DNA from: Acidobacteria bacterium 13_1_20CM_2_55_15
GTDB lineage: Bacteria > Acidobacteriota > Terriglobia > 20CM-2-55-15
Assembly (NCBI GenBank): GCA_001920875.1
Contig: MNKP01000097.1
Location: 1-61,896 of the forward strand
DNA: 61,896 bases
Direction of reading: 5' to 3'
In this document: in pieces, positions 1-61,896 of the stretch
Position numbering within the stretch: the first letter of the stretch is position 1
Layout: every line of letters begins with the position of its first letter
Made by a program: the position numbers and the translations under genes
Notes under the pieces: model-generated
Databases searched by the model: none
Told to the model about the DNA's origin: nothing
Seen by the model: the letters and a program-made list of their open reading frames with translations, nothing else

Positions 1-225
1 AATCAGGAATTGGCTATTCCTCATCGGGGAAAGCCCAAACCTGATCAGGAATGACTCATTCCTCATTAGGGGAAGCCAAAATCTAATCAGGAATTGGCTA
101 TTCCTCATCGGGGAAAGCCCAAACCTGATGAGGAATGACTCATTCCTCATTAGGGGAAGCCAAAACCTAATTAGGAATTGGCTATTCCTCATCGAGGAAA
201 GCCCAAACCTAATCGGGAATTGGCC
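1..225. repeat. Higher-order tandem repeat of ~42-bp hairpin units in two alternating variants (84-bp period); runs off the left edge
   Basis: Units read at 1-43, 44-84, 85-127, 128-168, 169-210 plus partial 211-225. Variant A (AGGAATtggctATTCCTcatcggggaaagcccaaacct) alternates with variant B (AGGAATgactcATTCCTcattaggggaagccaaaa). 1-84 and 85-168 are near identical. No ORF in the track covers it. Confidence 0.9.
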
Positions 226-378
226 CCCGTCCACTGCAACAATAGGTGTCCTCTGAGCTGTATCCCGCTGACGTTCCATCTATAATCGTGTGCGGAATGG
301 AAATGGTTAGGTGCGCACGATCATGCCGGCCTGTGCGGCATGCCATGTTCCATTCGCAAAGGTGGGTGGCGCAATGCC

Positions 379-2679
379 TCACGTTTTCACTCGCAGCAGC
401 ATCCAGACGCCACCGAATCCGAAAATCAGGTTGGGAAACCAGGCGGCGATGAAGGGCGACAGCCGGTTGATGCCGCCGAGCTTGTCGAAGAACTCAAACG
501 CAGACCAGTAGAAGATTCCGATAGCGAGGCACAGTCCAATCCCAAAGAACGCGCCTTTTTTGCCTGTCGTAAAAGAAAATGGAATGCCGATAATGGCCAT
601 GATAAACGACACCAGCGGAAAGGACAGTTTTCGATAGAGGTCGACCATCAACGTGCTGACGTCGAACCCGCTCCGTTTTAGATCCGTGATATACCGTTTC
701 AATTCTGGATAGGTCATCTGCGCCGCCGTGCGAACCTCCTTTTTGAAATAATCGGGGCCATCGAGCTGGTGCACGTCGAATCGGTCAAACCGCCGGTAGT
801 CCACTTTGCCCCTCAAGTCCATGCGTCGTACCCATCCATCTTCCAGAACCCAATGTGATCCTTCCCACGAGCCACGGGTCGCGAACACCCACTGATTCAG
901 TTCAAACGTGTTCGGTATGAATTCGAAAATTGAAATTCCACCAAATAGATCCGAGTTCGTATCGAAATAGTTATAGTGGTAGATGCGGTCGCCGGAACCT
1001 GCCATCCATTTCCTCTGAGGATCTCGATATGTTTGAGGTGCGCGTCCCTTGATGACGTTCCGGTATTCATCTTGCCGCTGGTTCGAGTACGGCAGCATAA
1101 AATCCTGAACGAAATAGATCGTCCCAGACAGCGCCAATCCCATAAGAATCAGCGGAAGCCCCAATCGATAAAGGCTCACTGCTCCGGCTTTCACCGCAAG
1201 AGTTTCGTTCGTCTTCGTGAGCGTTCCCAGGTTGATGAGGATGGCCAACAGTACAGTCAGTGGAATTACGTAGTACAAGATTTGCGGCAGGAGGTAGAAA
1301 AAGTAACTAACGACTATGGCGGTGTCGATGCGGTTTTTGACGATATCGGGCAATAGCTCAAACAGCGTCACCAGAATGAATACGGCGACAAATACGATCA
1401 GGACCAACACGAAAAAAAACCAGAACCCACGCAGCACGTAAACATCGAGCAGTCTGAAAAATTTCGGATGATGCGTTAGAGAATACCTCCAGCGGCTGAA
1501 ACGTGTCCGGCTGGTACGAAATCCAGAGAAGATTCCGGAAAACCACCGCATCGTTTCGGCGAGCCGGTTTAACAGCCGGTTCTCGTGTCCACGATCGGAT
1601 CGCGCCTGAAGAATCAATCCCAGTATTGCGAAAACCAGGTTCGGCAGCCACGCGCCAAGAAAGGGGGAGAACTGCGCAGTACCGGCAATACGGGTACCGC
1701 CGATGAATGCCAGATAATAAAGCAGCATCAAAATGAGACTTAGAACCAGACCCATCGACCTGCTGCCGCGTGTGGTGGAAACCCCCAACGGCAGCCCGAC
1801 CAGCGTAAAGACCAGACAGGCGAAGGGAAGAGCGAATCGCCGATGAAACTCTACTCGTTCTTCGCGTGTCGCCGTTCTCGCCTGCATTTTGTTCCAAATG
1901 GTTCCCGTCGGGCTTTCCTGAAGTGTCGGCATGTCCGGTTTCGCGGGGGTCTCTGGAATTGGTACCGAGATCCTCGTTGTCTCGAACGTGTCAAAAGAGT
2001 AGCGCTCGGGCGAAAGCGGCGAGACAACATGCGTGCTTCCGTTGGTCAATGTAAGTACGAACGCGTGATTCTCGTCGTCCTTGAACAGGTTGCCGGAACG
2101 GGCAAAGGTTACGCGGGGCTGATCGGGTTGCGTCATATCGGCCAGCATGATGCCGTCCCACCGGAACCCTTCGGGCGCTGTGTTTTCAACATATAGAACC
2201 AAGTTCGTCAGGCTTTCGTTGAAGACGCGCGGTTTGACCTCCAGCGAAACCTGCCTTGCAGCAATCTCGTACCGCAACTCCCGCAAACGGCTTGCTGTGC
2301 CGGGCGCCACAGAAGCGTTGATCGCCAGACTCGCACCGCAGCCGATGACGCCGAGCAGCATGACAGGAAAGAGCAGACGAATCATGGAAAGGCCGCTGGC
2401 GCGGAAGGCGATCGCTTCGCTATCGGACGATATTCTGCCGAATCCGGTCAAAATGCCTACCAACACGGCCATTGGAATGGTAAAAGTTAAGACGTTGGGT
2501 AGGATGGCCAGCGAAATCGTCCAGGTATCGGAGATCGTGGCTGATTGGCGGACGATCAACTCCAACAGCCATCCGATTTCGCGTGAGAAGGCCAGAAACG
2601 CGACGAAGGTGAGCGCCGCTAGCGCAATAACCGATGGGAAAAAGATCTCTCTAAAAATGTAGCGGTCAAGGGTCTTCAT
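379..2679 (-). CDS. Fused LptF/LptG-family (YjgP/YjgQ) LPS-export permease, two permease modules in one 766-aa polypeptide
   Basis: N-terminal half opens MKTLDRYIFREIFFPSVIALAALTF. A second module opens near residue 405 with FRLLDVYVLRGFWFFFVLVLIVF. Both are the family-typical DRYI/DVYV start followed by TM-like hydrophobic segments and a central soluble insert. Confidence 0.8.
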   Translation of the reverse strand: MKTLDRYIFREIFFPSVIALAALTFVAFLAFSREIGWLLELIVRQSATISDTWTISLAILPNVLTFTIPMAVLVGILTGFGRISSDSEAIAFRASGLSMIRLLFPVMLLGVIGCGASLAINASVAPGTASRLRELRYEIAARQVSLEVKPRVFNESLTNLVLYVENTAPEGFRWDGIMLADMTQPDQPRVTFARSGNLFKDDENHAFVLTLTNGSTHVVSPLSPERYSFDTFETTRISVPIPETPAKPDMPTLQESPTGTIWNKMQARTATREERVEFHRRFALPFACLVFTLVGLPLGVSTTRGSRSMGLVLSLILMLLYYLAFIGGTRIAGTAQFSPFLGAWLPNLVFAILGLILQARSDRGHENRLLNRLAETMRWFSGIFSGFRTSRTRFSRWRYSLTHHPKFFRLLDVYVLRGFWFFFVLVLIVFVAVFILVTLFELLPDIVKNRIDTAIVVSYFFYLLPQILYYVIPLTVLLAILINLGTLTKTNETLAVKAGAVSLYRLGLPLILMGLALSGTIYFVQDFMLPYSNQRQDEYRNVIKGRAPQTYRDPQRKWMAGSGDRIYHYNYFDTNSDLFGGISIFEFIPNTFELNQWVFATRGSWEGSHWVLEDGWVRRMDLRGKVDYRRFDRFDVHQLDGPDYFKKEVRTAAQMTYPELKRYITDLKRSGFDVSTLMVDLYRKLSFPLVSFIMAIIGIPFSFTTGKKGAFFGIGLCLAIGIFYWSAFEFFDKLGGINRLSPFIAAWFPNLIFGFGGVWMLLRVKT

Positions 2680-2735
2680 TTTTTGGAGGCTGCGCGCCAG
2701 CGTTGCGTTTCGTAATTATGCGTCGGCAGGGCCTC

Positions 2736-2762
2736 ATTCCCCTCCTCGCAGAGGAGGGGAAT
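2736..2762. repeat. Perfect 12-bp-arm palindrome ATTCCCCTCCTC-gca-GAGGAGGGGAAT (repeat family F3)
   Basis: Read directly, in the divergent intergenic region between the lptFG-like gene and the GH57 gene. A degenerate second copy lies at 56730-56756. Confidence 0.8.
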
Positions 2763-2804
2763 GCTTGCGCTTCGCGAAAGTTCGAAACAATATTCTGCAT
2801 CATT

Positions 2805-4373
2805 ATGTCCATTCTCGTCTCATTTCTGTGGCACATGCATCAGCCCTTTTACAAAGATCTCGTCGGGGGAGTCTATGTCATGCCGTGGGCTTACTTGCAC
2901 GGCACTAAGGACTATCTGGGAATGGCCACGCTGTTAGAAGAATTTCCCGACATTCATCAGACATTCAATCTCGTACCGTCCTTGCTGTTGCAACTCGAGG
3001 AGTATGCACGGGGCGATGCACGCGATCCGTCCATGGATCTGGCTTTCAAGCCCGTCGAGCGGCTGAGCATGGAAGACCGTGGCAGGATCATCGAGCGTTT
3101 CTTTCCCGTTCCGATTCGAACGATGCTGCAGCCGTTTCCGCGGTACTTCGAATTATATGAGCGGCGAAGCGATCCCTCCCGGCACCATACTTTCTCGGAC
3201 CAGGATATTCGCGATATTCAGGTGTGGTGGACACTCGTTTGGATCGATCACGACCGGCGGCCCAAGGACCTCGTGGAGAAAGGGAAAGACTTCTCAGAAA
3301 ACGACAAAGCCAGACTGCGCCAGATCGTTATAGATACGATTCAAAACATCATTCCCGAGTACCGGCGCATGCAAGATCAGGGAACGATCGAGGTATCGAC
3401 CTCTCCCTTCTACCACCCCATCCTCCCGATCCTCATCGATAGCCGCGTGGACGACGGTAACGTTCCTGTCGCCGTAAATTTTCCATACGACGCGCGCGAG
3501 CAATTGTCGCGGGCGCAAACATTCATGCGCGAGCGCTTCGGGAGAATTCCACAGGGACTTTGGCCTTCCGAGGGTTCGGTTTCAAACGATGCGGCGCTCC
3601 TGGCCGCATCGCTCGGCTTTCGATGGCTTGCCACCGATGAGGGTATTCTCGCCAAGTCCGGGATCGACCTAAGCTGGGATAACCGCCGCCGGCTTTATCG
3701 CCCGTATAAACGCGGTGCAATGACAGTCTTCTTTCGGGACCGGACGTTATCGGACCTGATTGGATTTCAGTACATGCATGCTCCTGCCGCCGAGAGCGCA
3801 TCCGATCTCATTCGGCGAATCAGAGAGCTTCCCAGGGACTCGCACGTTGTGATCGCGCTCGACGGTGAAAATCCGTGGGATTACTACCCGAACAGTGGCC
3901 GCGATTTTCTCCGCCGGCTGTATGAAGGTCTTCAGAAAGAACCGGTGTTCGAGGCAGTCACAATGTCGGAGGCTCTCGAACGGCAGCCGGCCGAGAAACT
4001 CGATTGGCTTGCGCCGGGATCATGGGCCAATGCGAATTTCAGTATCTGGATCGGACATCCTGAAGATCATCAGGCGTGGCGATGGATCGTCCGGGCACGA
4101 GCGGCACTGATGGATCAGAAAGGCCGCATTCCGGAGGATCGTTGGAATCTTGCCTATGAAGAGTTGCTTGTAGCTGAAGGCAGCGACTGGATGTGGTGGT
4201 TTGGAAATGATTTCTCGAGTGACGATGATGCCATCTTTGATTCGCTGTTCCGTCAGCATATCGGGAATATTTTTCAATTAGCGGGTCTGCCCGTCCCTGA
4301 AGGGTTGAGCGAACCCATTAAGAAAAACCTCGAGGGTAGAAAGCTCGTCATGGCCCCGCCGCCACAAACCTAA
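2805..4373 (+). CDS. Glycoside hydrolase family 57 (alpha-amylase / glucan-branching type)
   Basis: GH57 hallmark blocks are present: WHMHQPFYKD, EVSTSPFYHPILP, GLWPSEGSVS and ALDGENPWDYY. Start moved to ATG 2805 (MSILVSFLWHMHQP). The track's upstream TTG extension runs through the F3 palindrome. Confidence 0.85.
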   Translation: MSILVSFLWHMHQPFYKDLVGGVYVMPWAYLHGTKDYLGMATLLEEFPDIHQTFNLVPSLLLQLEEYARGDARDPSMDLAFKPVERLSMEDRGRIIERFFPVPIRTMLQPFPRYFELYERRSDPSRHHTFSDQDIRDIQVWWTLVWIDHDRRPKDLVEKGKDFSENDKARLRQIVIDTIQNIIPEYRRMQDQGTIEVSTSPFYHPILPILIDSRVDDGNVPVAVNFPYDAREQLSRAQTFMRERFGRIPQGLWPSEGSVSNDAALLAASLGFRWLATDEGILAKSGIDLSWDNRRRLYRPYKRGAMTVFFRDRTLSDLIGFQYMHAPAAESASDLIRRIRELPRDSHVVIALDGENPWDYYPNSGRDFLRRLYEGLQKEPVFEAVTMSEALERQPAEKLDWLAPGSWANANFSIWIGHPEDHQAWRWIVRARAALMDQKGRIPEDRWNLAYEELLVAEGSDWMWWFGNDFSSDDDAIFDSLFRQHIGNIFQLAGLPVPEGLSEPIKKNLEGRKLVMAPPPQT

Positions 4374-4374
4374 T

Positions 4375-4956
4375 ATGAGTTTGGAAACGGCCATCATCCT
4401 GGCGCACGGCGCAGGGCAGGGAATGGACTCCCCCTTCATGAGCTATTTCCACACCGAGCTTCAAAAACGTGGGTTCCATTGTGTCAAATTCAATTTTGAA
4501 TACATGGATGAGAAACGCCGCGTGCCTGATCCGCAGCCGAAACTTCAAGCCCGCTACCGTGCGGTGATCGAAGATGTCCTCAAACAGCACCGGCTAAAAC
4601 GGCTCATCATTGGCGGAAAGTCCATGGGCGGGCGAGTCGCCTCCTACGTTGTGGCCGACTTCCCGGAAGTCAGCGGCTTGATCTTTCTGGGCTATCCACT
4701 TCATCCGCCCGGCAAACAGGATCAGCTTCGCGATCCGCACCTGTACGGTTTGCCCGTTCCAATGCTCTTCATCAGCGGAACAAAGGATGCCTTTGCAGAA
4801 AAGGCTTTGCTGGAGAGAGTAGTCCGCAAAATTGGCGCCAATGCGACATTGAACTGGATCGAAGGCGGCGATCATTCGCTGAAAACGAGGCGCGGCGACA
4901 CACAATCGCTGGCAACCGCTTTGGATGCGATTGTTCGTTGGATCGAGGGAATCTGA
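4375..4956 (+). CDS. Small alpha/beta-fold hydrolase (COG3571 / KANL3-Tex30-like)
   Basis: LAHGAGQGMDSPFM, nucleophile-elbow-like GGKSMGGRVAS, FISGTKDAF and GGDHSL. Starts 1 nt after the GH57 stop. Confidence 0.7.
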   Translation: MSLETAIILAHGAGQGMDSPFMSYFHTELQKRGFHCVKFNFEYMDEKRRVPDPQPKLQARYRAVIEDVLKQHRLKRLIIGGKSMGGRVASYVVADFPEVSGLIFLGYPLHPPGKQDQLRDPHLYGLPVPMLFISGTKDAFAEKALLERVVRKIGANATLNWIEGGDHSLKTRRGDTQSLATALDAIVRWIEGI

Positions 4957-4965
4957 AGCCAGCAA

Positions 4966-5040
4966 AAGGAACAGCCACAAAAAGGCACAAAATTCACAAA
5001 AAAAGCTTTTGTGATTCTGTGCCTTTTTGTGGCTATTCCC
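4966..5040. repeat. Long palindromic element (repeat family F1, core GTGCCTTTTTGTGGCT), terminator-like between convergent genes
   Basis: AGCCACAAAAAGGCAC (4973-4988) is the perfect reverse complement of GTGCCTTTTTGTGGCT (5019-5034), with additional inner pairing (cacaaaa/ttttgtg). Other copies at 38840-38905, 39711-39783, 47105-47185 and 56768-56815. Confidence 0.85.
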
Positions 5041-5050
5041 TTTTCGTCGC

Positions 5051-7186
5051 CTAGGACCGCACCTTGACGGCTTGCCTGGACGCGGGAACGTACATGCGCG
5101 AGGCGTATTCCTTCACCATACGGCTTGCGGAAAAACGGGGAACAATGGAGCGAATCGTTTCCTTCAGCATTTGAATCCAGCCGTGGGGCAGGTCGTTTTT
5201 GTCGCGGTCGTAGTAAAGCGGGATGATCTGTTGTTCCAACAATCGATATAACGATTCGGCATCGGCGGCATCATCATAGTGGACCTCGAGGTCTTCCGGA
5301 GGATCGCCGATCGCCCACCCGTTGTTGCCGTTGTAGCCTTCATACCACCAGCCGTCCAGCATGCTGACGTTTAAAACACCATTCATCGCGGCCTTCTGGC
5401 CACTGGTGCCACAGGCTTCAAGGGGAGGACGCGGATTGTTCAACCATACGTCGACGCCTTGCGTGAAGAAATGCGCCGCATGCATTTCGTAATTTTCAAC
5501 GAAAGCGACATGGCCGGCCATTCCGTTGTCAGCGGCCAGGGAATAGATCTGGTGGATAAGGTGCTTCCCGTGTTCATCGGCTGGGTGAGCTTTCCCGGCG
5601 AAAACGATCTGCACGGGACGCCACTGATCGAGCATCATCGTTCGGATGCGATTCAGGTCATGAAAAATCAGCGCAGCTCGTTTATAGCCGGTAAAACGCC
5701 TGGCAAATCCGATCGTGAGAGCGTCCGGATCCAGCAGAGTTCCCATTGCGATGACCTGCCGAGGATCGACTCGGTCGAGCGACCAGCGTTCACGCGCTTT
5801 TTCGCGGGCAAACGTCAGGAATTTTCGTTTCAGTAGCAGGTGAACATTCCAGATTTCCTCCTCCGGAATGTCCATCACGCGATTCCAAAAGGAAATATCA
5901 TCATGCCGATCGACCCACTCCGGTCCGAGATGCCGGTCGAAGAGCAGGCTTAATTCCGGCGCAATCCATGTCGGGGCATGGACGCCGTTGGTAACCGAAG
6001 TGATGGGAACTTGATCTTCCGGGAGGTTAGGCCAAACAACCTGCCACATGCGGCGAGTCACTCTGCCATGAAGATGGCTTACAGCGTTGCGCCACCCCGT
6101 CATTCGCAGCGCCAGCACAGTCATGTTGAATGAATCGCCGAACTTGCCGAGTTCCAGGAATTCCTGTTTCGTCAGACCCAGATCGTCCCAATACCCGGCG
6201 AAGTGCTTCTCCATCATGTGAAAAGGGAACGCATCGTGACCGGCAGGTACAGGAGTATGAGTGGTGAGAAGGCTTGTGGCGCGAATCTGTTCCGCTGCCT
6301 CTTCGAACGTTTGTCCCCGCTGAACGAACTCCCGCACACGCTCGACGAGCATGAACGCGGTGTGGCCTTCATTCGCGTGAAATACGGTGGGTTGGATTCC
6401 AAGGGCGCGAAGGATGCGCACGCCACCGACGCCGAGCACAATTTCTTGTCGAACCCGATGCTCCTTGTCTCCGCCATAGAGCCGCGCAGACAGCTCGCGA
6501 TCGCCCTGCTGGTTCTCTTCGACATCTGTGTCCATGAGATAAAGCGGCACGGAGCCCAGATTCACACGCCACACCACGACAAAGACACGCAAACTTCCGA
6601 CGTTCAACTCGACCAGGAACCGTTCGTCATGCGTCGGAGCTGCGGATTCGATCGGCGCTTCCCGACGTTCCAGCAGCTCGTAGATATCTTCTTGCCAACC
6701 GTCAGCTTGGATCCTCTGATGAAAATATCCTTGAGGGTAGACAAATCCCACGCCCAACAAAGGAATTCCAAGGTCGCTGGATTCCTTGCAGTGATCGCCG
6801 GCAAGGATTCCTAGGCCGCCGGAATAGATCGGAAGGGAAGTGTGAAGACCGAACTCGGCTGAAAAATAGGCGATCGGCTCCCGGGCCAAGTCGGGAAACT
6901 GACGAGGAAACCATTTATCGTTACGCCGGGTTGCTCGATCCAGTGCCTTCATCGTGACCTCATACACGCGAAGGAAATCCGGATCGCGAGCCGCGGCAGA
7001 CAGGCGCACCGGTTCGATATCGTGCAGAAGCTTAACAGGGTTGTGTTGTGTGTTTTTCCAGAGATCCGGATCAAGTCGCTTGAAGAGAAGCCGGGCGCGA
7101 TAGTCCCAACTCCATTTCAAGTTATAGGCCAGTTCTTCCAGCCGTTCAATCCGCTCAGGGATTTGCGGAAACCGTCGTATCTGCAT
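5051..7186 (-). CDS. glgP: Alpha-glucan phosphorylase (GT35, maltodextrin/glycogen phosphorylase)
   Basis: 711 aa. Contains GGLGILAGDH, ANEGHTAF and the PLP-lysine block EACGTSGQKAAMNG, typical of the short alpha-glucan phosphorylase family. Sits next to GH57. Confidence 0.9.
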   Translation of the reverse strand: MQIRRFPQIPERIERLEELAYNLKWSWDYRARLLFKRLDPDLWKNTQHNPVKLLHDIEPVRLSAAARDPDFLRVYEVTMKALDRATRRNDKWFPRQFPDLAREPIAYFSAEFGLHTSLPIYSGGLGILAGDHCKESSDLGIPLLGVGFVYPQGYFHQRIQADGWQEDIYELLERREAPIESAAPTHDERFLVELNVGSLRVFVVVWRVNLGSVPLYLMDTDVEENQQGDRELSARLYGGDKEHRVRQEIVLGVGGVRILRALGIQPTVFHANEGHTAFMLVERVREFVQRGQTFEEAAEQIRATSLLTTHTPVPAGHDAFPFHMMEKHFAGYWDDLGLTKQEFLELGKFGDSFNMTVLALRMTGWRNAVSHLHGRVTRRMWQVVWPNLPEDQVPITSVTNGVHAPTWIAPELSLLFDRHLGPEWVDRHDDISFWNRVMDIPEEEIWNVHLLLKRKFLTFAREKARERWSLDRVDPRQVIAMGTLLDPDALTIGFARRFTGYKRAALIFHDLNRIRTMMLDQWRPVQIVFAGKAHPADEHGKHLIHQIYSLAADNGMAGHVAFVENYEMHAAHFFTQGVDVWLNNPRPPLEACGTSGQKAAMNGVLNVSMLDGWWYEGYNGNNGWAIGDPPEDLEVHYDDAADAESLYRLLEQQIIPLYYDRDKNDLPHGWIQMLKETIRSIVPRFSASRMVKEYASRMYVPASRQAVKVRS

Positions 7187-7212
7187 CCAATGTGTAGACT
7201 CGAAACCCCGCT

Positions 7213-8268
7213 TCAGGCCAAACAGCGCTCGAAACTTTGGATAAAGTAGTCCACTTCTTCTTCGGTCAGGTGTCCTACGTGACCGATCCGGAACGTCGTG
7301 TCCTTTATTTTTCCTAACCCGCCGGCAATTTGGATCCCGAAATCGTTTTCCAGCCTACGACGTAAGGCCGGGATATCAAATCCTTTAAGAGGGATTACAC
7401 CCGTAATTCCATTGCCAGGCTTCAATGCATAAATTTCCATACCGGAACGATGAACAAGATTCCGGATCTGGTCCGCTACCCGCCCACGCCGGGCGAAAAT
7501 TTTATCCATTCCTTGCGCGTGGATGAAGTCCAGTGCCCCGTCCAATTCCAGCAACAATGAGAGTGCCGGTGTGAAGGGGACTGCTCCTTTCAGTTTCTTC
7601 CAATCGAAGTAAAACCTGAGGGTGTTCGACTGTTGCGCTTTTTCCCACCCACGTGCGCCAATAGCAACCACGCCCAGACCCGGAGACACCATCAAACCCT
7701 TCTGCGAGCCCGCAACGACGACATCGATATTCCAATCGTCCATGGCCATCGGTGAAACCGCGAGTCCGGATACAGCGTCGACGGCGAAAATTTTGTTCTG
7801 CGACCGGACTAATTCTCCGATTTCAGCCATATCGTTCAGAACGCCCGTCGAACTCTCGCTCCATGTATGAAAAATGACGCGGGCGTTCGGCCATTGTTTC
7901 AGGGCCCGATCGACCTCAGCCAACGTGGCGCCCCGCCGCCAATCAACATCGATGGTGTGAACCGACACGCCATAAGCCATTGCAATATCGGCCCACCGCT
8001 TCGCAAACGTTCCACCAACAATGACGATGACTTCCTCTCCCGGCGATGTGAGATTTACAACTGCCGATTCCATCGACCCTGTTCCGGAGGCCGCGAGGAA
8101 AAGTATGTCACCTCGAGTTCCGAAGAGCGGCTTGCAGCCGGCCTCTAGTTTCGAGAGTAATTCTGACATCTGAGACGACCGGTGACTGAACAACGGCCGG
8201 TCGCCCGCGACTCTCACTTGCTCGGGCACCTGCATCGGACCGGGTAAGAAAAGCAAGGGCTTACGCAT
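7213..8268 (-). CDS. Class V aminotransferase (serine/alanine-glyoxylate or serine-pyruvate type)
   Basis: 351 aa. LPGPMQVPEQV start, ASGTGSMES and the PLP-lysine context VAGSQKGLM. Confidence 0.8.
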   Translation of the reverse strand: MRKPLLFLPGPMQVPEQVRVAGDRPLFSHRSSQMSELLSKLEAGCKPLFGTRGDILFLAASGTGSMESAVVNLTSPGEEVIVIVGGTFAKRWADIAMAYGVSVHTIDVDWRRGATLAEVDRALKQWPNARVIFHTWSESSTGVLNDMAEIGELVRSQNKIFAVDAVSGLAVSPMAMDDWNIDVVVAGSQKGLMVSPGLGVVAIGARGWEKAQQSNTLRFYFDWKKLKGAVPFTPALSLLLELDGALDFIHAQGMDKIFARRGRVADQIRNLVHRSGMEIYALKPGNGITGVIPLKGFDIPALRRRLENDFGIQIAGGLGKIKDTTFRIGHVGHLTEEEVDYFIQSFERCLA

Positions 8269-8514
8269 TAAACTCCTTGAAATCTACAAAAACAGGAGCG
8301 CTCCGGCCAGAAAAACGACCAGAAGACAAAACATCATCATACCAGAAAGAGTCTAGTACCGGGCCGAACTACAGCTTTGGGAATCCGATTGAGATCAACG
8401 CTAAAGTTAAGTGCGGTTCCCTCCGATATATGGGGGAGAGGGCGGGTTGCGGCCTGGGACCATTGGACAGCAGTTGCGCGAACAGAAAGGATTTCTGATT
8501 TGTTTTCTATATTT

Positions 8515-9768
8515 ATGCGTCCAGAGGGCAAGTATCTGCGCTCCATGATGCATATATTCTTGTCGTTGCTACTGCTATTATCGCTCTCGTTCAGCGGCAT
8601 CAGCCAGGTTCCAGAGGTTGTCGCCCCTACTTCTCTCTACGTGAATGTGACCGGAGGCAAAGAAATTATGGGGCTCACTCCGGCCCAGGTCCGCCATGCT
8701 TACGGATTGGATGACATTGCCAATCAAGGAGAAGGGCAGACGATTGGAATCGTCATGCCGCTTCATAATCCAACGATTAAAAGCGATGTAGATGTTTTCA
8801 GCGACAGGTTCGGTTTGCCGCGGTGTGCACCCGCGAACTGCGACTGGCTTGAAACACGCTTCTATCCGGAAGGCGTCGTTCCAGTGCCTGATGTTGCCTG
8901 TTCGTCTTCTTGTTTGCAGTTGTTTCAGTTGGAAAGTGCTCTCGATGTAGAGTGGGCACACGCGATCGCCCCCAAAGCGCGAATTGTATTAGTGGAAACC
9001 AGCCGTTTCGTTGCGGATCTGCTGGATGCCGGTGATGTAGCCATTGCCTCTGGAGCAAGTGTGATATCGATAAGTTGGGCCGTTCCGGAGAACGGCCGCT
9101 CCCAGGCAGACAGACTCGCTTTAAATTCAAGGTTCATTAAGCCGCACGTGGCGTTCGTCGCGGCTGCAGGCGACACCGGTAACTATTCGTGTCTGGGCGT
9201 TGCTTCTTTATGCTGGCCCGCAACTTCGTCTTACGTCACAGGAGTTGGTGGTACCACACTGAAACTCAACTCTCAAGGAGACTACATAACTGAAAATGCT
9301 TGGAAGGGCGGGGGAGGGGGCTTTAGCCTCTATGAGGACGTGCCAGATTACCAGAAACCGTTCCACCCTTATACAAAACGCGGAGTGCCGGACGTCTCCT
9401 ATCACGCGAATCCACAAACTGGATTTGCAGTTTACGATTCGAACCCCTATCTGGGCTCGACCGGCTGGCAAGAAGTCGGCGGAACTAGCGCTGGCGCACC
9501 GCAATGGGCGGCCCTGATGACGATCGCCAATTCCATCCGAAAGGCAGTAGCGCCCAGCAAAGCCACTCTGACCGGAAGTAACCCGCATCTCTACTCGATA
9601 GGAACCGGCCCAGCCTATGCCAGCAACTACCGCGACGTCTCTGCGGGGAACAACACCAACGGGCAATGCGGTCCCCTGTGTTCGGCAACCACGGGCTACG
9701 ACTTCGTAACCGGTCTCGGCAGCCCGAACGCGGCGAATCTCATTAACGCATTGTCGAGCCTACCGTAA
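8515..9768 (+). CDS. Secreted S53 (sedolisin/kumamolisin-like) serine peptidase lacking an obvious prodomain
   Basis: LESALDVEWAHAIAP block and the catalytic-Ser block GGTSAGAPQWAAL. Start moved to ATG 8515 (MRPEGKYLRSMMHIFLSLLLLLSLSFSG, signal-peptide-like). ATG 8545 is an alternative. Confidence 0.7.
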   Translation: MRPEGKYLRSMMHIFLSLLLLLSLSFSGISQVPEVVAPTSLYVNVTGGKEIMGLTPAQVRHAYGLDDIANQGEGQTIGIVMPLHNPTIKSDVDVFSDRFGLPRCAPANCDWLETRFYPEGVVPVPDVACSSSCLQLFQLESALDVEWAHAIAPKARIVLVETSRFVADLLDAGDVAIASGASVISISWAVPENGRSQADRLALNSRFIKPHVAFVAAAGDTGNYSCLGVASLCWPATSSYVTGVGGTTLKLNSQGDYITENAWKGGGGGFSLYEDVPDYQKPFHPYTKRGVPDVSYHANPQTGFAVYDSNPYLGSTGWQEVGGTSAGAPQWAALMTIANSIRKAVAPSKATLTGSNPHLYSIGTGPAYASNYRDVSAGNNTNGQCGPLCSATTGYDFVTGLGSPNAANLINALSSLP

Positions 9769-9808
9769 ACTAGACCTCTTCCGAACAACTCTATAGTATG
9801 GAAGGGAA

Positions 9809-12559
9809 ATGCGTCCTCCCGAATACCAGCGTCCTTTTGATGTCCGGTTCGCGAGGCGCTTTTTCGTGCGTTTCGGCGTCGTTGTCATTGCTTTAATCGC
9901 GGCCTTTCAATCAATCTCGTTCTATGTGGAGAGTCTGTGGTTTGCGAGCCTCGGCTTCGAACCGGTGTACTGGTATCGCCTGAAGGCAGAGGCAACTGTA
10001 TTCTTAATATTTGCTGTAGTGTCTGCCTTTGTCCTTTGGTTGCTCTTCCGGCTTGCAATGCCCCCGGGCGGATATTCGCGGCGTCCTTTTCTTCAATTCG
10101 GCCAAGAGGCTATCGTGATTCCAACCGCGGAAACGCTGAAGCGTTTGGCATCACCAGCCGCAGCGGTAATTGGCGTGTTCTTTGGTCTCTCATTCAGTTC
10201 CGATTGGAACACCTACGCGCTTTTCATAAACAGCGTACCTACGCCCTCGATGTCGGATCCGATCTTTGGCCGTCCGATATCCTTTTATCTATTCACTCTT
10301 CCAGTTCTGGAATCAGTGGCGGATTGGTTTCTTGCCATCAGTGTGATTGGCATCCTTGCCGCCATATTGCTGTCGGTCACGGATATGAGCGCCCGCTTTA
10401 AGGGTGTATCAATAGCTCTCGGCATCTTGCTGGCGGCGATTGCGCTCCAAACCTACATTAGCCGGTTTTCGCTGCTTTTCGAGGAAGACAGTTTGTTTTC
10501 GGGCGTCCGGTACGTCGACGCCAACATCGTGATTCCCGGGTTGTGGTTCGTCACCGCGGCGCTACTGCTCGGGGCCGCCATCGCGCTGGGCAATTCACGC
10601 GCCGGGCGGATTCGTAATTTGGGTGTGGCCATTGCGGTGCCTGCATTGACATATCTTGTGGCAGGCGGCCTTGCGCCATTTTACGTAAGGACCTTCGTCG
10701 TGCGTCCGAATGAACTCGTCCGGGAGCGGCCGTACATAAAAAACAATATTGAATTCACACGTAAAGCTTTTGCACTTGATCGTATCGAAGAGATCCCATT
10801 CGAACCTCGATTGACGAATGCGGTCTTTGATCCCGCCGCACATCCCGAAACCCTTGACAACCTCCGCCTGTGGGATTGGCACGCGCTGAAGGCGACATTG
10901 CAGCAGATACAAGAGATCCGAACCTATTACGATTTTCCCGACATTGACGTCGATCGATACCTCGTCGCCAACAAGCAGCAGGCCGTGATGCTCGCGGCAC
11001 GCGAGTTAAGCCTGACCAAGCTACCGTCCGGGTCTCAAAATTGGGTGAACGAGAGGCTAATTTATACACATGGCTACGGCGTGACTATGAATCCGGTAAG
11101 CCGTTTTACCAGGGAGGGGCTGCCGGAGTTCATTTTGTCGAACATGCCCGTCGAAAGTACCCAGCCCGATATTCGCGTCACCCGCCCTGAAATCTATTTT
11201 GGCGAACTTACGGATTGGCCTGTCTATGTGAAGACTCGCCAGAAGGAATTCAATTATCCGGAAGGCGATGCCAACAACTACTCCGTTTACGAAGGTACGG
11301 GTGGAATCCGCATGGGGTCGCTGTTCCGTCGCTTATTGATCGCGTGGACCATCGGCGACATCGCCAAGGTTCCGTTCGCCGACGATATCACCCCAGAAAG
11401 TGTCCTTCTGATGCGCCGCAACATTCGGCAGCGAGTCTCGGAGCTGGCACCTTTCCTACTGCTCGACCAAGACCCTTATCTCGTAATCGGGGCAGACGGA
11501 AGGCTCTATTGGATTATGGATGGTTTTACGACTTCCACGCGCTATCCCTACGCACGACACTTGAATATCGGAAGCCGTTCCCTGAACTACATTCGCAATA
11601 GCATTAAAACGGTAATTGACGCTTACGATGGTTCGGTCCACTTCTATGTATTCGATGAAAGCGACCCGTTGATCCAGTCTTATCGAAAAATGTTTCCGGT
11701 TCTTTTTGCGAATGCCAGCGACATGCCGGATTTTCTTCGAAGACATGTGCGATATCCGGAACTGCTGTTTCGTGCTCAGGCTGCCATTTACTCGACTTAC
11801 CACGTCGAAAACGAACAGGTCTTCTATAACAGAGAAGACGTCTGGACCATTGCGCAACAGGGGCGGGGACAACAAGGACAGGGCACTGCCGACACTATCG
11901 AACCATTCTTTGTGCTCATGCGTTTTCCAGGCGAAAGGGAGCAGGAATTTGTCTCGATCCTTCCATTCACGCCCGCGAATCGGAACAATTTAATAGGGTG
12001 GATGGCCGGCCGGAGCGACGGCGACAAATATGGAACTCTGCGAACTTACCGTTTTCCCAAAACGCGATTCGTCGATGGGCCTTTGCAGGTTCAAGCCCGA
12101 ATCGATCAGGATCCGCAGCTCTCGTCGCAGCTGACTCTCTGGAACCAACAGGGCTCGACTGTCATTCGCGGCAACTTGCTCGTTATCCCGCTCGAAGACA
12201 CATTGTTGTTCGCCGAACCGATCTATTTGCAGGCTGAGCGAAGCCCGATGCCAGAGCTTCGTCTCGTCGTCCTCGCCACACAGGACCGTTTGGCGTACGC
12301 CACACGGTTTCCTGATGCGATGGCGCAGTTGCTGGAAGCCCGTACCGGCCCGGCTCCTGCACCCGCCCCTCCGACCGTCGCTGAAGCGCTCTCGCCACCG
12401 CGATCGACCGACTTACGATCGCTCATCGATCGCGCCAATCAGGCTCTGAACGAGTACCGCCGTCTGACTTCCGAGGGAAAGCTGGGCGAAGCCGGCGCAA
12501 AGTTGGAAGATCTGAAAAACATTTTGCAAGAACTAAATCGGTCGACTTCCTTAAAGTAA
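9809..12559 (+). CDS. UPF0182 family large membrane protein
   Basis: 916 aa. Several N-terminal TM-like segments are followed by a large soluble region with IYTHGYGV, EFNYPEGDANNYSVYEGTGG and LIGWMAG blocks, remembered from UPF0182 (COG1615). Confidence 0.7.
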   Translation: MRPPEYQRPFDVRFARRFFVRFGVVVIALIAAFQSISFYVESLWFASLGFEPVYWYRLKAEATVFLIFAVVSAFVLWLLFRLAMPPGGYSRRPFLQFGQEAIVIPTAETLKRLASPAAAVIGVFFGLSFSSDWNTYALFINSVPTPSMSDPIFGRPISFYLFTLPVLESVADWFLAISVIGILAAILLSVTDMSARFKGVSIALGILLAAIALQTYISRFSLLFEEDSLFSGVRYVDANIVIPGLWFVTAALLLGAAIALGNSRAGRIRNLGVAIAVPALTYLVAGGLAPFYVRTFVVRPNELVRERPYIKNNIEFTRKAFALDRIEEIPFEPRLTNAVFDPAAHPETLDNLRLWDWHALKATLQQIQEIRTYYDFPDIDVDRYLVANKQQAVMLAARELSLTKLPSGSQNWVNERLIYTHGYGVTMNPVSRFTREGLPEFILSNMPVESTQPDIRVTRPEIYFGELTDWPVYVKTRQKEFNYPEGDANNYSVYEGTGGIRMGSLFRRLLIAWTIGDIAKVPFADDITPESVLLMRRNIRQRVSELAPFLLLDQDPYLVIGADGRLYWIMDGFTTSTRYPYARHLNIGSRSLNYIRNSIKTVIDAYDGSVHFYVFDESDPLIQSYRKMFPVLFANASDMPDFLRRHVRYPELLFRAQAAIYSTYHVENEQVFYNREDVWTIAQQGRGQQGQGTADTIEPFFVLMRFPGEREQEFVSILPFTPANRNNLIGWMAGRSDGDKYGTLRTYRFPKTRFVDGPLQVQARIDQDPQLSSQLTLWNQQGSTVIRGNLLVIPLEDTLLFAEPIYLQAERSPMPELRLVVLATQDRLAYATRFPDAMAQLLEARTGPAPAPAPPTVAEALSPPRSTDLRSLIDRANQALNEYRRLTSEGKLGEAGAKLEDLKNILQELNRSTSLK

Positions 12560-12625
12560 TTCCTTCAAAATTCCGTTCTGCATTTGGTTAACTGCACGTC
12601 GATTCGACATCATCCGTACCCCGGA

Positions 12626-13327
12626 CTAAAAGCCGTTCGCAAATTCCAAAGCGATAAGCGGCGCGTTCGGATTATCTTCGTGCTTAATGTAAGCGAAAAC
12701 ATCAGTGCCCATATCGGCCCAATGCTGCATCCGTGTCTGCCACTCTCGGCGAAGCGGACCGCTGTATTCCGTCCTCCGGAGGCGGACATACGCAAATGGC
12801 GCCGTTAGTTCGAGTGGCGTTGTGTGCTCGTCCGCGTCATGGATACAAAGGGCCAGATGGTATTTCTCCAGAAGCCGGTAAACATCGCTTGTGAACCATG
12901 ACGGATGTCGAAATTCAAATGCTGCCGAAATTCCACGGGGAAGCACCGAAATGAATGTCTCCAGCTTCTGAAGATCACACTTGAAGAATGGTGGGAGCTG
13001 ATACAAGACCGCGCCTAACCGGTTCTCAAGCCCGGGAACAACAGACAAAAAATAGTCCAGTGCGTCGGAAGGCACAGTTAGCCGTTCGCGATGTGTGATT
13101 TGCTGAGATACCTTAAGGGTAAACTTGAAGTTTTCAGGCGTCGCGGCTTTCCACGCTTCGATGGTTTTTGCGTTGGGCATCCTGTAGAACGTATAGTCGA
13201 TTTCAACACTGTTCAGCCGACTGGAGTAGTACCGGAGAAACTGCTTTTCGGGAAGATCTGGCGGGTAAAATATAGGCTTCCATTCTTTATAACTGAAACC
13301 CGACGTGCCGAACCAAATCCGCGCCAT
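12626..13327 (-). CDS. DUF72 (YecE/UPF0759) family protein
   Basis: IWFGTSGFSYKEWKPIFYPPDL and VEIDYTFYRMP are the typical DUF72 opening. Confidence 0.8.
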   Translation of the reverse strand: MARIWFGTSGFSYKEWKPIFYPPDLPEKQFLRYYSSRLNSVEIDYTFYRMPNAKTIEAWKAATPENFKFTLKVSQQITHRERLTVPSDALDYFLSVVPGLENRLGAVLYQLPPFFKCDLQKLETFISVLPRGISAAFEFRHPSWFTSDVYRLLEKYHLALCIHDADEHTTPLELTAPFAYVRLRRTEYSGPLRREWQTRMQHWADMGTDVFAYIKHEDNPNAPLIALEFANGF

Positions 13328-13566
13328 TCCGGCATTATCGCTCAGCAGAGTTTCCCAACCTTGTAATTATTGAACCCGCAGGCATACGCACGAACTATCG
13401 GTTTTTTGCGTTTCTTTGTGCCGTTTTCAACATAGCCATAATAAAGTGAAATCAGTGTAACCTATTATAACAATTTGGCTTAGATATCTCATTTCGACCT
13501 GTCCCAGCATTTTCCACAAGGTTTTCCACATTTTTTGCTGGGTAGCGCCGAAAGTCGTCTTGGTTT

Positions 13567-13584
13567 ACATAATGTGCATTATGT
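13567..13584. promoter_or_regulatory. Candidate operator: perfect inverted repeat ACATAATG-tg-CATTATGT in an AT-rich divergent intergenic region
   Basis: Read directly. Lies ~150 nt upstream of moaA, in the 410-bp AT-rich gap between the DUF72 gene and moaA. A direct repeat TTTTCCACA x2 lies at ~13511-13530. Confidence 0.25.
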
Positions 13585-13737
13585 GACGCTGCTTTGGAAG
13601 AACTGCAACTTGAAACGCCGGCGCCGGCAGACTGAGCAAAACTTGGGAGGCGCCGCTGAAGGGATCAAGGGATTATTGCGGCGGCTGAATACTTGGCAAG
13701 AATGTCTGGTCCGTCTCGGATCAGCTATAATGCTCGC

Positions 13738-14751
13738 ATGGCCGCTTTTGATGTCCTGCAGCGTCCAATGCATGATCTGAGAATTTCGGTGACGGACCGG
13801 TGCAATTTCCGCTGCACATATTGCATGCCCTTTGACGAGTACACCTGGATCGGGCGGCAAGAAGTATTGTCTTTCGAAGAGATTGAGCGCCTGGCTCGAA
13901 TCTTTGTCGGATTTGGAATTCAAAAAATTCGCCTGACCGGCGGCGAACCGCTTGTGCGCAAGGGCCTGCCCGGGCTGGTCAAGCGGCTGGCGAAACTTGA
14001 TGGACTCGGGGACCTCTCGCTGACAACAAATGGAGCGTTTCTTTCCGAACAGGCCGAGGCACTGTATTCCGCCGGTCTCCGGCGCATCAACGTGAGCATC
14101 GATACCCTCAAGCCGGAACGGTTCCGGGCTTTGACCAAACGGGGCAATCTGGACGAGGTTCTTTCTGGATTGTTTGCTGCGAAGAAGACGGGAATGTCCC
14201 CCATCAAGATCAACGCCGTGGTGATCCGAGACACGAACGACGACGAAATATTGGATTTGGTTCAATTTGCCCGAGCAAACGGATTTGAGATGCGGTTCAT
14301 CGAATATATGGATGTCGGAAACTCCAACGCTTGGAGTCTGGAAAAGACAGTTACAAAGAAGGAAATACTCGACACGGTCAACTCACGCTTCCCCGTCCGG
14401 GAAATCGGCCACGCCAATGGCAGCGCGCCCGCCGTGGACTATGAGTTTCTCGATGGTGCCGGCGAGATCGGGATTATCGGGTCGGTGACCGAGCCATTTT
14501 GCTCAACGTGCACCCGAGTTCGTCTGACTGCGGACGGAAAGCTCGTGACTTGCCTGTTCGCCGAATCCGGATTTGATCTCAAAAGGCTGCTTCGTTCGGG
14601 CGCTTCCGACGAGGAGATCGCGCAGCAGATCTCGGGAATCTGGGGCGGGCGTGTCGATCGCTATTCCGACCTCCGGTGGGAACAAGTGCGAGGCGGTGAT
14701 TATCAGCCGCGTGTCCACAAAAAGATCGAGATGATCACGCTCGGCGGCTGA
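13738..14751 (+). CDS. moaA: GTP 3',8-cyclase MoaA (radical SAM, molybdenum cofactor biosynthesis)
   Basis: LRISVTDRCNFRCTYCMP radical-SAM cluster motif, LTGGEPL and the C-terminal CSTCTRVRLTADGKLVTCLF second-cluster motif. ATG 13738 gives the normal distance to the CxxxCxxC motif. Confidence 0.9.
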   Translation: MAAFDVLQRPMHDLRISVTDRCNFRCTYCMPFDEYTWIGRQEVLSFEEIERLARIFVGFGIQKIRLTGGEPLVRKGLPGLVKRLAKLDGLGDLSLTTNGAFLSEQAEALYSAGLRRINVSIDTLKPERFRALTKRGNLDEVLSGLFAAKKTGMSPIKINAVVIRDTNDDEILDLVQFARANGFEMRFIEYMDVGNSNAWSLEKTVTKKEILDTVNSRFPVREIGHANGSAPAVDYEFLDGAGEIGIIGSVTEPFCSTCTRVRLTADGKLVTCLFAESGFDLKRLLRSGASDEEIAQQISGIWGGRVDRYSDLRWEQVRGGDYQPRVHKKIEMITLGG

Positions 14752-16567
14752 CTCCGGGAATTTCGATTTCGGGCCTCTCCTTCAAAAATGCCTGACCTTT
14801 GGACGTAACGTAGATTGAGGGTCTGAAGCCCGTTTCCTGCCCGATATAGTTCTCCGCGATAAGATGGTCGATCATTCCGGTCACGGATGTGAACGAGTAG
14901 CGGGAAAGGAGACCAAACGTGGAGAGCGACCGATAGTTCTGAATCGAGGCATCCGAGGATCCCGCCAGTATCTTAGCGACCTTTTCCCTGCCGAGCTTTT
15001 GTTGTACACGCAGAACGCACGATAAAATCTTCAATGCGACAATGGTTGCCGATTCCGAGGAAGCCGCGCCTGGTTTTGGTTTGACTGCCGGTGCTGCGGC
15101 GGGCACTTCCACCCTGGCGCCTCTCGGAAATTTTTGGGGTTCGCAACGGCTGCAATTGCCGCAGTCGCGATTGCGATTCCATTCGCCGAAATAGCCGAGA
15201 ATGAAACTCCGGTAGCAATGTTTTTTGAAGCGGCTGGCGTATTTGAGCATAACCCCGAATTTTTTATATTCGAACTGCCGCCGTGCTTCGAGTTCTTGGA
15301 AGTTGATACCCTCAAGCGAGGGATCTTCGCGTTTTAGAATGCGAACGCCACGGCCTTGCTGGTTTTGGATTTTCTCGAGGTAACCAAATCGTGAAAGTAG
15401 AGCGACAGAGGCGTGGAATCGGTGATCTTTGGTAGCGGAGATCCGACGCCATGACTCACCCACAATTTCGCGCGACCCGGCCCGGCAGAGCTTGGCGAAC
15501 ACATATTTGAGAATGTCGGCAGGCGGATGACTCGAATCGATAAAGAATTCGGGAATCCACTTGTCCGCGTAATTGAAAAGTAACAGGCACCGGGCGGGAT
15601 TCCCATCCCGGCCTGCCCGTCCGATTTCTTGGTAATAGGCCTCGACGGAATCGGGGATGTCGGCGTGCACGACAAAGCGGACTTGACTGTGATCGATGCC
15701 CATGCCGAAAGCGTTGGTGGCTACAATGACGCACTCCGAGGCGTGCATGAAACGCTCCTGGATGGCTTTCCGATCGGTTAGTGCAAGGCCGGCATGATAG
15801 GCTGCGGCCTCGATACCGGCTCGCCGCAAATTGGCATAAATCTCTTCAACGTTCTTGCGGGTTCCTGCATAAACGATGCCGAGAGGCGCCCAGCGGGTCA
15901 ATTCCATAATGGCCCGAATTTTTTCATGGTTGGTTGCGACCTCCCGTACTTCAAGGTAAAGGTTTGGGCGATCGAATCCGCTGACGATCTGAGTCGCGTG
16001 TGCCACTTCGAGCTGCGTCAGGATATCGCGACGGACCGTAGGTGTGGCGGTGGCAGTGAGCGCCAGAACAGGCGGGGATTTCAATTGCGGGATGACGTGA
16101 CGCAGACGCAGATAGTCGGGACGGAAGTCGTGGCCCCAAAGCGAGATGCAGTGCGCCTCATCAACCGCAAATAAGCTCACTCGAGATTGCTCCAGCCGGG
16201 CGCGGAATTCATCGTTTTGAAACCGCTCCGGCGCTACGAACAGCAGTTTGATCCGGCCCGCGATTGCCTGTTCGAGCCTGCTTCTCTGCTGTTCCCTGGA
16301 AACAGTGCTGTTGATGACCGTCGCTGGCAGACCTAAACGGCTTAATTGATCCACCTGGTCCTTCATCAGGGCGATCAAAGGAGACACGACGAGCGTTAGA
16401 CCTGGAAGTGCGAGCGCGGGCAATTGGTAGCATAGCGATTTTCCGCTTCCAGTGGGCATCACGGCGAGGACGTTTTCTCCCGCGATGACTTTGTCGATCA
16501 CCTGCTTTTGCGCTGGGCGGAATACCTCGAAACCAAACCGTTCCCGGAGCAGAAGAGAAAGATCCAT
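14735..16567 (-). CDS. recQ: ATP-dependent DNA helicase RecQ
   Basis: MPTGSGKSLCYQLPA (motif I), DEAHCISLWGHDFRPDY (DEAH), a zinc-finger-like CGNCSRC and a C-terminal HRDC-like region. The 3' end overlaps moaA convergently by 17 nt. Confidence 0.9.
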   Translation of the reverse strand: MDLSLLLRERFGFEVFRPAQKQVIDKVIAGENVLAVMPTGSGKSLCYQLPALALPGLTLVVSPLIALMKDQVDQLSRLGLPATVINSTVSREQQRSRLEQAIAGRIKLLFVAPERFQNDEFRARLEQSRVSLFAVDEAHCISLWGHDFRPDYLRLRHVIPQLKSPPVLALTATATPTVRRDILTQLEVAHATQIVSGFDRPNLYLEVREVATNHEKIRAIMELTRWAPLGIVYAGTRKNVEEIYANLRRAGIEAAAYHAGLALTDRKAIQERFMHASECVIVATNAFGMGIDHSQVRFVVHADIPDSVEAYYQEIGRAGRDGNPARCLLLFNYADKWIPEFFIDSSHPPADILKYVFAKLCRAGSREIVGESWRRISATKDHRFHASVALLSRFGYLEKIQNQQGRGVRILKREDPSLEGINFQELEARRQFEYKKFGVMLKYASRFKKHCYRSFILGYFGEWNRNRDCGNCSRCEPQKFPRGARVEVPAAAPAVKPKPGAASSESATIVALKILSCVLRVQQKLGREKVAKILAGSSDASIQNYRSLSTFGLLSRYSFTSVTGMIDHLIAENYIGQETGFRPSIYVTSKGQAFLKERPEIEIPGVSRRA

Positions 16568-16586
16568 GGAATTTTGGGCTGGAACA

Positions 16587-17222
16587 CTAGTATTCGCTTC
16601 CGGATCCCGCCGCAGCGGCAGCAGCGCGTGACGGCTGTTGTTCGCTCATTCGGCGCATCGCTTCAGCCATTTCCGCTTCAGTCGGTTCGGCTTTGTGGGT
16701 AGCGATCATCCACCTGTGTCCTTCGGGATCGCTAAGCTGCCCGACCCGATCGCCCCAAAACATATCGGTAACAGGCATCATCACTTTTGCGCCTGCGGTG
16801 ACGGCGCGATTGAAGACGCTATCAACATCCTCGACGAGCAGATATAACGTGGCGGGCGTGTTTCCGATACTGTTGGCGCTCAGATTGTTCCTTTCGCGAG
16901 ATTCGGGACTCAGCATAAGCGTGCTCTCACGAAGCCGCAGCTCCGCGTGAACCGCTCCTTGAGGCGTATCCATGATCGTTCGCAGCCTAAATCCGAAAGC
17001 GTTCGCGTAAAATTCTGCCGCTCGGCGGATATCACGAACATTCAGTCCCGGAGTCAAGGCGCCATACTGCTTGCGATTCAGCGGATCAATTTTCGCAGTT
17101 GCCATTGTGCGCGCAGCACTCCGCACTGGCTTTGCCGCCTTTTTCTTCGCGGCTTTTGGCTGACTGGAGACTCGGGCGGATTTCTTGTTTACTTTTGATT
17201 TTCTCTTTGCTGCTTTTGCCAT
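16587..17222 (-). CDS. VOC/glyoxalase-family (PhnB-like) protein with Lys/Ala-rich N-terminal tail
   Basis: Residues 1-45 are KAAKRKSKVNKKSA...KAAKKKAAKP. The core has LNVRDIRRAAEFYANAFGF and PVTDMFWGDRVGQLSDPEGHRWMIA, typical of VOC/PhnB-like proteins. Confidence 0.7.
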   Translation of the reverse strand: MAKAAKRKSKVNKKSARVSSQPKAAKKKAAKPVRSAARTMATAKIDPLNRKQYGALTPGLNVRDIRRAAEFYANAFGFRLRTIMDTPQGAVHAELRLRESTLMLSPESRERNNLSANSIGNTPATLYLLVEDVDSVFNRAVTAGAKVMMPVTDMFWGDRVGQLSDPEGHRWMIATHKAEPTEAEMAEAMRRMSEQQPSRAAAAAAGSGSEY

Positions 17223-17309
17223 GTGAAGCTCCTTTAGCGCATTGTCGGCTGTACTTTAGCGCACTAGCGCTGATTGCGCACCCGGATTCTTTAGCGTAAG
17301 GTCATAACG

Positions 17310-17777
17310 GTGAAGCGAAGGTTCATAGGTGCGGCGATACTTTCAATCGCGGTAGCCTGCGGGCGTCTTCAGCCCTTGACAGCGGAAGTTTTGACCCAGG
17401 CCGAAAACAAATGGAGAACTCACGGGCCGGAATCTTATCGGATCGTGATTGAAATGTCCGGCAACCGGGTCCAGAACGGCCGATTTGAAGTAACCGTTCG
17501 AGATGGACTGGTCATCGAACTGAAACGTAATGGACTTGTCATTCCTCCCACTGCCGGTCAGGACTATTCCATGGCCGGTCTGTTTCATATGCTCGAACAA
17601 GAAATTGGCCTGGCGGAAAGGCCTGCAACGTTGGGTGCCCCCGAGGGCTATTCGGTCTATTTGAACGCACGTTTCGATGAAATGACCGGGAGACTCATTC
17701 GCTATCGGAGGGTCGTCGGCGGCACATCCAATTCCATCGAAGTGAATGTGGTGGAATTTAAGACGAATGACAACTGA
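17310..17777 (+). CDS. Hypothetical lipoprotein
   Basis: GTG start. MKRRFIGAAILSIAVAC has a lipobox-like AVAC. No family recognised. Confidence 0.5.
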   Translation: MKRRFIGAAILSIAVACGRLQPLTAEVLTQAENKWRTHGPESYRIVIEMSGNRVQNGRFEVTVRDGLVIELKRNGLVIPPTAGQDYSMAGLFHMLEQEIGLAERPATLGAPEGYSVYLNARFDEMTGRLIRYRRVVGGTSNSIEVNVVEFKTNDN

Positions 17778-17779
17778 GC

Positions 17780-18754
17780 CTATACCACCACGTTTGTTGG
17801 ACGTCCCGCCAACCAGGCAAAAACATTTTCAATAGCCAGGGCCAGACCTGCTTCGGTGGCTTCAGGAGTAATACCCGCCGAATGAGGACTAAGAACCGTA
17901 TTCGGCAGTGCGAAGAAGGGCGAATCTGGTGGGAGCGGTTCGGTTTCAAATACGTCAAGGCCGGCACCGGCGATGCGATCTGCCCGCAGAACCTCAATGA
18001 GATCGGGTTCGCAAACGATCGGTCCGCGCGCGGTGTTGATAAAAATTGCCGCAGGTTTCATGAGTTCGAAATGTCGGCGCCGGACCATGCCTGCCGTTTC
18101 GGCCGACAGGCGCACGTGCAGGCTGACAACGTCGGACAGGCGGAAGACCTCATCAAAGGATACCCATTCAGCGGCGGAACCGTTGGGATGGAACGTCCAG
18201 GCGATGACATGCATCCCGATTCCCTTCGCAAGTTTCGCGACCTCACGGCCAATCGTACCGGTTCCAATCAAGCCAAGTGTTTTACCTTGAAGTTGGGTGG
18301 CCAAAGCACGAGGCCACTTCCCTTCCCGCACCTCGTGGTCGATGGTCACGGTGCGTTTCGCTACGGCGATGATCAACGAAAGCGTATGCTCAGCCACCGC
18401 GACGGCGGAAACACCCGGTGTATTCGTGACGCCGATGCGGCAGCGTTTTGCGGCTTCAAGGTCGATGTGGTCGGTTCCTGTTCCCCAGATGGAAATTAGA
18501 CGGAGATTTCGCGAGCGGCTCAGGACTTCACCGCTGAAACGCGATGTCGCGCGGATATTGATCACGATTGAGGCATCTCCAATTCGAGTGATCAGATCTT
18601 CAGGTGTTGCCGGCCGGCTGGAGTGCAGTTGGACATCATAAGCCGTCAACTTCTGACGAAAAGCTGCGCTGCGGGCCATGACGGGAGGGTCATCATCAGG
18701 GATGACAATGCGGCATTCTTCTTGATGGCTGCGCCCTGCCAGCGCTTGGCTCAC
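17780..18754 (-). CDS. D-isomer-specific 2-hydroxyacid dehydrogenase (glyoxylate/hydroxypyruvate reductase or PGDH-like)
   Basis: NAD-binding GLIGTGTIGREVA, the catalytic-region blocks FINTARGPIV and LDVFETEPLP, and SPHSAG. Confidence 0.85.
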   Translation of the reverse strand: MSQALAGRSHQEECRIVIPDDDPPVMARSAAFRQKLTAYDVQLHSSRPATPEDLITRIGDASIVINIRATSRFSGEVLSRSRNLRLISIWGTGTDHIDLEAAKRCRIGVTNTPGVSAVAVAEHTLSLIIAVAKRTVTIDHEVREGKWPRALATQLQGKTLGLIGTGTIGREVAKLAKGIGMHVIAWTFHPNGSAAEWVSFDEVFRLSDVVSLHVRLSAETAGMVRRRHFELMKPAAIFINTARGPIVCEPDLIEVLRADRIAGAGLDVFETEPLPPDSPFFALPNTVLSPHSAGITPEATEAGLALAIENVFAWLAGRPTNVVV

Positions 18755-18759
18755 GGCGG

Positions 18760-20304
18760 CTATTTATCCAACCCGTATCGTTTCAGCTTATTGAGGAGTC
18801 CTTGATGACTCAGGCCCAGCATTTTCGCCGCGCGGCGGCGGTCGCTATCTGTTTGAGCCATGGCATCACGGATCATTTGAATCTCGAGCGTCGTGACTCG
18901 ATCCTTTAAAGTTTGTTTCTCGCCGGACTTCATTGCGGATTCCAGTTCCGGGACTGCCAATCTCTCCTCAACGATTGCGTCCGACAAGTCCTCCACTTGG
19001 ATTTCGCGGCCGCTGGTCAGCACGACGGCACGCTTGACTTCATTTTCGAGTTCACGAATGTTACCGGGCCAATGATATGACATCAGTGCCTTCACGGCAT
19101 TTTGCGAGAATCCCTGAATATCCCGTTCCAGGTCTTTCGCATGTTTCCGAAGAAAGTAGGTGGCTAAGAGCGGAATATCCGTTCGAACCTCGCGCAAAGC
19201 GGGCATTCGGATATGGATGACGTTGAGGCGGAAGAAAAGATCCTGACGAAAACGATTTTGCTTAATTTCTTCTTTGAGGTCTTTATTGGTTGCCGCAATT
19301 AGCCGTACATCGACGGGTACGGGCCGGCGCCCGCCGACCCATTCCACTTCACGTTCCTGCAGAACACGAAGAAGTTTTGCCTGAGCTGTCATGCTGAGAT
19401 CACCGATTTCGTCGAGAAACAGCGTTCCGCCATTGGCCGATTCGATCCGGCCAACGCGGCGCTCGACACCGGTCGCCACACCTTTTTCGATGCCGAACAA
19501 TTCGCTTTCAACTAAGGATTCCGGCAAGGCCGCACAGTTTACGGCTACAAAGGGCTTCGACCGGCGCTGACTCTGATAGTGAATGGCGCGCGCCGATAAT
19601 TCTTTGCCGGTACCGTTTTCCCCAGTGACCAAAACGGAGACGGCACTTTCGGCGGTTCTATCGATCATGGAACGAACTTCTTGGATTTTAGAGCTCGTCC
19701 CGACGATGTTCTTGCTGGTAAATCGCTCCTCTACTTCTCGACGCAGATGCAGGTTTAGCTCAAGCAGCTCTTGCCGGCGCCTCTCCAATTCTGATAGCGC
19801 AACGCTATTCTCCAACGCAACGGCTGCCTGGTTTGCCAGCGCTACAAGGAAATGTTCGTCCTCCGTCGTGAACCGCCCTTCGCGCTTGTTGAGGACCTGG
19901 AAAACGCCGATCACCTCTTGCTTTGGATTGCGGAGAGGCACGCTCAGAATGTTGCGAGTATGGAACCCTGTGTGGGAATCGATGGAAGCATAAAAGAGCG
20001 GTGATTTGTACGCGTCTTCAACGATCATCGGTTTTCCAGAAATCAATACGGCGCCGGCAGTACCAAGACGCGAATCGAACCGGATCGTGTCGGACACGCC
20101 AAGAGCGATTTTTGCCCAAAGCTCGTTCTTTTCCTTATCGAGCATAAAAATTGTCGCCCGTTCCGCGTCGACGTGTTTTGTCGCTTCGTCCGCAATGAGC
20201 TTCAGCAGCTGCTCAAAATTTTTTTCGGAATTTAGCCGCCATGAGATATCGATAAGGGCAGTGTACTTATCGAGTATCGAATGCGATTTAATCTCAGCTC
20301 TCAT
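18760..20304 (-). CDS. GAF-domain bacterial enhancer-binding-protein-type (AAA+, Fis HTH) transcriptional regulator
   Basis: Walker A GENGTGKE, Walker B TLFLDEIGD, WPGNIRELEN and a C-terminal Fis-type HTH (AAKMLGLSHQGLLNKLKRYG). The GAFTGA loop reads GVATGV. Confidence 0.85.
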   Translation of the reverse strand: MRAEIKSHSILDKYTALIDISWRLNSEKNFEQLLKLIADEATKHVDAERATIFMLDKEKNELWAKIALGVSDTIRFDSRLGTAGAVLISGKPMIVEDAYKSPLFYASIDSHTGFHTRNILSVPLRNPKQEVIGVFQVLNKREGRFTTEDEHFLVALANQAAVALENSVALSELERRRQELLELNLHLRREVEERFTSKNIVGTSSKIQEVRSMIDRTAESAVSVLVTGENGTGKELSARAIHYQSQRRSKPFVAVNCAALPESLVESELFGIEKGVATGVERRVGRIESANGGTLFLDEIGDLSMTAQAKLLRVLQEREVEWVGGRRPVPVDVRLIAATNKDLKEEIKQNRFRQDLFFRLNVIHIRMPALREVRTDIPLLATYFLRKHAKDLERDIQGFSQNAVKALMSYHWPGNIRELENEVKRAVVLTSGREIQVEDLSDAIVEERLAVPELESAMKSGEKQTLKDRVTTLEIQMIRDAMAQTDSDRRRAAKMLGLSHQGLLNKLKRYGLDK

Positions 20305-20317
20305 ATAATTGCTGCCG

Positions 20318-21055
20318 ATGAAGCAAAAGGCTTTTTCCGCGTTTCCAGACCAGGGCCTTCAATTTCTTCATTCCCTGAAGCGAAATAATAATCGGGATTG
20401 GTTCCATAGCCACAAGAGTATTTACGAACAGTACGTGAAACAGCCGATGACGGAACTTATCGCGGCACTGGCACAGGAATTTCAGAAATTCGCTCCCGAG
20501 ATGCTCGCTTCACCTAAAGTTTCAGCCTATCGTATCTATCGCGACACGCGATTTTCAAAGGATAAATCGCCATATAAAACACACGTAGCAGTCGTGTTTC
20601 CCCGCTCGGGTCTAGGAAAACACGAAGGCGCGGGTCTTTACCTCCACATTTCGACCCAAGAGCTGCTTATTGGCGGCGGCTTGTACATGCCCCTCCCCGA
20701 GGATCTCAATGCGGTGCGGAACCATATTGTAGACCATCCTGACAGATTTTTCGCCATCCTGGAACACGATAGATTCCGCAAAATTTTCGGCAGTCTTGGA
20801 GGAGACCGCCTGCAGCGTGTTCCGCAAGGTTTTCCAGTGGATCATGTCGCCGCGGATTACCTGAAGTATAAGCAATTTCTAGCCGCACGCAACTTCCCTC
20901 CCCGCGTCGCGACAACACCACGTTTTTACAAACTGGTTCTTGAAACCTTCCAAGCGATATTGCCGCTCGTGCGGTTCTTAAACGACCCCATTCTCCGGAC
21001 TCGCCGATTGAAGAAACGGCAAGAAGCGTTTTTGAATTTGGGGGCGGACGTCTAG
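20318..21055 (+). CDS. DUF2461 (TIGR02453) family protein
   Basis: LHSLKRNNNRDWFHSHKSIYEQYVKQPM and YRIYRDTRFSKDKSPYKTH are characteristic of this family. ATG 20318 preferred over the TTG at 20309. Confidence 0.75.
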   Translation: MKQKAFSAFPDQGLQFLHSLKRNNNRDWFHSHKSIYEQYVKQPMTELIAALAQEFQKFAPEMLASPKVSAYRIYRDTRFSKDKSPYKTHVAVVFPRSGLGKHEGAGLYLHISTQELLIGGGLYMPLPEDLNAVRNHIVDHPDRFFAILEHDRFRKIFGSLGGDRLQRVPQGFPVDHVAADYLKYKQFLAARNFPPRVATTPRFYKLVLETFQAILPLVRFLNDPILRTRRLKKRQEAFLNLGADV

Positions 21056-21063
21056 GAAAATTC

Positions 21064-21306
21064 TTATTCCAGCAAAATATCTTCGTCTTCGTATGGTAAG
21101 TCGTCAAAGACGACAACACCTCCTTCATTCATCAGTTGACACACTCGGCAACCGCAGCTGAAGAACTCATCCGGATCGAAGTTGTCGGTGCGCGCACGCA
21201 CCAGATCCGCGGACGGGCGGTCGAGATGAACTAACGTGAATCGGCCTTTCCGCGAGACAACGGCGTTCCTACCGTACATGAAAAAAATCTCTTCGTCAGA
21301 AAACAT
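21064..21306 (-). CDS. Hypothetical small acidic protein (80 aa) with CGCRVC motif
   Basis: ORF only. Balanced, protein-like composition, co-directional with the upstream cupin gene (50-nt gap). No family recognised. Confidence 0.4.
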   Translation of the reverse strand: MFSDEEIFFMYGRNAVVSRKGRFTLVHLDRPSADLVRARTDNFDPDEFFSCGCRVCQLMNEGGVVVFDDLPYEDEDILLE

Positions 21307-21356
21307 CTTGAGGTTTTGGGAAATGGGCAGGCGGGCGACGAAATTATATATTAGGG

Positions 21357-21758
21357 TTATATCAGGCGTCCAAAGTCGTCTTGAAGCCGTTGAATATCGT
21401 CTTCACCGAAATAGGAGCCAGATTGGATCTCGATGAAGACCAACAGCTCTGTTCCAACATTCTCGATCCGGTGCGCGGCTCCAATGGGTATGTCAATGGT
21501 AGCGCCGGCCGCTAGCATCGTTTCCAGACCATCCAACGTCACTTTTGCGGTTCCGCCAACGATCATCCAATGCTCGGAGCGGCGGGCGTGCTTCTGATAG
21601 CTGAGGCGCCTTTGTGGCAGGACTTCGATACGCTTGACCTTGTAGTTTTTAGCTTCATCAAGAATTGTAAAACTGCCCCAGGGGCGCTCTTCACGCACGA
21701 AATAAAAATACATCAAGGGCGGTAAATGCTTGACTGAAAAATGTGCCACTGAGAACAT
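21357..21758 (-). CDS. Cupin, mannose-6-phosphate isomerase type II C-terminal-like
   Basis: ERPWGSFTIL, YKVKRIEVLPQRRLSYQKHARRSEHWMIVGG, IPIGAAHRIEN and GEDDIQRLQDDFGR. Start trimmed to ATG 21758 (alternative 21713). The longer track ORF would overlap the divergent gene. Confidence 0.75.
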   Translation of the reverse strand: MFSVAHFSVKHLPPLMYFYFVREERPWGSFTILDEAKNYKVKRIEVLPQRRLSYQKHARRSEHWMIVGGTAKVTLDGLETMLAAGATIDIPIGAAHRIENVGTELLVFIEIQSGSYFGEDDIQRLQDDFGRLI

Positions 21759-21816
21759 CAACTCTTTGCGCCGGAGGAAACGGAATGCCGAGTAACGGCG
21801 AAACAACGATAAGGTA

Positions 21817-24102
21817 ATGGGAATGCATCTACGCTTCTGGGGAACGCGTGGTTCAATCCCCACACCAGGTCCAAAAACCGCATTCTTTGGCGGCAATACT
21901 TCTTGCGTGGAAGTGCGTACGAAGAGCGGCACCACGCTCGTGCTCGATTGCGGAACAGGGATTCGGCTGCTCGGTTTGGATATGCTGTCCAGACCCGGTC
22001 CGCACCGGATTCATCTCCTGATCGGCCACACGCATTGGGATCACATCCAGGGATTTCCATTCTTCACTCCGGCATTCCTTCCCGGAACGGAATTGAACAT
22101 CTACGGTTCGACTGCATTTCAACACAGTCTCGAAGAATCGCTCTCGGGCCAGATGCAATATTCTTATTTTCCCGTCAAGCTCCAGGATCTCGCCAGCCGC
22201 CTTCATTACACGGAACTGGAAGAAGGTTTCTTCCGGATCGGTGAAGTCCTGGTCGAAACGCAGTACTTGAACCACACGGCTCCGACGATTGCGTATCGAA
22301 TTACCTGTGACGGTGCCACCGTGGCGTACGTCACGGATCATGAGCCCTTTTGGAATTCGCCCGGACCGATATTTCAACACCCCGGTGACCAACGCCACAT
22401 CGAATTCCTGAGGGGAGCGGATCTGGTCATTCATGATGCGCAGTATACGAGCGAGGAATACCGAACGAAATTAGGTTGGGGACATAGTCCTGGCGACTAT
22501 GTAACTGACGTCGCTATGGCCGCCGGCGCGGCCACGGTTGCACTGTTCCACCACGATCCTGCTCACGATGACGAAACCATCAAGCAAATTCAAGAAATAC
22601 AGCGGGCGCGCGCCGCTGCCGCGCGCTCGTCGCTCGAAGTGTTTGCAGCGGCCGAAGGCATGGAATTGGACGTTATCGGCAAAGGATGGGAAAAAGCGGT
22701 TGTTCAAGTCTCTGCTCTTGAACGCCGCCCTGTTTTCGGCCGCCGGGTTTTAATTGTGACCCATCATCGGGCGGATGTTGTCGCGATGGAGCAAGTTTTG
22801 CCGGAGGATGGTCTGGTGCTCACAGCCGTTTCAAATGGGCGAGGTGCCGTGGAAATGGCCCGTGAGGTCCGGCCCGATCTCGTGATTATAAACGGGAAGC
22901 TGACCGACGGTGATAGCGCCAGTTTTATCCAACAACTGCGGACGATATCGGATAAATCGGACCTGCCGATCATTGTGCTCACCGAGGCTAAGAGCGAATC
23001 CGAAATGCTATACAGCGCAGAAAGCACCGCGACGGATTATATGGCTCGACCGTTTGGTCCGCCTATGCTGCGAACTCGCGTTCGCGCTTGGCTCGCTCGC
23101 ACGAGCGGTCCTGCGCTCTTTCCGGAGGAATTGCCGCTGACTTTACGCACGGCCGAAAAAAGCAAAGCAGAACCTGTAAAAGAAGTTGAGTCAGTGGATA
23201 CAAAGCCTGATATGGATATTTTCCTATCGGGTTCACCCTTTGCCGCGCTCACAACGGAGCAGAGAGCGCGGCTGATAGCCCGCGCAAGCGAGCACACTTA
23301 CACGTCCGGCCAGGTCGTGATTCGGCAGGATGACCCCGGCGGGACCGCGTATGCAATTATCTCGGGCCGCGTCCGGATACTTGAGTCTGTGCCCGACAGT
23401 CCGATGGAGATGTTCCTGGGTGAACTCGGACCGGGGGAAATTTTCGGCGAGATCGGGGGGCTACGTTACCGGCCGCGTTCAGCAAGCGTTGTGACGCTGG
23501 AACGAACGCGTTGTCTCTCCATTCCAGCCGAAGACTTCGTGCAAATGCTTCGAGAATCCCCGGAACTGTCGATGGCGCTGCTTCGCGTACTGGCCGGCCG
23601 CTTATACGAGGCCGATCGGCTCCTGGCCAGATATGCGCCCGATCCGCTGACGGGCCTTCCTGGCAGACGGGCCTTTCAGGAAGTCTACCAGCGGCTCACC
23701 GCAGGGGCAAAGCGAAGGCGAGCAAGTGTTGTGTTACTCGTGATTGATGTTTTGCATCTCAAGGACATCAATGACCGTTTTGGTTATTCCGTCGGCAACG
23801 ATGTACTTCGAACAGTTGCGGATGCCCTCATCGAGTCGTCGCGCAGCAGCGATCTTGTCGCTCGGCACGGCGGCGACGAATTCGCGCTTCTCTTGATTGA
23901 AGCTGCCGCCAACGATGCCGAACTTGTTATCAACCGCGTTCAGCAAAAATTACGCCAGTTGGCTATTTACAGAAATCTTCCGCTTACCATCGAATGCCAT
24001 TGCGGCTATGCATTCAGTCAAAACCCGCCCGATGCGCCAGACGAACTTCTCCGCATCGCCGATGAAGATATGCAAGGCAAAGGCTCTGAAAAGGCAAAGT
24101 AG
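21817..24102 (+). CDS. Multidomain signalling protein: MBL-fold hydrolase + degenerate receiver + cNMP-binding + GGDEF diguanylate cyclase
   Basis: HTHWDHIQG (HxHxDH) in residues ~1-275. REC-like region with LIVTHHR / DLVIINGKL / DYMARPF. CAP-type FGEIGG...RSASV. DPLTGLPGRRAF ... RSSD-LVARH-GGDEF (I-site plus active site). Confidence 0.85.
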   Translation: MGMHLRFWGTRGSIPTPGPKTAFFGGNTSCVEVRTKSGTTLVLDCGTGIRLLGLDMLSRPGPHRIHLLIGHTHWDHIQGFPFFTPAFLPGTELNIYGSTAFQHSLEESLSGQMQYSYFPVKLQDLASRLHYTELEEGFFRIGEVLVETQYLNHTAPTIAYRITCDGATVAYVTDHEPFWNSPGPIFQHPGDQRHIEFLRGADLVIHDAQYTSEEYRTKLGWGHSPGDYVTDVAMAAGAATVALFHHDPAHDDETIKQIQEIQRARAAAARSSLEVFAAAEGMELDVIGKGWEKAVVQVSALERRPVFGRRVLIVTHHRADVVAMEQVLPEDGLVLTAVSNGRGAVEMAREVRPDLVIINGKLTDGDSASFIQQLRTISDKSDLPIIVLTEAKSESEMLYSAESTATDYMARPFGPPMLRTRVRAWLARTSGPALFPEELPLTLRTAEKSKAEPVKEVESVDTKPDMDIFLSGSPFAALTTEQRARLIARASEHTYTSGQVVIRQDDPGGTAYAIISGRVRILESVPDSPMEMFLGELGPGEIFGEIGGLRYRPRSASVVTLERTRCLSIPAEDFVQMLRESPELSMALLRVLAGRLYEADRLLARYAPDPLTGLPGRRAFQEVYQRLTAGAKRRRASVVLLVIDVLHLKDINDRFGYSVGNDVLRTVADALIESSRSSDLVARHGGDEFALLLIEAAANDAELVINRVQQKLRQLAIYRNLPLTIECHCGYAFSQNPPDAPDELLRIADEDMQGKGSEKAK

Positions 24103-24138
24103 TTGTAACGTGTCGTTTCGAGCGTAAACTGTTGTGCT

Positions 24139-25257
24139 ATGTCGCTCTCGGCTCGCGATGCATATCAGGCGATTCGTTCGAGTGGTTCTGAATTGGAATC
24201 GCTATTAGAGGCTGCAGCTAATTTGCGTGACCAATTCAAAGGGCGAACCGTCACATATTCCAGAAAAATTTTTCTTCCGATAACGAATCTCTGTCGAGAC
24301 CGGTGCAGCTACTGCACGTTCAGGAAAGATCCAACGGATCCCGATGCGTGGACCATGTCTCCGACGGAAATTGATGATGTTCTTCTTCGCGGGGCCCAAC
24401 AGGGTTGCAAAGAGGCGCTGATGTGTCTCGGTGACAAACCTGAGGCAGCTTTTCCTCAGTACCGCAAAACTCTGACCGAATTGGGCCACCGTACAACAGC
24501 AGAATATGTCGCACGCGCATGCGAAATGGCGATCGAACGAGGCTTTTTGCCACACACGAATGCGGGTGTTCTTTCACTCGACGAAATGAAACTGTTGAGG
24601 CCGCTAAACGCCAGCCTCGGCTTGATGTTGGAAAACGTCAGCGCCCGGCTTTCTGAAAGGGGTATGCCGCACTTTTCCGCACCCGATAAGCTGCCCTCCC
24701 TACGGCTGCGGATGATTCGGGGAGCCGGTGAGCTTTCGATCGCTTTTACCACCGGGATTCTTATCGGAATCGGTGAGACGCTCGAGGAGCGCGTCGATAG
24801 TTTGATCGCAATCCGGCAGTTGCACGAACAATACGGACACATCCAGGAAGTCATCATTCAAAACTTCCGTGCAAAACCGGGCACGCGGATGGAGAGCTTT
24901 GCCGAACCGGACTCCTTCGACGTTGCAAGGACCGTAGCGACGGCCCGTTTAGTCCTGGGCGGGCGTATGAATATCCAGGTTCCGCCGAATCTCAATGCCA
25001 GGGATCATACTTTGCTGCTGCGAGCAGGAATTAACGATTGGGGCGGCATTTCTCCGGTGACTCGAGACTACGTCAATCCTGAAGCCGCCTGGCCTCACGT
25101 GGACAAACTCGCCGAAACGTGTCGTCAAGCCGGATTCACTTTACGCGAGCGGCTGGCAACCTATGACGAATTTCTGGACCGGCCCGGCTTCCTGCCGCCT
25201 CGGCTTCGCGCTGTTGCCGCCGCGCGTCAAAACGAAATAGTACAAGGCGCACTATGA
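24139..25257 (+). CDS. cofG: FO (7,8-didemethyl-8-hydroxy-5-deazariboflavin) synthase subunit CofG, radical SAM
   Basis: PITNLCRDRCSYCTF radical-SAM motif in the CofG-typical context. Followed by cofH with an ATGA overlap. Confidence 0.85.
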   Translation: MSLSARDAYQAIRSSGSELESLLEAAANLRDQFKGRTVTYSRKIFLPITNLCRDRCSYCTFRKDPTDPDAWTMSPTEIDDVLLRGAQQGCKEALMCLGDKPEAAFPQYRKTLTELGHRTTAEYVARACEMAIERGFLPHTNAGVLSLDEMKLLRPLNASLGLMLENVSARLSERGMPHFSAPDKLPSLRLRMIRGAGELSIAFTTGILIGIGETLEERVDSLIAIRQLHEQYGHIQEVIIQNFRAKPGTRMESFAEPDSFDVARTVATARLVLGGRMNIQVPPNLNARDHTLLLRAGINDWGGISPVTRDYVNPEAAWPHVDKLAETCRQAGFTLRERLATYDEFLDRPGFLPPRLRAVAAARQNEIVQGAL

Positions 25258-26498
25258 CAACCTTCAATCTTATTCACGGCGATGTCGGGACAACCCTGAC
25301 GCGCGCTCTTGACGGAGCCGAGATCAGCTGGCAGGAAGCCCTTCGCCTTTGCGAAACGAGCGGAGCGGATTTTCATGCAACTGTGTTTGCAGCCGATGAA
25401 CTAAGGCGCAGGCAGGTCGGCGATTTGGTCACTTACGTGATCAACCGCAATATCAATTTTACCAATGTGTGTGTGAAACACTGCGGCTTTTGCGCATTCA
25501 GCCGGGCCTATCGCAGCGAAGAGGGTTACCTCTTGCCAATGGAAGAAATCATACGCCGCGTTCAGGAGGCGGTTGCTCTGGGGGCAACTGAGGTCTGTAT
25601 GCAAGCCGGTCTGCCTCCCGATATGCAAGGTGCGTTTTATATCGATCTGACGCGCGCCGTTAAGCGCGCTGTACCTGACGTGCATATTCACGCGTTCTCG
25701 CCCGAGGAAGTTTTATATGGCGCCACGCGCTCCGGAGTTTCGATTCTCGATTACCTAAGCGCTCTCAAAGAAGCCGGTCTCGGCTCGTTGCCCGGAACAT
25801 CGGCGGAGATTTTGGATCAGGATGTCCGCGACATCATTTCCCCCGGACGTATTACCGTTAGACAGTGGATTCACGTGATCACGGCCGCGCACAGTCTCGG
25901 TATTCCGACGACCTCCACGATTATGTACGGCCATATGGAATCGCCCATACACTGGGTGAAGCACATGAACCTGCTCAGAGATATCCAGCACGACACTTCC
26001 GGCTTCACCGAATTCGTCCCGCTTTCTATGGTGCATCAAGAGGCGCCCATGTACCACCACAGACTGGTTTCCAATTTGCGGCCCGGACCAAGCGGAACTG
26101 AAGTCGTCAAGATGCATGCGGTGGCCAGGCTCATGCTGGGTGGATCGATCAAAAACATTCAATCATCCTGGGTCAAGGAAGGACCGAAGCTTGCTCAATA
26201 TTTGTTATCCGCCGGTGCAAATGACGTCGGTGGCACACTGATGAACGAAAGTATTTCCACTTCCGCGGGCGCCCAGTACGGGCAGCTCGTCCAGCCGCGG
26301 GAGCTCCGACGTTTTATCCGCGACGCAGGCAGGACCCCTGCACAACGCAACACAAAATATGATGTGTTGCAGGTGTTCGAAGGTGATGTGGATGAGCTGG
26401 GCCCGCTCGACTCGATCGAAGATGCCGACGTCCACTTCGGTTCCTACCGCAAACTGACTGCCTCCAGTGAGTTTCGTTTCGTGAGGAAAAAGAAGTGA
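25254..26498 (+). CDS. cofH: FO synthase subunit CofH, radical SAM
   Basis: INFTNVCVKHCGFCAFSR motif, GATEVCMQAG and GANDVGGTLMNE, typical of CofH/MqnC-like enzymes. Paired with cofG. Confidence 0.85.
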   Translation: MTTFNLIHGDVGTTLTRALDGAEISWQEALRLCETSGADFHATVFAADELRRRQVGDLVTYVINRNINFTNVCVKHCGFCAFSRAYRSEEGYLLPMEEIIRRVQEAVALGATEVCMQAGLPPDMQGAFYIDLTRAVKRAVPDVHIHAFSPEEVLYGATRSGVSILDYLSALKEAGLGSLPGTSAEILDQDVRDIISPGRITVRQWIHVITAAHSLGIPTTSTIMYGHMESPIHWVKHMNLLRDIQHDTSGFTEFVPLSMVHQEAPMYHHRLVSNLRPGPSGTEVVKMHAVARLMLGGSIKNIQSSWVKEGPKLAQYLLSAGANDVGGTLMNESISTSAGAQYGQLVQPRELRRFIRDAGRTPAQRNTKYDVLQVFEGDVDELGPLDSIEDADVHFGSYRKLTASSEFRFVRKKK

Positions 26499-27472
26499 CG
26501 CATGTGGCTCCGCTTTTCACCGAATACGAACAGCAAGTCCTCCGAGAACTCGCACTTCATCGCGTGCAGCCCAACGCCATCCACCGCCTGCTGGAGGGAG
26601 CCGGGCGGCCGATGGCGAAATTGATTAACATCGGGCGAAACTCCAAAAATCGAGCACTCCGCGGACTCGCCGAGCATGTGCACGGCTGGATAGAGGAAGG
26701 TCTCATCAAAACCTTCAGGGCGGCCAATAGACTGGCAAATACCGGGGATATTTCGAAGAAATTCGCGGCGCGCGGCATTCATGTGGAAGACAACTTTGAA
26801 TCCTTGCGATATATGCCGCTCAGCCAACTCGATGCGGTGGCCGATTCCTTTCGATGGGGGAGTTCGTTGTTGCTTGGAGCTGGGGGCGCACTTTTGGGCG
26901 GCGCGACGACAATGGCCGAAGGCATTCCTGGAGCACAATTAGTGATTCCCTCTTTGATACTCACCGATGTCACTTCGTCCATGACCTTGCTGTCGCGCCA
27001 CACGTGCCGGATTGCGACAACCTACGGGTATTCGTCGAGGAATCCGGAGAATCTTCCGCACCTGGTCGCCGCCATGGCCCCACACGCCGACAGCAGTGAT
27101 GAAGGCTATCTGGCATTGAAAACCGCCGTCGTCACATCCATCCGTGAATCCGGCCAGTTCATGGCTCGAACGGCCGGTATGGTCATGGACCGGCAACTGC
27201 TCGAACGCGAGGCTCCCCAGATGATTCGACTCATCACCTACGTCGCCGACCGGCTGGGCATCGTCATTACTCAAAAGGAACTGGGTATTCTCGTTCCCAT
27301 CGTAGGCGCCGTGCTCAACAGCAGTATTAACGTCGCCTTCCAACAGGTCGGGCATCAAACCGCTAAGGACTATTTCCGGCGTGTCATCCTGGAAGACCGC
27401 TACGGCGAAGAACTGGTTTCTTACGCCATACAACAAGAGATCGAAACCCTTCGAAAAGCTTCCCAATCTTGA
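26495..27472 (+). CDS. EcsC-like family protein (tentative)
   Basis: GTG start overlaps the cofH stop (GTGA). A Gly-rich LLLGAGGALLGGATTMAEGIPGAQLVIP segment is followed by IATTYGYSSRNPENL, resembling the EcsC family core as I remember it. Confidence 0.5.
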   Translation: MTHVAPLFTEYEQQVLRELALHRVQPNAIHRLLEGAGRPMAKLINIGRNSKNRALRGLAEHVHGWIEEGLIKTFRAANRLANTGDISKKFAARGIHVEDNFESLRYMPLSQLDAVADSFRWGSSLLLGAGGALLGGATTMAEGIPGAQLVIPSLILTDVTSSMTLLSRHTCRIATTYGYSSRNPENLPHLVAAMAPHADSSDEGYLALKTAVVTSIRESGQFMARTAGMVMDRQLLEREAPQMIRLITYVADRLGIVITQKELGILVPIVGAVLNSSINVAFQQVGHQTAKDYFRRVILEDRYGEELVSYAIQQEIETLRKASQS

Positions 27473-27539
27473 GATCGGCCGGCGCCGGCGCGCGAGAATC
27501 AGTTTCTTTCTCGCTCGGGCCTGCTGCTATTTTAGTGAC

Positions 27540-28850
27540 ATGGCTCCAATCCTGGTGATTCTTCTGCTGATCGTCATCAATGGCATTTTTGTGATGGCCG
27601 AGATGGCTCTAGTGTCATCGCGCAAGCCCCGGCTACAACAATTGGCAAATGAAGGCGATGGCGGCGCTCAGATCGCAGTCGATCTGTCGGCCAATCCCGA
27701 TCGGTTTCTGGCGACAACTCAGATCGGCATCACGTTAATAGCCATTTTAGCCGGTGCGTTTGGCGAACGGACGTTAACGGAGCGGCTGTCCATTCAAATG
27801 GAACGCCTTCGATGGCTGGCGTCGTACCGCGAAGGCCTGGCCTTTGCAATCGTTGTTGTTGCGATCACTTACGTTTCGCTCGTTCTGGGTGAGCTGCTTC
27901 CCAAGCGATTGGCCTTGTACAACCCCGAGCGCATTGCTTCTGGAACTGCCGGGCTGATGGATTTTATATCCAGGTTGTGTTCGCCAATTGTCGCACTGAT
28001 TAGCGGCTCGACTCGTTTGCTCATTAGCATTCTCCGATTGCGACCGGCGGAGGCACCACCCGTCACTGAAGAAGAGATCAAGGTCATGATGGAACAGGGA
28101 ACCGAGGCGGGAGTCTTCGAGGAGGCCGAACACGATATCGTGAAAAGCATTTTCAAATTGGGAGACCGCGCTGTGAGCGCGTTGATGAGACCCCGGCGCG
28201 ATGTCGTATGGCTCGATATCGACGACCCATTCCCGGAGAACCAGCAGAAACTTGCGTCATCACAGTACTCACGGTTCCCCGTAGCGCAAGGCACGCTGGA
28301 TAACGTCATTGGAATTGTTCAAGCGAAAGATCTGCTCACGCGTTGCCTCGCAGGCGCAAAAATCGATCTGAAAGAAGCTCTGCGGCCGCCGCTGTTTGTA
28401 CCAGAGGCCCTGCCGGCGTTAAAACTTCTCGAAATGTTCAAAAGATCGCGAACACACATGGCGCTTGTCGTCGACGAGTACGGCGGAGTTGAAGGACTCG
28501 TCACGCTGAATGACATCCTGGAGGATCTGGTCGGCGATGTGGCCTCGGTCGACATGCCGGAAGAAAGACAGGTAGTTGAACGGCCCGACGGTTCATGGCT
28601 GATCGATGGAAAACTTCAAATTGACGATCTTAAGGAAGTATTGAAGATTCCAAAACTGCCCGAGGAAGAATCCGGCAGATACCAAACGCTGGGCGGACTG
28701 GTCATGCTACAGGTCGGACGCGTACCCGTGACAGGCGACGTTTTCGAGGCGGAAGGTCATCGCTTCGAGGTGGTGGACATGGATGGCAAGAGAGTGGATA
28801 AGGTTCTGGTGTCGAGGTTACCTACAGCCCAAACAACGGAGGAAAGGTAG
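27540..28850 (+). CDS. CNNM/TlyC-type hemolysin-family transporter (DUF21 + CBS pair + CorC_HlyC)
   Basis: MAPILVILLLIVINGIFVMAEMALVSSRK (DUF21 start), a CBS region (VIGIVQAKDLL, MALVVDEYGGVEGLVTLNDILEDLVGD) and a C-terminal FEVVDMDGKRVDKVLV. Start set to ATG 27540. Confidence 0.85.
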   Translation: MAPILVILLLIVINGIFVMAEMALVSSRKPRLQQLANEGDGGAQIAVDLSANPDRFLATTQIGITLIAILAGAFGERTLTERLSIQMERLRWLASYREGLAFAIVVVAITYVSLVLGELLPKRLALYNPERIASGTAGLMDFISRLCSPIVALISGSTRLLISILRLRPAEAPPVTEEEIKVMMEQGTEAGVFEEAEHDIVKSIFKLGDRAVSALMRPRRDVVWLDIDDPFPENQQKLASSQYSRFPVAQGTLDNVIGIVQAKDLLTRCLAGAKIDLKEALRPPLFVPEALPALKLLEMFKRSRTHMALVVDEYGGVEGLVTLNDILEDLVGDVASVDMPEERQVVERPDGSWLIDGKLQIDDLKEVLKIPKLPEEESGRYQTLGGLVMLQVGRVPVTGDVFEAEGHRFEVVDMDGKRVDKVLVSRLPTAQTTEER

Positions 28851-28930
28851 GAGGCCGGTCTCCAGGCGCCGGTAAAGGGGTTCGGAAGGGTCTGAACGGT
28901 ATGTCTAGCTTGCGCGGCGGTATCGGAGTT

Positions 28931-28951
28931 CCCTCTCCCAGAGGGAGAGGG
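28931..28951. repeat. Palindrome CCCTCTCCC-aga-GGGAGAGGG (repeat family F2), terminator-like between convergent genes
   Basis: Read directly. Related copies at 46132-46154 and 58825-58843. Confidence 0.7.
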
Positions 28952-28965
28952 TCTCGGCGCGCACC

Positions 28966-29811
28966 CTAGCGGAGTGACTCTTCAAGCATCGTTGAAGCAT
29001 CGGTCTTCTCGTCGCGATACTTCACGATGACGGGCGCATACAACGACAACTGGTGTTTGACGGCAAATTCGCCCGTCACGGGTCGTGAACCCGGAACCAC
29101 CACAGCGCCGGATGGAATCGTCAGCGGAGCTCCGGCGGCTTTCCGATAAATCTGATTCCGTGCCAGGTCGTAAACCGCCGTCCCGCCGGTGAGGATCACG
29201 CCGGGAGCGAGTACCGCACGGGATTCGACGAGCACACCTTCATAGACGCCGCAATTGCCGCCAATAAAGGCGTCATCTTCGACGACGACCGGCAGTGCCC
29301 CGGGGGGTTCCAGCACGCCTCCGATCTGCGCTGCGGCGGACAAATGCACACGCTTTCCAATTTGAGCGCACGATCCGACCAGAGCATGAGAGTCCACCAT
29401 CGAGCCTTCATCGATATACGCGCCGATATTAATGAACATCGGCGGCATACAGATGACATTTCGTGCGACATAGGCGCCATCGCGAATCGTCGATCCGCCA
29501 GGCACAACGCGAACTCCGTCGCCGGCACCGAGTGGTTTTGCCGGAAGTGTATCTTTATCGAAAAAATGAAATTCCTCAGAAACCGAACGGTCTTCCACGA
29601 CACCAATTCTGAAGGCCAGCAAGATGCCGCGTTTGACCCACAGATTGGTTTTCCAACCGCTCGATGTCTTTTCAGCAGCGCGGAACTCGCCGCGATTGAG
29701 ACCCGCCCGGAGTTCCTGAATGACGGCGAGTCCGTCTCGGCGTGCTTCCTGCGCAGGCAGGCTCAAGAGCCGTTCAATCTCGTCTGGTAAATTCATCTTA
29801 CAGAGGGTCAC
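28966..29811 (-). CDS. dapD: 2,3,4,5-tetrahydropyridine-2,6-dicarboxylate N-succinyltransferase
   Basis: Hexapeptide-repeat (LbH) C-terminal half and a DapD-like N-terminal domain. Last gene of the dap operon. GTG 29811 overlaps the dapA stop (GTGA). ATG 29796 is an alternative. Confidence 0.8.
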   Translation of the reverse strand: MTLCKMNLPDEIERLLSLPAQEARRDGLAVIQELRAGLNRGEFRAAEKTSSGWKTNLWVKRGILLAFRIGVVEDRSVSEEFHFFDKDTLPAKPLGAGDGVRVVPGGSTIRDGAYVARNVICMPPMFINIGAYIDEGSMVDSHALVGSCAQIGKRVHLSAAAQIGGVLEPPGALPVVVEDDAFIGGNCGVYEGVLVESRAVLAPGVILTGGTAVYDLARNQIYRKAAGAPLTIPSGAVVVPGSRPVTGEFAVKHQLSLYAPVIVKYRDEKTDASTMLEESLR

Positions 29812-30713
29812 TGCCTACTGACAGTTTGCAACAACCCCAGCGTTTCAATCACCTTCAAGAGTTTTTCCCGATTCGCTTCGCTGATCTTCACCAGCGGTAG
29901 CCGGTACATCTCTTCGATCATTCCCATCGCCGCCAGAGCGGCCTTTACAGGAATCGGATTCGATTCGATAAAGTTTGCATTCATCAATGGCAGAAGCTTG
30001 TAGTGGATCTCCCGCGCCCGCTGGATGTCCGATTCGAGGGCCGCATTGATCAAAGCGCTCATCATCGCGGGAGCTTCATTGGAAATGACGGAGACGACCC
30101 CATCACCTCCCAACAGCACAACTGCAAGAGCCAGGGCGTCGTCGCCACTCAGCACTCGAAAATGGCTCGGGGCATCGCGAATGATGTCCATGATCTGGGC
30201 GAGATTTCCCGAAGCCTCCTTCACCGCGACGATATTGGGAATTTCCGCGAGCCGAAGCATCGTTTTGGCTTCGATGTTTCCACCCGTTCGTCCGGGCACA
30301 TTGTAGACGATGATTGGAATGTCTTCAGCTTCGGCAATGGCCTTGAAGTGTTCGAAGTAGCCCTGCTGCGTCGGCTTATTGTAATAGGGACCGACGGACA
30401 GAACGCCGTGTGCGCCCAGTTTCTTTGCTCGTTTCGTTGCGTCAATGGCTTTAGCAGTCGAATTGCTTCCAGCGCCGACAATCACAGGCGCCCGGCCCCG
30501 CGACTGTTCGATGATCATCCGAACAATACGATCCGTTTCTTCGGCATTGAGCGTTGCGCCTTCGCCCGTCGTGCCGCACGGCAAGAGCATGTCAACGCCG
30601 CCATCGATCTGGAAATCAACAAAGCGGCGTAATGCCTTCTCGTCCACCGAGCCATCGGAATTGAACGGCGTGATCATCGCCGTTCCCGTGCCCTGAAATC
30701 GCTTCTTCGTCAT
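29808..30713 (-). CDS. dapA: 4-hydroxy-tetrahydrodipicolinate synthase
   Basis: GTGTAMITPF, LPCGTTGEGATL, YYNKPTQ and the catalytic-Lys context VAVKEASGN. Confidence 0.9.
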   Translation of the reverse strand: MTKKRFQGTGTAMITPFNSDGSVDEKALRRFVDFQIDGGVDMLLPCGTTGEGATLNAEETDRIVRMIIEQSRGRAPVIVGAGSNSTAKAIDATKRAKKLGAHGVLSVGPYYNKPTQQGYFEHFKAIAEAEDIPIIVYNVPGRTGGNIEAKTMLRLAEIPNIVAVKEASGNLAQIMDIIRDAPSHFRVLSGDDALALAVVLLGGDGVVSVISNEAPAMMSALINAALESDIQRAREIHYKLLPLMNANFIESNPIPVKAALAAMGMIEEMYRLPLVKISEANREKLLKVIETLGLLQTVSRQ

Positions 30714-30739
30714 AGGTTCTCCTCTAATTCTCCGCGCCC

Positions 30740-31450
30740 CTACAAATCTACGTCATCCATTGTATAGACGCCTTTACGTCCGCGCAGCCACCGTGCCGCT
30801 GCCAGCGCGCCCAATGCAAAGCCGCGGCGGCTCTTTGCAGTATGCCGCAGTTCGATCGAGTCGGATTCGGAATCAAAACCTACAGTATGGGTACCGGGAA
30901 AGAAACCTGCACGAGTGGACGTAACGTGGAGCGTGTCCGGATTAATTTTCCCGTCGGGTGGTTTTGCCAGAGTCTCTTTTTTCCGATCAATATTCTCGGT
31001 CAATATACGTGCCAGAGAAAGCGCAGTTCCGCTGGGGCTATCCGCCTTCTGGCGATGATGTATTTCGTGGACGTAGGGATCATAGTCTGCCGACCTGTTC
31101 ATGAGAACAGCAGCCTGCCTCACAATGCGGAAAAAAATATTCATGCCCAACGAAAAATTCGAGGAGTATAACAGCCCGGATTCCTTCACGACAGCTTTGA
31201 TTTCCGGCAAATATTGATACCAGCCCGTTGTCCCGACGACGATATCGCGGCGCGCTTCAACAGCAGCGCGGATATTTTGAACGACAGCATCGGGCGTCGA
31301 AAATTCAATGCAAATATCTACATCGGCCAGCGCTTCCGGCGTCACGGTACGGTCCCACTCGAAGACTCGAGTAATCATTTCTCCTTGCTCGCGCGCAGCC
31401 GAATCGATCTCGCGGCCCATTTTGCCGAATCCGATTAATGCAATCTTCAT
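30740..31450 (-). CDS. dapB: 4-hydroxy-tetrahydrodipicolinate reductase
   Basis: MKIALIGFGKMGR NAD-binding start, EIHHRQKADSPSGTA and HTAKSRRGFALGA. Confidence 0.9.
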   Translation of the reverse strand: MKIALIGFGKMGREIDSAAREQGEMITRVFEWDRTVTPEALADVDICIEFSTPDAVVQNIRAAVEARRDIVVGTTGWYQYLPEIKAVVKESGLLYSSNFSLGMNIFFRIVRQAAVLMNRSADYDPYVHEIHHRQKADSPSGTALSLARILTENIDRKKETLAKPPDGKINPDTLHVTSTRAGFFPGTHTVGFDSESDSIELRHTAKSRRGFALGALAAARWLRGRKGVYTMDDVDL

Positions 31451-32457
31451 AGAAGAAGTTTTCTGACAAGCCTTTCGTAAAGATCAGCTCCCTCCATCAG
31501 TTCGCTTTTGCTGATCTTTTCGCCGGGCGTATGAGCGTCCAGAATCGAGCCAGGACCCGCCAGCAGCCGCTTGCCCAAATTTTCGAGATGCGGCACATCG
31601 CTGCCAAACGACACGACGGTTGTCGGAAAGCCTTCGACAACGTGTGTGATTTGGGGATCCGAGGCGCCGATGACCTCCATAGTAGCTCGTTTAGCTACAA
31701 TTCGACGCATCTTCTCTTCAACCTGCGCGCGAGGCTCAACCGTTCGAATCATGATCGAGGCGCTGGCCTCGGCGGGCACGACGTTAGCCGCTTCACCTCC
31801 GTGAAACGCGCCCGTGTTGAATGTGCCTTTGCCGAATGAGGGATCGTCGCCCCAGTCCGCGCCTTCACAATCCTTCAGGACGGCGAAGAGATTCTGAATT
31901 GCCGACACGCCAAATTCCGGATAGCCCGAGTGCGATGCACGGCCGGCGACGTTCAGGCGGACCATGAACGTGCCTTTTTGCGCACTCGCCAGTCTGTTCT
32001 CGGTGGGTTCACCGACGATGACGAATTCGGTGTTCCACTTCAGCAGATTCGCCGTTTTGGCGCCAATGCTGTCGGTCTCTTCGCCCACCACAAACAGATA
32101 GCCGAAATTCACGGTGCCCGAGGCGCGCAGCCTGCCGCCGGCCTCCAGCATAGCGGCGATGATGCCCTTCGTGTCGCAGGCTCCGCGGCCGTAAAGGAAA
32201 TTGTCGTCCTCGCGCACGGGTATTGTCGGGGGAGGCGGAGGAACGGTATCGATATGTGTGCAGAATATGACACGCGGATCACCCGCAAACGCCAGCACAT
32301 TGAAGCGGTCACCGGTTACATTCTGCCGTTCGACGCGATAATTCAATGCCGCCAGATGCGCCAGGAGAAATTCTCCCAATTTGGCTTCGGTTCCAGTAAC
32401 CGACGGTATCGCCATCAGCTGCTTCGTTAGCTCGAATGGATTCATGGTGTCGTGCAC
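31447..32457 (-). CDS. dapE: M20-family metallopeptidase, probable succinyl-diaminopimelate desuccinylase (ArgE/DapE type)
   Basis: IPSVTGTE, THIDTVPP, GRGACDTKG and VVGEETDS are M20 metal-ligand blocks. Overlaps the dapB start by 4 nt, so operon context favours DapE. Confidence 0.65.
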   Translation of the reverse strand: MHDTMNPFELTKQLMAIPSVTGTEAKLGEFLLAHLAALNYRVERQNVTGDRFNVLAFAGDPRVIFCTHIDTVPPPPPTIPVREDDNFLYGRGACDTKGIIAAMLEAGGRLRASGTVNFGYLFVVGEETDSIGAKTANLLKWNTEFVIVGEPTENRLASAQKGTFMVRLNVAGRASHSGYPEFGVSAIQNLFAVLKDCEGADWGDDPSFGKGTFNTGAFHGGEAANVVPAEASASIMIRTVEPRAQVEEKMRRIVAKRATMEVIGASDPQITHVVEGFPTTVVSFGSDVPHLENLGKRLLAGPGSILDAHTPGEKISKSELMEGADLYERLVRKLLL

Positions 32458-32505
32458 TCCTCTTCGAGGAGAGGAATGTTACCAATCACGCCTATAATAC
32501 AGACG

Positions 32506-32841
32506 ATGGGACTGACTGAAGCCGAATTTCGGACGTACTGCGACGCCGCACTCGACCGTCTGAACCGCGCTCTCGATATTGTCGCGGAGCGTTACGACGC
32601 GGAGATTCTCTTTCAGAACGGTGTTCTTTCGATCGCGGTTGAAGAACCCAACCCGGGTAAGATTGTGATTAGCCCGCAGACGCCGGCGCGGCAGATTTGG
32701 ATCTCCGCACAGTCGACAAGCTTCAAACTCGACTGGTCGGGCGCGTCATTTGTACTTCCATCCACCGGTGAAACATTGAACCAGCTTTTGGGCCGTCTGC
32801 TGGGCGCGCAGCTAGGCGTGCCGCCTATCGCACTAACATAA
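32506..32841 (+). CDS. cyaY: Frataxin-like iron donor CyaY
   Basis: EAEFRTYCDAALDRL ... NGVLSIAVEE ... IVISPQTPARQIWISA ... FKLDW follows the CyaY/frataxin pattern. Start set to ATG 32506. Confidence 0.75.
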   Translation: MGLTEAEFRTYCDAALDRLNRALDIVAERYDAEILFQNGVLSIAVEEPNPGKIVISPQTPARQIWISAQSTSFKLDWSGASFVLPSTGETLNQLLGRLLGAQLGVPPIALT

Positions 32842-32854
32842 TCCAGAGAAGTTT

Positions 32855-34621
32855 ATGATGATTCGCTTAACGTGGCTGCTTGCGATCGTCGCTGCCGGGA
32901 TAACCTCCGGAAGCTCTCTCGAACAACGGACGATTGACGATTACTTCAATGACTTCACTTCCGGATGGGTGCGTAGCAGTCCGAATCAGGCTATCGCCAC
33001 GCGTTACTTCACCGGCGCTGAACAGGACCGGCTCGAGCAGCAGCTCTCGCCGGAAACTGTTGAATATCGCCGAACCCGAATTCAACTTGCAAAGCACGGC
33101 CTGGAGGGATTGAGGCATTTCGATCGCGCGGCGATGGCGCCGATCCAACGGATCTCTGCAGACCTGATGCAATGGCAGCTGGAAACAATAGCGGAAGGAG
33201 AACCGTTCCTTGACTACTTGTTTCCCCTTGAACAATTCGGTGGCACGAACGTCAACTTGGTGAACACGCTCACGGTCAATCACCCCATTCGCACCGAAAA
33301 GGATGCGACCAACTATGTCGCGCGCCTGACGCAAGTCGGGACGCGCATGAACGAGGCAGTCGCGGACGCGCAGCGTCTCATTGACAAAGGACTGTTTCCG
33401 CCGAGATTCATTCTACAGGCGACCATTACGCAGATGCAGCAATTCATCGCGTCTACGCCCGGCGAAAACCCTTTCGTTCGAACCTTCGCCGAACGGTTGA
33501 TGCTGGTTAAGGAGATCCCCAGCAATGTACGCGAAAAGCTACACGCTCAAGCCGAACAGATAGTGAACGATCAGGTATATCCGGCCTGGCGGAATGCAAT
33601 CGCTGTCCTCGAACGCGTCCTGCCGCGCGCGAAAGACGACGCCGGCCTATGGCGTTTCAAAGATGGAGCGAAGGCTTACGCCTATTTCCTGAAACGGTAT
33701 ACCACCACGGGCCTCAGTCCCGATCAGATTCATGAGATCGGACTGCAGCAGGTCGCGCGCATCGAAAAAGAAATGGATACCATCTTTCGCCGGTTTGGAC
33801 GCACCGCAGGATCGGTAAGAGATCGTATTGAGAAACTCAAAGATGACCTCCGCTACCCGGAGACCGAGGAAGGACGCAAAAAGATCATGGCCGACGTCGA
33901 ACAAATCCTCCGCGATTCCGAACGGCGGTCGGCATTACTTTTTGATCAGACACCAAAGGCTCCGGTCGTTGCCCAACCCTATCCCCGTTTCCGCGAAGCG
34001 AACGCTGCAGCCAGTTACAACACTCCGGCCCCGGACGGATCGCGGCCAGGTACTTTTCAGATCCCGCTGCGGCACGAGCGCATGACAAAGTTCGGTCTGC
34101 GTTCGCTCGTATACCACGAAACTGTTCCCGGCCATCATTTCCAGCTTGCCCTCGAAATGGAAAACAACAACTTGCCGCGTTTCCGGCAGATTCGGGCATT
34201 TGGCGGGGTTCCTGCGCTGAGCGAGGGATGGGCTCTCTATGCCGAGCGGCTGGCGGCCGAGTCCGGCTGGTATGAGAACGATCCGGAAGGCTTACTCGGT
34301 CAACTCGACGCTGAATTGTTTCGCGCACGCCGCCTCGTTGTCGATACCGGTATTCACGCAAAGCATTGGACCCGGCAGCAAGCGATCGACTATGGCATCG
34401 AGCCCAGCGAGGTGGAGCGTTACGTCGTTTATCCCGGCCAGGCCTGCGCATATATGTTGGGTGAGCTGAAAATCATCGAGCTCCGTGAGAAAGCCCAGAA
34501 GACGCTTCGCCAGAATTTTGCATTGCAGCAATTCCACAATGTCGTCCTTGGCGCCGGAACTCTGCCTTTGGATCTTCTCCAACGCCAGGTGGATTCGTAT
34601 CTCCGTACGCGGAGCCGATGA
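32855..34621 (+). CDS. DUF885 family secreted protein (metallopeptidase-like)
   Basis: 588 aa, N-terminal signal-like segment, and the characteristic YHETVPGHHFQ and EGWALYAE blocks. Confidence 0.8.
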   Translation: MMIRLTWLLAIVAAGITSGSSLEQRTIDDYFNDFTSGWVRSSPNQAIATRYFTGAEQDRLEQQLSPETVEYRRTRIQLAKHGLEGLRHFDRAAMAPIQRISADLMQWQLETIAEGEPFLDYLFPLEQFGGTNVNLVNTLTVNHPIRTEKDATNYVARLTQVGTRMNEAVADAQRLIDKGLFPPRFILQATITQMQQFIASTPGENPFVRTFAERLMLVKEIPSNVREKLHAQAEQIVNDQVYPAWRNAIAVLERVLPRAKDDAGLWRFKDGAKAYAYFLKRYTTTGLSPDQIHEIGLQQVARIEKEMDTIFRRFGRTAGSVRDRIEKLKDDLRYPETEEGRKKIMADVEQILRDSERRSALLFDQTPKAPVVAQPYPRFREANAAASYNTPAPDGSRPGTFQIPLRHERMTKFGLRSLVYHETVPGHHFQLALEMENNNLPRFRQIRAFGGVPALSEGWALYAERLAAESGWYENDPEGLLGQLDAELFRARRLVVDTGIHAKHWTRQQAIDYGIEPSEVERYVVYPGQACAYMLGELKIIELREKAQKTLRQNFALQQFHNVVLGAGTLPLDLLQRQVDSYLRTRSR

Positions 34622-34654
34622 AATCGCGTTGGTTGACGCGAACCCTTGTTGGCA

Positions 34655-35032
34655 TTACTTCTTGGCTGGGGCGGCTTTGCTGTCCGTCTTTGGCGGTACG
34701 ATTTGTACGTCGTGCAAGGTTCGGAAGTCGCCATCGTAGACTTTCGCCGTAATCTCGTCGCCGACCTTCACGCGCTTCAAGACATCCTCTTTGTCCGGCA
34801 CATACACCATAGTCATGGCGTCCATCCAGCCCTCAACCTTCTGACCGTTCACAGTAAATGTCTTGGCATTCACGTCGATTTTTTCGATCTTTCCACGAAA
34901 TGTGTGCTCTTTCTTAGCGCCGGCTGCACTATTTTTGGTCTGCTGCGCGTAGCCGCAAGAGAGAAGCAAGCCCACGGTTATTCCAATCAACAGCACGAAT
35001 CGAACATATCTCATCTCGTCCTCCAGAGGCAC
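34655..35032 (-). CDS. CusF-like periplasmic copper-binding protein
   Basis: Signal/lipoprotein-like N-terminus (LLLSCGYAQQ). GKIEKIDVNAKTFTVNGQKVEGWMDAMTM resembles the CusF-type MxM metal site. Confidence 0.55.
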   Translation of the reverse strand: MPLEDEMRYVRFVLLIGITVGLLLSCGYAQQTKNSAAGAKKEHTFRGKIEKIDVNAKTFTVNGQKVEGWMDAMTMVYVPDKEDVLKRVKVGDEITAKVYDGDFRTLHDVQIVPPKTDSKAAPAKK

Positions 35033-35131
35033 TTACTCTATCGAAATATCGATAAAAGAGCCAGGTCACGATCCGTATAAAAGTGTTTAGATTGTTGCCA
35101 CAGATACGCATTAAAGTGTATAAGACTGCTG

Positions 35132-35836
35132 ATGATTGCTGCTGTCTTCTGGTTGCTGCTCGCCACTTCTACGGTTCCGACGGCGCTTCAACGCCAAGGT
35201 ATTTTCAGCGAAGCTGTCGAGGGTTTACTGCCGGAGATTCTCGATCCTGCGACGCGCCGGCCGTTTTCCAACAACATTATTCCGGAAAACACAATGGATC
35301 CCGCGGCCGTTTCCCTTCTCTCTCGATATCCGTTGCCCACATCGGGCGGCACGGCCAACAACTATCGGCGGACCGGAAAAGAGACAGACAATCAGAACCA
35401 GTACGACATGCGCGTCGATCATCGGTTCAGTGCTATGAATTCTCTATTCGTCCGGTACTCATCTTTCAATGCATTTGCCGGATTTGGTACCCAGAGGCCG
35501 AACCGGTTGCGCGATCCCAATCTGCCGAACGGGCAACGCACAACGAGCCGGTACTTTTATACGGATGCTTTTGTTGCCGCGCCGCAATTCACGATCGGCA
35601 CCAGTTCGCGTAATCCGATTCAAGGACCGGGCTTTCAAGATATCGACGTTGCTCTCATCAAGCGCGTTAAGTTCCGTGAAAGATACACGGCCGAAGTCCG
35701 CGCTGAGGTTTTCAATCTGACGAATACACCCCCGCTGGGAGCTCCGAACACGGTTCTCGGATCGCCGGGATTTGGATCGATTACATCCGCCGGCGATCCC
35801 CGTGTGGTCCAACTTGCGGCGAAGATGCATTTTTAA
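35132..35836 (+). pseudogene. TonB-dependent receptor remnant: post-plug segment fused to the C-terminal barrel end, most of the barrel missing
   Basis: STVPTALQRQGIFS...ILDPATRRPFSNNIIPENTMDPAAVSLLSRYPLP...NNY...DMRVDHRFS (region just after the plug) is joined directly to the extreme C-terminal blocks NPIQGPGFQDIDVALIKRVKF...RAEVFNLTNTP...FGSITSA...RVVQLAAKMHF. Only 234 aa, against ~1000+ aa for such receptors. Confidence 0.65.
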
Positions 35837-36234
35837 GATTTCTTCTTAACCGAAGCGGTTCCAATCATGACCTCCGTTGCCTTGATCAAGGCGTAGGCGG
35901 GCATGCCTTTCTTCAGACGAAGCTCTTCGGCGGATTGGCGAGTGATAATCGATGTCACGTACTGGCCACCGATGTCGAGAGTGACCTGCGACAACAAGCC
36001 CTCCGACTTCAAATCCACAATCGTTCCCATCAATTTGTTCCTGCCGCTGATGGATTGAGGGCTGTTATGCCGTGGCTTTGAGCGGGTCAGCCGATCGATC
36101 TCGCTGCGTTCGATGCGGTGGTGGCCGCCCGGAGTTTTGATCGACTTCAACTTCCCCCGGTAGATCCACTGTTTCAAGGTCGGGTAGCTGATGTTCAATA
36201 TTTCCGCAGCATAGCGCAGCTTCAGCAATTCCAT
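35833..36234 (-). CDS. Excisionase/MerR-type HTH fused to a TOBE (Mop, molybdate-binding) domain; ModE-like regulator
   Basis: LKLRYAAEILNISYPTLKQWIYRGKLKSIKTPGGHHRI (HTH_17-like), then SGRNKLMGTIVDLKSEGLLSQVTLDIGG...IITRQSAEELRLKKGMPAYALIKATEVMI (TOBE pattern). Confidence 0.7.
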   Translation of the reverse strand: MELLKLRYAAEILNISYPTLKQWIYRGKLKSIKTPGGHHRIERSEIDRLTRSKPRHNSPQSISGRNKLMGTIVDLKSEGLLSQVTLDIGGQYVTSIITRQSAEELRLKKGMPAYALIKATEVMIGTASVKKKS

Positions 36235-36272
36235 CGCACGTCATTGTACGTGACTATGGTAAGTTCTCGATA

Positions 36273-37565
36273 ATGTCGATCACGATTGCAGCACGCGCCT
36301 CTCACCCGCCGGGCCTATACGTGCTGTTCTTCACGGAGATGTGGGAGCGCTACAGCTTCTATTCGATGATGGCGATTCTGTCGTTGTACATGAACGAGGC
36401 GTTGCATTTCGACATTGCGCACGTTGGGCGCGTCTATGGTCTGTACACGGCTGGTGTGTATTTCCTGCCGCTCGTTGGTGGGCTGCTGGCCGACCGCCTG
36501 CTCGGCTTTAACCGGGCGATCATCATCGGCGGCGTGCTAATGATGTTCGGACACATCGCACTGGGCATCGAATTGATGCCATTCTTCTATTCGGGCCTCG
36601 GGCTACTCGCTTGCGGCAGCGGGCTATTAAAGCCAAACGTATCCACTATCGTGGGTAATTTGTACCGGAGCCGGCCCGAGTTGCGTGATCAGGGGTTCAA
36701 CATTTTCTATGTGGGGATCAACCTCGGCGCCTTTGTGTCGCCACTCACGGTGTCCTGGCTGCGCACGAATTACGGCTGGAGCGTAGCGTTCATGTCGGCG
36801 GCGGTTGCGATGCTGTTGTCGCTGGTGACCTTCATCGGGTTCAACCGTCACGTTGCCGAAGCGGCCACTAAAGTGGACAAGACGTCAACTGAAGCGCGCA
36901 CCATCGGGCCAGCTGAAGCGCGGTCGCGCGTCATCACACTTCTGGCGGTCTTCACCATCTCGACAGCCTTTTGGCTGGCTTTCTACCAAATCTTCTATAC
37001 GTTCACATTCTGGGCTCGCGACAACACTGCGACGACAATCGCCCCGGAACGGTTTCAGGTGTTCGAACCGCTCGGCGTCATCGTGCTTTCGCCGGTGCTC
37101 GTGGCTGTTTGGATGTGGTTGCAGCGCCGCAACGCGGAACCGTCTACGCCGGTCAAAATGCTGCTTGGAGTCGTGCTCTGCGCCGGCGCATTCGGCATGC
37201 TCGGCTATGCCGGAACCATCGGCGGCGACACGGGTCGCGTCTCACCGCTGTGGCTCATCGCGGCGAACATTATTATCGCGCTCGGTGAAATCGCTCTTAG
37301 TCCGATGGGCCTGTCGCTTGTCAACAGCATCGCCCCGCCGCGCAGCCGAGGCCTGCTGATGGGCGGCTGGTTTGCGAGCCTTGCGCTCGGCGGCTACCTG
37401 TCCGGCTACAGCGGCGCGTACTGGGATCGGATGCCCCACAGCCGTTTCTTTGCAATGGTGGCGGTTATCCTGGCTGGCACGGCGATACCCTTGAGCCTGA
37501 TGACGCCTCAGATAAAGCGAACGATCCGCCGTGCCGAAACTGAAGAACGGGTTCCGGCGCAATAG
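36273..37565 (+). CDS. POT/PTR2-family di-/tripeptide:proton symporter
   Basis: FFTEMWERYSFYSMMAILSLYM is the PTR2 signature. GGLLADRLLG. Many TM-like segments. Confidence 0.85.
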   Translation: MSITIAARASHPPGLYVLFFTEMWERYSFYSMMAILSLYMNEALHFDIAHVGRVYGLYTAGVYFLPLVGGLLADRLLGFNRAIIIGGVLMMFGHIALGIELMPFFYSGLGLLACGSGLLKPNVSTIVGNLYRSRPELRDQGFNIFYVGINLGAFVSPLTVSWLRTNYGWSVAFMSAAVAMLLSLVTFIGFNRHVAEAATKVDKTSTEARTIGPAEARSRVITLLAVFTISTAFWLAFYQIFYTFTFWARDNTATTIAPERFQVFEPLGVIVLSPVLVAVWMWLQRRNAEPSTPVKMLLGVVLCAGAFGMLGYAGTIGGDTGRVSPLWLIAANIIIALGEIALSPMGLSLVNSIAPPRSRGLLMGGWFASLALGGYLSGYSGAYWDRMPHSRFFAMVAVILAGTAIPLSLMTPQIKRTIRRAETEERVPAQ

Positions 37566-37578
37566 ACCTTAATAAGTT

Positions 37579-38109
37579 TCAATCCTTCGCCTTCACCAAC
37601 CACACTGTGACGAAGATCCCAAGGATCAGCTGAATCCCATCGAAGACCGTGTATGTGACGTGCAGGAGGCCGAAGGTTCGGAGGTTGGCGGGCGGCGGAT
37701 CGCGCGGGACGAAGTCGATGGAACGGCCGACAGATACTATGAATGGCGTGATCAAAGCTGTAAGGAACAATGCGATCGCGAGCATTCCAAGAATGCCCCA
37801 TTTCGGCTTGGTCGCGGCCGGGAGTTTGATCACAAACCACAACGCAACAACTCCGACGGCAAGTTGGGCCACATTCCAATATTGAAAATAGAGTCGATTC
37901 AGCTCCGACGATAAGTATCGCAGCAGTTCGCGTGTTGCGTCGTGGCCGAGCTTCTCGACATCAGCTGCGAATGCGGGATTCGGCTTCGCTTCGAGTAAGC
38001 GGTCGATCGTGAAAAAATTTTCCGTCGCGACGACGGCAACCGTGAACGTGCCGGCGAGCCAAACCGCCACGCAGAAAATCGCCCAGGACCGTGCGGTTCC
38101 AATTTGCAA
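37579..38109 (-). CDS. Hypothetical integral membrane protein (possibly DUF4149-like)
   Basis: 176 aa with four hydrophobic segments. Starts 2 nt after the upstream HEAT-repeat gene. Family assignment is uncertain. Confidence 0.5.
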   Translation of the reverse strand: MQIGTARSWAIFCVAVWLAGTFTVAVVATENFFTIDRLLEAKPNPAFAADVEKLGHDATRELLRYLSSELNRLYFQYWNVAQLAVGVVALWFVIKLPAATKPKWGILGMLAIALFLTALITPFIVSVGRSIDFVPRDPPPANLRTFGLLHVTYTVFDGIQLILGIFVTVWLVKAKD

Positions 38110-38110
38110 T

Positions 38111-38833
38111 TCACTTTCTCCGGACGAATCCCTTCGCTGTGAGGTGAAATCCTTCAGGCAGCGTTTCCTCGATTTTGGGCCTGAAGCCCTTCACCGGCCA
38201 CTCGCGATCTGCGAGCATTTCCGCAATCCTGATTCGAATTCGGGGGCGGTCGTTGGCCGCCAGGAACGCTTCCAGCAGCGGTTCGCGACCCTGCTCGCCG
38301 GCTTCGGAAATGGCCTCGATGGCGGAAATCCGGACATCATCGTCGTCGTCCGTCAGGAACTGGCGCAGCACATTCGCAATTTCGGGTGTGACGTGACCAC
38401 GCATAGCGCGGATCAAATCAGCTTTGTGTTCCGGTGGTGTGAAGTCGCTTGCGGCAGCAACCTTTTCGAGTATCTCCACTAACTTCGGAACCAATTCCTG
38501 ATGTGGGAGGATTTCGGACAAAGCCTGCACGGGCCATTCGACATTGTGGTGGCTGCTGAGAAACCGTAGGATCGGCTCAACCGCGTCATTGCCCTTTTCG
38601 ACGAGCATCCGGACAACCATCCGCTTCTCTTCGATATCCTGGGTGATGACATTGCTCGAAATGGTGAACCGCTTCAACAACGCGTATAAAGATTCCGGTG
38701 TGCCCCACTCTGCCAGTTTTTCTGCGGCTTCGATTCGTGGAGAATTTTCCCCTCCGGGTTCCGTCAGGCGTTTCACCAGCTTCTCAATCTGTTTCTGCGA
38801 CGGAGCCGAGCCTCGTTTTAGAAAATCGAACAT
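38111..38833 (-). CDS. HEAT-repeat protein
   Basis: Repeated helical units with D..VR..A..AL-type periodicity (DDDDVRISAIEAISEAG, NDRPRIRIRIAEML). ATG 38833 preferred. The track's GTG 38866 start lies inside repeat family F1 sequence. Confidence 0.55.
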   Translation of the reverse strand: MFDFLKRGSAPSQKQIEKLVKRLTEPGGENSPRIEAAEKLAEWGTPESLYALLKRFTISSNVITQDIEEKRMVVRMLVEKGNDAVEPILRFLSSHHNVEWPVQALSEILPHQELVPKLVEILEKVAAASDFTPPEHKADLIRAMRGHVTPEIANVLRQFLTDDDDDVRISAIEAISEAGEQGREPLLEAFLAANDRPRIRIRIAEMLADREWPVKGFRPKIEETLPEGFHLTAKGFVRRK

Positions 38834-38839
38834 AAAAAG

Positions 38840-38905
38840 CCCGTCACAAAGAGACACAACAGACACAAATTTGTCTTCACTTGTGCCTTTTTGTGGCTAC
38901 TTCCC
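38840..38905. repeat. Repeat family F1 copy (intact right arm GTGCCTTTTTGTGGCTACTTCCC, degenerate left arm)
   Basis: Read directly. The stop codon of the M23 gene (38897-38899) lies inside the right arm. Confidence 0.6.
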
Positions 38906-39736
38906 TATTTCCACCAGGGTAAAGGGATCCACCCTCGCACCCTGCACCCGCATTCCCCAATGGAGATGCGGCCCAGTAACCCGTCCCGTCGCGCCCGCCA
39001 ACCCAAGGAGCTGTCCATTCGAAACCACGTCGCCGCGCTTCACATCGATTCGCGAAAGGTGGGCATAGAGGGAATACACGCCCAAACCGTGATCGAGAAT
39101 GACGGTGTTCCCCGTGAAGAAAAGAGCCTTCGCCAAGACCACGCGTCCGCGATTCGTCGCATGGATGGGTGTTCCCGTACTTGCGTGCAGATCGGCGCCC
39201 GCGTGTGGCGCCCGCGGTTGTCCGTTGAAAATGCGGCGGTGACCGAAGTTTGTCCCGGTTTCACCAGGAATTGGAACACTGAAGGGCTCATTCCAGAACA
39301 TCTCCGGGCTGATGAGTGAGAAAATGGCCTCGGTCTCCTTCGCCTCGCGGTTTGCCCGGGCGAGGTCTGGCTTGCTGAGCTCTACGTATTTGTCATCGAC
39401 CTTGAGCTCGGTCGTGGGATATTTCTTCGGTTCAACTTCAATCACCGCCTCACGTTTTTCGATTCGCCCATCATTCAGTGTAAAGAACACGGGCGTGACG
39501 TGTTGCCCGGGTTTCGCGTCGAGGTCCACGCCAAGAACCGTTGTCCAGCGGTCTTGGACGTGAAACGCCGGCACCTTCTTGTTCTCCCAGGCGATCTCGA
39601 TGGATTTCACCTCAGGCTCGTCCGGAAACGTCACTTGTACGGCGCTCCCTTGATTCGCGGAAAAGATCAGCGATAGCAACAGGACGATCACGTGTTGACC
39701 CCTAAAATCAACCACAAAGAAGCACAAAGGTCGCAA
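38897..39736 (-). CDS. M23-family (LytM/lysostaphin-like) metallopeptidase
   Basis: HAGADLHASTGTPIHA, ILDHGLGVYSLYAHLS and GATGRVTGPHLHWG are the M23 zinc-ligand blocks. The TTG start and first ~10 codons lie in an F1 repeat copy. Confidence 0.85.
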   Translation of the reverse strand: MRPLCFFVVDFRGQHVIVLLLSLIFSANQGSAVQVTFPDEPEVKSIEIAWENKKVPAFHVQDRWTTVLGVDLDAKPGQHVTPVFFTLNDGRIEKREAVIEVEPKKYPTTELKVDDKYVELSKPDLARANREAKETEAIFSLISPEMFWNEPFSVPIPGETGTNFGHRRIFNGQPRAPHAGADLHASTGTPIHATNRGRVVLAKALFFTGNTVILDHGLGVYSLYAHLSRIDVKRGDVVSNGQLLGLAGATGRVTGPHLHWGMRVQGARVDPFTLVEIGK

Positions 39737-39783
39737 AGGGCATTTCGATCTCTTGTGTCTTTGTGCCTTTTTGTGGCCATTTC
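39711..39783. repeat. Repeat family F1 copy (ACCACAAAGAAGCACAAAGG ... TTGTGCCTTTTTGTGGCCATTTC)
   Basis: Read directly, between the PmbA stop and the M23 start, overlapping both. Confidence 0.75.
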
Positions 39784-41117
39784 TATCTGGTTGAACTCGT
39801 AAATCTAAACTTTGCCAGTTTCACGGCCGGAACGCTAACGGCGCCGCCGAATCCTGATCGAAGCACGCGCGTCGTTTCTCCAATGGCTTCCGTATATTTC
39901 AATCCTTCAACGTAGGACTGCGTAAAACGCAGCGACTTGATTGGGTGCGCGATTTCACCGTTACGTATAACAAAGGTACCATCCCGCGTCATACCAGTGA
40001 CGACGGCATCGCGAGGATGCACGGTCCGGGTATACCAGAATCGCGTGATATATAAGCCGAACTTGGTGGTTTTGATCATCGTTTCCAATGACGTCGATCC
40101 AGGTCTCAGAAACAGATTCATCGGCGCAGGACCGAACCGGCCTTGCGGAGATGGCGGCGTGGCATGCCCGGTCGACTGTTTTCGATCTTCACGTCCTGCC
40201 GTGAATGAATCATAAACGGGGGACAGCGCGACGCCGGAGGCAACGATCGGCACAACCTTTTTGGGTAAACCCTCGAAATCAAAAGGGCACGGTATACCGG
40301 CGATGTTGGTGCCGTCATCAACGATGTTTACGCTGTCGGCCATGATGCGTTCGCCAATCCGGCCATTCATCCATGAGCGTCCTTCCTGCACGGCCAGAGC
40401 GCCCATGCCGTCATATGCCAGCATTTCGAGAAGGTCGGCTGTTGCGTAGGGTTCCAGGACAACGCTATATTCACCGGGCTCGAAATCGACGGGATCGGCT
40501 CCCATTCTCACTTTTGAAATCGCCTCATCGGCAAGCGCTTCCGCTTCGATAGCGGCTAATTGCCAGCCCGTACGCTGAGCCCATCCGGACGAATTCTGAC
40601 CCATGATGACGGTCGATTCGTCCGCCAACGTCAGCCGGTGCTCCGCAAAAACGCCCTTGGAATTGGCGACCCCGACATTTAATGAGGAAGTTGTCATGGA
40701 TCCAGCCGCAGCACATCCTGCATCCGCCGCTTTCCGGCAGATAATTCCTACGCGGGCCGCGCGTTGTTCGGGCGTACATTCGGCAACTGCGCTGTCGAAT
40801 GATTCGACTGGAGTAATCACCTGCGGCTGAGGTAAACCTTTGAATTCGGGATTCGAGGGTTGCAGCTTCGCAACGTCGCCGGCGCGAATCGCCAATTCGC
40901 GGAGACTTTCCGGCCTGAGATCGTTCGAAATGGCAATGCCGATTTTTGTTTCGATGACCGACCGGACGGTAATCTGAACGTTTCTCTCGGTCACGTTTTG
41001 ATGGATGCAGTTATTCGCAAAGCGAGTGAGGCTTTCGTTTTGCTCGAAGCCAAGAACTTCGGTTTCGTCCGCGGACGAAGCACTCATTACCAGGTCGGAG
41101 ATTTGCCTGAAGTTCAT
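39783..41117 (-). CDS. pmbA: PmbA/TldE-type metalloprotease subunit
   Basis: 444 aa TldD/PmbA fold lacking HExxxH. The C-terminal GLYITRFWYTR...VTGMTRDGTF.I.NGEI block is family-typical. 4-nt overlap with tldD. Confidence 0.85.
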   Translation of the reverse strand: MNFRQISDLVMSASSADETEVLGFEQNESLTRFANNCIHQNVTERNVQITVRSVIETKIGIAISNDLRPESLRELAIRAGDVAKLQPSNPEFKGLPQPQVITPVESFDSAVAECTPEQRAARVGIICRKAADAGCAAAGSMTTSSLNVGVANSKGVFAEHRLTLADESTVIMGQNSSGWAQRTGWQLAAIEAEALADEAISKVRMGADPVDFEPGEYSVVLEPYATADLLEMLAYDGMGALAVQEGRSWMNGRIGERIMADSVNIVDDGTNIAGIPCPFDFEGLPKKVVPIVASGVALSPVYDSFTAGREDRKQSTGHATPPSPQGRFGPAPMNLFLRPGSTSLETMIKTTKFGLYITRFWYTRTVHPRDAVVTGMTRDGTFVIRNGEIAHPIKSLRFTQSYVEGLKYTEAIGETTRVLRSGFGGAVSVPAVKLAKFRFTSSTR

Positions 41118-42553
41118 CGGAATACCCCAACCTTCACATTGCGGAAACGCGCGGGGGATGCGCCATGTCCGGTGCCCATGGTTTGCATTGGTTCTCCTTT
41201 ACCACAATTGGGCGTTCCCCAGAGCCGCCAGTGGCGGCTATTTCCGATTGCGTCACAAGATTTCCAGAAGTCGGGTGTGATTCCCGCATACGTACAGTTC
41301 TTCAGCAAGCGGACGCGCTTGCCGCCTTTGATCTCGTGTCCGATCTCGGTGCCGAACTGAAAATTCAGGCGCATGTCGTCGATACTCCACGATCGATTCG
41401 TTTCCATGAAAATACCGTCGTCGGTATCCGCGATCATATCGTCCAGTTCCCATGTGCCAGGTTCAAGCGACACGTTCGTCATACGAATCAAAGGTAACCG
41501 GTTCCAACCGTCGGCTCGCATGCAACCGTTGCTCTCCAGAGCAAGCTTCGACGCAGTTTCCCGTGACATCAGATAACCGACGAACTCCCCCTCTCGGACA
41601 AGTGGCGTACTCGACGCGGGCACTCCTTCATCGTCCCATCCAAATGTGCCGAGTCCCGTGGGCCGAACGCTCTCAGCCGTCATATTGACGATGTCGGACC
41701 CGTACCGAAAATTGTTGCGCTTCTCGAGGGTTAAGAAACTACGTCCCGCGAAGGCCGCTTCGGTGCCGAAGACACGGTCCAGTTCAGTTGGATGGCCACA
41801 CGATTCGTGGATTTGAAGTGCGAGTTGGGAACTGTCGAGAACGAGCGTCGTGTCTTTGCTCGGACATACATCGGCCGCGAGTAATGCCACGGCCTCGGCG
41901 GCGACACGTTCGGCGTTCCCAACCAGGTCGGCATTGATGACGTACTCCCAGCCGCCGGTGCCTTGATAGCGGAAAGAATTCGGATGGGAGCGAGTCTGCA
42001 CCTCGATGTCGCTGACAGCTGTTGCCGCAACCGCGCCACCGCTCTCATAAAGTATCTGTTGGACGAAGGCGCCTTCCGTATTCGAAAAGAACTTGTGATT
42101 GCGTATCGCGATGACATTGGCTTCGGAAACCCTCACGCCAGAATTCCGACGAAGGATTTCGTCAGCGCGGAAAAGCAGATCGAGTTTTTGTTCCAGAGAG
42201 ATGGAAAACGGATCGACTTCGATCGGAGTTGTGTATTGTCCGGTGCTCCGAACAGGACTCCCCAGATCCACGGGTGGGCCCGGAACCATGGCGCTGGCCA
42301 TCGCAATCTGAACCGCGAGAGTTGCGACACGCTCGATTTCGGCCTTTGCGACATAGGCGCTGGAAGCAAATCCCCAGGAATTGCCGACGAGAACGCGAAT
42401 GCCGAATCCCTGGCTGTATTGATCACCGATACCATCAACGTTTCCATTTTTCACACTGACGACCTGCTGCCGATGATCGATGATGCGGATGTCCGCGTAC
42501 CGTGCGCCTTTTGCCGTGGCGACGTTCAGAGCGTGTGAAGTGAAGTCCTTCAT
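41114..42553 (-). CDS. tldD: TldD metalloprotease subunit
   Basis: 479 aa. HESCGHPTELD (HExxxH-type zinc site characteristic of TldD) and GSRHWRLWGTPNCGKG. Confidence 0.9.
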   Translation of the reverse strand: MKDFTSHALNVATAKGARYADIRIIDHRQQVVSVKNGNVDGIGDQYSQGFGIRVLVGNSWGFASSAYVAKAEIERVATLAVQIAMASAMVPGPPVDLGSPVRSTGQYTTPIEVDPFSISLEQKLDLLFRADEILRRNSGVRVSEANVIAIRNHKFFSNTEGAFVQQILYESGGAVAATAVSDIEVQTRSHPNSFRYQGTGGWEYVINADLVGNAERVAAEAVALLAADVCPSKDTTLVLDSSQLALQIHESCGHPTELDRVFGTEAAFAGRSFLTLEKRNNFRYGSDIVNMTAESVRPTGLGTFGWDDEGVPASSTPLVREGEFVGYLMSRETASKLALESNGCMRADGWNRLPLIRMTNVSLEPGTWELDDMIADTDDGIFMETNRSWSIDDMRLNFQFGTEIGHEIKGGKRVRLLKNCTYAGITPDFWKSCDAIGNSRHWRLWGTPNCGKGEPMQTMGTGHGASPARFRNVKVGVFR

Positions 42554-42562
42554 TTTCTCATT

Positions 42563-43963
42563 CTAGTTGATCTCGAACGTCTGACGATACGCCGGGATTT
42601 CAACGCCCCACCCCTTGTGTGAAACAACAATGTGATCTTTCATTGCTGCGGCGGCCACAGGTTCTCCATGCACAAGAAATGTCGTTCGCGGAGCGCGCTT
42701 GAAACCGGCCAACCAGCGAAGAATTTCCCTGTAATCTCCATGGGCCGAGAAACTGTCGATCACATGAACCGATGCGCGAACCGGATAGTCCACGCCGAAG
42801 ATCCGAATTTGCCGTGCGCCTTCGGAAATCAGCCTGCCCCGCGTGCCAAACGCCTGGAATCCGACGAACACGACCGAATTCCGCTCGTCCGGCAAGCGCT
42901 GCATCAAGTGATGAAGAATGCGCCCGCCCGTTGCCATTCCATTAGCAGAGATAATAATGGAGGGAAAACGATGCTCATTGATCGCTTTGGATTCTTCCAC
43001 ACTTCTGGCGAAGTGAACCCGCTGTGTATAGAGCGGATTCCCTCCATCCTTTTCTAATTGAGCCATCTCGAGATCGTGCTCCTCGACGTGCCTGCGGAAG
43101 ATATCCACCGCATCCACTGCCATCGGGCTATCGACGTAGACCGGCAGAATTGGAATTTTGTTTTCAACTTCGAGCTCACGCAGAATATAGAGCAGCTCTT
43201 GCGCACGCCCGATCGCGAATGACGGAATCAAAACCGTGCCGCCTCGTTCTGCTGTGGACACGACAACGTCGCGAAGTTGATCTTTGCCGCTCGTTCCTTC
43301 GTTGCCGGCGTGAAGGCGGTTCCCATACGTGGACTCCAAAATCAAGTAATCCGCAGCATCGACCGATGCGGGATCGAAAATAATCGGCTGGCCGTATCGG
43401 CCGATATCACCGGTAAAGAGCACCGTCTTCTGCGTTCCGCCGCTGCCTTCGCGAAATCGGACAAATGAGGAACCCAGAATGTGGCCCGCGTGCATCATGT
43501 CAAACCCGAGGCTGCTGGAGAGAGACACGACTTCTCCATATTTCACTGGCCGCATCAGCTCGAGCGAGGACATCGCATCGCTGACGGTGTATAGCGGCAA
43601 TGCCGGCTTGTGCTTTGTTAGGTGATGCTTGTTTCGATAGTTGGCTTCTTCTTCCTGAAGGTGTCCGGCATCGGGCAACAAAATTCGGGCCAGGTCAACA
43701 GTAGCGGATGTTGCGAAGACGGGACCTTTATAACCGTGCGCGACCAACCGCGGCAGATAACCGGTGTGATCGATGTGCGCGTGTGTGAGTACGACCGCGT
43801 CAATCGATTTTGGATCGACCGGCGGCGCTTCCCAGTTCCTCAGTCGCAGTTCTTTCGAACCTTGAAAAAGACCGCAATCAAGAAGAATCCGGCGGTCCTT
43901 CGTCTCGATCAGAAATTTGGAACCGGTAACAGTCTGAGTCGCGCCCAGAAAAGTAAGCTTCAT
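42563..43963 (-). CDS. MBL-fold beta-CASP family nuclease (RNA-specificity-domain type)
   Basis: LDCGLFQG, VVLTHAHIDHTGYLP (HxHxDH), ESTYGNR, and C-terminal SAHGDYREIL and FLVHGEP. Start set to ATG 43963 (MKLTFLGATQTVTGSK). Confidence 0.8.
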   Translation of the reverse strand: MKLTFLGATQTVTGSKFLIETKDRRILLDCGLFQGSKELRLRNWEAPPVDPKSIDAVVLTHAHIDHTGYLPRLVAHGYKGPVFATSATVDLARILLPDAGHLQEEEANYRNKHHLTKHKPALPLYTVSDAMSSLELMRPVKYGEVVSLSSSLGFDMMHAGHILGSSFVRFREGSGGTQKTVLFTGDIGRYGQPIIFDPASVDAADYLILESTYGNRLHAGNEGTSGKDQLRDVVVSTAERGGTVLIPSFAIGRAQELLYILRELEVENKIPILPVYVDSPMAVDAVDIFRRHVEEHDLEMAQLEKDGGNPLYTQRVHFARSVEESKAINEHRFPSIIISANGMATGGRILHHLMQRLPDERNSVVFVGFQAFGTRGRLISEGARQIRIFGVDYPVRASVHVIDSFSAHGDYREILRWLAGFKRAPRTTFLVHGEPVAAAAMKDHIVVSHKGWGVEIPAYRQTFEIN

Positions 43964-43980
43964 ACAATCAGTGCCGTACT

Positions 43981-44040
43981 GGATTACGTCGACTCCACGG
44001 GACGGTCTCGTGGAGTCGACATTATCCATAGCGGGACTTG
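43981..44040. repeat. Palindromic element family F5, copy 1 (core GTCGACTCCACG-n9-CGTGGAGTCGAC)
   Basis: Read directly. ~85% identical over ~60 bp to 44590-44650. The right arm supplies the last codons and stop of the DUF488 gene. Confidence 0.8.
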
Positions 44041-44564
44041 AAAAGGTTAGGATACGTGAGCGTCGTTCCTTCCGCCTTCACAAATTTGGTGAATGTGTGC
44101 TCCTCGATCTTTGTTGCAGTGAAGATGTGACCGACGCGATAGCCGCGAGCTAAGAGCGCATCCGATACGAGCTGGCGATGGCAACGCCAGAACACCGCTT
44201 CGGTACAGCAATAGACTGTGGTCTTTTCCTGCAGAAGCCGGATTAGTTCCTTGAGTGCTGCCTCGAATTCCTGTGTTTGCATGTAGTCCGCATAGCCGCG
44301 GAATGCATCATTTCTCCATGCCGCATTCAGAGCCGAATCCTTGCGCGGCTTGCGCAAACCGCCGAGAGCTTTCAAGTGAACATATTCGATTCCGGCTCGT
44401 GGAAGCGCCACCTGCAGATGTTCAAGATTGAATTGCGGTGTGTGCCTCGAGCCCGGCAGTGTGCGAATATCCGCAAGCCGCCCGATCTTGTAACCTGACA
44501 GAATCGCGATGGTCTCCTCCCATGTCCGGTTCGAGAAACCCATGGAATAAACGTCGAACTTCAT
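44022..44564 (-). CDS. DUF488 family protein
   Basis: VYSMGFSNRTWEETIAIL, LADIRTLPGSRHTPQFN, YVHLKALGG and YCCTEAVFWRCHR are typical DUF488 blocks. ATG 44564 (TTG 44567 in the track). Confidence 0.75.
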   Translation of the reverse strand: MKFDVYSMGFSNRTWEETIAILSGYKIGRLADIRTLPGSRHTPQFNLEHLQVALPRAGIEYVHLKALGGLRKPRKDSALNAAWRNDAFRGYADYMQTQEFEAALKELIRLLQEKTTVYCCTEAVFWRCHRQLVSDALLARGYRVGHIFTATKIEEHTFTKFVKAEGTTLTYPNLFKSRYG

Positions 44565-44578
44565 CAATGCCGCTTTTC

Positions 44579-44650
44579 AAGTCCCGCTGAGGGATGATGC
44601 TGACTCCACGGGACGGCCCCGCGGAGTCGACATCATCCTTAGCGGGACTT
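44579..44650. repeat. Palindromic element family F5, copy 2 (~72-bp imperfect palindrome)
   Basis: The left arm AAGTCCCGCTGAGGGATGATGCTGACTCCACGGG pairs with the right arm CCCGCGGAGTCGACATCATCCTTAGCGGGACTT. The right arm supplies the last codons and stop of the 49-aa gene. Confidence 0.85.
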
Positions 44651-44788
44651 ATAAAACTGAACCGCTCGTTCGTGCTTCTCTGCCGCTTCACGAGTCTTGA
44701 ACGTACCAAGATTTCGCCGTTTGCCTGTCTTGGGGTCCTTCTTGCGCGAATAAAGCCGAAACTCCCCGGATGCAAGTTTACGGATCAT
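44639..44788 (-). CDS. 49-aa basic protein with AP2-like beta-sheet/helix signature
   Basis: MIRKLASGEFRLYSRKKDPKTGKRRNLGTFKTREAAEKHERAVQFYKSR. The GK..LGTF.T.E.A pattern recalls AP2/integrase-type DNA-binding domains. Start set to ATG 44788 because the upstream SDR gene ends at 44818. Confidence 0.5.
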   Translation of the reverse strand: MIRKLASGEFRLYSRKKDPKTGKRRNLGTFKTREAAEKHERAVQFYKSR

Positions 44789-44817
44789 AAAAAACTCCGA
44801 TTCGTTTTCTCTTTTTA

Positions 44818-45651
44818 TTATCGCGCCAATTTCACAGACTCTTCCCACAGCCGTTTCGCCGCATCCTCGTCTTGCGCTTCTATCGACGAGGTTTTCGGGC
44901 GGCATTGATAGAAGTACTGGCCCGTCGTTCCGGCGACTTCTTTCGCGGATGCGAGAAATACCATGGTCTCGGCGCCTTTTTCGGGGGAGATGGCGAATTT
45001 CTTAGCAATCCGGAAGAGGAGGGATAGCGGTCCTTTGCTTTCGTCGCCAAAGCGGGTATTCACGAACCCGGGATGAAGGCAATTGACGGTGACGCCCGTG
45101 CCGCTCAACTGCCGCGCCAGTTCGCGCGTGAACAAAATATTGCATAGCTTCGAGCGTCCGTACGCGCGGAAGGCCTGGTAGCTACGGGATCCGTGCAGGT
45201 CGCCGAGGTCGATTTTCATCCCCCGGTGCGCTTCCGAAGACGTGTTGATCACACGAGCGGGAGCGGACGCGAGCAGACGCTCGCGCAATCGTTCGGTTAC
45301 TACAAAATACGACATGTGATTGGTGGCGAACGTACGCTCCAATCCTTCGCCGGTCAGTTCCCGTTTGCCGAATAACGCCCCAGCGTTATTGATCAAGACA
45401 TCGATCCGCCGTTCCGCGGCCGCAATTTCGTTCCCCACGCGCTTCATTTCCTTAACGAGCGAGAGGTCCGCGTAGTAGACGCGGTGATCAATTCCGGGCG
45501 CCGTCTCACGCAATCGCTTCAACGTTGCTTCTCCGCGAGTTCGATTGCGAGCGATGACGAGCATGCGCGCGCCCATGGCGGCCAGTTTCTCCGCAGCTAT
45601 CGCACCAATGCCCGACGTGGCTCCGGTAATAACCACAACCTTGTCCTGCAT
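44818..45651 (-). CDS. Short-chain dehydrogenase/reductase (SDR)
   Basis: VVITGATSGIGAIAA (TGxxxGxG), NNAG and YGRSK (YxxxK). Confidence 0.9.
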   Translation of the reverse strand: MQDKVVVITGATSGIGAIAAEKLAAMGARMLVIARNRTRGEATLKRLRETAPGIDHRVYYADLSLVKEMKRVGNEIAAAERRIDVLINNAGALFGKRELTGEGLERTFATNHMSYFVVTERLRERLLASAPARVINTSSEAHRGMKIDLGDLHGSRSYQAFRAYGRSKLCNILFTRELARQLSGTGVTVNCLHPGFVNTRFGDESKGPLSLLFRIAKKFAISPEKGAETMVFLASAKEVAGTTGQYFYQCRPKTSSIEAQDEDAAKRLWEESVKLAR

Positions 45652-45686
45652 ATGATCATTCTACTAATACTCACTCGATCGGTTCT

Positions 45687-46040
45687 TCAGCCCTCCCCTG
45701 CCCGTTGAGTGGAATCAACCGGCAGGGGGAGATGGCTGGATCTACGTGCAGATCCGTTTTGGCCGCTGTTGTCGCCCGGAACGATGGCACGAATGGACTC
45801 CGACAACGGTTTAACCGGAGTACGTATCGTGGTGACCGGCTGGAAACCACTCTTGAGGAACGTGGTCATATCATCCTTGCAATTGTGCTCGACATAATTG
45901 GCAAGTTGACGCAAGGACCTGGCAGCTTCCATCTAGAACTTGGAGCCTTGGAAACGCCGCAGGAAGCCTTCCATCTCCAATTCCAATCCGGAAAATGTGG
46001 AGGAAGTCGACGATGAAGCTTTGGTGGATCTCTTTATCAG
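45687..46040 (-). pseudogene. Possible remnant of a conserved hypothetical (fibronectin-III-associated N-terminal domain) gene, interrupted by an in-frame TAG
   Basis: The frame reads ...LELEMEGFLRRFQGSKF*MEAARSLRQLANYVEHNCKDDMTTFLKSGFQPV...PGDNSGQ. The LRQLA.YVE....D....L.SGF segment resembles a family I recall. It is truncated at both ends. Confidence 0.25.
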
Positions 46041-46131
46041 CACACTCATATCGTCCGAATGCACTAGATTTCTTGACAAATTTCAGCAATACAGACATAA
46101 CGTTTGCCGCGCACCAGCAACTGAAATCGCT

Positions 46132-46154
46132 CCCTCTCCCCTTTTGGGAGAGGG
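46132..46154. repeat. Palindrome CCCTCTCCC-ctttt-GGGAGAGGG (repeat family F2)
   Basis: Read directly, immediately upstream of the receptor N-terminal remnant. Confidence 0.7.
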
Positions 46155-46168
46155 CCGCGAAGGGTGTC

Positions 46169-47065
46169 ATGTGCAAGGGGACAAATCTATGCCTGCTGCT
46201 GAACTGGACCGGGTTGATTGTGTTGGGAAGCTGTTTGGCTTTTGGTCAGGGGGCGACGGCCGCCCTTTCCGGTATCGTACGCGCTAGCACCAGGCGCAGT
46301 CGTGCGTGGAGCCACTATCACCGCCAAGCATCTCGAAAGTGGTCCAATGCTCTGTCCCGCAGTGCTACGAGTAGCGAAAACGGTGGCTACAATGTGCAGT
46401 TGCTTCCGGTCGGCGCCTATGAAATCACGACAGACATGCCGGGCTTCAAACAGCAAGTGCGGCGTGGAATCAATCTGGTCGTCGGTCGGGAAGCCGTCGT
46501 GAATCTGACGCTTGAAGTCGGAGCGGCTGCAGAGTTAGTCACAGTGACGGACGAAGCACCGATCGTGAACACGACATTAAGTTCGACGTCCGGACTGATC
46601 AACGAGACCCAGATCAAAGGACTACCGTTGAATGGGCGCAGCTTTGATCAGCTTTTGACGCTGAACGTGGGCACTGTCGATAACCGTTCGAATGTCAGCA
46701 ACAACGCCTGGACGTCTTTCTCGGTTGCGGAAAAGAGGCCCGAGACCAACCGATTTCTCATGAACGGCGGCGACTATCCGGGCTCCAACTCGGGCGGTAC
46801 CTACATTACGCCCTCCGGCTCCAGTGGGCAATTGCTTGGAGTCGAAGCTGTACGGGAATACAACGTTCTGCAGCACACTATAGCGCAGAGTATGGAAAAC
46901 GGGCCGGTGCCCAGGTCACCGTTGTGTCGTCTTCGGGGTCGAACCAGTTGCATGGCGATTTGTTTGAGTACATGCGCAACAGCTCTTTGGACGCCCGCAA
47001 CTTTTTCGAAGATGCCAAGGGTCCCTTCCACCGCAATCAATTTCGGAGGATACCTGGGAGGTTAG
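46169..47065 (+). pseudogene. TonB-dependent receptor N-terminal remnant (signal peptide, CarboxypepD_reg-like domain, plug), multiply frameshifted and truncated
   Basis: Family-typical sequence hops between frames. AFGQGATAALSGIVR is in frame a; PGAVVRGATITAKHLESG is in frame b (46290-46343). SRSATSSENGGYNVQLLPVGAYEITTDMPGFK...IKGLPLNGRSF is back in frame a. YSAEYGKRAGAQVTVVSSSGSNQLHGDLFEYMRNSSLDARNFF...NQF is in frame c. GGYLGG then runs into a stop. Nothing barrel-like follows. Confidence 0.7.
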
Positions 47066-47104
47066 TTCGCGTTGAAATTGCTGTTTTGATACTTGCTGGT
47101 CGGA

Positions 47105-47185
47105 GGAATAAAATGGCCACGAAAAGGCACAAAAGCATCGCAATGCCTTTGGCGAATTTTGTGCTTTTTTGTGGCAGTTCCCCTT
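47105..47185. repeat. Repeat family F1 copy (GGCCACGAAAAGGCACAAAA ... TTTTGTGCTTTTTTGTGGCA)
   Basis: Read directly. Arms at 47115-47134 and 47157-47176. Located 16 nt upstream of the 47201 start codon. Confidence 0.8.
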
Positions 47186-47200
47186 TTTAGGAGCGTAGAT

Positions 47201-48034
47201 ATGAAGAAATTCTTCGTCATCTCAATGACACTGATAATGCTGATCCTGGTGCTGCCGGTGCAATCGCAAGCTCAGGACCGGGTGCGATCCGTGAATGTGG
47301 GCGGCACTCCTCTGGTTCCAGACAACCTTGTGAACGGCCCCGTGCCGCGGCTGCCCGACGGCAAGCCGGATCTGACCGGCCCGTGGATGGGTGGCGGCTC
47401 GAATGCCGACATCGAGCGTGAAGGCGGACTGAAACCCGGCGAGCTTCCCTTATTACCCTGGGCGAAAGAACTCCGGGATAAACGCAAGGAGGAGGACGAG
47501 CCGTATACGGCCTGTTTGCCGATGAGTATCCCGCGAGTCAACCCCTACCCGTGGAAGTTCGCAATGTCGTACACGTCGAAGGGGCTGACGTACATCTACA
47601 TCCTGCACGAGACCGGGGACGCCGGCGCGCATCGCGTGGTCTACATGGATGGCCGCAAGCATCCGGACGATCTTCTTCCGACTTGGTGGGGCCACTCGAT
47701 TGGGTCGTGGGAGGGCGACACGCTCGTCATCGACACCGTTGGCTATAACGACAAGTTCTGGTTCGATAGTCGCGGCACCCCGCACACCGGGAAACTCCAC
47801 ACGATCGAACGATGGACCCGGATCAACTATGGAACACTCGTCAACGATTTCACGCTTGATGATCCTGGTGCCTTTTCGAAACCGGTTCATCTGAAGTTTA
47901 CAGCGAAGCTGATGCGCCCAGACCTCGACTTGATGGAGTTCATATGCTTGGAAAACAATCAGGTCGGCCAGGCAGGGGGTTACGTGCCGGGAACCGGTAC
48001 GAGTAATACGGTTGATCCGAAGACTAATAAATGA
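47201..48034 (+). CDS. Secreted conserved hypothetical protein (277 aa)
   Basis: AGGAG 9 nt upstream of ATG 47201. Signal peptide MKKFFVISMTLIMLILVLPVQSQA. Distinctive WEGDTLVIDTVGYNDKFWFDSRGTPHTGKLHTIERW block. No family name recalled. Confidence 0.7.
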   Translation: MKKFFVISMTLIMLILVLPVQSQAQDRVRSVNVGGTPLVPDNLVNGPVPRLPDGKPDLTGPWMGGGSNADIEREGGLKPGELPLLPWAKELRDKRKEEDEPYTACLPMSIPRVNPYPWKFAMSYTSKGLTYIYILHETGDAGAHRVVYMDGRKHPDDLLPTWWGHSIGSWEGDTLVIDTVGYNDKFWFDSRGTPHTGKLHTIERWTRINYGTLVNDFTLDDPGAFSKPVHLKFTAKLMRPDLDLMEFICLENNQVGQAGGYVPGTGTSNTVDPKTNK

Positions 48035-48056
48035 CTGACGTTCAGGAGGTGTTGCC

Positions 48057-48473
48057 ATGAAAAACAAACTCGGGCTCATGATCGCTGGAATCAGCTTTTT
48101 CTGTTTCACGATGCCGGCCATCGCCCATCATGGATTCGATACGGAATATGACGCGAATAAGAAAGTCAAATTAACCGGCGTGGTGACGAAGATCGAATGG
48201 CTCAATCCGCATATGCGCGTCTACATCGATGTCACCGATGCCAAGGGTAACGTGGCCAATTGGAACCTGGAATTGACCAGTCCCAATACCGTACGGCGGC
48301 AGGGCTGGGGCCCGAAAGATCTCCTGCCTGGAGAGAAGGTGGTCTTTGAAGCATACGGCGGCAAGGTTATCGAAACGAGGGGCGCGTTGGCGAGAATTGC
48401 CAAGGTCGAGAATCCGGACAAACCGCTCTTTATTGCAGGTGGACCTGAGCAGCCGGGCTTTCCTAAGCAGTAG
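48057..48473 (+). CDS. DUF6152-like secreted protein
   Basis: Signal peptide ending AIA, then HHGFDTEYDANKKVKLTGVVTKIEWLNPHMRVYIDV, which is the DUF6152 pattern as I recall it. 22 nt after the previous gene. Confidence 0.65.
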   Translation: MKNKLGLMIAGISFFCFTMPAIAHHGFDTEYDANKKVKLTGVVTKIEWLNPHMRVYIDVTDAKGNVANWNLELTSPNTVRRQGWGPKDLLPGEKVVFEAYGGKVIETRGALARIAKVENPDKPLFIAGGPEQPGFPKQ

Positions 48474-48482
48474 CTCGCAAAC

Positions 48483-49613
48483 ATGACAACAATCACTGTG
48501 TTGCTGCTTGGCCTGGCGATGGCGGCAGGGCAAGCTGGGCCGGGTCAGGTTGCGCCCGGCCGATCCGGATCCGAGCAGAATTCACAGCTTTCGGAGACTG
48601 TCTTCAAGAACGTTAAAGTCCTTAAAGGCATTCCTGTTGACGAGTTCATGGACACGATGGGAATGTTTGCATCCTCCCTCGGTTACGACTGCAGCAGTTG
48701 CCACTCCCCGGAAATCCGCACCAATCGCGAGGCGTTCGCCGTCGAAACTCCGCTGGTTCAGAGGGCGCGAGGCATGATTACGATGATGAATGCCATCAAC
48801 CGTAACTACTTCCGCGGCGAACCGCACGTATCGTGCTTCACCTGCCACCGCGGCAACTACAACCCTGAGATCATTCCGAGCCTGGCTCTGCAGTACGGCG
48901 AGCTCAAAGAGGATCCCAACTCGACCAATATTTATCCCGATCGAAAGGTAACGGCGGATCAGGTGTTTGAAAGATATTTTCAGGCACTCGGCGGAAGGGA
49001 CCGGTTGGCCGGCTTGACCTCGTTCGTCGCCACAGGAACCTACTCCGGGTTCAATACGGGCGGGGCAGATGTCCCTGTAGAAATCTATGCCCGCGCGCCC
49101 GACCAGCGGACCCAGATCATTCACATGGATATTGGAGACGGGGTCAAGACCTACGATGGCCGGAATGGCTGGGTTGCGGAAGAATGGAGACCGGTGCCGC
49201 TCGTCAGACTGACAGGAGGCAACTTGACCGGAGCGCGCCTGGATGCAATGATATCCTTCCCTGCAGGCATCCAGAAATCGTTCAGCGACTGGAAAGTCGG
49301 CAGCACCGTCATCGACGACCGTCCGGTTCAGATCTTACAGGGATCTAACCCCGGAGAAACTCCTGTTAACCTCTACTTCGATGAATCCGGGCTATTAGTC
49401 CGACTGGTGCGCTGGAACAAAACAACCGTTGGTACCGTCCCGACACAGATCGATTACTCGGAATACCGCGAAATGGCCAGCGTCAAACTGCCTTTCCGCA
49501 TCGTTATGACTTGGACCGACGGCCAGAACACGTTTACTTTTAAAGAGATCCGGCCGAACGCCGTAATCGGCCCCGAGAAGTTCGTCCAGCCCGCTCCGTT
49601 CAAACGCCGGTAG
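48483..49613 (+). CDS. Dihaem c-type cytochrome (reaction-centre cytochrome-c-subunit-like N-terminus) fused to a LolA-like domain
   Basis: FKNVKVLKGIPVDEFMDTMGMFASSLGYDCSSCH and VSCFTCH give two CxxCH motifs. The C-terminal ~230 aa are paralogous to 61174-61896 (YFQALGGRDRLAGL vs YLKTLGGDAGLAKL; IDYSEYRE vs IDYSDFRN). Confidence 0.8.
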   Translation: MTTITVLLLGLAMAAGQAGPGQVAPGRSGSEQNSQLSETVFKNVKVLKGIPVDEFMDTMGMFASSLGYDCSSCHSPEIRTNREAFAVETPLVQRARGMITMMNAINRNYFRGEPHVSCFTCHRGNYNPEIIPSLALQYGELKEDPNSTNIYPDRKVTADQVFERYFQALGGRDRLAGLTSFVATGTYSGFNTGGADVPVEIYARAPDQRTQIIHMDIGDGVKTYDGRNGWVAEEWRPVPLVRLTGGNLTGARLDAMISFPAGIQKSFSDWKVGSTVIDDRPVQILQGSNPGETPVNLYFDESGLLVRLVRWNKTTVGTVPTQIDYSEYREMASVKLPFRIVMTWTDGQNTFTFKEIRPNAVIGPEKFVQPAPFKRR

Positions 49614-49627
49614 CCTGGGTGTACAAC

Positions 49628-49792
49628 GCCGCTTCCGCCGCAGAAGCCTTAGCTTTTCAATTCCAACGTTGCTTTTGCCGAAGCAGTGTTGGCTTCTGAT
49701 TTTCAACACTGCTTTTGCCGTGGCAGTGTTAACTTTTCAATTCCAACGCTGCTTTTGCCGTAACAGCATTAGCTTTCCATTTCCAAAGCTAC
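49628..49792. repeat. Tandem array of 40-bp hairpin units (4-5 copies), terminator-like, downstream of the cytochrome gene
   Basis: The motif GCTTTTGCCG recurs at 49671, 49711 and 49751, with variants at 49631 and 49791 (exact 40-bp phase). Stems: CCAACGTTGC/GCAGTGTTGG (49663-49692, two G:U pairs) and AACACTGC/GCAGTGTT (49705-49730). Each is followed by a T-rich tract. Confidence 0.9.
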
Positions 49793-49993
49793 CTCTTCGG
49801 CAGGGATCGGAAAAGCGGCACAGGAAAACGAGCTTTTTTATGTTTTTCGGCTTTCGCATCGAAAAAGTTGTATTTTTCGACGCCTCTAAACGATCTAAAC
49901 GTTTGAAGGGCGAAAAATCCTTTTCAGCTGGGCTGCATGGAGGCTAGCCGCTCCGGCAGCCCTTCTCACTTTTGAGAAAGGTTTGAAATACAA

Positions 49994-50230
49994 ATGAAGA
50001 ATATTGATGACATCACCTTCGAATCCTGGCAGTTGCGGGTCCCTGGTGTGCTCGACCAACTTCTGGAATGCGACTGGTGCGGCTATGAGATTGAAGGAGA
50101 CGAATTGGTCAAGACGCTGAAAGGCCCGATGCATTGGTCCTGCTGGCAGGACGCCGAAGAGCGCGGATCCTATAAGACAGCGGTTAGAGAGACGCCATGG
50201 CCATTGGAGGCAGTCGCTACCAAACCGTGA
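49994..50230 (+). CDS. Hypothetical 78-aa protein with CxxC...HxxC zinc-ribbon-like spacing
   Basis: ORF only: ECDWCGYE ... GPMHWSCW. More protein-like than the overlapping antisense ORF 49895-50266. Confidence 0.35.
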   Translation: MKNIDDITFESWQLRVPGVLDQLLECDWCGYEIEGDELVKTLKGPMHWSCWQDAEERGSYKTAVRETPWPLEAVATKP

Positions 50231-50650
50231 CGCGTTTAGCCGGAGCGAGGAACATTTTATCGCCATCCTTAATACGAAGGCGTCGAAGAAAGCATTCTGA
50301 TTCTTTACAGGCGCGACGCCGCGAACCGAAGGCGGTGAATGCGGATCGACCTTGATCCGGCAGATCTGTTCGTACTCGCGGGATTTGCCCCGCTACACCT
50401 GAGCCCATCCCATAAGAAATCTTTGATCGCCGGTGAAACGTTCGATCAGGCCATTTCGAAAAGGTATACTTCGGTTCGAATCACCTGTCCCTCGTAAGCC
50501 ACCTTCGTTGCTATTTCGAGTGGCTGTGAAACGTCATCCGGCCCAAACGATGTAAGTGGACCTCGTGGTTTCGCGTGGTTACCGGCAGGCATTCAAGGGC
50601 CGGTGATTTCTGCATTGGCTCGCAGGCGACTTGTGCTATTGTTGCCCGCC

Positions 50651-52267
50651 ATGTGGCAACAAACCTACACACCAATCGCGAATAGTCTCGCTTTGTCCGC
50701 TCTTGTGGCGGCAGTGCCGATCTTTGTTCTGCTGTTTATGATAGGTATCCGGCGCAAGCCCGCCTGGATCGCTTCGCTTTCGGGTCTGGCGGCGACGGTC
50801 ATCCTCGCGGCAGTGGTTTATGGGATGCCTGCGGGGATGCTCTTCTCGTCTGTTTTATTCGGGGCGGCATTTGGACTCTTTCCCATCGGCTGGGTCGTGT
50901 TCTCCGCGATTTTGCTCTATCGCGTGATGCAAGAGAGCGGCAAATTTAATACGCTGAAAGACTCCATCGGTCATCTCACCGACGACGGCCGTCTACAAAT
51001 GATGCTTGTGGCGTTCGCGTTCGGTGCATTTATTGAAGGTTGCGCCGGATTTGGAACTCCGGTGGCGGTCGCCGCCACAATGCTGACCGGTCTCGGATTT
51101 TCACCGTTCTTATCCGCAGCGGTCTGTTTGTTAGCCAACACGGCGCCCGTGGCATTTGGATCGATCGGAACGCCCATCCTCACCCTCAGAGCGACTACCG
51201 GACTTCCTTTAGATCGTCTGAGCGCAGGTGTCGGCCGGATCTGCGCGCCGGTTTCCTTGTTCATTCCGGCCTACATGATTGCGGTGGTGTGCGGCTGGTC
51301 GGGCTTGCGCGCCGTATTGCCTGCCGCGGCTGTATGCGGGATCGCATTTGGCGGGACGCAATTCCTTGTTTCGAATTTCGTCGGTCCCGAGCTCACCGAT
51401 ATCCTGGCTTCGATGGCGGCTATGGGAGGACTCTTTGTACTTGTAAAATTCTGGAAACCGCGCGACAGATTTGACTTCGGCCATCTACCTCCGAGCAAAG
51501 TCATTCACAAGGGACGTGATCTCGCCGTTGCCTGGGCGCCCTACATGATCCTTGTGGTGCTGGTGCTGCTGTGGGGATATCCGCCGGTCAAAGCTCGGTT
51601 GGATTCATTCACCATCCCCATCAATTGGCCCGGGCTGCACAATCTCATTCAACGAATGCCGCCTGTCGTCGCACAGCCATCCAACTATGGAGCGGTTTTC
51701 GCCTTCAGCTGGCTTTCCGCGTCGGGCACGGCGTGTCTGATCACGGCCATTCTTGGGGCCGCCGTTGTGGGCTTGAGTCCAGGGCGGTTCGCTCGTGTGT
51801 TTGGACAGACCGTAAAGCAACTGGCGCTGGCCGAACTGACGCTGGCAGCCGTGCTCGCTCTCGCCTATGTGATGAACTACTCAGGTGCGACCGCGACCTT
51901 AGGTCTCGCTTTTGCGGGCACGGGCGTGCTGTTTCCGATGTTCAGCTCAGTGCTTGGTTCCTTGGGAGTTTTCCTTACCGGAAGCGACACGTCTGCGAAT
52001 GCGCTGTTTGGCACACTGCAAACCGTGACGGCCACAAAACTCGGTATGAATCCGATCCTGATGGCTTCAGGAAACTCTGCCGGCGGCGTGATGGGAAAGA
52101 TGATCAGCCTGACCAGCATTGCCGTTGCCGCTGCCGCAACGACAATGAAGCGGGAAGATGAAAGCCGGCTCTTTGGGTTTACGCTCAAGCACAGCATCTT
52201 TCTCACCTTCATCATCGGGCTGGTGGTGATGTTTTATACGTATGTGGCCCCGCAACTCGCACCGTGA
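50651..52267 (+). CDS. lctP: L-lactate permease (LctP/LldP family)
   Basis: MWQQTYTPIANSLALSALVAAVPI start, FIEGCAGFGTPVAV, and GSLGVFLTGSDTSANALFG and SGNSAGGVMGKMIS blocks. Start set to ATG 50651. Confidence 0.9.
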   Translation: MWQQTYTPIANSLALSALVAAVPIFVLLFMIGIRRKPAWIASLSGLAATVILAAVVYGMPAGMLFSSVLFGAAFGLFPIGWVVFSAILLYRVMQESGKFNTLKDSIGHLTDDGRLQMMLVAFAFGAFIEGCAGFGTPVAVAATMLTGLGFSPFLSAAVCLLANTAPVAFGSIGTPILTLRATTGLPLDRLSAGVGRICAPVSLFIPAYMIAVVCGWSGLRAVLPAAAVCGIAFGGTQFLVSNFVGPELTDILASMAAMGGLFVLVKFWKPRDRFDFGHLPPSKVIHKGRDLAVAWAPYMILVVLVLLWGYPPVKARLDSFTIPINWPGLHNLIQRMPPVVAQPSNYGAVFAFSWLSASGTACLITAILGAAVVGLSPGRFARVFGQTVKQLALAELTLAAVLALAYVMNYSGATATLGLAFAGTGVLFPMFSSVLGSLGVFLTGSDTSANALFGTLQTVTATKLGMNPILMASGNSAGGVMGKMISLTSIAVAAAATTMKREDESRLFGFTLKHSIFLTFIIGLVVMFYTYVAPQLAP

Positions 52268-52280
52268 GCCGCGCGCGTGT

Positions 52281-52614
52281 TTAAGCTGCAAGATCCTCCG
52301 CCCAATAGACTTCTTCGGCTCCTGAAGATTTGAAGACCCGAAACGCTCGGTCGAGCCGCGCAGGCTCATCCGACCCGACTGCAATCAGGATCGCGCCGGC
52401 TCCAATTTTCTGCTCGACTCGGGCCCTGTCGTGTTCTGGAATCCCGATGCGGGCCAGTGCGCCCGTGCCGCCGGCCAGCCCGCCGATAACACCACCGACC
52501 GCAGCTCTGCTGAAAGCCCCGATTATTGGGCCGGCGACTGCCAGAGGTCCGAGTATGGGAGATATCGTTGGCCTGAGGTTCGGTTGAAGCGATGCAATAC
52601 ACGGTATTTTTCAT
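52281..52614 (-). pseudogene. Glycine-zipper stress-protein-like small gene with a frame disruption
   Basis: GGAGGA sits 5 nt before ATG 52614 (MKNTVYCIASTEPQANDI). All family-like sequence (PILGPLAVAGPIIGAF..VGGVIGGLAGGTGALARIGIPEHDRARVEQKIGAGAILIAVGSDEP...SGAEEV, stop 52281) is in the +1 frame, which has no ATG/GTG/TTG of its own. The span is 334 nt, not a multiple of 3. Confidence 0.5.
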
Positions 52615-52651
52615 AAATCCTCCATTGGAAATTGCATCATCGGAAAAGAAC

Positions 52652-52677
52652 TGTAGCGGCGGGCTATGACCGCCGAC
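52652..52677. repeat. Repeat family F4 copy (TGTAGCGGCGG-gctatga-CCGCCGAC)
   Basis: Read directly. A related half-site GAGCGCCGCTACAGC lies at ~52746-52760, and the perfect copy is at 53031-53055. Confidence 0.6.
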
Positions 52678-52790
52678 GATCTGTAACTTCCTGGAGTGTC
52701 GGCGCTCAATTTTTGAGGCTGCGCGCTATCGCGCTTGCGCTTCGCGGAGCGCCGCTACAGCTGTGCAATCTCCAATAGGTTCCGAAAACC

Positions 52791-52958
52791 CTAGGTTCCG
52801 GTCTCTCTTTCCTCTCCGCCAATGTAGTCTTCAGGAGACGACTGAAACTCCTCCTTGCAATCCGTGTTGCAGAAATAATAAGTCGTGCCTTGGTGCGTCG
52901 CCTTGTCCTTGGTGGTACGTTCGTCGACTTCCATGCCACAGACTGGGTCGATAGCCAT
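52791..52958 (-). CDS. YHS-domain mini-protein (55 aa), below the ORF-track cutoff
   Basis: AAGGAG 7 nt upstream of ATG 52958. MAIDPVCGMEVDERTTKDKATHQGTTYYFCNTDCKEEFQSSPEDYIGGEERETGT carries the DPVCGM...YYFC...C YHS/TRASH-type pattern. Confidence 0.7.
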   Translation of the reverse strand: MAIDPVCGMEVDERTTKDKATHQGTTYYFCNTDCKEEFQSSPEDYIGGEERETGT

Positions 52959-53030
52959 TGGTCAACTCCTTACATTTTGGGTTTTGATACTTTTAAGTGG
53001 AGCAATCGTGGGGCCGTTAAGGCGGCGCTC

Positions 53031-53055
53031 TAGCGGCGGTCACAGACCGCCGCTA
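53031..53055. repeat. Perfect palindrome TAGCGGCGGTC-aca-GACCGCCGCTA (repeat family F4)
   Basis: Read directly, between the DsbA-like gene stop and the YHS gene start. Confidence 0.8.
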
Positions 53056-53089
53056 CAATAATCAGGAACTAAGGGACGGGAAATTTTTC

Positions 53090-54157
53090 TTACTTGGCTG
53101 TTTGGCTCCCCTGCAGTTCGTCGTCGATGATTTCCTTAATCTCTGAATACGGCTGATTTCCGGAAAGCATACGGCCGTTGATGAAAAGCGCTGGCGTGCC
53201 GCTAACACCCGATCGCGCGCCCTCCTGAAGGTCACTTTGGATCGCGGCAACTTGTCGTCCCGAATCCAAACATTCGTTGAACTTAGCCATATCCAGCTTG
53301 AGATCCACCGCGCGCTGTTTGAGATCGGCAACACTGAGTTCCCTCTGATTCCCGAACATGGAGTCGTGAAATTCCCAGAAATGCTGCTGCTCGTTGGCGC
53401 ACAACGCAGCTTCCGCGGCTTTCTCCGCATGAGGGTGAATGTTCGTGAGCGGGAATTGCCGAAAGACAATCCGAATTTTCTCCGCGTAGTTCTTCTCGAT
53501 TTGCTTCAACGTCGGATATAGCCCGCCACAGAATGGGCATTCAAAATCCGAAAATTCCACGATTGTTACGGCCGCTGTTGCCGGCCCTCTGGATGGAAAT
53601 CCCGCCGTCTCGATTTTTGCGCGCAGCGGTTCCAGATACGATTTGAACCCGTACTGTTTTTTCAGGCGCGCGATCAGCGCATCGTGATATCGGCTGCGGC
53701 TTCGCTCGATCAAGTACTGCTTCACTTGCGGAAGCGCTTGCTCTTTGGGAATGGGAATCCGGTCTTTGTTCGCGTTGTAGAAGCCTTCGACATCGCTATC
53801 CGAAGGAGTTTCAACGTTGCTGTTGACTTCGGCATCCAGCAGTTGCTCCTTCGACATGTTCAGCTTTTTGGCTTCGGCCTCGATCAGCTTGTCGGCAACA
53901 AGCTGTTCCAGCGCTCTTGTCAAGACTTGTTGTTTGTCCTGCGCCAGTGTTGCGTCATTTTGAAGCCGCTTTGTTTCGAGACTCCTGAGATCGTTGGCTG
54001 CCGCCTTATCCAATTCTTCTTGCGTTATGGTTTGACCGTTAACGACGGCCGCTCGATTCGCACTCGATTGCGCAAAAGCCACGGTTGCAAGCGCCGCGAA
54101 CGCTGTTAAGATCAAGGCTCGATGTAATTTCACACGGAACTCCTGCGTAGAATCCAT
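53090..54157 (-). CDS. Secreted DsbA-family thiol:disulfide oxidoreductase with SurA-N-like chaperone N-terminal region
   Basis: Signal-like N-terminus. The C-terminal thioredoxin fold has VEFSDFECPFCGG (CPFC active site) and GVSGTPALFING. Confidence 0.8.
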   Translation of the reverse strand: MDSTQEFRVKLHRALILTAFAALATVAFAQSSANRAAVVNGQTITQEELDKAAANDLRSLETKRLQNDATLAQDKQQVLTRALEQLVADKLIEAEAKKLNMSKEQLLDAEVNSNVETPSDSDVEGFYNANKDRIPIPKEQALPQVKQYLIERSRSRYHDALIARLKKQYGFKSYLEPLRAKIETAGFPSRGPATAAVTIVEFSDFECPFCGGLYPTLKQIEKNYAEKIRIVFRQFPLTNIHPHAEKAAEAALCANEQQHFWEFHDSMFGNQRELSVADLKQRAVDLKLDMAKFNECLDSGRQVAAIQSDLQEGARSGVSGTPALFINGRMLSGNQPYSEIKEIIDDELQGSQTAK

Positions 54158-54205
54158 CCAAGTATTCTGTATTAAGTGTCCGGAGAATTGCCAGAATCTT
54201 TGTTT

Positions 54206-55555
54206 CTAATTCTTCACTGCGGCCGGAATCGCTTCAGCGAGGATATTGACGATCCGGTCAATTTCCGCGTCCGTGACGACGAATGGCGGTGCCAGCACGA
54301 AAATGTCGTCTTTAACCCGGCTGACGAGACCGCGGCGAGAGCACTCCTGCAATACTCTCGCGCCCAACTTGCGCGCCGATGGAAAGGGCCTCTTGGTGGC
54401 TTTGTCTTCGACCAGCTCCACTCCGCACATCAAACCGAGACCGCGTACATCGCCGACGTGCTCCAGAGAGGCCAATTGCTTCAATCCATCCAATAGCCTC
54501 TTACCTTTATGGCCGGCAGCTTCAACCAGCCCTTCACGTTCAAGAATGTCCAGTGTTGCCAGTGCAACAGCACAGCATGTTGGGTGAGCGGAGTAGGTGA
54601 ATGCATGCATCCAGCGGCGCTCCGGCGGGACTTCCGCCATGACCTTGTAGATCCGATCGGCGACGCCGATTCCCCCCAACGGCAGGTACCCCGACGTAAT
54701 TCCCTTCGCAAAAGACATGATGTCCGGCTGGACATTCCAATGCTCCAGGCCAAACCACTTTCCAGTCCGTCCGAATCCGGTGATGACTTCATCCGAAATC
54801 AGGAGCACGTCGTACTTGTCGCAAATCTCACGAATCCGTGGAAAATAGTCGGCCTGCGGAACAATCAAGCCGCCTGCGCCCTGCACGGGTTCGGCAATGA
54901 AGGCGGCGACGGTATCTGCGCCCTCGCGAAGAATTGCTTTCTCTAATTCGTCTGCAGCGGCACGGCCCTGTGTCACGGACGCATCCTGGGAGACATATCG
55001 ATACGGATACGGCGACGGAATGTGGATGTAGCCGGCAAGCTTACCGCCAAACATCGGCCAGTACGAAGCAAGACCTGTCGCGTTCATCGCGCCCATGGTC
55101 ACACCATGGTAGGCATACTCGCGGCTGATGATTTTGGTCTTTTCCGGCTTGCCCTGATTGATCCAGAAAAAACGGACAGTTTTGATTGCGCTGTCGTTCG
55201 ACTCACCGCCACCGGACGTGAAGAAAAAATGATTGATCGGCGGGTAACACTTTTCAGAAAGTCTTTCCGCCAGTTGCACCGACGGAATATTGGTTTGTCC
55301 CGTATAGGACGAAGCAAACGCCAATTGCTCCATTTGTTTTGCAGCCGCTTGCGCCAGCTCTTTCCTTCCGTGACCGAGGGTGACGTTCCATAAACCGGCC
55401 AGACCATCGATATATTCACGGCCATCCGCTGCCCACAATGTGGAGCCTTCGCCCTTTACCCAGACAAACGGACTTTTCGCGTCACTGAGGTGATGCAGGG
55501 GATGAATCAAATGCGCGAGGTCTGCTTTGATAATTTTTTCAAGATCTATTGACAT
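54206..55555 (-). CDS. Class III (omega) aminotransferase
   Basis: FFTSGGGESND, LLISDEVITGFGRTGKWFG and the PLP-lysine block DIMSFAKGITSGYLPLGG. Confidence 0.85.
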   Translation of the reverse strand: MSIDLEKIIKADLAHLIHPLHHLSDAKSPFVWVKGEGSTLWAADGREYIDGLAGLWNVTLGHGRKELAQAAAKQMEQLAFASSYTGQTNIPSVQLAERLSEKCYPPINHFFFTSGGGESNDSAIKTVRFFWINQGKPEKTKIISREYAYHGVTMGAMNATGLASYWPMFGGKLAGYIHIPSPYPYRYVSQDASVTQGRAAADELEKAILREGADTVAAFIAEPVQGAGGLIVPQADYFPRIREICDKYDVLLISDEVITGFGRTGKWFGLEHWNVQPDIMSFAKGITSGYLPLGGIGVADRIYKVMAEVPPERRWMHAFTYSAHPTCCAVALATLDILEREGLVEAAGHKGKRLLDGLKQLASLEHVGDVRGLGLMCGVELVEDKATKRPFPSARKLGARVLQECSRRGLVSRVKDDIFVLAPPFVVTDAEIDRIVNILAEAIPAAVKN

Positions 55556-55775
55556 GATGAGTGCTCCTGGTCAGAAAGGTTCATAATAACGCAATGCAGA
55601 TTCGTATTTCACTTCCCCATTTAGTTCAAAGAGCCCGGCGTCCGCCTATGGTCGTCGATCTCTTTTACAGCACGAGTGTGCTCGAAGATGAAACGCTCGG
55701 TTCGATGATGCAGGCGATGGATGTTCTAGCGCACCATATTCGCCCCGAGTTATAGATTGGATATTGGGAAGTGCT

Positions 55776-56261
55776 ATGCGTGTCTACCTCGTTCAACATG
55801 GAAAGGCAAAGCCGGCGGAAGAAGATCCCAGTCGCGGTTTGACCGGCGAGGGTTATGCCGAAGTCAAGCAGGTTGCGGATTTCCTGGCGGGCCTGAGAAT
55901 CACTGTTTCGTTGATTCAGCACAGCGGCAAGAAACGAGCTGAGGAGACAGCACATCTCCTTGCAACCTCGATTCGGTGGACTGCCGGCCCCTGTCACACT
56001 ACGGGACTGGATCCATCGGATGATCCCTCCGTCACGGCAAACTTCCTGAAGGTCTATACGGATGACGTTCTCATTGTGGGCCATCTTCCACACCTCGAGC
56101 GTTTGACTTCGCTCCTGCTGACCGGTAGTCCGGATCGCCGTCCGGTGAAATTTGCCAATGCCGGAGTCGTCTGTATGGAAAAACACCAAAACGGAACCTG
56201 GAGTCTCGTTTGGGCGGTGGTGCCCGAGCTTCTGCAAGCGCAGACGCGCTTGGCTGCCTAG
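55776..56261 (+). CDS. sixA: SixA-type phosphohistidine phosphatase
   Basis: MRVYLVQHGKAKP (RHG-type catalytic His context, here QHG), LTGEG and IVGHLPHL. ATG 55776. Confidence 0.7.
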   Translation: MRVYLVQHGKAKPAEEDPSRGLTGEGYAEVKQVADFLAGLRITVSLIQHSGKKRAEETAHLLATSIRWTAGPCHTTGLDPSDDPSVTANFLKVYTDDVLIVGHLPHLERLTSLLLTGSPDRRPVKFANAGVVCMEKHQNGTWSLVWAVVPELLQAQTRLAA

Positions 56262-56711
56262 GTGATGACGAGACGCGAGACTTCGGCAGGCTGCGTTGTA
56301 TATCGGATGGAGAATGGACTGCCGGAGGTCGCGCTCATTCAACCACACGACCGAAAAGCGTGGGCTCTTCCCAAAGGCCTGATCGAGCGCGGCGAACCAC
56401 CCGAGAAAGCGGCGGAGCGTGAAGCGCGGGAAGAGACAGGTTTGTCGGGTACGATCGTTGGAAAAATCGACACGATCAAATACTCGTATGTCGCTACATG
56501 GGAAAAACCAACGGTTCGCGTTTTCAAGATCGTTACCTTTTATCTATTAAAGTACATGGAGGGCGACCCTTCCCGGCACGATTGGGAAGTGGATCGCGTA
56601 GAATGGTTCCCCATCGAGAAAGCAATATCCAGTGCGACGTATCCCCTGGAGAAAGGAATCCTTAAAAAGGCGAAGCTGCTCATTGCTTCAAACTCGGAGG
56701 AACGAAGATGA
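56262..56711 (+). CDS. NUDIX hydrolase
   Basis: Nudix box: LPKGLIERGEPPEKAAEREAREETGL (GX5EX7REUXEEXGU pattern). Confidence 0.8.
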   Translation: MMTRRETSAGCVVYRMENGLPEVALIQPHDRKAWALPKGLIERGEPPEKAAEREAREETGLSGTIVGKIDTIKYSYVATWEKPTVRVFKIVTFYLLKYMEGDPSRHDWEVDRVEWFPIEKAISSATYPLEKGILKKAKLLIASNSEERR

Positions 56712-58579
56712 AAGAACGGAATACAAAATATTCCCCTCCTCTGCGAGAAGGGGAATGTACTCGTCTGGTGCACAAGTTTGTTTTGTGTGTCTTGTGCCTT
56801 TTTGGGGCGACTCCCTTTTCTTCTTTCGCTCAAGCCATCTATGCGGAGAATCAGATTCCAGCCCGCGGGGTAAGTATCGATTATGTGCTAACAATCAAGA
56901 ATCCAATGTCTCATCTTTACGATGTTGAAATCCAGATCAAGGGGATTCGCGAGTCGTCCGTGTCGGTTTCGATGCCTGCCTGGTCGCCGGGCATCTATCG
57001 CATCGAGAATTATGCTCGCAACGTTCAGGATTTCCGTGCTGTAAACGCACGGAACCAACCCCTGAATTGGGAGCAGACCGACAAGCAAACGTGGCGCATC
57101 GCCAAACAAACTGCCGACGACCTCAATGTGCACTACCAGGTCTTTTCGACTCTGTTGACCGATCAGATGGCCGACGTCGCGCCCCCCTCGATTTTTATGT
57201 ACCTCGCCGGCCAAAAACATGTGCCGTGTAGCGTGAAATACAACACTCCCGGCGGTTGGAAGGTTTATACGGGCCTGGAACGAAGAGGCGACCGTTACTA
57301 CGCCTCCGACTACGACATTTTCATCGATGCGCCTGCCTTCATCGGCAGTGAATTCAAGCTCCTGGAGTTCGAGACAGGCGGTGCACGTCATCATCTCGTA
57401 TTCAGTAAACCCAATATTTCGATGAGTGCGGCGCAGGTTGCAGCGGACATTCAGGACGTCGTGGAAACGGCCATGGCGATTTTCGGAAAGCTTCCATACA
57501 AAGAATACGTATTTTTATTCAAAGTTCAGCCACAGGCCGCGAATAGTGTCGAACATCTGAACTCCGCTCGGATCAGCGTTGGCGAGAACGATTTCGTGAC
57601 GCAGTCCAGTTACAGGCAAGTTCTTTCGACGATTGCTCACGAGTTCTTCCATCTCTGGAATGTGAAGCGAATCCGTCCTGCAGTTCTCGGTCCGTTCGAT
57701 TACACCCGGGAAGTTCATACGCGGCTGCTTTGGATCTCGGAAGGAATCACGAGCTACTACGCCGATCTATTGCTGACACGCGCTGGAATTGATTTGCCCG
57801 CGGAGTACTTCGGCAGGCTGGGGGTGCTCATCGATTCCATGGAACACGCTTCCGGGCGCCGCATGATGAGCGCCGAGGAGGCCAGTTGGAATGCCTGGTT
57901 TCGGAGCGATAACGCAGAAAATACGTCGATCTCGTATTACGTAAAGGGCGAGCTCATTGGATTGCTTCTAGACGTGGAGATTCGCGCGAGGACGAAAAAC
58001 CAGAAAAGTCTCGATGACGTCATGCGCTATCTGATGGAAACTTACGCGACCAAGGGTATCGGATTTCCTGAGGATGGTTTTCTGAAAGCCGTCGAAACGG
58101 TTGCGGGTTCGGACTTCCACGAGTTTTACCATACCGTGGCACAAAGTCACGAACAACTCGACTACAACCGGTATCTGCGGCAGGCGGGACTCACAGTTGA
58201 AGTCTCGTTACAGCCGGCCTCGATATATCTGGGTATCGAATTTGAGCAAGGCGAATCCAATTCAGTCCGGATCCGGCGAGTCGTTGCCAATTCGCCCGCG
58301 GAACGTGCGAAGTTGGATGCCGGAGATTTGCTCATTGCTATGAACGATGAGCGCCTGACTTTTGAAAACTTCCGGAGCCGGCTGCACTCGCACACCATCG
58401 GCGAGACGATTAAACTGACAGTAGTGAGGGGCCAGCGGCTGCTGACAACGAACATCGTGCCCGTCGAGTTTCAGGAAGAACGCTGGCAACTGAACGAGAA
58501 TCCGCGCCCGGCCCCGGAACAAGTTCAATTGAAGAAAGCATGGTTGAGAATTCAAGAGGAGACCAAACAGGGACGATAG
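56708..58579 (+). CDS. M61-family glycyl aminopeptidase-like metallopeptidase with C-terminal PDZ domain
   Basis: SIDYVLTIKNPMSHLYDVEIQI (family N-terminal block), the HEFFHLWNVKRIRP zinc site, and a PDZ-like IRRVVANSPAERAKLDAGDLLIAMN. An in-frame GTG at 56768 (giving MHKFVLCVLCLFGATPFSSFAQA) is an alternative start. Confidence 0.85.
   Translation: MKERNTKYSPPLREGECTRLVHKFVLCVLCLFGATPFSSFAQAIYAENQIPARGVSIDYVLTIKNPMSHLYDVEIQIKGIRESSVSVSMPAWSPGIYRIENYARNVQDFRAVNARNQPLNWEQTDKQTWRIAKQTADDLNVHYQVFSTLLTDQMADVAPPSIFMYLAGQKHVPCSVKYNTPGGWKVYTGLERRGDRYYASDYDIFIDAPAFIGSEFKLLEFETGGARHHLVFSKPNISMSAAQVAADIQDVVETAMAIFGKLPYKEYVFLFKVQPQAANSVEHLNSARISVGENDFVTQSSYRQVLSTIAHEFFHLWNVKRIRPAVLGPFDYTREVHTRLLWISEGITSYYADLLLTRAGIDLPAEYFGRLGVLIDSMEHASGRRMMSAEEASWNAWFRSDNAENTSISYYVKGELIGLLLDVEIRARTKNQKSLDDVMRYLMETYATKGIGFPEDGFLKAVETVAGSDFHEFYHTVAQSHEQLDYNRYLRQAGLTVEVSLQPASIYLGIEFEQGESNSVRIRRVVANSPAERAKLDAGDLLIAMNDERLTFENFRSRLHSHTIGETIKLTVVRGQRLLTTNIVPVEFQEERWQLNENPRPAPEQVQLKKAWLRIQEETKQGR
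56730..56815. repeat. Degenerate F3 palindrome (56730-56756) plus F1 copy (56768-56815) embedded in the 5' end of the M61 ORF
   Basis: ATTCCCCTcctctgcgagaAGGGGAAT and GTGCACAAGTTTGTTTTGTGTGTCTTGTGCCTTTTTGGGGCGACTCCC, read directly and compared with 2736-2762 and 4966-5040. Confidence 0.7.
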
Positions 58580-58583
58580 AGTA

Positions 58584-58811
58584 ATGGAAATCGAAATCAT
58601 CTATTGCCAAGTCTGAAACTACGAACCGAAAGCGGTCAGTTTGACCGAAAAACTTATTACCGAGCTGAAGACCAGAATCAAACGGCTCGTCCTCATACCG
58701 TCGGACGGAGGCCGTTTTGAAGTGAGCATCGATGGGAAACCAGTTTTTTCGAAGCTGGAGACCGGTCGATTTCCCGACTATCAGGAAATCCGAAAGCACA
58801 TCAAGGTGTAA
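58584..58811 (+). CDS. Rdx-family (SelW/SelT/SelH-like) selenoprotein, in-frame TGA (Sec) at 58614-58616
   Basis: ATG 58584. Reads MEIEIIYCQV[TGA]NYEPKAVSLTEKLITELKTRIKRLVLIPSDGGRFEVSIDGKPVFSKLETGRFPDYQEIRKHIKV, stop 58809-58811. The TGA falls at the second redox position of CxxU, and GGxFEV..dG..vfSK...GrFP is the Rdx-family C-terminal pattern. Confidence 0.7.
58633..58647 (+). promoter_or_regulatory. Candidate bacterial SECIS apical hairpin CGGTCA-gtt-TGACCG
   Basis: Read directly. Begins 17 nt 3' of the TGA, with a GU-containing loop. Only a short stem could be seen by eye. Confidence 0.35.
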
Positions 58812-58824
58812 CGGCGCTCTATAT

Positions 58825-58873
58825 CCTCTCCCTCTGGGAGAGGTCGGCGCGACAGCCAGCGGGCTGCCGCGCC
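58825..58873. terminator. Double hairpin between convergent genes (an F2-type CCTCTCCC-tct-GGGAGAGG, then GGCGCGACAGCC-agcg-GGCTGCCGCGCC)
   Basis: Read directly. Lies between the selenoprotein stop (58811) and the TPR-protein stop (58905). Confidence 0.7.
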
Positions 58874-58904
58874 GGGTGAGAGTCACAGGTCTCGTCAAAT
58901 TTCA

Positions 58905-61052
58905 CTAACGCAGCGCCAGCAGCCGTTGCCGCGCTTGGGCAACGTAGGGCGAATTGGAATTGCCGTAGCGTTCGATGAAGCCTTGAAGAGCTTCCCGGGC
59001 AGTCTGCGAATCTCCTTTCATCTGATATGCCGCCGCGATATTCAGGATAGCAGGGCCATGGTCGGGCTGCTGTTCGAGCACCACGCGAAACTGTTCGATT
59101 GCCTGATCGAACATCTGCTTCCGAAGGTAAACCAGCCCCATGTCATGGTGAACTTCGGGAAAAATGTTTCTCAGGCGGACGGCTTGCTGAAACTGTTGGA
59201 GAGCTTGATCCGGTTGACCCGCGTTGCTGTACAACAACCCGAGATTCCGATAGGCCTCTGCCGCAAGCGGTCCGTTCACGAGATCATTGAATACCTTTTC
59301 CGCCGATATGGGATCTCCGGCACGTGCGTAGGCACTTCCCAGCGTTAGCTTGAATGCATCCAGATCGGGCCGTATGTGGACAGACTCTTTATAGCTTTCG
59401 AGCGCCGCCTTGAAGTCGCCCCTCAGCGTCAGCACCTCGCCCTTGTTGTAATGAGCCGCAAAAGAGCCCGGATTGAGCTCCAATGCCCGATTGATGGCGG
59501 CGAGCGCTTTATCGGGCTCCTGCCTCCGAATGTACAGCACGGCGAGATTGATGAATCCTTCAGTGAACGTAGGGGAGAGCGAAGTCACCTTGAGCAGCAT
59601 CTCCTCGCTCTTGTCGAGCTGTCTCAGATCAAGATAAATCGCGGCGAGATTCGAATACGCCGCATGAATGTCGGGCTTGAGGGCGAGCGCCTGTTGATAC
59701 TCACGAATGGCGTCAGGAATACGTTGCGCGTCCTGATAAGCCTGCCCCAGATTAAAGTGCGGACGCGGCTTCGCAGGGGTCTTCGTTACGGCATCTTCCC
59801 AAAGAGCGATATTGTTCGCGAAGACCGGGTTGCGCGAGACGGTCATGAATGCAAAGGTCAGCACGACGCCGGCAGTCACAGCCAACCGCAGGCTCGGTCG
59901 ATTCCGGCTTACCCACTGAAGGATCCACGCAAAGATCAAAGCGATTCCCAAACCCGGAATGTATGCGCGGTGCTCCAGAACAACATCGGCCAATGGAATC
60001 GCTACATAGGCGAGAAGTGGCGAAACCACAATGGCCGCGATACCCAATGCCAGCAGCGGTTCCTTCCTCGCGGTTCGCAGTGCGACCCATGCCAAACCTG
60101 CAAATATTGCAATCGCCATCAAAAACTCGGGACTGTACCAATGGTCAACGGGTTCAATTTGCGGATCGATCGTAAGGCCGATGGGAATAAGAAAACGTGG
60201 AAAATAGTATTTGATGACGGCGGTCACATAGGTTTGAAAATAAGTTGTTGGTGCCAGGACCTTGTCGAAACCGGCGGAGACGAGCACAGCATTGCTGCCC
60301 ACCATTCCATATAAATGCTTGATCTGGTCCAGAAGCAGGAGGACTGCAACCAGCGGAATCGCGGAGAGCACAGCAATCCACCGCCAGTTTTTCTTCTCCG
60401 CCCGAAGAAACACCACCGCGGCGAGAAATAGGGGCAGCGCAATAGCTTCCTGTTTTGCCTCCCATGCCAGCAGCCCGCAGACCGCCGTCAAACCGAAGAG
60501 GGCCGGCCGCCTCAGCCGCCGCTCCGAGTCCAGGCCTTTGAGGAAAACGTAAACTGCTGTGAAATAAAAAGTGCCGCAGAGGACCGATGACCTTCCTGCG
60601 ATGTAACTGACTGCGCCAGATAACAGCGCGTGCACCGCGAATACGGCTGCTCCTGCCAGAGCGAGAAAGCGCAATCGCGGATCTTGCTTGAGAACCGCCA
60701 GGACGATTCCGTAGACAAGCAATACGTTGACGATATGGAGAACGAGGTTGAGGACGTGATAACTGAATGTGTCGAGCCCGCTCCAATAATAATTCAGCGC
60801 ATATGTGACGAATAGCAGATGCCTTTGCCCGACGCCAAACCACCCCGCGTTTAAGGCGTCGCGGAACGTCTTTACGTTCATGATCTCGGAGCTCTGCTGC
60901 ACGACCTGTAAATCATCGAATACGAATTTTCCGTGAAGACTGTTGATGTAGGTCAAGAGCGTCAGGACAATCAATACAGCGAAGGAAAAGGCGTGCCGTG
61001 GAATCCACGGAGCAGGCGGGGCTGCCGGACGCTTACGCGGCATATCTTGCAA
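58905..61052 (-). CDS. Multi-pass membrane protein (PMT/ArnT-like glycosyltransferase-type N-terminus) with C-terminal TPR repeats
   Basis: 715 aa. About 380 hydrophobic N-terminal residues are followed by ~8 TPR-like units (AYQDAQRIPDAIREYQQALALKPD, AHYNKGEVL..., LGSAYARAGD...). Confidence 0.75.
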   Translation of the reverse strand: MQDMPRKRPAAPPAPWIPRHAFSFAVLIVLTLLTYINSLHGKFVFDDLQVVQQSSEIMNVKTFRDALNAGWFGVGQRHLLFVTYALNYYWSGLDTFSYHVLNLVLHIVNVLLVYGIVLAVLKQDPRLRFLALAGAAVFAVHALLSGAVSYIAGRSSVLCGTFYFTAVYVFLKGLDSERRLRRPALFGLTAVCGLLAWEAKQEAIALPLFLAAVVFLRAEKKNWRWIAVLSAIPLVAVLLLLDQIKHLYGMVGSNAVLVSAGFDKVLAPTTYFQTYVTAVIKYYFPRFLIPIGLTIDPQIEPVDHWYSPEFLMAIAIFAGLAWVALRTARKEPLLALGIAAIVVSPLLAYVAIPLADVVLEHRAYIPGLGIALIFAWILQWVSRNRPSLRLAVTAGVVLTFAFMTVSRNPVFANNIALWEDAVTKTPAKPRPHFNLGQAYQDAQRIPDAIREYQQALALKPDIHAAYSNLAAIYLDLRQLDKSEEMLLKVTSLSPTFTEGFINLAVLYIRRQEPDKALAAINRALELNPGSFAAHYNKGEVLTLRGDFKAALESYKESVHIRPDLDAFKLTLGSAYARAGDPISAEKVFNDLVNGPLAAEAYRNLGLLYSNAGQPDQALQQFQQAVRLRNIFPEVHHDMGLVYLRKQMFDQAIEQFRVVLEQQPDHGPAILNIAAAYQMKGDSQTAREALQGFIERYGNSNSPYVAQARQRLLALR

Positions 61053-61173
61053 GAATACAAGATTCCATAGAGCGCTGCAGGCTCATTTGCACGGGTGTTT
61101 GTGCTCAGCCATGAAGCGTCGGAAATACAAAGGGGCGCGCCAGCCACTCTCTGGCGCGCCTTTCGGACCAATG

Positions 61174-61896
61174 TTAGTTCGATCTACTTGTCGGCTTTGC
61201 GAACCGCGTGTCTTCCACGGCTACGTTCTGTTGGACTGAATCCACTTTGACTGTCTGATAGCCAAGTGGCCGTGCGATGATCCAACTGAATGGGAACGGG
61301 GTGCCTTGCACATTGCGGAAATCGGAGTAATCAATGCGCACTACGTTTTGTCCGATGACGTTTGGCAGAAGGAAAACAACCCGGAGCAAGTTACCCGATT
61401 TCGGATGGAAGAAGAGCCGTACCGGGACGCGGCCAAATGCCGTTCCGCGAAGTTGATAAACTTCCTGATTATCGAGCCTGACGCGCCTGGTCTCCAAGTT
61501 GGAGATGGACTTCAGATTCCTGGCCAGGTAAAGAGGATCCTGCAGCCTCAACGTGTCGAACTCGTCCTCCCGCGCCTCACGAACGGCGCCGTTGGCCGCA
61601 CGCTGCCAGGCGGTGTTGCCGGTGTGGCCGACAATGACGTCTCCGCCATCTGCATGGGTGATGGATAAGCTGTTATCTCCCTTGCTAACCATCTCCATGT
61701 TGGCAGTGTTGCCAATGCTGTTTGTCGCGGCGTACTTCACGACTCGGCTTTGGAGTTTTGCCAGTCCTGCGTCTCCGCCCAGCGTCTTCAGATAATTGTC
61801 CATAAGTTGGCTGGCCGGCGGCCCCGGTATCGGAGCCAGGTCCGGAGCTCCGTTGGGGCTGTCGGGCGTCCAAGGCTTGTAATTTGCCGTTGCCAG
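61174..61896 (-). CDS. Partial (5'-truncated by window edge) paralogue of the LolA-like C-terminal domain of the 48483 cytochrome
   Basis: The frame stays open to the window end (…PGPPASQLMDNYLKTLGGDAGLAKL…). Collinear similarity to residues ~150-376 of the 48483-49613 product. Confidence 0.6.
   Translation of the reverse strand: MATANYKPWTPDSPNGAPDLAPIPGPPASQLMDNYLKTLGGDAGLAKLQSRVVKYAATNSIGNTANMEMVSKGDNSLSITHADGGDVIVGHTGNTAWQRAANGAVREAREDEFDTLRLQDPLYLARNLKSISNLETRRVRLDNQEVYQLRGTAFGRVPVRLFFHPKSGNLLRVVFLLPNVIGQNVVRIDYSDFRNVQGTPFPFSWIIARPLGYQTVKVDSVQQNVAVEDTRFAKPTSRSN

Follow-up and report, generated by a model that had tools for sequence, protein, structure and literature searches.

Organization and Transcription of the Cassette

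The window, by which is meant the whole stretch of 61,896 nucleotides that was analysed, comes from an acidobacterial genome of 3.4 Mb that is 82% complete and has 3,109 called genes. It carries a tight cassette of three co-directional genes, here designated B, O, and C, with intergenic gaps of 22 nt (gene 1/gene 2) and 9 nt (gene 2/gene 3); the coordinates and spacing given for this cassette in the initial annotation were reproduced (Table 1). A signal peptide had been proposed for each product, and a hydrophobic leader with a small-x-small site was indeed found by eye at all three N-termini. The predicted cleavage sites, also read by eye, lie between VQSQA and QD in gene 1, AIA and HH in gene 2, and AGQA and GP in gene 3.

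Table 1. Features of the B/O/C cassette and its surroundings, in window coordinates.
Feature	Position	Strand	Description
Hairpin F1	47105-47185	+	Stem ~19 bp, fold z -3.7
Shine-Dalgarno AGGAG of gene 1	47189-47193	+	7 nt before ATG, read from sequence
Gene 1 (B)	47201-48034	+	277 aa, ATG start
Shine-Dalgarno GGAGG of gene 2	48045-48049	+	7 nt before ATG, read from sequence
Gene 2 (O)	48057-48473	+	138 aa, ATG start
Gene 3 (C)	48483-49613	+	376 aa
Gene 3, N-terminal part	48483-48902	+	Signal peptide and dihaem c-type cytochrome domain
Gene 3, C-terminal part	48903-49613	+	~235-aa domain, weak DUF6544/LolA_like/DUF6920/DUF4292 kinship
Tandem hairpin array	49624-49790	+	40-nt unit x4.2, TRF score 173, directly after gene 3 stop
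Paralogue of gene 3 C-terminal domain	61177-61896	-	N-terminus cut by contig end

Both of the repeat elements that had been described at the flanks are present. F1 separates gene 1 from the remnant of a truncated TonB-dependent receptor, and its arms are found again on 13 of the genome's contigs. It was considered as a module-specific mobile end and rejected in this role because it is dispersed, with only 2-3 of 16 copies near O or B genes; F1 is a dispersed REP-like or terminator-like element. The tandem array folds better than 200 of 200 shuffles (z -4.4) and contains a terminator-like match at 49663-49692. A search of 46900-53200 against Rfam returned zero families at threshold.

The trio is transcribed in situ in soil, as contigs from four soil metatranscriptome runs cover all three genes at 99-100% identity. 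Three of these RNA contigs bridge the gene 2/gene 3 junction, which is the only cassette junction bridged, and none among the four runs lies over the upstream TonB-receptor pseudogene. The last RNA contig on gene 3 stops at 49629, and the interval 49664-49824 is without an RNA contig in any of the four runs; the tandem array is the probable transcript end.

Gene 1 Encodes a Putative Calycin-Like Barrel

The initial annotation had named no domain in gene 1, and searches of Pfam and NCBIfam likewise gave zero matches. The AlphaFold2 model of its product (pLDDT 81) shows a calycin/FABP-like beta-barrel preceded by a helical extension at the N-terminus, and its top fold matches in the PDB are UnaG, SAHS, and CRABP2, all of which are calycins. 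These matches are weak, with E-values of 2.6e-3 and worse, TM-scores of 0.55 of the target and 0.30-0.33 of the query, and 10-15% identity, and it is on this weak fold match that gene 1 may be taken as a calycin/FABP-like barrel. The topology of the model resembles the antiparallel beta-barrel of the calycin superfamily (FABP/CRABP, UnaG, tardigrade SAHS, and lipocalins), whereas the protein is about twice as large as the calycins, carries the helical extension and a conserved Cys pair, and does not share a sequence family with them.

Conservation, expressed as the fraction of rows in a 99-row family alignment, is 0.83 for D57 and W62, 0.85 for R145, 0.87 for W170, E203, and C249, 0.88 for C105, and 0.91 for D221. 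The two cysteines, C105 and C249, probably form one disulfide. No His, Met, or free Cys is found in more than 48% of the 99 rows and, having no universally conserved residue of these kinds, B adds no obvious metal ligand. In public data the family comprises 28,402 representatives at 50% identity and bears no Pfam name.

Gene 2 Is a DUF6152 Protein With a Predicted N-Terminal Histidine

The assignment of gene 2 to DUF6152 holds, with a match to PF19649 of 88 bits (cut-off 27) over profile positions 4-93 of 98. Its predicted mature product begins with His24-His25, directly after AIA, and features an N50-P51-H52 motif that is invariant in the family. Among the O paralogues of this genome, H25, G41, P51, H52, G83, and G92 are invariant and H24 is present in 35 of 36. 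The HH pair is found at the predicted cleavage site in 35/36 proteins of this genome and 88/88 of other genomes, for a total of 123/124. In the DUF6152 proteins of other genomes, the residue preceding His-His (-1) is A, G, or T in 88 of 88, and the spacing from His1 to the invariant NPH His is 28 residues in 79 of 87. Signal peptide, HH, and NPH together make up the DUF6152 family pattern, with the only invariant polar residues of the family in HH and NPH. The earlier prediction that histidine is residue 1 of the mature protein is supported by both the -3/-1 rule and the family at large, and a mature O that starts with His is predicted to be a family-wide rule. No paper naming DUF6152 turned up in a search of the literature.

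The AlphaFold2 model of gene 2 has a pLDDT of 85 (77 for residues 21-30) and gives OB-fold matches that include SSB, Rim1, PriB, and IF1. Its best 50 fold matches in the PDB consist entirely of OB-fold proteins or domains and include neither an LPMO nor a CopC, and a gene 2 profile searched against the PDB by sequence retrieved nothing at E up to 1. The model thus points to an OB fold. Gene 2 had been likened to the histidine-brace proteins of the LPMO and CopC type; membership in either family was rejected, as the modelled fold is neither a beta-sandwich nor cupredoxin-like. With the histidine-brace copper proteins in general (LPMO families AA9-AA17, CopC, and the CuB site of PmoB), gene 2 has in common the predicted His at mature position 1, and the invariant H52 is a candidate for the second His of a three-nitrogen T-shaped site.

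At two loci (C170 and L031), O and B are fused into one protein that reads signal peptide, HH-O, B, and O always comes first. Long open frames around DUF6152 in high-GC genomes were also considered as fusions and discarded, since 10 of 11 are explained by a lack of stop codons in the DNA upstream and contain an ordinary signal peptide and HH start. One open frame (L111) reads signal peptide, HH-DUF6152, three PAS domains, histidine kinase, and receiver. It was not accepted as evidence, being a possible assembly or frameshift artefact with no membrane helix between O and the PAS domains.

Gene 3 Joins a Dihaem Cytochrome to a Second Domain

Gene 3 had been described as carrying two CxxCH motifs in a reaction-centre-cytochrome-like N-terminus, and this description is confirmed by the motifs themselves (C70SSCH74 and C118FTCH122) and by a match of residues 28-131 to PF02276 (CytoC_RC; 46.2 bits, cut-off 22.4, E 5e-12) that spans only profile positions 40-142 of 310. 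Both motifs are invariant in seven gene 3 paralogues, as are two upstream Met residues, M59 and M98, which are candidate axial haem ligands. A profile built from the seven paralogues matches PufC chains in the PDB at E 5e-22, over one two-haem unit. The score against the PufC equivalog NF040706 is 49.7 bits, below its cut-off of 150, while that against NF033196 (c_type_nonphoto) is 65.9 bits over all 98 profile positions, just below the cut-off of 70. Judged by its sequence, the N-terminal domain is half of a reaction-centre-type tetrahaem cytochrome. PufC, the tetrahaem cytochrome of the purple-bacterial reaction centre (PF02276), has one two-haem unit that is homologous to residues 28-131, and both proteins display a Met-bearing helix followed by CxxCH, twice over. 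Gene 3 differs from PufC in having two haems instead of four and an extra domain of ~235 aa that PufC lacks. A photosynthetic role for gene 3 was rejected, since reaction-centre L/M genes (PufL/M; PF00124) have zero matches in the 82%-complete genome. Orthologues of gene 3 are labelled in public data as 'photosynthetic reaction center cytochrome c subunit' or 'outer membrane lipoprotein-sorting protein', labels that are misleading and, in this context, wrong.

The 'LolA-like' designation of the C-terminal domain is borne out weakly, by matches at or below threshold only. Residues 277-353 match PF20181 (DUF6544) at 26-27 bits (cut-off 25), a match confined to the final 80 of 221 profile positions, and a stand-alone paralogue (C126) matches LolA_like at E 1.4e-5 and 25.3 bits, below the cut-off of 30. 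The domain has no PDB match by sequence; the cytochrome half alone was matched. A second copy of the domain had been reported at the end of the window and is present there, with 27% identity to gene 3 over 238 aa by tblastn (E 2e-14) and 249 bits against the family HMM. This copy has no match to the LolA/LolB-like profiles PF17131, PF20181, and PF14125. In five other proteins of the genome, the domain is fused to metallo-beta-lactamase domains. Neither gene 3 nor gene 1 matches a family of established unrelated function.

Paralogous Expansion and Genomic Linkage

The trio was first presented as a singular cassette and is instead one instance of a massive paralogous expansion. The genome encodes 97 ORFs of the gene 1 family, 36 DUF6152 proteins, and 8 gene 3-type cytochromes, which together amount to ~140 ORFs or ~4.5% of the called genes. 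In sister genomes, DUF6152 copies range from 45 to at least 112.

Every C gene of this genome has an O or B gene no more than 500 bp away (8/8; P ~6e-10), as compared with 7.0% of random 1.13-kb intervals. In a comparison set of 80 C loci from other Acidobacteriota (Vicinamibacterales, Terriglobia, and Bryobacterales), an O or B neighbour is found within 500 bp in 56 and within 2 kb in 62. Gene order and orientation vary among these 80 loci, which argues for selection on proximity. The B-O-C order itself is kept in orthologous loci of other genomes (L011, L013, L014, L017, L028, L037, and L044), so that the trio is syntenic beyond this genome. Based on these conserved loci, the proximity in the 80 loci, and the RNA across the gene 2/gene 3 junction, the three genes of the trio are functionally linked.

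Several families are enriched within 2.5 kb of O or B genes, namely C (8/9, p 6e-8), PQQ dehydrogenases (9/15, p 2e-6), proteins of the metallo-beta-lactamase fold (5/8), and a membrane protein resembling DUF2214 (3/4). Many B genes adjoin a PQQ dehydrogenase or metallo-beta-lactamase-fold gene without any O. The O genes adjacent to C are scattered over the O tree, with five changes for six labelled tips. A dedicated O clade beside cytochromes was rejected, as this number is no better than with shuffled labels, and the scatter indicates that C and O have not co-diverged.

The link to O and B is limited to the C subfamily at 45% identity or above. A distant dihaem plus LolA-like architecture occurs in 13 of 150 sampled Acidobacteriota genomes, none of which has DUF6152, and neither O, B, nor any common family turns up in the neighbourhood of the 12 examined loci of distant gene 3-like proteins. 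In the phylogenetic profile of the 150 genomes, gene 3 and DUF6152 overlap in one genome (G150). On these grounds, the idea that the wider cytochrome family is obligately coupled to O was rejected, and the distant proteins indicate that the cytochrome is independent of O.

A Proposed Modular Periplasmic Redox System

Gene structure, model folds, haem motifs, invariant residues, linkage statistics, and transcription are established in this analysis, and we infer that metal and ligands are bound, that electrons are transferred, and that the B, O, and C proteins touch one another. The interpretation offered in the initial annotation, a periplasmic Cu/haem redox module, is supported in part, namely in the anatomy of the trio, its linkage, and the family rule for His1; the modelled fold of gene 2 argues against kinship with LPMO or CopC, and copper is a putative metal. 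The best reading, for which we put the chances at about even, is that the trio represents a single expressed copy of a metal/haem redox system that is modular and periplasmic. In such a system, O would be exported and cut after AIA, exposing His-His, which together with His52 would form a transition-metal site on the OB fold, as the invariance of these residues suggests; copper is a first guess for the metal. Going by its fold, B would be a disulfide-stabilised calycin barrel with a small organic substrate or cofactor as its ligand. C would be a soluble dihaem c-type cytochrome whose LolA-like domain serves to dock either a lipidic ligand or a partner, and it would carry electrons, in one direction or the other, between the O/B pair (elsewhere PQQ dehydrogenases) and the respiratory chain. 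The large sets of B and O paralogues would then supply ligand diversity, with a small, uniform set of C serving many of them. Acidobacteriota are among the most abundant soil bacteria, and the module of which the trio is one copy is hugely expanded and unstudied. Should the metal/haem reading be true, an OB-fold scaffold would join the short list of N-terminal-histidine metal centres, and a large, unrecognised periplasmic redox capacity in soil carbon turnover would be indicated.

Known systems offer partial parallels. Fungal cellobiose dehydrogenase is a haem electron donor of LPMOs. In bacteria, c-type cytochrome domains reduce the His-brace copper of LPMOs, and CjX183 of Cellvibrio Cbp2D is one such electron donor (PMC8981238). 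The combination of a His-initial exported protein with a haem electron-transfer domain is what is predicted for O and C. However, O is an OB fold of ~115 aa and not an Ig/FnIII-like sandwich, with His-His in place of a single His1; C contains a reaction-centre-type dihaem unit rather than X183 or cytochrome b; and the trio has no carbohydrate-binding modules and no CAZyme context. An N-terminal His has been described as a general metal chelator in exported proteins, and metalloproteins of this kind found by signal strapping include a DUF4198 Ni protein, DUF6702, Ang-1, and Ang-2, in an account that mentions neither DUF6152 nor the OB fold (PMC12537917). O has in common with these families a signal peptide followed by His as the family-defining feature. 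They differ from O in their beta-sandwich or other folds and in having no barrel or cytochrome partner.

A more specific possibility, which we regard as unlikely, is that the trio forms a split periplasmic metalloenzyme of a new class, made up of a histidine-brace-like centre on the OB fold of O, the calycin barrel B, and the dihaem protein C. The centre of O would be inserted into, or apposed to, a barrel holding a small hydrophobic or aromatic substrate and would be recharged by C as its dedicated cytochrome. With their tens to hundreds of paralogues per genome, O and B would then constitute a substrate-diversified oxidative toolkit of soil Acidobacteriota, with a logic comparable to that of P450 or SusC/D expansions.

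Alternative Functions of the Trio

It is conceivable, if doubtful, that C serves as the periplasmic electron acceptor of PQQ-dependent dehydrogenases, with the B barrels and the LolA-like domain carrying substrates or a lipidic redox cofactor such as quinone, and with O as an accessory, non-catalytic protein. Cytochrome cL and cytochrome c550 are the electron acceptors of methanol and ethanol dehydrogenases (MxaF and ExaA), respectively, and a periplasmic c-type cytochrome near PQQ dehydrogenases is likewise seen at several of the paralogous loci. The proximity of 9 of 15 PQQ dehydrogenases to B, O, or C genes (within 2.5 kb) is consistent with this role; several lie 9-109 bp from a B gene without O and one lies 16 bp from C, the orthologous trios of L011 and L012 have PQQ dehydrogenases at their flanks, and a tetrahaem cytochrome built of C's unit is found on C114 between a PQQ dehydrogenase and a B gene. 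However, the trio differs from the MxaF/cytochrome cL and ExaA/cytochrome c550 pairs in that the dehydrogenase is absent at the locus (none of the 15 is on the trio's 62-kb contig) and the cytochrome is of another family with an extra domain. In addition, there are far more O and B genes (36 and 97) than dehydrogenases (15), and the invariant His-His/His triad of O would be left unexplained. If dehydrogenase support alone is true, it would still explain how the many anchor-less PQQ dehydrogenases of these bacteria reach respiration.

Metal acquisition or trafficking appears quite improbable as the function of the trio. Here, O would be a CopC/YcnI-like or 'anglerase'-like periplasmic metal-capture protein that passes its ion to a membrane or barrel partner without redox catalysis, and the cytochrome would be co-regulated rather than a partner. 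As in the periplasmic copper pairs CopC/CopD and YcnI/YcnJ, O is small and exported and is predicted to present a ligand His at its N-terminus, and the conservation of this His in CopC, YcnI, DUF4198, DUF6702, and Ang-1/2 (PMC12537917) favours such a role. TonB-dependent receptors are frequent neighbours, with a receptor remnant directly upstream of the trio, and an O gene is found at a distance of 100-730 bp from three of the four polytopic membrane proteins that resemble DUF2214; at these three other loci of the genome, the arrangement recalls the CopC/CopD pairs. The trio itself is without a membrane partner, no CopD-like polytopic membrane protein being found in 44000-53000, and the constant partner of O is a calycin barrel and not a CopD protein. 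O also differs from CopC and YcnI in its fold and in its number, the 36 to more than 100 paralogues per genome being far beyond any known metal-uptake system. The tight and repeated linkage to a haem protein would likewise go unexplained.

That O is an inhibitor, blocking the metal site of a partner hydrolase with its free N-terminus in the manner of TIMPs, is highly improbable: the neighbouring metallo-beta-lactamase-fold enzymes are candidate partners, given their enrichment near O/B genes and the fusion of the gene 3 C-terminal domain to such domains, but the cytochrome would be left without a role, the invariant internal NPH His suggests a metal site within O itself, and the fold match of gene 2 to potempin A (8b2n_B), an OB-fold metallopeptidase inhibitor that ranks 17th at E 6.6e-3 and 22% identity, is no better than those to dozens of unrelated OB folds.

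An expanded gene family set

The trio of genes 1 (B), 2 (O) and 3 (C) belongs, as a single copy, to a very large expansion. Searches of its genome with iterated HMMs (3.44 Mb, 211 contigs, 82% complete) recovered 97 gene-1 family ORFs, 36 DUF6152 genes, and seven full-length and one truncated gene-3-type proteins. Most DUF6152 genes in this genome adjoin at least one gene-1 paralogue, and in one case the two are fused (signal peptide, AHH-DUF6152, gene-1 domain; see table), in an order that recurs in a second fusion in another genome (L031). In congeneric genomes, and in several others from its GTDB family, DUF6152 copies number between 45 and at least 112; in the sampled genomes from other families of the class they number 0 or 1. 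The expansion is thus lineage-specific.

Coordinates of the trio, its surroundings and related features
Feature	Contig	Position	Remark
Gene 1	window	47201-48034	ATG within a longer TTG-started frame; AGGAG 7 nt upstream
Gene 2	window	48057-48473	GGAGG 7 nt upstream
Gene 3	window	48483-49613	start 9 nt past gene 2 stop
Hairpin F1	window	47105-47185	upstream of gene 1
Hairpin array	window	49624-49790	after gene 3
TonB-dependent receptor remnant	window	46190-47091	one frameshift near 46880
78-aa ORF	window	49994-50230 (+)	between array and lactate permease gene
GC-rich palindromic piece	window	52713-52746	34 nt
Standalone C-terminal domain	window	61177-61896	cut by contig end
DUF6152/gene-1 fusion	C170	5929-6984	
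C-terminal domain/metallo-beta-lactamase fusion	C58	4302-5864	
C-terminal domain/metallo-beta-lactamase fusion	C54	9135-10709	
C-terminal domain/metallo-beta-lactamase fusion	C161	7536-9068	
C-terminal domain/metallo-beta-lactamase fusion	C200	4588-6168	
C-terminal domain/metallo-beta-lactamase fusion	C124	1-1407	
Tetrahaem cytochrome	C114	7913-8704	264 aa
PQQ dehydrogenase	C114	8825-10555	
Barrel gene	C114	10664-11449	
DUF2214-like protein	C66	2071-3138	
DUF2214-like protein	C151	4697-5653	
DUF2214-like protein	C202	10039-10974	
Second copy of array unit	C44	9251-9299	
Gene-1 paralogue	C44	9628-10419	
DUF6152 sensor-like frame	L111 (genome G150, contig C6)	2932-5754	

Organization of the locus

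The initial annotation described a tight secreted cassette flanked by repeats, and its coordinates hold throughout, with intergenic gaps of 22 nt and 9 nt. No ribosome-binding site is visible ahead of the start of gene 3. The flanking repeats are likewise present, and both the upstream hairpin (stem of ~19 bp) and the downstream array (4.2 copies of a 40-nt hairpin unit) fold better than shuffled sequences. Only one other copy of the 40-nt unit occurs in this genome, ~330 bp upstream of a gene-1 paralogue. The receptor remnant, 55% identical to residues 14-311 of the 1,115 of paralogue C102_10414_13758, is truncated exactly at the start of F1, frameshifted and devoid of RNA contigs, and the trio therefore lies at an old rearrangement boundary.

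The three proteins

Gene 2 was rightly assigned to DUF6152 (88 bits against a cut-off of 27). Its model is an OB fold (pLDDT 85), and a search with the family profile found no solved relative. H25, G41, P51, H52, G83 and G92 are invariant. The prediction that the mature protein begins with histidine is upheld by the paralogues, 35 of 36 of which retain H24, and by loci in other genomes, where HH is preceded at -1 by A, G or T in all 88 DUF6152 proteins and at -3 by V, L or A in 79 of them; the third residue, directly after HH, is G, S or A. The first His lies 28 residues from the NPH histidine in 79 of 87 proteins. This conserved context and nearly fixed spacing are the signature of a putative site needing a free N-terminus, and in fusions DUF6152 accordingly always comes first. 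A frame in another genome (L111) joins a signal peptide and AHH-DUF6152 to three PAS domains, HisKA, HATPase and a receiver. Its DUF6152 and PAS parts are not separated by a membrane helix, and the frame is either a true fusion to a sensor or an artefact of assembly or of a frameshift. At three of the four loci of a family of DUF2214-like polytopic membrane proteins, these lie 100-730 bp from DUF6152 genes, a pairing that recalls CopC/CopD-type pairs.

Gene 1 matched nothing in Pfam or NCBIfam. Its model (pLDDT 81) has short helices followed by a beta-barrel, and its best PDB fold matches are all calycins (UnaG, SAHS, CRABP2), albeit weak ones (E 3e-3, TM 0.55 of target). The best-conserved residues of the family alignment are the cysteine pair C105/C249, W62, R145, W170, E203 and D221, and His or Met occupies at most 48% of rows in any column. 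From 1.84 billion proteins, the family profile retrieved 28,402 representatives of clusters formed at 50% identity, and no Pfam model names the family.

For gene 3, the assigned domains hold, residues 28-131 matching the reaction-centre cytochrome family and residues 277-353, marginally, DUF6544. The N-terminal half shares homology with a single two-haem unit of PufC (profile E 5e-22), with both CxxCH motifs and the upstream methionines M59 and M98 invariant; by analogy with PufC, these methionines are candidate axial ligands. Reaction-centre L/M genes are absent from this 82% complete genome. The C-terminal domain has only marginal matches to DUF6544, LolA_like, DUF6920 and DUF4292. It stands alone on C126 and, as first noted, at the end of the window, and it is fused in front of a metallo-beta-lactamase domain with an HxHxDH motif in five other exported proteins. 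It behaves like a module reused for binding or docking. A tetrahaem cytochrome on C114 is built from the gene-3 N-terminal unit in duplicate; this protein's gene adjoins a PQQ dehydrogenase and then a barrel gene, with no recognizable neighbour on its opposite side.

Linkage of the cytochrome to O and B genes

Each of the eight gene-3-type genes in this genome has a gene-1 or DUF6152 gene no more than 500 bp away, as against only 7.0% of random 1.13-kb windows. When the 3,109 called genes were screened for families enriched near O/B genes, gene 3 ranked first (8 of 9 members, p 6e-8) and PQQ dehydrogenases second (9 of 15, p 2e-6), followed by metallo-beta-lactamase-fold (5 of 8), DUF2214-like membrane (3 of 4) and NHL-repeat (4 of 10) proteins. 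Co-occurrence extends to other Acidobacteriota: among the best 80 loci with gene 3 relatives (45-84% identity), a DUF6152 or barrel gene lies within 500 bp in 56 and within 2 kb in 62. The exact order of the window is found at L011, L013, L014, L017, L028, L037 and L044. Arrangements include B>O>C>, C>O>B>, C>O<B< and O>B>C>, and hence proximity is kept while order is not. Orthologues of genes 1 and 3 appear in NCBI as DMG15_25145 and DMG15_25155, with one gene between them by locus tags. The source names attached to orthologues, for instance 'Vicinamibacterales' and 'Acidobacteria bacterium gp5', put the organism in Acidobacteriota.

More distant proteins combining the dihaem and C-terminal domains are found in 13 DUF6152-free genomes among the 150 Acidobacteriota sampled; at the 12 loci examined there was neither an O or B neighbour nor a common neighbour family. 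Within this genome, cytochrome-adjacent DUF6152 genes are scattered over the DUF6152 tree. On these grounds the cytochrome resembles a general-purpose partner, taken up by many different O/B pairs, rather than a co-evolving subunit.

Interpretation

The best-supported reading of the trio, and a plausible one, is a periplasmic redox module. In such a module, gene 2 would be a metal-binding OB-fold protein, gene 1 a ligand-holding barrel and gene 3 a dihaem electron carrier; the binding of metal and ligand, the contact between the proteins and the transfer of electrons are all inferred. The main rival is that the cytochrome may serve PQQ dehydrogenases near the modules, with B as a carrier. The enrichment of these enzymes around O/B modules favours it, but the trio's own contig, the whole window, contains none. 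The redox-module and PQQ-support readings may both be partly true. The Cu/haem module first proposed is partly supported: its redox part is plausible, copper and a histidine brace are conjectural, and LPMO or CopC membership of gene 2 is excluded by its modelled fold.

Analogies exist in the N-terminal-His metal sites of other exported DUF proteins (PMC12537917) and in the reduction of His-brace copper by c-type cytochromes (PMC8981238), neither of which covers DUF6152. A full-text literature search found no paper naming DUF6152 and none joining 'histidine brace' with 'OB-fold'. The trio, built from three uncharacterised families, is an undescribed variant of the theme of an N-terminal-histidine metalloprotein with a cytochrome.

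Transcription

Contigs from four soil metatranscriptomes of study P8, whose DNA runs also carry window sequence, match the window at 99-100% identity. They span gene 1 from 47459 onwards, gene 2 in full and gene 3 as far as 49629, and three cross the junction of genes 2 and 3 (48287-48487, 48338-48498 and 48390-48540). In these four data sets, no RNA contig covers 45812-47113 or 49664-49824. Contig depth over 19.5 kb varies from 0 to >100, an unevenness more in keeping with RNA than with DNA contamination. Transcription of the trio is evident, and genes 2 and 3 lie on a common transcript; because contig depth is a poor gauge of level, the claim is limited to these two statements.

RNA contigs also mark two further regions. 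Contigs from three of the four runs cover 49859-50308, which holds only the 78-aa ORF. At 52322-52972, where tRNA and Rfam searches found nothing, depth reaches 26-128 compared with 1-3 in neighbouring genes. Much of it derives from the palindromic piece (GCGCGCTATCGCGCTTGCGCTTCGCGGAGCGC), which has many different flanks and is probably a short element common to other transcripts or organisms.

What the first reader, a model, noticed from the sequence alone, without database searches (positions are those of the whole stretch)
58584..58811. Hidden selenoprotein: Rdx/SelW-like gene with TGA at the CxxU redox position
The six-frame track shows nothing on the + strand here, because a TGA at 58614 splits the frame. 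Read through, ATG 58584 to TAA 58811 gives a 75-codon product: MEIEIIYCQV-U-NYEPKAVSLTEKLITEL...LIPSDGGRFEVSIDGKPVFSKLETGRFPDYQEIRKHIKV.

In the Rdx family (SelW/SelT/SelH and bacterial SelW-like proteins), the redox motif CxxC/CxxU follows the first beta strand, and the C-terminal half carries GGxFEV...G..i.SK...G.FP. Here the TGA sits exactly at the U/C position and both halves fit the family. An accidental stop is therefore unlikely.

A short hairpin (CGGTCA-gtt-TGACCG, 58633-58647) lies at a plausible SECIS distance. The only competing ORF (58410-58898, minus strand) has no recognisable features.
Basis: partly seen in the sequence, partly recalled or inferred. Interest (0 to 1): 0.7.

Follow-up and report, generated by a model that had tools for sequence, protein, structure and literature searches.

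The report
SelW-like selenoprotein gene, mis-annotated
This is a real but ordinary 75-codon gene for a small SelW-like redox protein whose in-frame TGA almost certainly encodes selenocysteine; the family has been known in bacteria for about 20 years and gene callers routinely truncate or miss it.

Summary
ATG 58584 to TAA 58811 is one frame interrupted only by TGA 58614-58616.

- **Family:** read through, the product matches Pfam Rdx over its full length (75 bits, cut-off 22.6) and TIGR02174. The TGA aligns with the second Cys of CxxC in solved bacterial Rdx structures.
- **Conservation:** the 80 best-matching species-level genomes kept by the scan (Acidobacteriota, Planctomycetota, Verrucomicrobiota, Chloroflexota and others) all have TGA at this column. 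Coding-type conservation holds on both sides.
- **SECIS:** the hairpin 58633-58647 is conserved. 94% of cells pair, against 20-44% in slid controls. Compensatory changes fall at synonymous third-codon positions, and the loop G is invariant.
- **Not an error:** the identical gene, TGA included, occurs in four independent assemblies. TGA ends 13 of 35 other window genes, so the standard code applies.
- **Untested:** selA, selB, selC and selD of this genome could not be examined. None lies in the window. Seven distant relatives have Sec-containing selD 0.1-4 kb downstream of the SelW-like gene, and two of them also have selA, selB and tRNA-Sec.

Novelty is nil and interest is low. Side notes: an M61 peptidase-SelW gene pair is conserved in Terriglobia, and SelW-selD are linked in other phyla.

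The parts
58584..58811 (+). Full-length SelW-like (Rdx family) selenoprotein gene: 74 sense codons plus one UGA (Sec, codon 11), then a TAA stop
   Evidence: sequence and translation. Pfam Rdx 75 bits, profile positions 1-73 of 74. TIGR02174 66.5 bits against a cut-off of 34.2; same architecture in 80 genomes; the identical 228 nt occur in 4 independent assemblies.
58605..58616 (+). CxxU redox motif (TGC-CAA-GTC-TGA = Cys8-Gln-Val-Sec11)
   Evidence: the first codon is TGC or TGT in 80/81 sequences and the fourth is TGA in 81/81; the motif aligns with CrqC and CtqC of the solved bacterial Rdx proteins 2p0g and 2fa8.
58614..58616 (+). In-frame UGA, inferred selenocysteine codon
   Evidence: TGA is otherwise an ordinary stop codon in this genome (13 of 35 Pfam-supported genes).
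58633..58647 (+). Bacterial SECIS-like hairpin: 6-bp stem (58633-58638 with 58642-58647) and GUU loop (58639-58641). The loop G lies 22 nt after the UGA.
   Evidence: 94.2% of cells paired against 20-44% for slid partners. Pair 21/33 shows CG:53, GC:12, UA:5, and both columns are third-codon positions. Pair 23/31 shows UA:49, UG:26, CG:3; loop G26 is invariant and U27 is at least 90% conserved.: -7.8 kcal/mol, z = -3.65, and it is the MFE in the 42-nt context; the alternative hairpin is not conserved.
58641..58811 (+). 56-aa TTG-started ORF: the truncated gene model that gene callers produce. It is not the real product.
   Evidence: about 100 orthologues are stored as 54-56 aa fragments. JGI calls this fragment, while the NCBI assemblies call nothing here.
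56708..58579 (+). Upstream co-oriented M61 peptidase (+PDZ) gene. Its stop lies 4 nt before the SelW-like ATG, so it is a likely operon partner.
   Evidence: Pfam Peptidase_M61_N, Peptidase_M61, PDZ_2; the same adjacency holds in all 12 Acidobacteriota/Terriglobia loci L001-L012, with M61 identity of 49-79%; no promoter-like or + strand terminator-like site lies between the two genes.
58825..58875 (.). Two G+C-rich hairpins between the convergent SelW-like and TPR genes. This is a possible bidirectional terminator region, but it lacks a T-run.
   Evidence: 96-nt intergenic stretch at -45.2 kcal/mol, z = -3.56. One search did not call it with the T-run rule.
58410..58898 (-). Antisense shadow ORF (162 aa), not a gene
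   Evidence: no Pfam family at E <= 1. It overlaps the 3' end of the M61 gene and the whole SelW-like gene.

Best explanation
window 58584-58811 (+) encodes a 74-residue SelW-like (Rdx family) selenoprotein with an N-terminal Cys8-x-x-Sec11 redox motif.

Proposed mechanism:
1. The gene is probably co-transcribed with the upstream M61 peptidase gene.
2. During translation the ribosome meets UGA 58614-58616.
3. The mRNA hairpin 58633-58647 (6-bp stem, GUU loop) acts as a bacterial SECIS. It binds SelB-GTP-Sec-tRNA(Sec), so selenocysteine is inserted instead of termination.
4. The product is a small thioredoxin-fold protein. Its Cys/Sec pair cycles between a selenolate/thiol state and a selenenylsulfide state, giving a thiol-dependent redox function. 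The physiological substrate is unknown.

Shown here: the frame, family membership, the position of the UGA in the motif, conservation of the UGA, coding-type conservation on both sides, and conservation plus covariation of the hairpin.

Inferred: SelB binding, actual Se incorporation, the redox chemistry and co-transcription.
For: - **Family:** Pfam Rdx 75 bits (cut-off 22.6) over profile positions 1-73 of 74. The N-terminal 19 residues, which include the UGA, add about 25 bits over the 56-aa fragment. TIGR02174 CXXU_selWTH scores 66.5 bits against a cut-off of 34.2.
- **Structures:** six solved bacterial Rdx proteins and mouse SelW match. The U column aligns with the second Cys of CxxC.
- **UGA conservation:** TGA is at this column in 81/81 sequences, drawn from 80 species-level genomes of several phyla. 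The first Cys is kept in 80/81.
- **Coding signature:** codons 1-10 and 12-19 vary most at position 3 and least at position 2. Synonymous changes are common among the Terriglobia orthologues.
- **Hairpin:** 94.2% of cells pair against 20-44% for slid controls. G-C, C-G and U-A exchanges occur at two third-codon positions, and the loop G is invariant. It is the MFE in the 42-nt context, with z = -3.65 when folded alone.
- **Agreement with the published bSECIS description:** a 5/6-bp hairpin a few nt after the UGA, with an invariant loop guanosine (PMC4607533, PMC1088965).
- **Not an artefact:** the gene is identical, TGA included, in 4 independent assemblies. TGA is a normal stop elsewhere in the window.
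- **Relatives decode Sec:** tRNA-SeC, selA, selB and Sec-containing selD lie next to the SelW-like gene in L016 and L027. Sec-selD lies 90-140 nt downstream in L029, L049 and L054.
Against: - The Sec machinery (selA, selB, selC, selD) was not found in the 62-kb window or in the about 7 kb beyond its right end. It could not be looked for in the rest of this genome.
- No Rfam family matches the hairpin. Absence of a match only means that none of Rfam's curated families reached threshold here.
- In a 65-nt context the single-sequence MFE fold prefers another pairing, and its z-score is only -1.35.
- NF041051 falls just below its cut-off (85.9 against 88). That is expected for a model named after a Campylobacter-type lineage.
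- There is no experimental evidence of Se incorporation. Even the 2026 review lists the bacterial family as 'predicted with high confidence' rather than verified (PMC13188914).
Confidence: 0.93

Rival explanations
1. The TGA is a genuine stop. The functional product is the 56-aa fragment started at TTG 58641, or the gene is a decaying pseudogene of a Cys-type Rdx gene.
For: Gene callers produce exactly this 54-56 aa model for about 100 orthologues. The Sec machinery was not seen in the window.
Against: The fragment lacks the first beta-strand region and the CxxC/U motif that define the family; it covers only profile positions 20-73. The 19 codons upstream of the TTG are conserved with a coding signature in 81 sequences across phyla. 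A pseudogene would not keep TGA, rather than any other codon, in 81/81 genomes, and it would not keep a covarying hairpin.
Confidence: 0.03
2. TGA is read as a standard amino acid (Trp or Gly) because the organism uses an alternative genetic code, as the 'W' in database entries P0001 and P0032 would suggest.
For: P0001 (CQVW) and P0032 (CAMW) are stored with Trp at this column.
Against: 13 of 35 Pfam-supported genes in the window end in TGA, and full-length domain matches are obtained under code 11. The column is Cys in true non-Sec homologues, not Trp or Gly. The W entries are most simply an artefact of the translation table used for those contigs.
Confidence: 0.01
3. The TGA is a sequencing or assembly error for TGC/TGT, so the real protein is the CxxC form.
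For: TGA differs from TGC/TGT by a single base, and CxxC forms of the family exist (P0099, P0104).
Against: The identical 228-nt sequence occurs in four independently assembled contigs from ENA, NCBI (two assemblies) and JGI. TGA is present in 80 other genomes.
Confidence: 0.005
4. The real gene here is the 162-aa minus-strand ORF 58410-58898, and the + strand similarity is incidental.
For: It is the longest uninterrupted ORF over these coordinates.
Against: It has no Pfam match at E <= 1. It overlaps the well-supported M61 gene's 3' end. The + strand frame has E = 5.5e-21 to Rdx and cross-phylum conservation.
Confidence: 0.005

Closest known systems
Bacterial SelW-like selenoproteins (Rdx family, Pfam PF10262 / TIGR02174 CXXU_selWTH), as described in the Sargasso Sea and GOS selenoproteome studies (PMC1088965, PMC2398784, PMC1794560)
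   Same: The size is the same (about 75 aa) and the N-terminal CxxU motif has Sec as the second redox residue. A small SECIS hairpin with a loop G lies just downstream of the UGA. Sec forms greatly outnumber Cys forms: all 80 best genome hits here are Sec, which agrees with 427 Sec against 56 Cys in GOS. The gene is typically truncated or missed by annotation (PMC4607533).
   Different: Nothing essential differs. This copy comes from a soil Acidobacteriota/Terriglobia lineage rather than marine plankton, and it is paired with an M61 peptidase gene. That neighbourhood was not mentioned in the passages of the papers I read.
Solved bacterial Rdx/SelW-related CxxC proteins (PDB 2p0g 'Selenoprotein W-related protein', 2fa8 Atu0228, 3dex, 2oka, 2obk, 2ojl)
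   Same: Ungapped alignment over residues 2-74 (E = 2e-9 to 5e-6). The redox motif sits at the same position.
   Different: Those proteins have Cys, not Sec, at the second motif position, and they are about 30 residues longer (103-108 aa).
Mammalian selenoprotein W (PDB 2npb) and the eukaryotic SelT/SelH/Rdx12 proteins
   Same: Same Pfam family and CxxU motif. There is a weak but significant sequence match to mouse SelW (E = 8.6e-4).
   Different: Eukaryotic Sec insertion uses a 3'-UTR kink-turn SECIS and SBP2/eEFSec. Here the element is a coding-region hairpin of the bacterial SelB type, directly after the UGA.
E. coli fdhF minimal SECIS (upper stem-loop bound by SelB)
   Same: A short hairpin follows the UGA within the coding sequence, with a conserved G-U at the start of the loop. 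Here these are G26 and U27 counted from the U of UGA. From my own knowledge of the fdhF element, the corresponding bases there are G23 and U24.
   Different: No bulged U is evident, the loop is 3 nt rather than 4, and the loop sits one codon further from the UGA. Binding to SelB is inferred, not tested.

Membership tests
Rdx / SelW-like family (PF10262, TIGR02174) | Full-length match to the family HMM above the curated cut-off | tested here: met
   PF10262 75 bits (cut-off 22.6), residues 2-74 on profile positions 1-73 of 74. TIGR02174 66.5 bits (cut-off 34.2). The lineage-specific equivalog NF041051 scores 85.9, just under its cut-off of 88.
Rdx / SelW-like family (PF10262, TIGR02174) | N-terminal CxxC/CxxU redox motif, with the Sec/Cys column at the second position | tested here: met
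   Cys8-x-x-UGA11; it aligns with CxxC of 2p0g and 2fa8; the Cys forms P0099 (CHEC) and P0104 (CAVC) share the same column.
Rdx / SelW-like family (PF10262, TIGR02174) | Thioredoxin-like fold with the motif following the first beta strand | not tested
   No structure was predicted. The fold is inferred from ungapped sequence homology to six solved Rdx-family structures.
Bacterial selenoprotein (SelB/SECIS-dependent UGA recoding) | In-frame UGA at a column occupied by Cys in homologues, conserved among orthologues, with coding conservation on both sides | tested here: met
   TGA in 81/81; codon-position entropy follows pos3 > pos1 > pos2 both before and after the TGA. Cys homologues exist.
Bacterial selenoprotein (SelB/SECIS-dependent UGA recoding) | SECIS hairpin shortly downstream of the UGA with a conserved G in a small apical loop | tested here: met
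   the 6-bp stem is 94% paired, with compensatory changes at synonymous sites, and loop G26 is invariant. This matches the description in PMC4607533 and PMC1088965. bSECISearch itself was not available, and no Rfam family matched.
Bacterial selenoprotein (SelB/SECIS-dependent UGA recoding) | The same genome encodes selA, selB, selC (tRNA-Sec) and selD | not testable with these tools
   None lies in the window or the flank seen, and the rest of the genome could not be searched. In relatives the machinery lies next to the orthologous gene: L016 and L027 carry selD, selA, selB and tRNA-SeC, while L029, L049, L054, L056 and L079 carry selD.
Bacterial selenoprotein (SelB/SECIS-dependent UGA recoding) | Selenium demonstrably incorporated at the UGA position | not testable with these tools
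   This needs 75Se labelling or mass spectrometry.

The most novel reading that the evidence does not exclude
The conserved gene neighbourhoods say something new about the still-unknown function of bacterial SelW-like proteins. In Planctomycetota, Verrucomicrobiota and Chloroflexota the gene sits directly upstream of Sec-containing selD, or of a whole selD-selA-selB-tRNA-Sec cluster. That would fit a role in handling or delivering reduced selenium to selenophosphate synthetase, or a role as the 'anchor' selenoprotein that travels with the Sec trait. In Terriglobia the gene has been recruited into a conserved operon with an M61 peptidase carrying a PDZ domain, which suggests a lineage-specific redox partnership.
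Probability: 0.2. Interest if true: 0.45.

Novelty: already known. Interest (0 to 1): 0.18.

Why it matters
The main value is practical. The locus needs a corrected gene model: 58584-58811 with Sec at codon 11. The two NCBI assemblies that carry this sequence call no gene here, and JGI calls only a 56-aa fragment.

The result also marks this soil Acidobacteriota population as a probable selenocysteine user. It adds to the evidence that Sec, not Cys, is the usual state of this family, since all 80 best genome hits carry TGA.

It does not change what is known about selenoproteins. The two gene-neighbourhood patterns (M61 peptidase-SelW in Terriglobia, SelW-selD elsewhere) are the only parts that could lead to a new hypothesis about function.

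Tried and rejected
- **Rfam.** At gathering threshold on the whole window, and at E <= 10 on 58540-58860, there was no SECIS family. The only hit was a chance-level CRISPR-DR30 match (E = 4.7) on the minus strand.
- **Alternative hairpin.** The single-sequence 65-nt fold preferred ACCG/CGGU. Tested on the alignment, that hairpin is not conserved (56% paired, the same as shuffles), so I rejected it.
- **Sec machinery in the window.** ARAGORN found no tRNA. Pfam on 30 large ORFs, the precomputed Pfam of the right-hand genes and tblastn with E. coli SelA, SelB and SelD found nothing.
- **Extending beyond the window.** An exact-protein look-up failed for the LptF/G gene. The phosphorylase gene returned only a 7.9-kb contig lying inside the window.
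- **Other selenoprotein genes in the window.** A scan for TGA-joined ORF pairs found no other convincing candidate. The other hits are ordinary genes that start after an upstream TGA, or low-complexity noise.
- **Rejected readings.** I considered and rejected an alternative genetic code, an assembly error, a pseudogene and the minus-strand ORF (see the rival explanations).
- **Structure prediction.** I did not run it, because sequence homology to six solved family members already fixes the fold assignment well enough for the question asked.

Full report
**1. The observation**

ATG is at 58584, and the frame is interrupted once, by TGA at 58614-58616, and closed by TAA at 58809-58811. The product is MEIEIIYCQV-U-NYEPKAVSLTEKLITELKTRIKRLVLIPSDGGRFEVSIDGKPVFSKLETGRFPDYQEIRKHIKV.

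The Cys codon of the motif is TGC at 58605-58607. The inverted repeat CGGTCA-GTT-TGACCG lies at 58633-58647. The ORF list shows what an automatic caller sees here:
- a 56-aa TTG-started ORF (58641-58811) on the + strand;
- a 162-aa ORF (58410-58898) on the minus strand.

**2. Family membership**

With Sec written as Cys so that HMMER can score it, the 75-residue product matches Pfam Rdx (PF10262). The score is 75 bits (E = 5.5e-21, cut-off 22.6), over residues 2-74 on profile positions 1-73 of 74. The 56-aa fragment alone scores 49.4 bits on profile positions 20-73. The 19 residues that include the TGA therefore contribute about 25 bits and complete the domain.

NCBIfam TIGR02174 (CXXU_selWTH) scores 66.5 bits against a cut-off of 34.2. 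The lineage-specific equivalog NF041051 scores 85.9, just below its cut-off of 88. The minus-strand ORF has no Pfam match at E <= 1.

Against PDB sequences, the protein aligns without gaps to six bacterial Rdx-family structures (2p0g, 2fa8, 3dex, 2oka, 2obk, 2ojl; E = 2e-9 to 5e-6). It also aligns more weakly to human C17orf37 (2ljk) and mouse SelW (2npb, E = 8.6e-4). In the printed alignments the U column falls on the second Cys of CxxC.

**3. Comparative evidence that the TGA is decoded**

*Protein database.* A search returned 137 relatives. About 100 of the closest are 54-56 aa fragments that begin just after the TGA column, and many are labelled 'selenoprotein W-related protein' (JGI) or 'selenoprotein' (NCBI). 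Four are full length:
- P0099 (CHEC) and P0104 (CAVC) are true Cys forms.
- P0001 (CQVW) and P0032 (CAMW) carry Trp at the column. The simplest explanation is a TGA translated under another code table.

*Genome scan.* A scan of one genome per GTDB species found 398 confirmed relatives and kept the best 80 loci. They come from Acidobacteriota/Terriglobia (the closest, up to 88% identity), Planctomycetota, Verrucomicrobiota, Chloroflexota, Latescibacterota and others. In-frame extraction shows TGA at the U column in 81 of 81 sequences. The first motif codon is TGC or TGT in 80 of 81.

*Coding signature.* The peptide upstream of the TGA and the eight codons between the TGA and the fragment's TTG 'start' are conserved. 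Mean column entropy among the 13 Acidobacteriota sequences is shown below.

| Codons | Position 1 | Position 2 | Position 3 |
|---|---|---|---|
| 1-10 | 0.35 | 0.06 | 0.70 |
| 12-19 | 0.21 | 0.19 | 0.71 |

Synonymous differences from the window are frequent (3-8 per orthologue). This pattern is not compatible with an untranslated leader or a dead N-terminus.

**4. Artefacts excluded**

The exact 228-nt gene, TGA included, is present in four independently assembled contigs: ENA ERZ27285545, NCBI GCA_001917925.1, NCBI GCA_001918885.1 and JGI 3300026298. Of 35 Pfam-supported genes in the window, 13 end in TGA, so this organism uses TGA as a normal stop. The standard code applies.

**5. The SECIS element**

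The 60 nt starting at the TGA align without gaps in all 81 sequences.

- 94.2% of cells form a standard pair.
- Only 20-44% pair when the 3' partners are slid by 1-3 columns.
- 0 of 500 column shuffles reach the observed pairing or covariation score.

*Compensatory changes.*
- Pair 21/33 is C-G in 53 sequences, G-C in 12 and U-A in 5. Both columns are third-codon positions (Ala GCN and Thr/Ala NCN), so this exchange is invisible to the protein and must reflect RNA pairing.
- Pair 23/31 is U-A in 49, U-G in 26 and C-G in 3.

*Loop.* The loop begins with an invariant G (column 26), followed by U in at least 90% of sequences.

*Thermodynamics.* Folded alone, or in a 42-nt context, the hairpin is the minimum-energy structure: -7.8 kcal/mol, with z = -3.65 for the 21-mer. 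The same fold appears in relatives carrying the compensatory variants.

*The competing fold.* A 65-nt fold had preferred a different local hairpin. That alternative is not conserved, at 56% paired, which equals the shuffles.

*Agreement with the literature.* The architecture matches published descriptions of bacterial SECIS elements. These describe a 5/6-bp hairpin a few nucleotides after the UGA with an invariant loop guanosine, resembling the minimal E. coli fdhF element (PMC4607533). [quoted passage not shown] No Rfam family matched.

**6. Sec machinery**

This is the one refutation criterion I could not test for this genome. The window has no tRNA genes. SelA, SelB and SelD were also not found:
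- not among 30 large ORFs scanned with Pfam;
- not among the precomputed Pfam assignments for the right-hand 15 kb and about 7 kb beyond the window;
- not by tblastn with E. coli SelA, SelB and SelD.

Sixty-two kb of a multi-megabase genome says little either way.

Relatives do show the machinery, sometimes right beside the orthologous gene:
- L016 (Planctomycetota) has SelW-like, selD, selB, selA and tRNA-SeC in a row.
- L027 (Verrucomicrobia) has SelW-like, tRNA-SeC, selD, selA and selB.
- L029, L049 and L054 have selD 90-140 nt downstream.
- L056 and L079 have selD within 4 kb.

In all seven loci the selD gene itself carries an in-frame stop at the E. coli Cys17 column, so it too is a Sec form.

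**7. Context in the window**

The SelW-like ATG lies 4 nt after the stop of a 623-aa M61 peptidase with PDZ domains (56708-58579). No promoter-like or + strand terminator-like site lies between them. The same M61-then-SelW order is found in all 12 Acidobacteriota/Terriglobia loci, even where the M61 protein is only 49% identical. This is a conserved gene pair and probably an operon.

Downstream, two strong G+C-rich hairpins (58825-58875; the 96-nt intergenic stretch folds at -45.2 kcal/mol, z = -3.56) separate the gene from a convergent TPR-repeat gene.

**8. Mechanism**

*Shown:* a conserved CxxU Rdx-family reading frame, and a conserved, covarying hairpin with its loop G 22 nt after the UGA.

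*Inferred from established knowledge of bacterial Sec insertion:* SelB-GTP-Sec-tRNA(Sec) binds the hairpin as the ribosome approaches and delivers Sec to the UGA.

*Inferred from the family:* the Cys8/Sec11 pair forms a reversible selenenylsulfide in a thioredoxin-like fold and acts in thiol-dependent redox chemistry.

The physiological substrate is unknown for every bacterial member of this family.

**9. Comparison with what is known, and novelty**

Bacterial SelW-like CxxU selenoproteins have been described repeatedly:
- They were also the most abundant in GOS, with 427 Sec forms against 56 Cys forms (PMC2398784).
- They have few Cys homologues in Sec-using organisms (PMC1794560).
- They appear in the 2022 and 2026 reviews as PF10262 / CxxU, 'predicted with high confidence' (PMC9312934, PMC13188914).
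- SelW genes in particular are noted as often missed entirely by genome annotation (PMC4607533).

The present gene meets every defining feature I could test. It is an ordinary member of a known family, and its orthologues already carry selenoprotein names in public databases. The only new element at this locus is the corrected gene model.

The two neighbourhood patterns (M61-SelW in Terriglobia, SelW-selD elsewhere) were not mentioned in the passages I read. I did not search for them systematically.

**10. Verdict**

My confidence that this is a genuine Sec-encoding SelW-like gene is 0.93. Novelty: already known. Interest: low (0.18).

Noticed in passing
window 56708-58811; L001-L012: The M61 peptidase (+PDZ) gene sits directly upstream of the SelW-like gene in the window (4-nt gap). 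The same order holds in all 12 Acidobacteriota/Terriglobia loci, although M61 identity falls to 49%. This is a conserved gene pair with no obvious functional rationale.
   Followed up: partly
L016 9402-14804; L027 4327-9330; L029, L049, L054, L056, L079: In 7 of 80 relatives, selD lies 0.1-4 kb downstream of the SelW-like gene on the same strand. Two of them carry the whole selD/selA/selB/tRNA-SeC set. By a rough estimate of mine, fewer than one such adjacency would be expected by chance among 80 loci. All seven selD genes have an in-frame stop at the catalytic Cys17 column, so they are Sec forms too.
   Followed up: partly
L059 10022-10033: In this MAG, labelled Singulisphaera sp. in the record, the first Cys codon of the motif is also TGA (TGA-x-x-TGA), whereas the otherwise very similar L036 has TGC. 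It is either a UxxU variant or a sequencing error or inactivating mutation.
   Followed up: no
L082 11873-12197; L083 11873-12197; L084 5633-5803: Annotation state of this exact gene: the two NCBI MAG assemblies call nothing in the gap, and JGI calls the 56-aa fragment with an Rdx hit. The database entries P0001 and P0032 translate the TGA as Trp.
   Followed up: yes
window 55665-56711: The 227-aa minus-strand ORF 55665-56348 is probably a shadow ORF. Gene calls on identical contigs instead place two + strand genes here: a His_Phos_1-like gene at about 55776-56261 and a NUDIX gene at about 56265-56711. The NUDIX gene overlaps the M61 start by 4 nt. The operon may therefore be His_Phos-NUDIX-M61-SelW.
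   Followed up: partly
window 8377-9768 (+): A 463-aa ORF with no Pfam family at E <= 1e-5. Its size resembles SelA, but tblastn with E. coli SelA found nothing in the window.
   Followed up: partly
window 35132-35836 (+): In this 234-aa ORF the best-matching stretch covers only the last ~115 positions (723-838) of the 838-position OMP_b-brl_4 profile. It may be a truncated or fragmented outer-membrane beta-barrel gene, or a short paralogue.
   Followed up: no
window 58825-58875: Two adjacent G+C-rich hairpins lie between the convergent SelW-like and TPR genes (the 96-nt stretch folds at -45.2 kcal/mol, z = -3.56). No T-run follows, so the terminator scan did not call them.
   Followed up: partly
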